From: Candidatus Lindowbacteria bacterium RIFCSPLOWO2_12_FULL_62_27 | Lineage (GTDB): Bacteria > Lindowbacteria > 2-12-FULL-62-27 | Reading direction: 5' to 3' | NCBI GenBank assembly: GCA_001784175.1 | Contig: MFPR01000043.1 | Span: 186,001 to 211,308 of the forward strand | Length of the DNA: 25,308 nt | In this document: positions 1-25,308 of the stretch, piece after piece | Position numbering within the stretch: position 1 is the stretch's first letter | How the letters are laid out: each line of letters opens with the position of its first letter | The notes under the pieces: generated by a model | The model's input: the letters and a program-made list of their open reading frames with translations, nothing else | Told to the model about the DNA's origin: nothing | The model's database searches: none | Position numbers and translations under genes: made by a program

Positions 1-1533
1 TTGTCCGCCATCACGGACTCGACGGGTGTCGCGGAGATTTCGTACGTCATGGGCAACGGCGGCGGCATCTACGTCATCGAGGCCCTCGCTAAAAATTCCG
101 GCGCGTTCGCGTTCCTTTTCGCTTTCACCAAGGGATTCACGCCGCACCCCGGCAACCAGTGGCGCATGGTGTCGATGCCGGTGTATCCGAACGACACGTT
201 CGGCATCGTTCAGGTCGACGCCTACAATCGAGGCGTGCCGGGCCCGGCGGTCAGCATGTCGTCGTTCATCGGCGACGATTTTTCGCTGTCGACCTCCAAG
301 GTCTACTACTGGAATCCGTCCTTCAGCAATCCGGACGCAAAGTTTGCCGACGCCGGGCACATCCGGTATCAGGACGTCTCGTCCGGCAACGCCAAGATGG
401 GACGCGCCTACTGGCTGCTTACCACCGCCAACGGCGTCCTCGATGCCGTCAGACCGGACAGCGCTGACGTGTATGCCGAAGTCACCGAGACGGTCTACAT
501 TCCGCTCCACGTGGGCGCCAACATGATCGGCGTCCCGTTTCCGTATCCGCTTCGATCTTCCAACCTCCTCGTGCAAACCGCGCCCAACGGAACGCCGGAT
601 ACGATTGACAACGTCTCGTCGTTTGTCGAACACCGGCTCTGGTGGATCGCGCCGACCATTACGGCCAACGGCGCCGCTAGTTCCTCTTACGTGTCGGGTG
701 GGAACCCTTTAACGGGCGCATCGTTTCCCGGCATGGCGCTGTTTCCGTTTGAAGGATACTGGATCAAGGCGACTTCTCTATGCGCCTCGGCCGGATGCAC
801 CTTGGTGTTTCCGCCGGTTCCGGCCGACAGCCTTCCGATCGGCAGCGACGGCAAGCCTGTCATCACCGGCGGAGGGCCGGGCACGGCGACGGCCGCGCCC
901 GCGTTTCGCGCGGGTCCGGTCTTGCAGGCCTCCGGCGGAGGCCTGTCGGATAATTGGGCTGTGCAGTTGATCGTGACCTCAAGTGGCGGCGTAGACGTTG
1001 AAAACCTCGCAGGCGTGCGTCCTCCCTCCTCGCCGCAATACATGCTGTCCTCCTCCGACCCACCGATGGCGCCGGGCGCCGGCGCGATCGCGCTGACGTT
1101 CGTGGAGAACTCCCAGCGCTATTCGACGCTCTTCAAGTCCCCGGGCGAGGAGCCGACGTGGACGGTGGAGGTCACGAGCGCGTCCGAGGGCCCGGTGACG
1201 ATCCAGCCGAGCGACATCTCGTCGATCCCGGGTAGCCTCCCGGTCATGATGCGGGACGAATCGACCGGCCTCGTGACTGACCTTCGCAAGGAACTCGCCT
1301 ATACGTACAACTCCGCCGCCAACGAAACCCGCCGCTTCACCTTCGCCGCCGGTACCCTTGATCCGACTTGGCGCTCGTATGTCCGCTACCCGGAAATGAT
1401 GTGCGTGGCGGGCCGTGTCTTCTCCGGCGCGCCCCGGATTCTCCATCCGCTCCGCGCCCTGCGCGACCTCCTCCTGGACTCCGCCTCCGGCCGTTTGATG
1501 GTTTCGCTGTATTATTCGTTCACACCGGTCTGA
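1..1533 (+). CDS. C-terminal part of a large exported/surface protein with a degenerate CFI-box-CTERM-like tail (probably 5'-partial)
   Basis: Frame open from base 1 to TGA 1531-1533. Ser/Thr/Gly/Pro-rich, beta-strand-like sequence (WRMVSMP, GANMIGVPF). The last ~43 aa (CVAG...LRALRDLLL...GRLMVSLYYSFTP) follow the CFI-box pattern. Confidence 0.7.
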   Translation: MSAITDSTGVAEISYVMGNGGGIYVIEALAKNSGAFAFLFAFTKGFTPHPGNQWRMVSMPVYPNDTFGIVQVDAYNRGVPGPAVSMSSFIGDDFSLSTSKVYYWNPSFSNPDAKFADAGHIRYQDVSSGNAKMGRAYWLLTTANGVLDAVRPDSADVYAEVTETVYIPLHVGANMIGVPFPYPLRSSNLLVQTAPNGTPDTIDNVSSFVEHRLWWIAPTITANGAASSSYVSGGNPLTGASFPGMALFPFEGYWIKATSLCASAGCTLVFPPVPADSLPIGSDGKPVITGGGPGTATAAPAFRAGPVLQASGGGLSDNWAVQLIVTSSGGVDVENLAGVRPPSSPQYMLSSSDPPMAPGAGAIALTFVENSQRYSTLFKSPGEEPTWTVEVTSASEGPVTIQPSDISSIPGSLPVMMRDESTGLVTDLRKELAYTYNSAANETRRFTFAAGTLDPTWRSYVRYPEMMCVAGRVFSGAPRILHPLRALRDLLLDSASGRLMVSLYYSFTPV

Positions 1534-1576
1534 TCTCCATCACTATTTGGACTTTTTTAAATATGAATTGCTCACT

Positions 1577-1652
1577 TCCTCCCCCCTTGTGGGGGAGGAT
1601 TGAGGTGGGGGGTACCCCCCCATCCCAGCCTTCCCCCACAAGGGGGGAAGGG
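1577..1652. repeat. REP-like imperfect palindromic element (PSPLxGEG-type)
   Basis: Two ~35-bp imperfect inverted arms around a central GGTACC (1611-1616). Each arm holds its own small hairpin: ccccccttgtggggg and its inverse cccccacaagggggg. Confidence 0.85.
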
Positions 1653-1702
1653 GTTAGTACCTGCGTTCGCTCGCCGTCTTCGCGCTCGGCCTGATCGCGT
1701 TT

Positions 1703-2899
1703 TTGGCGATTGCCCTCATCGGAGGCCTCGCGGCGGGCCGGCGGTATCTCGAAAGGCGCGCGGGGCCCGGGATGGCCGTTACGTCGCTGCGGATCGAGTT
1801 GGCGGGCGGCCTTGCGCTGCGCGCGCATCTCGTGCCAACCGGCGCGTTTCGGCTGGGCCGGAGCCGGGTCGGGTTCGACGAGATCCGGCTCCGCGGCGAG
1901 GTTTGGCCGCCCATGGAGAATTGCAAGGCCGAGGTGCGCGGCCTCGAGATGCGCGCGGCGCTCCTGCGTCCGGCCGCCGCGCTGGAGGCGCTCTTTGAGC
2001 TCGACCGCCTGACCGGCGTGACTTGCGGGTCGGTCAAAATCATATCTGGCAGCGTTTATCTCGGCGACACGCCTCCGATGCATCTCAGGCTCGATCACGC
2101 CGACTGGGTTCCTCCGCAAAACGCCGTCTCGATCCGCTTCGCCCGCCTCGACGGCCAGCCGATCCAACTGTCCGTGAGCGCGAAGAAGATCCAGGCTGGC
2201 CTCGAAGCAACGCCGGAAGTCTCCGTGTCCGGCGAATGGAACCTGTCCGGTCTCGATGTCACCGCGCTTCTTTCGCGCGTGGGCCTCACATGGTCGTCGC
2301 GGACGGACGTGGGCCTGCTCGAATTCGAATCGCAGGGTGACGACGAGCGCGAGCGCGGGCAGATCCGGATTTCGTCCTGGGTCCTGCTCGGCAAGACACA
2401 CCCGCGTCCATTCCGGCTGGCCGTGCCGTCGGTCACTGCGGAGTTCGCGGCGTCCGACACCGAAATCCTGTTTGAGAGCGTCCACATCGACCGCCCGGCC
2501 TACGACATGCTGGGCGCGAGCCCCTCGCGGTTCCAGAATCTGCTCGCCGGCTCGACGCTCTGGTCCTGGCGCCCGAAAAAAGTCTCCACCGCGAAGGTCG
2601 ACGTTTCCGCCCGACACGAGGCGCGCACGAGGGCGCTCCCGGACACGTTCGCCGTGCGCGTGTCGCGCCTCGCCATCGATTCGGGCGCCGCCATGGTCCT
2701 CGACCGCCCGGAACACACGTCGTTCGCGCTCAAAATGTCCGACTTCCATCTCACGCTCTCCGGCCCCGCCACGGTCCTCGGCCGGACGCCCAACACCTCG
2801 ATCCGCTTCCGCGTGAACGACCGCAAAGACATGCAGTGGCGCGCGATCACCGATTTTTCCACCTGGCCCCCGCAGTTCCGCCTGACCGACGTGCGGTGA
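1703..2899 (+). CDS. Membrane-anchored hypothetical protein, possibly AsmA/DUF748-like; start uncertain
   Basis: Strong GC bias at third codon positions in this frame. N-terminal hydrophobic helix followed by amphipathic beta strands (VRVSRLAIDSGAAMVLDR...FALKMSDFHLTLSG). The family call is weak. Confidence 0.6.
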   Translation: MAIALIGGLAAGRRYLERRAGPGMAVTSLRIELAGGLALRAHLVPTGAFRLGRSRVGFDEIRLRGEVWPPMENCKAEVRGLEMRAALLRPAAALEALFELDRLTGVTCGSVKIISGSVYLGDTPPMHLRLDHADWVPPQNAVSIRFARLDGQPIQLSVSAKKIQAGLEATPEVSVSGEWNLSGLDVTALLSRVGLTWSSRTDVGLLEFESQGDDERERGQIRISSWVLLGKTHPRPFRLAVPSVTAEFAASDTEILFESVHIDRPAYDMLGASPSRFQNLLAGSTLWSWRPKKVSTAKVDVSARHEARTRALPDTFAVRVSRLAIDSGAAMVLDRPEHTSFALKMSDFHLTLSGPATVLGRTPNTSIRFRVNDRKDMQWRAITDFSTWPPQFRLTDVR

Positions 2900-2950
2900 C
2901 GCGGGGTCGATGCGCTTGAGCATTATGGCCTCCTTTTGATACAAAGCCTC

Positions 2951-4204
2951 ATGCGACCCATGAGGCTGCGAGAGTCGCTCGGAGCGTGCTTTGTTGTCCT
3001 TCTCTTATTTGCCGCCGCTTGCGGCGCACCCGACCGGCCCGAGGCGCGGCCGATCCGGCTCTGGACGCACTGGGACGGCCGGGAGCTCGACATCCTGAAA
3101 GACGAGCTGGCCCGCTACGAGCAGGCGCACCCGGACGTGCGGGTGGATCTGGCGGCCCGTGTGTTTGACACGTTCTCCCTCGAAATCGAGCAGGCGATCC
3201 GCCAGGGGTCGCCGCGCGCGCCCGATGTGTTCACCGGCATCAACGACTGGATCGGGAACTTCGCCGAAAAAAATATTCTCGTGCCCATCGACAACCTCCC
3301 GGGCGAAATGCCCGATGAGTTTCTGTCCTACGCCTACGAGGCCGTGCAGTACAAGGGGAAACTGTACGCCTTTCCACTGTCGTACGAATGCATCGCCCTT
3401 TTTTACAACCGCAAGCTGGTGAAATCGCCGCCCGCGGCGTTTGACGCGTGGATCAAATCCGCCAAATCGTTCACTCGGCCGGACCAGGACCAGTGGGGAC
3501 TCGCCTGTGACCTCGGGCAACCGTATTTCACCATGCCCTTTCTTCTCGCCGGCGGCTCGACCCTCCTTCAGCCCGATGGCCACCCCGCGCTGAATTGGCC
3601 GGACAAGATCCACTGGCTGGAACTGGTGGCGTCGCTGCAAAACGAGCATGGCGTCGTCCCGCCCCGGGTCAGCGGCGCGCAGAGCCGCGCGCGGGACCTG
3701 TTCGCGAGCGGCCGGGCCGCCTACTTTATCGGCGGCCCGTGGGACGTGCCGCCGCTGGTGGAATCGAAACTCGATTTTGGAATCGCGCGCCTGCCGAAAA
3801 TGCCGAACGGCGTCTGGTCGCCGCCGCTGATCGGGGTCAAGGGCCTGTTCCTGACAGGCAAGGGCGACCGGCCGGAATCGCGCGACCTCATTCGATACCT
3901 GGGCCGCGCGGCGCTGCAGCGGCGGTTTGCGGTCGAGACGGCAAGAATTCCAAGTTTGAAGATCGTCTACGACGATCCGGTGATCGTGAAGAACGCGCAT
4001 CTCATGGCCTTCGCCGACCAGGCCACCGTCGGTGAGGCGATGCCCAACGCCCCGGAAATTTTCGCCGTGTGGCGCCCGCTTCAGGACATGGCGTTCATTC
4101 CGCATCTCGAAGGCCGCGTGACGGCGGAGGCCGGCTTGGGCGCCGCGCAGACCGCGGCGGCCGAGGACATCCGGCGGTATCGCGCGGAACTCGCCTCTTG
4201 GTAG
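2951..4204 (+). CDS. Sugar ABC transporter substrate-binding lipoprotein (MalE/CUT1-like)
   Basis: Signal peptide with lipobox FAAAC. Motifs IRLWTHW, APDVF, YKGKLYAFP, LFYNRKL, GPWD, MPNAPE. Start is ATG 2951 or 2960. Confidence 0.88.
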   Translation: MRPMRLRESLGACFVVLLLFAAACGAPDRPEARPIRLWTHWDGRELDILKDELARYEQAHPDVRVDLAARVFDTFSLEIEQAIRQGSPRAPDVFTGINDWIGNFAEKNILVPIDNLPGEMPDEFLSYAYEAVQYKGKLYAFPLSYECIALFYNRKLVKSPPAAFDAWIKSAKSFTRPDQDQWGLACDLGQPYFTMPFLLAGGSTLLQPDGHPALNWPDKIHWLELVASLQNEHGVVPPRVSGAQSRARDLFASGRAAYFIGGPWDVPPLVESKLDFGIARLPKMPNGVWSPPLIGVKGLFLTGKGDRPESRDLIRYLGRAALQRRFAVETARIPSLKIVYDDPVIVKNAHLMAFADQATVGEAMPNAPEIFAVWRPLQDMAFIPHLEGRVTAEAGLGAAQTAAAEDIRRYRAELASW

Positions 4205-5022
4205 TCACGAAACTCTACGGCATCCTCGGCCATCCGCTCGGCCACACCCTCTCGCCGGCCATGCAAAACGCCGCCTTCCGCGCGGCCGGGATCGACGCGC
4301 TCTACGTGGCGCTGCCGGTCGAGCCGGCCCGCATCCGTCGCGCGCTCGCGGGCCTGAAAGTCTCCGGATTTTCGGGATTCAACGTGACGGTGCCCTACAA
4401 GGAAACCGTTCTTCCCTATCTCGACCGAATTTCCCCCGACGCCCGGGCCGTCGGCGCGGTCAACACGATCGTCGCCGATCCCCGGACCGGTCGATGGGTC
4501 GGCCACAACACGGACGTGTACGGCTTTCAGCGTCTGGCCGCGCGCGCCGGGATCCGGACCGCCGGGCGCCGGATTCTCTTGATCGGCGCCGGCGGCGCGG
4601 CCCGCGCGGTCTGCGCCGCGATCGGCGGCGCTGCGGCCTCGATCGACATCGTCAATCGCACACCGGCGCGTGCGCGGAAGCTTCGGGCGGCGATGCCCAA
4701 AAAAATTCAGAAAAAAATAGACGTCCTTTCATCGACCCCTATGTCCCACGCCTACGACCTCATCATCAACGCCACCTCCGTCGGCCTTCTTCGCGGCGAT
4801 CGCCTGCCGGCGCCGGCATGGATTTTCGAAAAAGCGACCGCCGCGATCGACCTGATTTACAATCCGCCTCGCACCGATTTTCTGCGCCGCGCGCGCCGCG
4901 CCGGATGCCGGATCGCGGGTGGACTCGACATGCTCCTCTACCAGGGCGCGCGCGCCTTCGAGCTGTGGACGCGTCGGCCGGCCCCCGTGGCCGCGATGCG
5001 CCGCGCGCTCCTCCGGAAGTAA
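4198..5022 (+). CDS. aroE: Shikimate dehydrogenase
   Basis: GHPLGHTLSP, GFNVTVPYKE, GAVNT, GHNTD, GAGGAARA, INATSVG, DLIYNP, GLDMLLYQ. The TTG start at 4198 overlaps the upstream stop codon. Confidence 0.95.
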   Translation: MVVTKLYGILGHPLGHTLSPAMQNAAFRAAGIDALYVALPVEPARIRRALAGLKVSGFSGFNVTVPYKETVLPYLDRISPDARAVGAVNTIVADPRTGRWVGHNTDVYGFQRLAARAGIRTAGRRILLIGAGGAARAVCAAIGGAAASIDIVNRTPARARKLRAAMPKKIQKKIDVLSSTPMSHAYDLIINATSVGLLRGDRLPAPAWIFEKATAAIDLIYNPPRTDFLRRARRAGCRIAGGLDMLLYQGARAFELWTRRPAPVAAMRRALLRK

Positions 5023-5027
5023 CGCTG

Positions 5028-5873
5028 ATGCCGCCCGAAGTCTGGACCGCCGTCATGGCGGGTCTGGGGTTGACGGTCGGCAGTTTCCTGAACGTCTGCA
5101 TCCATCGCCTCCCGCAGGGTGTGTCGGTCGTTTTCCCGCGATCGAGTTGCCCGTCCTGCGGGCATACCCTCGGCGCCGCCGAACTTGTTCCGGTGCTCAG
5201 TTACCTGTTCCAGCGCGGCAAATGCCGGTCCTGCGGATGCCGGATCTCTCCGAGGTACGCGCTGGTGGAGATCCTGACGGGCGCGATTTTTGTTTTCTGT
5301 CACCGGTATTTTTTCCTTCACGGCGACATCGCGAGCGGCCTCGCCTATCTGTATTTTTTCAGCGTACTGGTGGTCGTCGTCTTCATCGATCTCGACCACT
5401 ACCTGATCCTCGATGTCGTGACGTATCCGGGCATGGCGGTCGCGCTGATCCTCGCCCTGCCGGGCCATTGGCCGCTCGCGGCCGGCGCGCCGGTTCCGCG
5501 GCTCCTGGAATCGGCGCAGGGTCTTGCCGTGGGCGGCGGGATCCTCTGGCTCATTCAATTTCTGGGGATGCTGTGGTACCGTAAACAGGGTCTTGCGGCG
5601 ATGGGTCTGGGAGACGTGAAGCTGGCGGCCTTCACCGGCGCTTTTCTGGGTCCGAAACATCAAGCCTATGCCCTGTTCATTTCGGTGGTGATCGGCGGAG
5701 TCGGCGGCATGCTGCTCATGCTGTCCGGGATCAGAAAGGGCAAGGAGTACATCGCCTTCGGCCCCGTTCTGGCCGCGGGCGCGGCGATCGCGCCGTTCTA
5801 CGGCATGGAGTTTTATGAAGGACTGATGCGGATGATACAAACACTTGTTTCTCTCATCATGGAGCGCCTATGA
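5028..5873 (+). CDS. pilD: Type IV prepilin peptidase/N-methyltransferase (A24)
   Basis: GSFLNVCIHRLP, two CxxC motifs, FIDLD, MGLGDVKL, IAFGP and multiple TM helices. ATG at 5028. Confidence 0.95.
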   Translation: MPPEVWTAVMAGLGLTVGSFLNVCIHRLPQGVSVVFPRSSCPSCGHTLGAAELVPVLSYLFQRGKCRSCGCRISPRYALVEILTGAIFVFCHRYFFLHGDIASGLAYLYFFSVLVVVVFIDLDHYLILDVVTYPGMAVALILALPGHWPLAAGAPVPRLLESAQGLAVGGGILWLIQFLGMLWYRKQGLAAMGLGDVKLAAFTGAFLGPKHQAYALFISVVIGGVGGMLLMLSGIRKGKEYIAFGPVLAAGAAIAPFYGMEFYEGLMRMIQTLVSLIMERL

Positions 5874-7042
5874 ACTCACTTCGATTGCTGACCGCGGGCG
5901 AATCGCACGGCAAGGCGGTGGTGGCGATTCTCGAAGGAATGCCCGCGGGCGTTCCCATGGATGTGGCCCGCGTGAACGCGGAACTGAAAAAACGCCAGGG
6001 CGGACATGGCCGGGGCGGGCGGATGAAGATCGAAAAGGACGCCATCGGTATTCTGTCGGGCATCCGATTCGGCCGCACGCTGGGCAGCCCCATCGCGTTC
6101 GAGATCCGCAACCTCGACTACGCCAACTGGGAAACAAAAATGGCCGTCGAGGGCGCGCCGCCCAAAGGATACGAGCCTGTCACCCTCGCCCGGCCCGGAC
6201 ACGCGGACCTCGCGGGCGTCCTGAAATTCGGACACGACGACATCCGCAACGTCATCGAGCGATCCAGCGCACGGGAAACCGCCGCGCGCACGGCCGCCGG
6301 GGCCATCGCCAAGGAACTCTTGCGCGCGTTCGACATCACATGGCTCGCGCACGTCACCCATCTCGGGCCGGTCGCGACCCGCGCGAGGAACTGGATCGAC
6401 CCGCGCGTGCCGCCGGCGTTTCTGCGCGCGGTCGAATCGTCGCCCGTGCGGTGTGCCCACCGGTCCGCGTCGGGGAAAATGGTCGCGGCGATCGATGCGG
6501 CGCGGAAGCGGGGCGACACGCTGGGCGGCATCTATGAAGTTGTTTTTTTCAACGTCCCGCCCGGCCTCGGCAGTTGCATGCAGTGGGACCGGAAACTGGA
6601 CGCGCGGCTGGCGTTCGGGATCCTCTCGATCCACGCGCAGAAAGGCATCGAGATCGGCGACGGCTTTTCGGGCGCGGTCCTGCCGGGCTCCCGGGTTCAC
6701 GACGAGATTTTTTATTCGAAGTCCGGGGGATTCCATCGCCGGACGAACCGCGCCGGCGGCATCGAGGGCGGGATGACCAACGGCTCGCCCGTGGTCGTCC
6801 GCGGCGCGATGAAACCGATCTCGACTCTGCTCAAACCCCTCCGCAGCGTCGACCTCAAAACACGCCGCGCGACGATCAGCCGCTACGAACGGTCGGACGT
6901 GTGCGCGCTGCCGGCGGCGAGCGTGGTGGCGGAGGGCGTGGTGGCGTTCGTGCTGGCGGACGCCTTCCTGGAAAAATTCGCGGGCGACCATCTGAAAGAC
7001 GTCGAGGCGGCCGTCGCGCATTTCAAACGGAGGATTCGCTGA
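5870..7042 (+). CDS. aroC: Chorismate synthase
   Basis: LTAGESHG, RQGGHGRGGR, RPGHAD, ERSSARETA, NRAGGIEGGMTNG, MKPISTL, ERSDVC. Confidence 0.98.
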   Translation: MNSLRLLTAGESHGKAVVAILEGMPAGVPMDVARVNAELKKRQGGHGRGGRMKIEKDAIGILSGIRFGRTLGSPIAFEIRNLDYANWETKMAVEGAPPKGYEPVTLARPGHADLAGVLKFGHDDIRNVIERSSARETAARTAAGAIAKELLRAFDITWLAHVTHLGPVATRARNWIDPRVPPAFLRAVESSPVRCAHRSASGKMVAAIDAARKRGDTLGGIYEVVFFNVPPGLGSCMQWDRKLDARLAFGILSIHAQKGIEIGDGFSGAVLPGSRVHDEIFYSKSGGFHRRTNRAGGIEGGMTNGSPVVVRGAMKPISTLLKPLRSVDLKTRRATISRYERSDVCALPAASVVAEGVVAFVLADAFLEKFAGDHLKDVEAAVAHFKRRIR

Positions 7043-7045
7043 CGT

Positions 7046-7525
7046 ATGGCCAAAGACAAATTCAAAATCCTGGTGATTCACGGCCCGAACCTGGACCGGC
7101 TCGGCAAACGTGAAAAGAACGTCTACGGCGAAATGACGCTCGAGGAGTTGAACGCGGAAATCGCAGCCGTGGCCGGAAAGCTCGGCGTCAATGTTGAGAC
7201 CTTCCAGAGCAACAAGGAGGGCGAGCTGGTCGCCAAAATCAATACGGCCGGCGAGGCCTTCGATTTTCTCGTCGTCAACCCCGGCGCCTACACCCACGTC
7301 TCCTATGCGATCCACGACGCCATCCGCGCGGCCGACCTGCCGGCCATCGAGGTCCATCTGTCGAACGTGGGCGCGCGGGAGCCGTTCCGGCGCGTGAGCG
7401 TCGTCGCGCCGGCCTGCATCGGGTCCATCGCCGGGTTCGGCGCGTTCTCGTATCTGATGGCCCTCGAAATGGCCATGTCGATGCTGGAGGCCGACACCGA
7501 CTCGGAGGCGGCCGGTCGCGAGTGA
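7046..7525 (+). CDS. aroQ: Type II 3-dehydroquinate dehydratase
   Basis: HGPNLDRLGKRE..VYG, FQSNKEG, NPGAYTH, EVHLSN..AREPFR. Confidence 0.97.
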   Translation: MAKDKFKILVIHGPNLDRLGKREKNVYGEMTLEELNAEIAAVAGKLGVNVETFQSNKEGELVAKINTAGEAFDFLVVNPGAYTHVSYAIHDAIRAADLPAIEVHLSNVGAREPFRRVSVVAPACIGSIAGFGAFSYLMALEMAMSMLEADTDSEAAGRE

Positions 7526-7529
7526 CTGC

Positions 7530-8600
7530 ATGACGAATCCGTCGAGCGCGTTTCAATCAAAATCCGACGCGGCCCTCTTCGTCGACCCGACCAGCCTGCG
7601 ATACCTTACCGGCCTGCGATTTTCCGCGGGCGCGGCGCTGGTGGGCAAATTCGGCAAGGCGCTCCTCGTGGACGGCCGGTATTATTTCAAGGCCCGGCGC
7701 GTTCTGTCTCGCGGCTGGAACGTGCTGAAACTCGCGCCCGGCGCCGCCGAACTTGTGCGGCACATACGGAATCTCGGCGTCCGGCAGGTGTACGTCGACA
7801 CCGAATCCATATCGGCCGCGCGGTACCGCAAACTCGTCGAGTCGGCCGACGGCCTCGCCGTTGCCGGCGCCGAGGGACTGTCGGACCGGATCCGCGCGGT
7901 CAAGCGGCCGGAGGAAATCCGGGCCATCCGCGACGCCGTGCGCCTCACCGACGATCTCTGGTCCCGCGTCCGCACGCACATCCGGGTCGGCATGACCGAA
8001 CGCGAGCTTCGCGCGTTCATCATCGAACAGGCGATCCGGATGGGCGCGGAGGAGATGTCCTTCGAGCCGATCGTGGTGAGCGGCCCGGCGACGGCGGAAC
8101 CGCACGCCGAAGCGGGCGACCGGCCGATCCGGGGCGACGAGCCGCTCATGGTCGACATGGGCGTCCGGCTCAACGGGTACTGCTCCGATTTCACGCGCAC
8201 GCCCTTCCTCCTGCGCCGCCGGGCCGCGCCGCCCGCATGGTTTGTCCGGTTTTACCGCGAGGTGCTGGCGATTCAAAATCTGGCGTATCGTTTGATCGCG
8301 GGCGGCGAACGGGCGCCCGGCGCGGTCGCAAAAAAAATATCCGCACGGCTTCAAAAAAGGCGTCTTAAGACTTATTATCTCCACAGCCTGGGCCACGGGG
8401 TCGGCTTGAAAATTCACGAGGAGCCTTACCTCACGGAAAAGGGCCGGACGCTGGAAAACGGAATGGTCTTCACCGTCGAGCCCGGGCTCTACCGCGCCGG
8501 TTCCGGCGGGGTTCGCATTGAGGACATGGCGTGCCTCCTGCAGGGCCGGCTCGACGTTCTGACCCGGAGCACAAAGGAAATGGTTTGGAGGATATCCTGA
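7530..8600 (+). CDS. Xaa-Pro aminopeptidase/dipeptidase (M24B)
   Basis: LRYLTG and VDGRY in the N-domain. Metal ligands in VDMG, YCSDFTRT, HSLGHGVG, TVEPG and GVRIED. Usual position between aroQ and efp. Confidence 0.93.
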   Translation: MTNPSSAFQSKSDAALFVDPTSLRYLTGLRFSAGAALVGKFGKALLVDGRYYFKARRVLSRGWNVLKLAPGAAELVRHIRNLGVRQVYVDTESISAARYRKLVESADGLAVAGAEGLSDRIRAVKRPEEIRAIRDAVRLTDDLWSRVRTHIRVGMTERELRAFIIEQAIRMGAEEMSFEPIVVSGPATAEPHAEAGDRPIRGDEPLMVDMGVRLNGYCSDFTRTPFLLRRRAAPPAWFVRFYREVLAIQNLAYRLIAGGERAPGAVAKKISARLQKRRLKTYYLHSLGHGVGLKIHEEPYLTEKGRTLENGMVFTVEPGLYRAGSGGVRIEDMACLLQGRLDVLTRSTKEMVWRIS

Positions 8601-9163
8601 TGGCGCAAATTGGTCCCAACGAATTCAAGAACGGCATTACTATTCAGTACGAGCACCGCCTCTGCACGATCCTGGAGTTTCAGCACGTCAAAATGCAGAT
8701 GCGGGCGCCGACGATCAAGACCCGCCTGCGCGACATCAAGACCGGCCAGGTCCTCGAAATCAATTTCCGGCAGGGAGACAAGTTCGAGCAGGTCTACATG
8801 GAGACACGCAAAATGCAGTTCATGTACGCGACGGACGACTCGCTCGTGTTTCTCGATCTCAAGGATTACGAGGAGAAGAACGTCCCGAAGACGCTGGCGG
8901 GGGAAGCGGCGAACTTCATTCCGGAAAGCGCCGAAATCTCCGTGAATTTCCTTGAAGGCAATCCCCTCACCGTGGAACTGCCGGCCGCGATGACGCTCAC
9001 CATCAAGGCCTCCGAGGCCGGCGTCAAGGGCGACCGGGTGAGCGGCGCGACGAAACTGGCGACGCTCGAAACCGGCCACCAGCTCCAGGTCCCCGTCTTC
9101 ATCCAGCCCGGCGACCGCATCCGCGTCGACACCCGGTCGGGAGAGTACATCGGCAAGGAATGA
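8600..9163 (+). CDS. efp: Translation elongation factor P with atypical loop (KMQMR)
   Basis: FKNG, FQHVK, MQFMY, VELP, GVKGD, KLATLETG, VPVFI, IRVDTRSGEY. ATG 8600 overlaps the upstream TGA. Confidence 0.96.
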   Translation: MAQIGPNEFKNGITIQYEHRLCTILEFQHVKMQMRAPTIKTRLRDIKTGQVLEINFRQGDKFEQVYMETRKMQFMYATDDSLVFLDLKDYEEKNVPKTLAGEAANFIPESAEISVNFLEGNPLTVELPAAMTLTIKASEAGVKGDRVSGATKLATLETGHQLQVPVFIQPGDRIRVDTRSGEYIGKE

Positions 9164-9582
9164 AACTCTCCGACGTTCGTGACCTCCTCGACACCGCCCT
9201 CGATATTCTGGGCGACTCGGCCGGTCGCGTGGAACTTGCGGACGGCCGCCGCCGTGTGCGGATCGGCCGGGTCAGCGCCTCCGGCGCCCCAAGTGCCGAC
9301 GCCGTCTCCGGTCCCGAGGGAATGCGCGCGCCGCCGGAAGGCATCACCATCCGCGCGCCGGCCATTGGCGTGATCAGCCTGCGGGACAACCGCACCGACC
9401 GGCCGCTCGTCGAGCTTGGTCAGACGGTCACGCAGGGCCAGACGCTGGCGTTCATCAGTTCGATGGAGATCACGACCAAGGTGACGGCGCCGGCGGCGGG
9501 CGTGGTGGAGGAAGTTCTGGTGGATGACGGCGACGGCGTCGAATTCAACGCGCCCCTGTTGAAAATCATCCCGAGTGTTTAA
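9160..9582 (+). CDS. accB: Biotin carboxyl carrier protein-like protein lacking the biotinylated lysine
   Basis: AccB-type N-terminus, linker and biotinyl-domain pattern (RAPAIG...VELGQTV..GQTL...APAAGVVEEVLVDDGDGVEFNAPLLKI). Lies between efp and accC. The EAMK motif is replaced by SSME. Confidence 0.85.
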   Translation: MKLSDVRDLLDTALDILGDSAGRVELADGRRRVRIGRVSASGAPSADAVSGPEGMRAPPEGITIRAPAIGVISLRDNRTDRPLVELGQTVTQGQTLAFISSMEITTKVTAPAAGVVEEVLVDDGDGVEFNAPLLKIIPSV

Positions 9583-10957
9583 CAAGATCCTCATCGCCAA
9601 CCGCGGCGAAATCGCGCTGCGGGTCATCCGCGCCTGCCAGGAACTCGGCGTTTCGACGGTGGCCGTCCATTCGACCGCCGACGCCGACACCGTGCCCGTC
9701 TCGGTGGCCGACGAGAGTGTCTGCATCGGGCCGCCGCAGGTCACCAAAAGCTACTTGAACATGCACGCCATCCTGACCGCCGCAAAACTCACGGGCGCCG
9801 AGGCGATCCATCCCGGATACGGATTCCTCGCCGAAAACGAAACCTTCGCGCGGCTCGTCCGAAACAGCGGGCTCGTCTTCATCGGACCCAGCGCCGACCA
9901 TATCGCGCGGATGGGCCAGAAGGCGGAGGCGCGAAAAACGATGAAGGAGGCCGGACTGCCGATCCTGCCGGGCAGCGCCGACATGGTAAAGGACGGGGAC
10001 GAGGCGAAACGGATCGCGGCCGACATCGGATATCCGGTCCTGCTGAAAGCCGCCTACGGCGGCGGCGGCCGCGGGATGCGCGTGGTCGCGAAGGAGGAGG
10101 ACCTCGGCCCGGCCTTCGCGCAGGCGGCGGCCGAAGCGATGAACGCGTTCGGGGACGGCAGTCTCTACTTGGAGAAATTCATCGAGCGGCCCCATCACAT
10201 CGAAATCCAGATATTGGCCGACCAGCGCGGCGGGGTCGTGCATCTCGGCGAGCGCGAGTGTTCCATCCAGCGGCGGCACCAGAAGCTGATCGAGGAGTCG
10301 CCGTCGCCCTTTCTGGCCCGCGACCGCGCCCTGCAGATATGCGAAACGGTCCGGCAGGCCATCGCGCGGATCGGATACGAGGGCGCGGGCACGGTGGAAT
10401 TGATCGTGGACGAGAACCGCCGGTTTTATTTCATGGAAATGAACACGCGCCTCCAGGTCGAGCATCCCATCACCGAGGAAATCACCGGGATCGACATCGT
10501 CAAGGAACAAATCCGCATCGCGTCCGGTCAGCCCCTCCGGTTCCGGCAGGACGACGTGACCTTCCGTGGTCATTCCATCGAGTGCCGGGCCCTCGCGGAG
10601 GACGCAACGCTCGATTTCCGGCCCTGCACCGGGACCATCCAGAACCTGCATTTCGGGCTGGGACCCGGTATCCGCGTCGAAACGCACATCTATTCCGGAT
10701 ACCAGATCCCCGCCACCTACGACTCGCTCCTTGCCAAATTCATCAGCTGGGGGCTCACCCGCGCCGAATCGATCTCACGCATGCGCCGCGCCATCCGCGA
10801 AACCGTGATCGAAGGTCTTCCCACCACGCTCCCGTGGCACTCCCAGGTCCTCGTCGAACCCGATTTCGTCCGCGGCACCTACACCACCCACTACGTAGCC
10901 GAACACCGCCGCCTGCAGGACCCCGCGCCGGCCACCGGCGCCGGCTCAGGCTCTTAA
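9575..10957 (+). CDS. accC: Biotin carboxylase (acetyl-CoA carboxylase BC subunit)
   Basis: KILIANRGEIA, IHPGYGFLAEN, KAAYGGGGRGM, ERECSIQRRHQK, EMNTRLQVEHP, IECR, YDSLLAK. Confidence 0.97.
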   Translation: MFNKILIANRGEIALRVIRACQELGVSTVAVHSTADADTVPVSVADESVCIGPPQVTKSYLNMHAILTAAKLTGAEAIHPGYGFLAENETFARLVRNSGLVFIGPSADHIARMGQKAEARKTMKEAGLPILPGSADMVKDGDEAKRIAADIGYPVLLKAAYGGGGRGMRVVAKEEDLGPAFAQAAAEAMNAFGDGSLYLEKFIERPHHIEIQILADQRGGVVHLGERECSIQRRHQKLIEESPSPFLARDRALQICETVRQAIARIGYEGAGTVELIVDENRRFYFMEMNTRLQVEHPITEEITGIDIVKEQIRIASGQPLRFRQDDVTFRGHSIECRALAEDATLDFRPCTGTIQNLHFGLGPGIRVETHIYSGYQIPATYDSLLAKFISWGLTRAESISRMRRAIRETVIEGLPTTLPWHSQVLVEPDFVRGTYTTHYVAEHRRLQDPAPATGAGSGS

Positions 10958-11338
10958 TACTTTCAGCGCGCGCTTGATGTCCGATACGCGGATGATCAGA
11001 ACGCCCTTTTTCTCCCGGAGGCCCACCGTACCGTAGGCGTACTCGATATTGATCCGCGCGCGGGACAGCCGTTCGGCCAGGTCCTCCAGGGCGCCCCGGC
11101 GGTTCGAAAGTTCCAGCACCAGGACCTCGGATTCGACGACCAACTGGCCGGCCGATTCCAGAATGTCCATGGCCTTGTCGGGGTTCGACACCATCAGCCG
11201 AACGACCGCGTGATCGACCGTGTCCGAAACGGTCATGCCGAGGATGTCAATCTCGTGGTCGGCCAGATCGGACGACAGCTTGGCCAGCACCCCCGGCGCG
11301 TTCTTTAAAAAGACGGAAAGCTGCTTGCGGACTTGCAT
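10946..11338 (-). CDS. Tandem ACT-domain protein
   Basis: KQLSVFLKNAPGVLA in the first repeat; NRRGAL..LAERLSRARINIEYAY in the second. Confidence 0.9.
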   Translation of the reverse strand: MQVRKQLSVFLKNAPGVLAKLSSDLADHEIDILGMTVSDTVDHAVVRLMVSNPDKAMDILESAGQLVVESEVLVLELSNRRGALEDLAERLSRARINIEYAYGTVGLREKKGVLIIRVSDIKRALKVLRA

Positions 11339-11356
11339 GACAAAGTCACCTCTTTC

Positions 11357-12496
11357 TTATGAAGTAGTTTCGGCCCGCGCGGCGACGGTCCTCTCAATTT
11401 CTTTTTCTCCCAGAAGCGCCGCGCGGATCGCGTCGGCGAACCCTACGGCGTCCCGCGGCCCGGCCGCCGTCACGATCGCACCGTCCCGCGCGACCGGATG
11501 CGCCGAAATGCGCGCGCCCATCTTTCGGAGGTTCGACAGTTCTGTGTGCCAGGCCACGGCGGTTTTTCGGGACAAAAGATACGCGTTGGCGAGGATCGAA
11601 GGCGCTACGCAGATCGCCGCGACCACACGTTTTGATTCGTAGGCCCTTCGCGCCAGCGCCTGGCATCGCTTGCACCCCGCCAGCGCCCTCGCGCCCTCCC
11701 CGCCGATGAAGACGACCGCGTCGAACTCGTCCCCCGCATCCGCGTGCGTCACGTCCGGCCGGATTCGCAGGCCCTGCGCGCCCACGCATTCCTCGCGCGA
11801 CGGCCCCGCCACCGCGATGTCGGCGCCCCAGCCTTCCAGACGGAGGCGCGGCGCCAGATATTCGCGCTCCTGAAAATCGCGGCCGGCAAGAACAAAAAGA
11901 ATCTTCTTTCCACCCAGCGGCATGTCGCCGACCTGCCGGCAAATCCAGACGACGGCGGCCGCCGCATCGTCCCCGACGAAGTCCGGCGCCGGGCCGCCCG
12001 CCGCCCGCTCCGTCTCCGCGCCCTTGCCGGTCCGGACCAGGACGGCTTTCGCGCCGATGTTTCGCGCCGCCTGCAGGTCTTCCGGGCGGTCGCCCACCAC
12101 AAAACTGTCTTTGAGCGAAAGTTGATATCGCAGGGCGGCCTGCTCGAAAAGTTGCGTGCTGGGTTTTCGCTCCGCCGCGCCGCGCCGGTGTTCCGGCCGG
12201 GCCGAGGCGGGAAAATGGGGCGCATAAAAAACGGCGTCAAGGTCCGCGTCCTGTTCCTGCAGAACGCGCTTCATGTGATTGTGCGCGCGGAGCAAGTCCA
12301 TCTCGCTGAGAACTCCCCGGCCGACACCCGCCTGGTTGGTGACGACGATCCGGCGCAGGCCCCGCTCTTTGAGGAGCGCCAGCGCCTCCGGCACGCCCTT
12401 GTAGAAGACGACCTGGTCAGGGTCCGAGATGTACTCGGCCTGCGGAACGAGCAGCGTCCCGTCGCGGTCGAAAAAAACGGCCCGCCTATGAATCAT
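11357..12496 (-). CDS. Fusion of GmhB/HisB-like HAD-IIIA phosphatase and DJ-1/PfpI domain
   Basis: N-half: FFDRDGTL, VTNQAGVGRG, RKP, VGDRPED, VRTGKG. C-half: FQEREY, FIGGEGA, AAICVAP, RDGAIVTAAGP. Confidence 0.88.
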   Translation of the reverse strand: MIHRRAVFFDRDGTLLVPQAEYISDPDQVVFYKGVPEALALLKERGLRRIVVTNQAGVGRGVLSEMDLLRAHNHMKRVLQEQDADLDAVFYAPHFPASARPEHRRGAAERKPSTQLFEQAALRYQLSLKDSFVVGDRPEDLQAARNIGAKAVLVRTGKGAETERAAGGPAPDFVGDDAAAAVVWICRQVGDMPLGGKKILFVLAGRDFQEREYLAPRLRLEGWGADIAVAGPSREECVGAQGLRIRPDVTHADAGDEFDAVVFIGGEGARALAGCKRCQALARRAYESKRVVAAICVAPSILANAYLLSRKTAVAWHTELSNLRKMGARISAHPVARDGAIVTAAGPRDAVGFADAIRAALLGEKEIERTVAARAETTS

Positions 12497-12531
12497 GCGC
12501 TACACGCGTCCCCGCCGCGCGGGGAATTCGC

Positions 12532-13401
12532 TCAAGCCCGCACCGCTCTCCTTCTCGGGCCTGGCCGCGACGCCCGGCCGCGCGTTCGGCCGGTCTGCCG
12601 GTCGCTGCGCGCGATGGCGGCGACGGCCGAATCGGCCGGCTGCGCCCGGCGCGATCGCGCGACCATGCGCGACACGGCCGAGTCCGACCGCTGGGCAATC
12701 CGTCCGGCCCCGGCGAGGCTTGCCGTCGACGAATCGGCCTGCCGCCGCCCGGCGCGCCGGAGGATCGCCTGAACCAGCCGGTCGATCCCGTCCGCCGCCT
12801 CGCTGATTCGCCCGGCCAGCATGTAGGCGGGCGTGGACACGAGGAGGAGCGACTCGTCGATGACGATCTCGTCCACCTGCGCCTTTTCATGCCGCGCGCC
12901 CATGCGCGCGAGGGTCTGGGCGGTGCCTTCGTCCATCCCGATGGTCAACCGCGGTTTTTCCGCCGCGAACGTTTTGGCGATGACGGCCGGCGCGATGCAG
13001 ACGGCGCCGATCGGCTTTTTCGCGTCGAACATCTCCCGCAACAGCCGGTAGACTTCGCCGTCGATCCAGCACCGGTCGCCGTTCCACACAAAGTTCGACA
13101 GGTTCTTCACCGCGCCGTACCCGCCGGGCAGAATGACCGCATCGAGGTCCGACGCGCGGACCTCGCGGATGTCGCGAATCTGGCCGCGCGCGATGCGCGC
13201 CGATTCGACCAGGACGTTCCGGGTCTCGTGCGAGACCTGGGCCGTGAGATGATTGATGACTTCGCTCTGATTCTTGTTCGGCGCCATGCACACGGCCTGG
13301 GCGCCGGCCCGGTCGAGCGCGAGGAGCGTCAGGACCGATTCATGGATTTCGGAGCCGTCGAAGACTCCACAGCCGCTAAGGACCACGCCTACGCGTAACA
13401 T
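12532..13401 (-). CDS. elbB: ElbB/ES1-family glyoxalase (DJ-1 superfamily) with C-terminal extension
   Basis: LSGCGVFDGSEIHE, RNVLVESARIARG, PGGYGAVKNLS, GAVCIAP, STPAYML. Confidence 0.93.
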   Translation of the reverse strand: MLRVGVVLSGCGVFDGSEIHESVLTLLALDRAGAQAVCMAPNKNQSEVINHLTAQVSHETRNVLVESARIARGQIRDIREVRASDLDAVILPGGYGAVKNLSNFVWNGDRCWIDGEVYRLLREMFDAKKPIGAVCIAPAVIAKTFAAEKPRLTIGMDEGTAQTLARMGARHEKAQVDEIVIDESLLLVSTPAYMLAGRISEAADGIDRLVQAILRRAGRRQADSSTASLAGAGRIAQRSDSAVSRMVARSRRAQPADSAVAAIARSDRQTGRTRGRASRPGPRRRAVRA

Positions 13402-14347
13402 GTGACAACACCTCCACGAGTTTTTTGTATTTCTTCAAGATGGCGGATCGATCTATATCCACTCCAATGAAAACCAAAACGTTGTTCCGGCGCCGCGCCT
13501 GTTCCTCCAGGTCCCACACGCCGGTCGAGTACTGCAAGAGCCACGTTTTTCCTTCCATATTCACGTAGCCCTTGACCCGGAACACCCCGTGGGGCAGGGC
13601 CTTCAAAAATCCGACCAGTCTCTCCCGGTTGAGAGACTCCCGTCGGTCGGACTGGATCACAAACGACACGAACGGATCGGCGTGCGGACGCGCCGCCTGG
13701 TCGGCGATCTCGCGCTTGCGCGCGGCCACGTCGAGGTCGATCGGCCGCAGCAGCCGCTCGAACCGGCCGCGGCAGTATTCGGTGCGGTAAATGAATACGC
13801 GCGGGTTGATCTCCCGGATCGCCTTCTCGATCGCCGGCAGCTCCCGCGGTTTCACAAGATCGCATTTGTTGAGAAGCACCACGTCCGCGGTCTTGATCTG
13901 GCACACGTAGTTGTACGCGAACTCCTTCATCAGCCCGAAAAACGCGCGGGCGTCCACCGTACAGATCACCGGCTCGACCGCCGTGCGTTCCTTGAGCGGC
14001 GGAATTTCGTAAAAGGCCTGCAGGATCCGCCCGGGCTCGGCGATGCCCGTCGATTCGATGAGGAGCCGTTTGGGTTTGTATTTTCGGAGCAGCGCCTCCG
14101 TCTCCTGGACGAAATCGCCCCGAATCTCGCAGCAGATGCAGCCGTTCGTCAGTTCCAGCGTGTTCAGGCCGCGGCGCTTGATCAGGCCGCCGTCGATGCC
14201 GACTTCGCCCAGCTCGTTCACCAGGACCGCCACCTTGCCGTCAAAGAGTTTGCCCTCGAGCGCGTTTCGGAGGAACGTGGTTTTGCCGGAACCGAGAAAG
14301 CCGGTCACGAGGTGGACCAGAGCGGGCTTGACCGGTTGTCGCGCCAT
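13376..14347 (-). CDS. COG0523/CobW G3E metallochaperone GTPase
   Basis: TGFLGSGKTT, NELGEVGID, GCICC, IESTG, LNKCD and a CobW_C-type FRVKG. Start is ATG 14347 or GTG 14350. Confidence 0.93.
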   Translation of the reverse strand: MARQPVKPALVHLVTGFLGSGKTTFLRNALEGKLFDGKVAVLVNELGEVGIDGGLIKRRGLNTLELTNGCICCEIRGDFVQETEALLRKYKPKRLLIESTGIAEPGRILQAFYEIPPLKERTAVEPVICTVDARAFFGLMKEFAYNYVCQIKTADVVLLNKCDLVKPRELPAIEKAIREINPRVFIYRTEYCRGRFERLLRPIDLDVAARKREIADQAARPHADPFVSFVIQSDRRESLNRERLVGFLKALPHGVFRVKGYVNMEGKTWLLQYSTGVWDLEEQARRRNNVLVFIGVDIDRSAILKKYKKLVEVLSHVTRRRGP

Positions 14348-14390
14348 CACCCCTCACGCCCCCCTCTCCCACGCCGCCTTCCGCCGGCCG

Positions 14391-15785
14391 TTACAGCTTT
14401 CCGCCGGGCTTGCGCGGTATGAACCGGCCGTATCCCCGGCGCCCGACAAATTGGTGGTCCCGCACGACCACCGCGCCGCGGCAGAGGGTTGTCTCCGGAA
14501 AGCCGTACATGTCCATGCCCTGGTAGGGCGACCAGTCGCAGTTCGTGGCGAGTTCCTTGTAATCGATTTTCTTGTGCGCCTTGGGGTCGATGACGATCAC
14601 GTCCGCGTCGCTTCCGGCCGCCAGCGCCCCTTTGCGCGGGTGGAGGCCCATGAGTTTCGCGGGGTTGGTGGAGCAGAGGGTGACGGCGTGGTTCACGTCG
14701 AACTTTTTCTTGCGCACGCCGAACGTGTAAATCGCGGGCCACATGGTCTCGACGCCGGGCAGTCCGAAGGGAATCCGCCGAAAATCGCCGCCCCACATGG
14801 CCTTCTGCTTGGTCGTGAATGTGCACGTGTCCGTCGCGATCGTCGAAACCTCGCCGTTCTTCAGACCCTTCCACAGGCGCTCGTTGTCCTTTTTCTTCTT
14901 GATCTGCGGGCACGTCGCGTACCAGTGGCCTTTCTCGCGGTCCTTGAAGACCTCGTCGTTCAGCACGAGATACTGCGGGCACGTTTCGGCGTAGACGTGG
15001 ACGCCGCGCGACTTGGCGGCCTTCACCAAATCCGCGCCTTCGCCGGTCGACATGTGCACGATGTAGAGCGTGCCGCCGGTCTGCTCGGTCCACATGATCG
15101 CGCGCTGGATCGCCTCGGCCTCGACAAAGTTCGGCCGGGACAGCGCATGGCCGTAGGCGCCGACCTTGTCCATCTCTTTGACGTACCGGCCGATCAGCAC
15201 GTTGAGGACGCGTTCGGACTCGGCGTGGACGAGAATCTTGGCGCCGAAATCCCGCGTGTACTCGAGCGCGGCGTACATGGCGGCGTCGTCGCTCTGCCAG
15301 CCTTCCTTTTCATAAATCATGAACATCTTGTAGGTCGGCACGCCCGCGTCGATCATCTTCTTGACCTCGGCCGCCGCCTGGTCGGTCCACTGGATCACGA
15401 TGCCGTGCAGGCCGTAATCGACGGCCACCTTGTCCCGCGCCTCCGCCATCCGGCGCTCAAACCCGGCGTACATGCCCTTTTCCTTGTCCTGCGTCGCGTA
15501 GTCGATCACGGTGGTGACGCCGCCGCGCGCGGCCGCGCGCGTGCCGGATTCGAAATCGTCGGAAGACACGGTGCCGCAGAACGGCAACTGCAGATGAACG
15601 TGCACGTCGATCATCCCGGGCAACACCAGCTTGCCCGCGGCGTCAATGATCGTCGCGCCGTCCGGCGACAGGTTCTTCGCGATCTTCGCGATCTTCTCGC
15701 CCTTGATGGCGACATCGGCGACTTTGCTCTCCGCGCCGGTATGAACGGTCCCGCCTTTGATGATGGTGTCGAACTGTCTGGCCAT
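14391..15785 (-). CDS. hydA: Dihydropyrimidinase / D-hydantoinase family cyclic amidohydrolase
   Basis: PGMIDVHVH, GGVTTVID, YKMFMIY, VHAES, YIVHMST, ETCPQYL, IATD, NPAKLMGL, GSDAD. Confidence 0.9.
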   Translation of the reverse strand: MARQFDTIIKGGTVHTGAESKVADVAIKGEKIAKIAKNLSPDGATIIDAAGKLVLPGMIDVHVHLQLPFCGTVSSDDFESGTRAAARGGVTTVIDYATQDKEKGMYAGFERRMAEARDKVAVDYGLHGIVIQWTDQAAAEVKKMIDAGVPTYKMFMIYEKEGWQSDDAAMYAALEYTRDFGAKILVHAESERVLNVLIGRYVKEMDKVGAYGHALSRPNFVEAEAIQRAIMWTEQTGGTLYIVHMSTGEGADLVKAAKSRGVHVYAETCPQYLVLNDEVFKDREKGHWYATCPQIKKKKDNERLWKGLKNGEVSTIATDTCTFTTKQKAMWGGDFRRIPFGLPGVETMWPAIYTFGVRKKKFDVNHAVTLCSTNPAKLMGLHPRKGALAAGSDADVIVIDPKAHKKIDYKELATNCDWSPYQGMDMYGFPETTLCRGAVVVRDHQFVGRRGYGRFIPRKPGGKL

Positions 15786-15821
15786 CGGTCTGCCACCCCC
15801 CTTGGGTTTGTTAGGACCCCC

Positions 15822-15851
15822 AGCCTACATGGAGGGCGGATGGGCTGTCAA
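15822..15851 (-). promoter_or_regulatory. Sigma70-like promoter for the hydA operon
   Basis: Minus strand TTGACA (15851-15846), 18-nt spacer, TAGGCT (15827-15822), then a G-rich RBS before ATG 15785. Confidence 0.6.
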
Positions 15852-15858
15852 CCACAAG

Positions 15859-16392
15859 TTAGAGGGCGATCAGATTGAACGCCAGGTGACAGACCCCGCA
15901 GGAGGAGTAGATCGGAATGATGCCGACGGCGATGTGGTCCGAATAGTGCTTCATCCACTCGTCGGTCGACATCACCTGCGGCGTGGATATCTGGGCCATC
16001 ATACCCATGTGAACGAGGCGTGTCTGCATGCCGCTCACAACTTCCTCGCCGATCATCAGCAGCGCGAATCGCGTGTCTTTCTCGGTGAGATTCGCGCGCT
16101 TCGGCGTCATGTAGCGCGCGATGCGCGACGCCATGCGCTTGTCGATGTCCAGCGCCGCAAATCCCCGCACGGGCCCGCTGAACTGGCTCGTCACGATCAT
16201 CCCGTCCGGCCGCCATCCGTCCGGAATGGCGAACAGGTGGCTGCGCCGGATGTAGCCCAGATTGAGGTGATTGAAACTGGCCGTCAGCGAATCCATATAG
16301 GCATTCAACTCGGCGGCTGAAAGGGGTCGGATCTGCGCCTCCAGCCGGGGCACGGCGCACTCGGTCTTTTCCAAAGTCGGATCAGAAAACAT
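15859..16392 (-). CDS. CheX/CheC-fold protein lacking the ExxN catalytic motif
   Basis: RBS AAAGGAGG. The pattern FSGPVRG...MASRIARYM...FALLMIGEEVVSG...ISTPQV matches the CheX secondary-structure signature. Confidence 0.65.
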   Translation of the reverse strand: MFSDPTLEKTECAVPRLEAQIRPLSAAELNAYMDSLTASFNHLNLGYIRRSHLFAIPDGWRPDGMIVTSQFSGPVRGFAALDIDKRMASRIARYMTPKRANLTEKDTRFALLMIGEEVVSGMQTRLVHMGMMAQISTPQVMSTDEWMKHYSDHIAVGIIPIYSSCGVCHLAFNLIAL

Positions 16393-16407
16393 GGCGATGG
16401 CCTCCTT

Positions 16408-16611
16408 TCACGAAGCAAGTGGTTTCATGTCCGCTGCCGGGCGCAAGCCCGCCCCCATCGCAGATCCTCGCATCGAAAACGCGCGGCGGATCAGCACCGT
16501 CGAAAATCCCTTCATGACAACTTTCACCACCGGATGCGGATGCCGCTGAAACACGTTCACGTGCTCAATCAGCCGATCTATGATGTAACTTTTGTGTTCG
16601 AAACTGTTCAT
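16408..16611 (-). CDS. Small hypothetical protein (67 aa)
   Basis: AAGGAGG followed by ATG 16611 eight nt later. Its TGA stop directly abuts the RBS of the CheX-like gene. Confidence 0.6.
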   Translation of the reverse strand: MNSFEHKSYIIDRLIEHVNVFQRHPHPVVKVVMKGFSTVLIRRAFSMRGSAMGAGLRPAADMKPLAS

Positions 16612-16872
16612 GTCCGTTGCCTCCTTTTGTCTTCTGCTGTGTAATAGAGCAACGCGCGTACCGGATGCGTCCCCGGAACGGAATTGTTTATAATTCATTT
16701 CTGCTCTTAATGTTACAAATCGGCGTCACCGCCCGGCTTAAGTCTGCGAACGTATAAGAAACAAGACATTTGTTTCAGTAAATTGTACGCTGCCCGCCCA
16801 TCGCCTTTCTCGTGGCGCCTCCTGACCCCACGCCCTATTAAGACAAATGGAAACGCTCCGAACCGACTCCGC

Positions 16873-16900
16873 TTGACAAGAGCCACATTTTGATTACAAT
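16873..16900 (+). promoter_or_regulatory. Sigma70-like promoter of the TA pair
   Basis: TTGACA (16873-16878), 16-nt spacer, TACAAT (16895-16900). TTACA is repeated at 16894 and 16904. Confidence 0.65.
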
Positions 16901-16920
16901 TAGTTACAGACGTGCGCACA

Positions 16921-17424
16921 ATGAAACTTGTGGTGGCGGACGCTTCATCGCTGATATTGTTGGCGAAGGCCGGCGTGATGGATGAGGTCTGCGGATCGTT
17001 TGAGGTTCATATCGAGGAATCGGTTTTCGAGGAATGTTGTTCGACCGATTCTCTGGAGAGATATCCGGATTCCGCGGCGATCAAGCGGTTGTGCGACCGG
17101 GGGCGCATCAGGCGCGCGTCGGCCGCTGCCGCGCCCGAATTGCCGTTTCGGCTCGGCCGCGGAGAGTCGGCCGCCATCGCGCTCGCCGTCAAACTCAAAG
17201 CGGACGCATTGCTGACGGACGACGGCAAGGCCATCAAGGCTTGCCGGTTTCTGTCGATTCCCTACACGACTTCGCCGCAGGTTCTGATCGATCTTGTCCG
17301 ATTCAGGAAGATATCGGTCGATCGCGCGCGTTCGGCGATGAATTGCCTCCGGCTGGCGGGCCGGTACAAGGAAATCATCATTACGCAGTATCTGTTGATG
17401 CTGGGAAAGGAGGCGGAGAAATGA
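16921..17424 (+). CDS. PIN-domain (VapC/DUF3368-like) putative toxin
   Basis: VVADASSLI, LGRGESAAIALA, LLTDDGKA. Start is ATG 16921 or GTG 16912. Confidence 0.85.
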   Translation: MKLVVADASSLILLAKAGVMDEVCGSFEVHIEESVFEECCSTDSLERYPDSAAIKRLCDRGRIRRASAAAAPELPFRLGRGESAAIALAVKLKADALLTDDGKAIKACRFLSIPYTTSPQVLIDLVRFRKISVDRARSAMNCLRLAGRYKEIIITQYLLMLGKEAEK

Positions 17425-17744
17425 ACAAACCGGTGACCGTTCGACTGCCTGCGCAACTCCTCGGCGAAATCGGCCGGCTTGCCAGGCGCGAGGGAACGAA
17501 CAAGGGGACGATGGTGCGGGAACTTATGGAAGAGGCAGTCCATGCGCGCCGGACGGCCGCGGTTTTGAAAGACTATCGTGAAGGACGCCTGTCGGAGGGC
17601 GAGGCCTGCAGGGAATTGCGTCTTGACCGATGGGATTTTCTAACCCTGCTTTCGGAAAGAAATCTGGACAGAAATGTCGCCCTCGAAGATGCCCTGAATG
17701 CGCGGTCCCTGTCTGCCGGAAGACCCGGCGACAGGTACCGATGA
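17421..17744 (+). CDS. Putative antitoxin: RHH N-terminus + UPF0175-like HTH
   Basis: RBS AAGGAGG and ATGA overlap with the toxin gene. PVTVRLP...RELMEEA (RHH) then YREGRLSEGEACRELRLDRWDFL..LSERN. Confidence 0.82.
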   Translation: MNKPVTVRLPAQLLGEIGRLARREGTNKGTMVRELMEEAVHARRTAAVLKDYREGRLSEGEACRELRLDRWDFLTLLSERNLDRNVALEDALNARSLSAGRPGDRYR

Positions 17745-17927
17745 CGCCCATGTCATGCCACGCTGACCTATACGGTTGATGTCGCGACCGCTTTGTTTCA
17801 GGCGGTCAAACCGTATCTGGTCGCGCCGGTAGCGGACCTGAAACTGTACCCAACGGGCGAAATAATTCATCGGATTTTTTTCACGGGAATCTGTAAGTTG
17901 CTGATGCCCCCATGATATACAGCTTGC

Positions 17928-18012
17928 GGAGAGGTGTCCGAGTGGACTAAGGAGCACGACTCGAAATCGTGTGACCCTCGCGGGTCCGTGGGTTCAAATC
18001 CCACCCTCTCCG
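17928..18012 (+). tRNA. tRNA-Ser(CGA), CCA not encoded
   Basis: Acceptor stem GGAGAGG/CCTCTCC with discriminator G. Anticodon stem CACGA/TCGTG, loop CTCGAAA. Long variable arm. T-arm GTGGG-TTCAAAT-CCCAC. Confidence 0.97.
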
Positions 18013-18025
18013 AGTACTGCGGCGC

Positions 18026-18409
18026 TCACGATTCCTTCTCTGATAACAGCAATTTAATTTTGTCCATCAGCGCCCGGTCTTCGGCGCCTTTGATAAATAA
18101 ATCGATCGCGCCGGCCGCCAAGGCACGGTCTCGGACGTCGGGACTTTGCTGGGAAGTATAAATCAGAATCGGCAGTCCGGTTAATGTCGGAATATGGGCC
18201 AGACTCACTATGAAGTCGAGACCGCTCAGCCAGCCTGGCATGTTGATGTCGAGGACGATCAAGTCCGGCCGGTTCCTGGTCGTCGACCACTGACCCTTGA
18301 CCGGCGTGGTTTCGCCGTCCGCCTCGTATCCCGCTTCCTCCAATCGGCCTTTGAGAACGTCAATCAGGTCCTGCTCGTCGTCGATGATCAGGATTCGTTT
18401 TTTAGCCAT
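18026..18409 (-). CDS. Single-domain response regulator (receiver)
   Basis: ILIIDDE, PDLIVLDINMPG, PILIYTS, AGAIDLFIK. Confidence 0.92.
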   Translation of the reverse strand: MAKKRILIIDDEQDLIDVLKGRLEEAGYEADGETTPVKGQWSTTRNRPDLIVLDINMPGWLSGLDFIVSLAHIPTLTGLPILIYTSQQSPDVRDRALAAGAIDLFIKGAEDRALMDKIKLLLSEKES

Positions 18410-19607
18410 GTTTTGGAAGCCTCACAACAAAATTTGCCCCCGGCCGGCCGCCTCGGTCTGTCGCCTGGACGGTTCCGCCATGCGATTCGACAATACCTTT
18501 CACGATCGACAATCCCAGGCCGCTGCCGGATTTGTTCTGGTCCGGCATCTGCTTGCCCCGATAAAACTTATCAAACAACTTGGGCAGGTCGTTCTCGTCG
18601 ACTCCCGGACCGTCGTCTTCAACCCAAATCAGGCATTCTCTCTCCTCGTCCACCACCCGCACCTCAACTTTCGACGCGGCAAAGCGGATGGCGTTTCGAA
18701 CCAGATTTGTAATGACCTGTTCCATGCGGTCGGAATCAATGTTGAGGACAATCCCGGGCGCGGCGTCCACGGACGGATATTGAAGCCGGATGCCGCGCTC
18801 TTCGGCCGTCGGCGCGAGGGATTGGCACGCAGAACGGACGGGCTCATGAATGTCGGTCAATTGCGGTCGCAGCGAAAAACGGCCGCCTTCGAGCTTCATG
18901 AGATCGACCAAGTCGGCCGTGAGATGCTGGAGTCTCGCCGCACTTCGATGAATCATGCCCAGATATTTGGCTTGCTTCTCATTGGGCGCGTCGATGGTTC
19001 CTTTCAAAAGGTCGACGGCGCCCGCCGCAACAGCGATCGGCGAGTTTAACTCATGGGTCACCATGAACATAAAATCACTTTTCATTTTGTCGAGTCTCTC
19101 GCGTTCCGCGACCATTTGGTTGAAATGAGAGGCCAGGATCTCGAACTCATCGCCGGAACGGATGTCCACCCTCTGCACGGGGTCCCCCCGGTTCACACGG
19201 TCGGTTGCCGAGACAAGTTGATCAATGGGCCGCACGACGCTTCGGGTGATGAAATAGACGCTGAATGCGCCGACGATGACTCCGCCTAGAATCAAGGCCA
19301 GAATCCGACGCTCCGTCCGGTCAGCCGTTCGATGGGCGGCCTGTTCGGCCGAAACCAGGTTGCTTCTGATTTTGACCCGGATTTGTTCGTTTAGTTTCGA
19401 GTCGATTTCTCGCTGATCGTCGATGCCAATTTCCATCTCGTGGGAGGCGGCATTCCGCGGCTCCTTGATTTCGACGAGCTCCGTAAACCTGTCGTGAACA
19501 GATCGTATCCCCAGTTGAGCAAATATCCCCAGGAATACAAACAGGAACAAAAGAACACCAACAGCCAGCAACAATTTACGTCGTATTCCGAAGCGCATGA
19601 TGATCAT
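18402..19607 (-). CDS. Membrane HAMP-HisKA-HATPase sensor kinase with short extracellular segment
   Basis: Two TM helices, HAMP (RPIDQL...DEFEILASHFNQM), THELNSP, QVITNLVRNAIRF, DDGPG, GSGLGLSI. Confidence 0.93.
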   Translation of the reverse strand: MIIMRFGIRRKLLLAVGVLLFLFVFLGIFAQLGIRSVHDRFTELVEIKEPRNAASHEMEIGIDDQREIDSKLNEQIRVKIRSNLVSAEQAAHRTADRTERRILALILGGVIVGAFSVYFITRSVVRPIDQLVSATDRVNRGDPVQRVDIRSGDEFEILASHFNQMVAERERLDKMKSDFMFMVTHELNSPIAVAAGAVDLLKGTIDAPNEKQAKYLGMIHRSAARLQHLTADLVDLMKLEGGRFSLRPQLTDIHEPVRSACQSLAPTAEERGIRLQYPSVDAAPGIVLNIDSDRMEQVITNLVRNAIRFAASKVEVRVVDEERECLIWVEDDGPGVDENDLPKLFDKFYRGKQMPDQNKSGSGLGLSIVKGIVESHGGTVQATDRGGRPGANFVVRLPKHG

Positions 19608-19655
19608 CCTTTAGTGGATTGGCCGCTCTTTTTAGAAACGCTCCGACAAACGGTG

Positions 19656-19695
19656 TAATTGTCGTAGGATGGGACGTCCCATCCTACGACAATTA
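19656..19695. repeat. Perfect 40-bp palindrome (GTAG...CTAC, REP-like)
   Basis: TAATTGTCGTAGGATGGGAC|GTCCCATCCTACGACAATTA is its own reverse complement. Confidence 0.95.
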
Positions 19696-19750
19696 TCTGG
19701 CCTCTCACCTTCGGCTGTTGACCGCCCACCCACACATGTAGTTATCCGTT

Positions 19751-20200
19751 TTATCGGATTTTCACATCCAACGTCTTCGGCTTCGCATCCGCGCGCTTCG
19801 GCAGCACCAGCGTCAGCACGCCATCCTGGAACTGTGCGTCAACCTTTGCCATGTCCACCGTGTTGGGCAGACGGAACGACCGACGGTATGTTCCGGACGA
19901 TCTCTCAATCAGGTGGTAATCCGTGCCATCCGTCTGTTTTTCCTCTTTCTTCTGCGCCTCAAGAATCATCACATCGTCCTCCACGGTGATCTTGATGTCG
20001 TCCTTTTTCAGCCCGGGCAGATCGGCTTTGATCAGCAACCTGTCCTTCTCCTCGATGATGTCCACAGCCGGGGACAGTCCGACCGCTGCTACCGGCCGCG
20101 CCGTTCCTCCGTCGTTGAATACCCGGTCCAACACCGAGTGAAAATCGAGCAAGTCCTCCATCGGACTGCGGCCTCCGTTGCGCCATTTGGTCAATGCCAT
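19751..20200 (-). CDS. Hsp20/alpha-crystallin small heat-shock protein
   Basis: PAVDIIE, ADLPGLKKDDI, IERSSGTYRRSFRLP, DGVLTLVLPK. ATG 20200 with RBS AGGGGG. Confidence 0.95.
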   Translation of the reverse strand: MALTKWRNGGRSPMEDLLDFHSVLDRVFNDGGTARPVAAVGLSPAVDIIEEKDRLLIKADLPGLKKDDIKITVEDDVMILEAQKKEEKQTDGTDYHLIERSSGTYRRSFRLPNTVDMAKVDAQFQDGVLTLVLPKRADAKPKTLDVKIR

Positions 20201-20337
20201 GGTGTATTCACCCCCTGAATTTGTCTTACCCGTATAACGCAATACACGGGTTTACAGTGTCCAAATAATTTCGATCTATTTCTCGACGGACAACCCCCGT
20301 CTCATGGGAACATGATAAACCGGAGCGTCGCACCGGA

Positions 20338-20372
20338 CAATCAGGGCAACATCTCAATCTTCTATCAGGGAA
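20338..20372 (-). promoter_or_regulatory. Left copy of 35-bp inverted repeat (putative response-regulator site upstream of hsp20)
   Basis: Its reverse complement matches 22271-22305 at 31/35 positions. It overlaps the palindrome ATCAGG-GAATT-CCTGAT (20364-20380). Confidence 0.7.
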
Positions 20373-20405
20373 TTCCTGATCTGTTTGAATCTATTCCCCC
20401 AGAGC

Positions 20406-20445
20406 ATTGGGGTCTCCCCGATAGAAAAATCAGGGATTTCCCTAT
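20406..20445 (+). promoter_or_regulatory. Tandem 17-bp boxes upstream of the PAS kinase
   Basis: ATTGGGGTCTCCCCGAT (20406-20422) and ATCAGGGATTTCCCTAT (20429-20445), both resembling 20364-20380. Confidence 0.6.
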
Positions 20446-20480
20446 TCCAAGATGGCTTCCTGTACGTATAATGAAAGTGT

Positions 20481-21575
20481 ATGAGGAAAACCGGTTCCAA
20501 ATCCACTTCGCCAACGGCTCCAACGCGTATGGCGCATGCTTTACAGGCGTCCGAAGTCCGATACCGCCGGTTGTTTGAGGCGGCGCAGGACGGCATTTTA
20601 ATTCTCGACGCGGGCACGGGCCGCATCACCGATGTCAACCCGTTCCTGATGACGTTATTGGGTCTTGGTCGAGACAAGTTTATAGGCAGGCGGCTCTGGG
20701 AGATCGGCCTGTTTCAAGATGTGGAGAAATCCAGAAGCGCGTTCAAACAATTACAACGGGACGGATATATCCGGTACGAGGATTTGCCGCTTGAGACATC
20801 GGACGGCCGCTACATCGACGTTGAGTTTGTGAGCAACGTATACCAGGCAGATGGCGCCCGCGTGATTCAATGCAACATCCGGGACATCACGGAGCGCAAG
20901 CATGTGGAAGTGGAAAAAGCCATTTTGGACACGGTTGAGGGAGAGCAACGGCGCATCGGACAGGATTTGCACGACGGGTTGTGTCAGCAATTGACGGGTG
21001 TGGCGCTTCTCGCCAAGGCATTGGCGCAGAAGCTGGCCGCCAGGACGCCGCCGGACGGCGCTTCCGAAGCGACCGAAATAGCCGAGTTGGTCAACCGGGC
21101 CATTGATCAAACACGCGATCTGGCCAGGGGTCTTTCGCCGCTGGAAATCGAGGACGGGGGACTCCTCCCCGCATTGCAAATTTTTGCCGCCACGATAGAG
21201 CGGCTCTACCATATTTCATGCCTGTTTACGTTTGATGAACTCACGGGAACTCAACATCCGTACAGGCCGCGTTTGGCCACGCATTTGTACCGAATTACCC
21301 AGGAGGCGGTCAATAATGCCATCCAGCATGGGAAGGCCAAGCACATACGCATTGGCATGACCACGGTTCACGACCGCGGGGTCCTGGCGATTCAGGATAA
21401 TGGGGTTGGGATTGTGAGCGGTCATGGGAAAAAATCGGGCATGGGTTTGCGAAGTATGCGGTATCGAAGCAGGATGATCGGCGCGCAGTTGAAGATTGAA
21501 AAAGGCGCGGGCGGTGGGACCGTTGTCACCTGCTCATTTCCGTATCAGCCCAAGGCGAGGCCTCCCAAAGTATGA
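20481..21575 (+). CDS. Cytoplasmic PAS + HisKA_3 sensor kinase
   Basis: PAS (YRRLFEAAQDGILILD...NIRDITERK), EQRRIGQDLHDGLCQ, YRITQEAVNNAIQH, DNGVG, GMGLRSM. No TM helix. Confidence 0.93.
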   Translation: MRKTGSKSTSPTAPTRMAHALQASEVRYRRLFEAAQDGILILDAGTGRITDVNPFLMTLLGLGRDKFIGRRLWEIGLFQDVEKSRSAFKQLQRDGYIRYEDLPLETSDGRYIDVEFVSNVYQADGARVIQCNIRDITERKHVEVEKAILDTVEGEQRRIGQDLHDGLCQQLTGVALLAKALAQKLAARTPPDGASEATEIAELVNRAIDQTRDLARGLSPLEIEDGGLLPALQIFAATIERLYHISCLFTFDELTGTQHPYRPRLATHLYRITQEAVNNAIQHGKAKHIRIGMTTVHDRGVLAIQDNGVGIVSGHGKKSGMGLRSMRYRSRMIGAQLKIEKGAGGGTVVTCSFPYQPKARPPKV

Positions 21576-22261
21576 AAAAAATTCCGGTGCGTCCGGCAAC
21601 GAAAGCCAAACAGGCGAAAGTTTTCATTGTGGATGACCATCCGATTGTGCGGCGAGGATTGGCCCAACTCATCAATCAGGAAGCAGATCTTGTTGTTTGC
21701 GGGGAGGCCGAGACGATACAGGCAACCCTGGACCAATGGGAGAAGTCGGCGCCCGATGTGGCGCTTGTGGATCTTTCGCTGAAAGCCGAAAGCGGCCTCG
21801 AGCTCATCAAGGACATCAAAGTCCGGTACCCCGCGGTTCCGGTACTGGTGCTGTCCATGCACGACGAGACATTCTATGCCGAACGTGCGATACGCGCGGG
21901 AGCCGAAGGGTATATCATGAAACAGCAGGCGAGCGACCTTGTTTTGGCGGCGATTCGGCGAGTTTTGGGCGGGGAGATTTACCTGAGCGAACCCATGGCG
22001 GCAAAAATTCTGCGGAGAGCCTCCGGGGAACAACCCGATCAACTGCCTTCGCCCATGGAGCGTCTCAGCGACCGCGAGCTGGAAGTGTTCCGATTGATTG
22101 GAACGGGTCTGGGAACCCGCAAGATTGCCGAACAACTATCCCGCAGCGTGAAAACGGTGGAAACCTATCGTGAGCATATCAAGGAGAAACTGGATCTGAA
22201 GGGCGCATCCGAGCTGACCCAGGCCGCGTTTCAATGGTTGCAAAGTCAAAACATGAAATGA
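21572..22261 (+). CDS. NarL/FixJ-family response regulator (REC + LuxR HTH)
   Basis: VDDHPIVRRGL, LVDLSL, VLSMHDE, GYIMK, LSDRELEVF, SVKTVETYREHIKEKL. Confidence 0.96.
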   Translation: MKKIPVRPATKAKQAKVFIVDDHPIVRRGLAQLINQEADLVVCGEAETIQATLDQWEKSAPDVALVDLSLKAESGLELIKDIKVRYPAVPVLVLSMHDETFYAERAIRAGAEGYIMKQQASDLVLAAIRRVLGGEIYLSEPMAAKILRRASGEQPDQLPSPMERLSDRELEVFRLIGTGLGTRKIAEQLSRSVKTVETYREHIKEKLDLKGASELTQAAFQWLQSQNMK

Positions 22262-22270
22262 TGCCGGTGT

Positions 22271-22305
22271 TTCCCTGATAGAAGATTGCGTGGTTGCCCC
22301 GATTG
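22271..22305 (+). promoter_or_regulatory. Right copy of 35-bp inverted repeat (upstream of the secreted-protein gene)
   Basis: TTCCCTGATAGAAGATTGCGTGGTTGCCCCGATTG; 31/35 identical to the reverse complement of 20338-20372. Confidence 0.7.
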
Positions 22306-22405
22306 AATCCCTTCGGCCGATGCCGTATGAAGAGGTGCAGGCACGTGTCCGGCAGACCATATCGCCTGTGATTGAATGGACACTCAGCCATGAAGGGGGA
22401 TTCAA

Positions 22406-22840
22406 ATGAAAACTAAACTGTTCCTGCTTTGCCTGTTCTCAGCGGCGCTCGCATTTCTTTGGCCTGTGACCGTTCCCACATCGGTCACTGCGGCGGTCGT
22501 ACCGGAGTGGAAGATTCCGGCTGCCGCCCAAGGATTTTTGGGAACACTTTCGGGAGAAGTCGTCTCGAAGATTGAAGGAGAGAACACCTTTGTTTTAAAG
22601 GTGAAAGGAATTGCCAATGAGGCCAGGGAGAGCAAGGCGAAGAAGTCCGCCAAGCTAAAAGGCGAAAAAGCCCTGATCTTCATCAACAACAATTTCAAAG
22701 ACGGAAAAATGACCCCGGACGAAACCCAGATCCAATTCATCAAAGAGGTCAAAAAGGGGGCCAAACTGGAAGTAGCCGTCAGAAGTGATGGCAATTCCCG
22801 GCTTCGGATGACCGAAGTTCCCAAGGTGATCAAAAAGTAG
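22406..22840 (+). CDS. Exported Lys-rich hypothetical protein
   Basis: RBS GAAGGGGG and a signal-peptide-like N-terminus (MKTKLFLLCLFSAALAFLW), followed by a small beta-rich domain. Confidence 0.75.
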   Translation: MKTKLFLLCLFSAALAFLWPVTVPTSVTAAVVPEWKIPAAAQGFLGTLSGEVVSKIEGENTFVLKVKGIANEARESKAKKSAKLKGEKALIFINNNFKDGKMTPDETQIQFIKEVKKGAKLEVAVRSDGNSRLRMTEVPKVIKK

Positions 22841-22877
22841 GCCGGAATTCAGGAATCGTGAAAGGGGGGAATGTTCA

Positions 22878-23045
22878 ATGGAGACCGTAGCATTGCCAGT
22901 CAAGGCGTTGAATGCTCTTTATGTGGAGGACGACCCGGACCTCTTTACGTTGAACCGCAAGCTTATCGTGACGGACCGTCTAACACCGTGGCTGGAGCCT
23001 TACCATCTCCCGGAAGACCATTCGAAGGGTGATCGGTTTCTTTAG
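22878..23045 (+). pseudogene. Receiver-domain remnant (55 aa)
   Basis: RBS AAAGGGGGGA. My translation METVALPVKALNALYVEDDPDLFTLNRKLIVTDRLTP... joins a receiver beta1/alpha1 segment directly to a beta3-like IVTD motif. Confidence 0.6.
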
Positions 23046-23137
23046 GCCACACTTAAACACACATGGAATTCCGGGCCTGTCCGCCTTGGGCGGCCGGGGC
23101 CGGAGGAACATCCATGACAGAAGGAGGAGTCAGTTGT

Positions 23138-25083
<1,946 letters not shown>

Positions 25084-25103
25084 TCAAGATTGGTTTCTGG
25101 AAT

Positions 25104-25308
25104 TTGCGCAACTTGACGGCTAGATTCCGCGGAAATCGGTCGGCCACGGATTACGCCGGCGACGAGCCGCCGCTGCGATCGGAGCTGTTCAGTCGCGACC
25201 AGATGGACCAGCATGGCAAGACCCTGGCGGGCTCGCACAAGTTGGGTCTGGGGCGCGCCCCGGGACGGCTCCTGGCGCGGCTGGCTGAGAATGAAAGCGT
25301 CCTGATTG
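25104..25308 (+). CDS. ndvB: Cyclic beta-1,2-glucan synthase (NdvB/ChvB/Cgs family), N-terminal fragment running off the window
   Basis: My translation ...DEPPLRSELFSRDQMDQHGKTLAGSHKL...RLLARLAENESVLI resembles the N-terminal motif of this family as I recall it. Start (TTG 25104 or 25113) is uncertain; absent from the ORF track. Confidence 0.75.
   Translation, partial: MRNLTARFRGNRSATDYAGDEPPLRSELFSRDQMDQHGKTLAGSHKLGLGRAPGRLLARLAENESVLI

What the first reader, a model, noticed from the sequence alone, without database searches (positions are those of the whole stretch)
9160..10957. AccB without its biotin lysine, translationally coupled to an intact biotin carboxylase
Seen: the hairpin reads LAFISSMEITTKV where BCCPs have LCIVEAMKMMNQI. 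The biotinylated Lys is Glu (GAG at 9466-9468, E103), and the flanking EA and MN residues have also changed, which argues against a single read error. The rest of the domain, the AccB-type N-terminus and the overlaps with efp and accC are preserved. AccC retains its ATP-grasp and catalytic motifs (GGGGRG, HQK, EMNTRLQVE, ECR). Known: BirA needs the MK lysine, and non-biotinylated BCCP homologues (BADC) regulate plant plastid ACCase. Inference: this is either a bacterial BADC-like regulatory/scaffold subunit, with a true BCCP encoded elsewhere, or a repurposed carrier whose exposed Glu is the substrate of the adjacent ATP-grasp enzyme, i.e. a biotin-independent system. This is the best candidate for new biology in the window.
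Basis: partly seen in the sequence, partly recalled or inferred. Interest (0 to 1): 0.8.

Follow-up and report, generated by a model that had tools for sequence, protein, structure and literature searches.

The report
Biotin-less carrier twin beside accC
The gene in the usual place of the biotin carrier of acetyl-CoA carboxylase encodes a well-conserved copy that cannot carry biotin, while a second, unlinked gene supplies the real carrier, so the two jobs of one familiar protein seem to be split between two.

Summary
ORF 9160-9582 is a BCCP-like protein with Glu103 (GAG 9466-9468) where the biotinyl-lysine should be. It overlaps efp by 4 nt and an intact accC by 8 nt. It is neither a read error nor decay. 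An identical contig occurs in other runs. All 15 aligned family members and all 4 genomes of this small phylum have Glu or Asp there, and dN/dS is 0.17-0.34.

The genome also has a canonical EAMKVMN BCCP on another contig, plus birA, accA-like and accD-like genes and no second stand-alone accC.

New here: in 17 bacterial families with two BCCPs, the accC/efp-linked copy keeps the residues predicted to dock on AccC (V69, E128, F/Y129). It has lost the thumb and MKMMNE motifs, and in 6 families the lysine as well. The unlinked copy shows the reverse pattern.

Best reading: an anchor or scaffold subunit, with the second BCCP as the swinging carrier. This is inferred and has not been tested at the bench.

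This scan has noted lysine-less accB copies in other genomes before. None turned up in the literature I could search.

The parts
8600..9163 (+). efp (elongation factor P), first gene of the coupled run. Its stop overlaps the accB* start (ATGA).
   Evidence: TIGR00038 scores 198.9 bits against a cut-off of 185.8. Sequence.
9160..9582 (+). accB* : lysine-less BCCP paralogue, 140 aa
9160..9270 (+). N-terminal helix plus two strands (residues 1-37), the BCCP-type alpha/beta/beta motif
   Evidence: The AF2 model has H3-17, E22-27 and E32-37. L10, A13, L14, L17, G18, G22-V24, R32-R34, G36 and R37 are invariant in 15 sequences. In E. coli BCCP this motif is modelled as an oligomerising beta-barrel (PMC11160672, passages).
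9271..9339 (+). Variable Ala/Pro/Ser/Gly-rich linker (residues 38-60)
   Evidence: pLDDT is 45-64. The columns are poorly conserved and gapped.
9340..9579 (+). Biotinyl-type barrel-sandwich domain (residues 61-140) without the lysine
   Evidence: pLDDT is 95-98. Foldseek finds 1BDO at TM 0.91 by target and 4HR7_D at 0.91.
9466..9468 (+). GAG = Glu103 at the hairpin tip, in the place of the biotinyl-lysine
   Evidence: Strands 95-101 and 104-109 flank residues 102-103. The alignment to E. coli BCCP is ungapped. The codon is GAG, GAG, GAC and GAC in the four genomes.
9478..9480 (+). AAG = Lys107, invariant in the family, four residues after the tip
   Evidence: Invariant in 15 of 15 sequences. 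It lies inside strand 104-109 of the model. Its role is unknown.
9541..9552 (+). E128-F129-N130-A131, with I69 the core of the predicted AccC-docking surface
   Evidence: These give the lowest-error contacts. V69, E128 and the aromatic at 129 are kept in accC/efp-linked copies (17/17, 16/17, 17/17 families). They are lost in unlinked copies (2/17, 4/17, 1/17).
9575..10957 (+). accC, biotin carboxylase, intact
   Evidence: TIGR00514 scores 644.2 against 626.5. Pfam finds Biotin_carb_N, CPSase_L_D2 and Biotin_carb_C. Invariant columns are kept.

Best explanation
accB* encodes a non-biotinylatable paralogue of the biotin carboxyl carrier protein that is made together with AccC and acts as a non-catalytic partner of it. 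It keeps the N-terminal helix/two-strand motif through which BCCPs oligomerise. It also keeps the face of the C-terminal domain that parks on the helix 64-73 region of biotin carboxylase, away from the active site. It has lost what a carrier needs: the lysine, the MKMMNE hairpin and the thumb consensus. The carrier is a second BCCP on contig C17. That copy keeps the lysine, hairpin and thumb but has lost the parking residues. I infer a division of labour. AccB* is the fixed anchor or scaffold on AccC, and co-oligomerisation of the two N-terminal motifs tethers the mobile carrier. Shown: the sequence features, their conservation, the second BCCP, and the reciprocal pattern across families. Predicted only: the docking on AccC. 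Inferred: hetero-oligomerisation with the carrier, and the net effect on activity (assembly factor rather than inhibitor).
For: 1. Selection. [ML][ED] replaces MK in 15 of 15 family members and in 4 of 4 genomes of the phylum. pepP-efp-accB*-accC synteny holds in all four. dN/dS is 0.17-0.34, against 0.27-0.38 for the canonical BCCP. 8 of the 9 listed strain differences inside accB* fall at third codon positions (my arithmetic).
2. Complete biotin-dependent set elsewhere in the genome. There is a canonical BCCP (TIGR00531 112.2 bits, EAMKVMN) on C17, with orthologues in G001 and G002 at 60-61% identity. birA scores 151.8 bits. There are two carboxyltransferase genes. Only accC and a 1168-aa pyruvate-carboxylase-sized frame carry a biotin carboxylase C-domain.
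3. Fold. E103 sits at the hairpin tip and K107 is mid-strand. 1BDO and 4HR7 are the best structural matches.
4. Docking. The complex model scores 0.68 against a best control of 0.00 in 3 controls. The mark was reached by 116 of 157 solved complexes and by 2 of 215 mismatched pairs. The runs agree in 100% of contacts and partner pLDDT is at least 72. The interface is AccC 34, 49-53, 64-65, 67-69, 72 with AccB* 68-71, 101-102, 104, 126, 128-131. A like complex (4HR7) is solved, so this pass may rest on likeness. In 4HR7, BCCP binds the BC helix aa 64-73 (bioRxiv 10.64898/2025.12.30.697075, passage).
5. Reciprocal loss in 17 families with context-defined pairs. Linked copies against unlinked copies: V69 17/17 vs 2/17, E128 16/17 vs 4/17, aromatic at 129 17/17 vs 1/17, Lys 11/17 vs 17/17, N106 2/17 vs 17/17, thumb P78 3/17 vs 16/17. 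All 20 reference BCCPs with a canonical hairpin keep every one of these except V69 and E128, which 19 of 20 keep. Over the 9 interface columns, linked copies match the canonical consensus at 0.80 and unlinked copies at 0.56. Over the 32 other conserved columns the figures are 0.48 and 0.71 (column permutation p = 0.0007).
6. Precedent. In E. coli ACC tubes, BCCP is seen fixed at this non-catalytic BC site, and its N-terminal motif is modelled as a tethering barrel (PMC11160672, passages). A BCCP-derived eight-stranded barrel links BC dimers in Chloroflexus BC1 (PMC11077971, abstract).
Against: No expression or protein data were available. The docking model may simply recall 4HR7 and says nothing about affinity. 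11 of the 17 paired families were found among 32 genomes that I chose for a low best BCCP score and at least two hits. That choice could enrich for odd carriers. In the 7 paired families that occur in the unselected 41-genome sample (some represented by sister genomes, and including family f9, labelled without gene context) the trend is weaker: interface 0.75 vs 0.62, elsewhere 0.42 vs 0.71. The window protein has I69, not V69. The canonical BCCP was not found in G003, which is 81% complete. The invariant K107 and the strictly acidic residue 103 are not explained by a pure anchor role. For plant BADCs, the field has not settled whether they activate or inhibit (PMC11926652 and PMC12706156, passages).
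Confidence: 0.55

Rival explanations
1. AccB* is a competitive inhibitor, as in the original BADC model. It occupies BCCP sites on AccC or in BCCP oligomers and lowers ACC activity. Its ratio to the true carrier sets flux into fatty acid synthesis.
For: It has the same features as above: BCCP fold, no lysine, predicted AccC docking. The carrier gene is unlinked, so the ratio of the two could be regulated. Plant BADCs were first described as inhibitors (PMC12706156, passages).
Against: accB* is overlapped with accC and efp, so it is probably made in fixed proportion with AccC, which is odd for a regulator. The predicted site is the non-catalytic parking site, not the active site. The carrier has lost the residues of that site, so the two would not compete for it.
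Confidence: 0.17
2. AccB* has left ACC altogether. It would be kept for its N-terminal domain, for example as an autoregulator of the operon as described for E. coli AccB (recalled), or as a partner of another protein.
For: The N-terminal motif is the most invariant stretch outside the barrel domain. In family f9 a small lysine-less copy lies away from accC, between unrelated genes.
Against: The C-terminal domain is the best-conserved part, and its docking residues are kept in 17 of 17 linked copies. Linkage to accC is conserved across the phylum.
Confidence: 0.07
3. AccB* is an alternative carrier. Either K107 is biotinylated or lipoylated, or Glu/Asp103 is activated by AccC, so that AccB* carries a group without biotin.
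For: The strictly acidic residue at 103 and the invariant K107 (15 of 15) have no explanation so far. AccC is an ATP-grasp enzyme.
Against: K107 is mid-strand. Lysine-less counterparts in other families have G, N, D or E at the site and no lysine at +4. AccC keeps all columns invariant among biotin carboxylases. The genome has a normal carrier and birA. The model does not place the hairpin in the AccC active site.
Confidence: 0.03
4. It is an artefact or a decaying pseudogene.
For: None found.
Against: An identical contig occurs in other runs, and a strain variant keeps the codon. The frame is intact in 4 genomes and 15 sequences. dN/dS is 0.17-0.34.
Confidence: 0.01

Closest known systems
Plant and algal BADC proteins (biotin/lipoyl attachment domain-containing, Arabidopsis BADC1-3)
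   Same: They are BCCP homologues that lack the biotinylation motif and are not biotinylated. They associate with biotin carboxylase and BCCP, and are proposed either to glue the BC-BCCP subcomplex together or to inhibit it (PMC11926652 and PMC12706156, passages).
   Different: AccB* is bacterial and sits in the ancestral efp-accB-accC slot, translationally overlapped with accC. It keeps the short bacterial N-terminal motif. Common descent with plant BADCs was not tested and is unlikely given at least 4 separate lysine losses among bacteria. The plant literature calls BADCs unique to the plant enzyme (PMC11926652, abstract).
Bacterial AccB / BCCP of heteromeric acetyl-CoA carboxylase (E. coli AccB; PDB 1BDO, 4HR7; TIGR00531)
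   Same: Same three-part build (N-terminal motif, linker, barrel-sandwich domain with a thumb-length insertion), same gene position, and the same predicted non-catalytic docking site on biotin carboxylase.
   Different: It has no biotinyl-lysine, SSMEITT in place of EAMKMMN, the thumb consensus SPxxxP[FY] replaced by RDNRTxRP, and a score of 46.9 against the 115.2 cut-off.
Lysine-less accB copies noted earlier in this scan (Limnocylindria, Elusimicrobia and others)
   Same: Same phenomenon: a conserved lysine-less BCCP in or near the accB slot. In my own sample I saw it in families f13 (ALGI), f15, f28, f111 and f159.
   Different: This is a different lineage, a phylum of 4 genomes in the collection. 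The replacement is different (Glu/Asp) and there is an invariant Lys at +4. No look-alike of this protein is in the scan's index.

Membership tests
BCCP / AccB (TIGR00531, functional carrier) | Biotinyl-lysine in the (E)AMKM hairpin | tested here: not met
   E103 lies opposite E. coli's biotinyl-Lys in an ungapped alignment and at the hairpin tip of the model. The site is E or D in 15 of 15 sequences.
BCCP / AccB (TIGR00531, functional carrier) | Score over the curated equivalog cut-off | tested here: not met
   46.9 bits against 115.2.
BCCP / AccB (TIGR00531, functional carrier) | Biotinyl-domain fold with a thumb-length insertion, plus the N-terminal motif | tested here: met
   1BDO TM 0.91 by target. 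No gap against E. coli over the thumb. H3-17, E22-27 and E32-37 in the model. The thumb consensus residues themselves are changed.
BADC-like non-catalytic BCCP homologue (by function) | BCCP homologue that cannot be biotinylated, with a true BCCP in the same genome | tested here: met
   Actual lack of biotin on the protein is not testable with these tools.
BADC-like non-catalytic BCCP homologue (by function) | Binds biotin carboxylase | tested here: inconclusive
   The model scores 0.68 against a best control of 0.00. This is a prediction and may rest on likeness to 4HR7.
Plant BADC family (by descent) | Orthology with Arabidopsis BADC1-3 | not tested
Bacterial lysine losses need at least 4 changes on the tree.
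Biotin carboxylase AccC (TIGR00514), for the neighbour gene | Score over the equivalog cut-off, three domains, catalytic columns | tested here: met
   644.2 against 626.5. Three Pfam domains. K116, K158, H208, E210, K237, E275, E288, N290, R292, E296 and R338 are invariant in 16 sequences. Their catalytic roles are recalled from E. coli work.

The most novel reading that the evidence does not exclude
Many bacteria run a two-BCCP acetyl-CoA carboxylase. The two states of the single E. coli BCCP are parked on biotin carboxylase and swinging between active sites. Here they are assigned to two old paralogues: an accC-linked anchor that can afford to lose its lysine (it has done so at least 4 times) and an unlinked carrier that has lost the parking surface. 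One ancient origin of the anchor type is not rejected (AU p = 0.27). If true, the non-catalytic BC-BCCP contact seen in 4HR7 and in the E. coli tubes is a selected, separable function, and these natural split systems are the tool to study it.
Probability: 0.4. Interest if true: 0.75.

Novelty: new variant of a known kind. Interest (0 to 1): 0.62.

Why it matters
Non-biotinylated BCCP look-alikes are treated as a plant invention, and their role as glue or brake is still argued. This is a bacterial counterpart, fixed in a whole phylum and recurring in unrelated families. It has a simple genetic layout and a reciprocal pattern of losses that shows which surface each copy needs. That makes the purpose of the non-catalytic BCCP site on biotin carboxylase directly testable with four or five recombinant proteins. 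It also flags an annotation error: public records name these proteins as ordinary carrier subunits (P0013). Metabolic reconstructions that count this gene as the carrier would mislabel it and could overlook the real carrier, which scores just under the BCCP equivalog cut-off (112.2 against 115.2).

Tried and rejected
Read error was rejected. Neutral decay was rejected.

K107 as a shifted biotinylation site was rejected on the model, where it is mid-strand, and on the ungapped alignment. It has not been tested chemically.

A recent duplication of the genome's own carrier was rejected. AccB* never groups with its own genome's carrier, and its clade sits on a stem of 3.2 changes per column.

Both trees are short (82 and 65 columns). 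Long branches meet, so no order of events is claimed.

The representatives search found only one full-length 50% cluster and one fragment of the Glu/Asp family among the best 150 proteins. 167 of 186 domains there carry Lys. It gave no wider family.

The TIGR00531 scan of 301 genomes listed only the best 150 matches, so it could not be used to count lysine-less copies.

The Atlas look-up added nothing.

No RNA holder was listed by the look-up of sequencing runs, so nothing can be said about expression.

Literature: searches found no paper describing a lysine-less BCCP in bacteria. One search returned only unrelated hits.

Not held, and so not seen: Salie et al. 2016 (PMC5059801), Broussard et al. 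2013 (PMC3965354) and Conrado et al. 2024 (10.1098/rstb.2023.0353). The last, on the evolution of ACC regulatory subunits, may bear on the novelty claim. No supplements were read.

My first labelling of copies used the aromatic residue itself. I redid the counts with labels from gene context, leaving out family f9.
Full report
**1. What is in the window**

Between 7046 and 10957 the + strand carries a tight run of genes:
- a 159-aa ORF at 7046-7525;
- a 356-aa ORF at 7530-8600, which I read as a Xaa-Pro aminopeptidase (not scanned);
- efp at 8600-9163;
- the 140-aa ORF in question at 9160-9582, here called accB*;
- accC at 9575-10957.

The efp stop and the accB* start share ATGA. The accC GTG start lies 8 nt inside accB*.

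accB* matches Pfam Biotin_lipoyl at 55.2 bits. It reaches only 46.9 bits on the BCCP equivalog TIGR00531, whose cut-off is 115.2. AccC passes its equivalog at 644.2 against 626.5.

The hairpin reads LAFISSMEITTKV. HMMER aligns residues 59-135 to E. coli BCCP without a gap, which puts E103 (GAG 9466-9468) opposite the biotinyl-lysine.

An AlphaFold2 model built on 16 sequences has mean pLDDT 82.7, and 95-98 in the C-terminal domain. It places M102 and E103 in the turn between strands 95-101 and 104-109, with K107 inside the second strand. Foldseek's best matches are 1BDO and the BCCP chains of 4HR7, at TM 0.91 by target.

**2. The replacement is real and under selection**

- Contigs of other public runs reproduce 9269-9612 without a difference (X4/X5, possibly one data set filed twice).
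- A strain variant in run X8, from another study, differs at 9 listed places inside accB*. Eight of these are third codon positions by my count, and none is at 9466-9468.
- The protein database holds 14 full-length relatives at 52-64% identity. All carry [ML][ED] in place of MK, and all keep K107.
- The phylum as held in the genome collection has 4 genomes in one family and 4 genera. All 4 have the gene, in the same gene order.
- Pairwise dN/dS is 0.17-0.34 with dS near saturation. That is similar to the canonical BCCP of the same genomes at 0.27-0.38, whose frames for G001 and G002 were not trimmed to start codons. It is higher than efp at 0.04-0.15 and accC at 0.09-0.15.

**3. The rest of the genome**

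The assembly is 94% complete. It holds the following.
- A 158-aa BCCP with VCVIEAMKVMNEI and a normal thumb on contig C17 (TIGR00531 112.2 bits). It lies between ORFs that I read as an HflX-like GTPase and an HtrA-like protease (not scanned).
- Orthologues of that BCCP with the same neighbours in G001 and G002. It was not found in G003, which is 81% complete.
- birA.
- Two carboxyltransferase-type genes.
- A 1168-aa frame with its own biotin carboxylase and biotinyl domains, of pyruvate carboxylase size.

AccC is the only stand-alone biotin carboxylase. It keeps the columns that are invariant in 16 biotin carboxylases. So a normal biotin-dependent acetyl-CoA carboxylase can be assembled without accB* as the carrier. 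Nothing calls for a biotin-independent chemistry.

**4. The wider pattern**

In an unselected sample of 41 genomes, four other families also have a lysine-less small BCCP:
- G015: ALGI;
- G017: SMNV;
- G030: VLGH;
- G011: AMRI.

Each of these genomes has a lysine-bearing BCCP elsewhere.

I then took 32 more genomes with a low best BCCP score and at least two hits. This is a biased choice. I read both copies with their neighbours.

Labelling the copies by gene context only, and leaving out family f9 whose small copy is not next to accC or efp, gives 17 families with a pair. Counts of families keeping each feature:

| Feature | accC/efp-linked copy | Unlinked copy |
|---|---|---|
| V69 | 17/17 | 2/17 |
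| E128 | 16/17 | 4/17 |
| Aromatic at 129 | 17/17 | 1/17 |
| Lys103 | 11/17 | 17/17 |
| N106 | 2/17 | 17/17 |
| Thumb P78 | 3/17 | 16/17 |
| Y73 | 5/17 | 17/17 |

In family f8 the unlinked copy is the C-terminal part of a roughly 620-aa frame. Twenty BCCPs with a canonical hairpin from other families keep all of these features, except V69 and E128, which 19 of 20 keep.

On a tree built without the hairpin and VE[FY] columns:
- Linked copies fall into three groups and never join their own genome's carrier.
- Holding all 26 operon-type rows together is not rejected (p-AU 0.27).
- The lysine-less state needs at least 4 changes.

The alignment has only 65 columns and long branches meet, so neither a single origin nor the number of losses is firm.

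**5. Docking**

A model of AccC with AccB*, each given as my own alignment, scored 0.68 in the median of three runs (0.69, 0.61, 0.68), against 0.00 for the best of 3 controls. The runs agree in 100% of contacts and partner pLDDT is at least 72. The mark was reached by 116 of 157 solved complexes and by 2 of 215 mismatched pairs.

The interface is AccC 34, 49-53, 64-65, 67-69 and 72 with AccB* 68-71, 101-102, 104, 126 and 128-131. This is in the N-terminal domain of AccC, away from the catalytic columns.

A preprint states that in 4HR7 the E. coli BCCP binds the BC helix aa 64-73 (10.64898/2025.12.30.697075, passage). The model therefore reproduces that known non-catalytic site and may do so from memory.

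The link to section 4 is independent of that caveat. Over the 9 conserved interface columns, linked copies match the canonical consensus at 0.80 and unlinked copies at 0.56. Over the other 32 conserved columns the figures are 0.48 and 0.71 (column permutation p = 0.0007). The permutation is descriptive, because the families are not independent.

**6. Mechanism proposed**

In E. coli ACC tubes the biotinylated BCCP is seen fixed at this non-catalytic BC site. The N-terminal alpha/beta/beta motifs are modelled as a barrel, so that parked BCCPs hold a translocating one in place (PMC11160672, passages). A BCCP-derived eight-stranded barrel also links BC dimers in Chloroflexus BC1 (PMC11077971, abstract).

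AccB* keeps exactly the two parts that this picture needs for an anchor: the N-terminal motif and the parking face. The C17 BCCP keeps the N-terminal motif and everything that touches biotin.

I therefore read AccB* as a dedicated anchor or scaffold made with AccC, and the C17 protein as the carrier tethered through mixed N-terminal oligomers. This is inference.

The main rival is a BADC-type competitive inhibitor. It is weakened by the fixed co-translation with AccC and by the carrier's loss of the parking residues.

The strictly acidic residue 103 and the invariant K107 remain unexplained.

**7. Comparison and novelty**

By function the closest known things are the plant BADC proteins. Recent plant papers call them unique to the plant enzyme and still debate whether they are glue or brake (PMC11926652 abstract and passages; PMC12706156 passages).

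My literature searches found no description of a bacterial lysine-less BCCP. Three key papers were not held, including one on the evolution of ACC regulatory subunits.

This scan has noted the phenomenon before on other DNA: five notes covering Limnocylindria, Elusimicrobia and others. None concerns this protein family, and none mentions the reciprocal loss in the carrier.

I class it as a new variant of a known kind. It is a bacterial, probably independently derived, non-catalytic BCCP, and it comes with a testable anchor/carrier split.

Noticed in passing
window 10946-11338 (-): A 130-aa convergent ORF overlaps the 3' end of accC by 12 nt. By eye it looks like an ACT-domain protein. It was not scanned.
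   Followed up: no
P0016, P0043, P0121, P0128 (representatives search): These proteins have several biotinyl-like domains, some of which lack the lysine. P0016 (546 aa) has 4 stretches, 3 without Lys. P0043, P0121 and P0128 (250-281 aa) have D or G at the Lys site of one matched domain, near the N-terminus, and a second matched stretch.
   Followed up: no
L077 (G010), L079 (G170), L028 (G011): In families f8 and f9 the lysine-bearing BCCP with a thumb is the C-terminal part of a 617-629-aa frame. Its N-terminal part looks like a PycB/OadA-type carboxyltransferase; that reading rests on a recalled motif and was not scanned. In G011 the small lysine-less copy lies between an HGD-D protein and a methyltransferase, not beside accC.
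   Followed up: partly
L048 (G002:C255) and L050 (G002:C303): G002 has two short extra contigs: L048 carries canonical efp-accB-accC, and L050 a canonical BCCP (no accC or efp detected on the contig). These are probably the 6% contamination rather than further copies.
   Followed up: partly
accC/efp-linked BCCPs that keep Lys (e.g. L057, L060, L063, L066, L069): These copies read MKxx[KR][ED] where canonical BCCPs read MKxMNE, and most have a degenerate thumb. Whether they are still biotinylated is an open question.
   Followed up: no
window 9160-9582, run X8: Groundwater and soil metagenome runs from five studies hold this stretch. One strain variant differs mostly at third codon positions.
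   Followed up: partly
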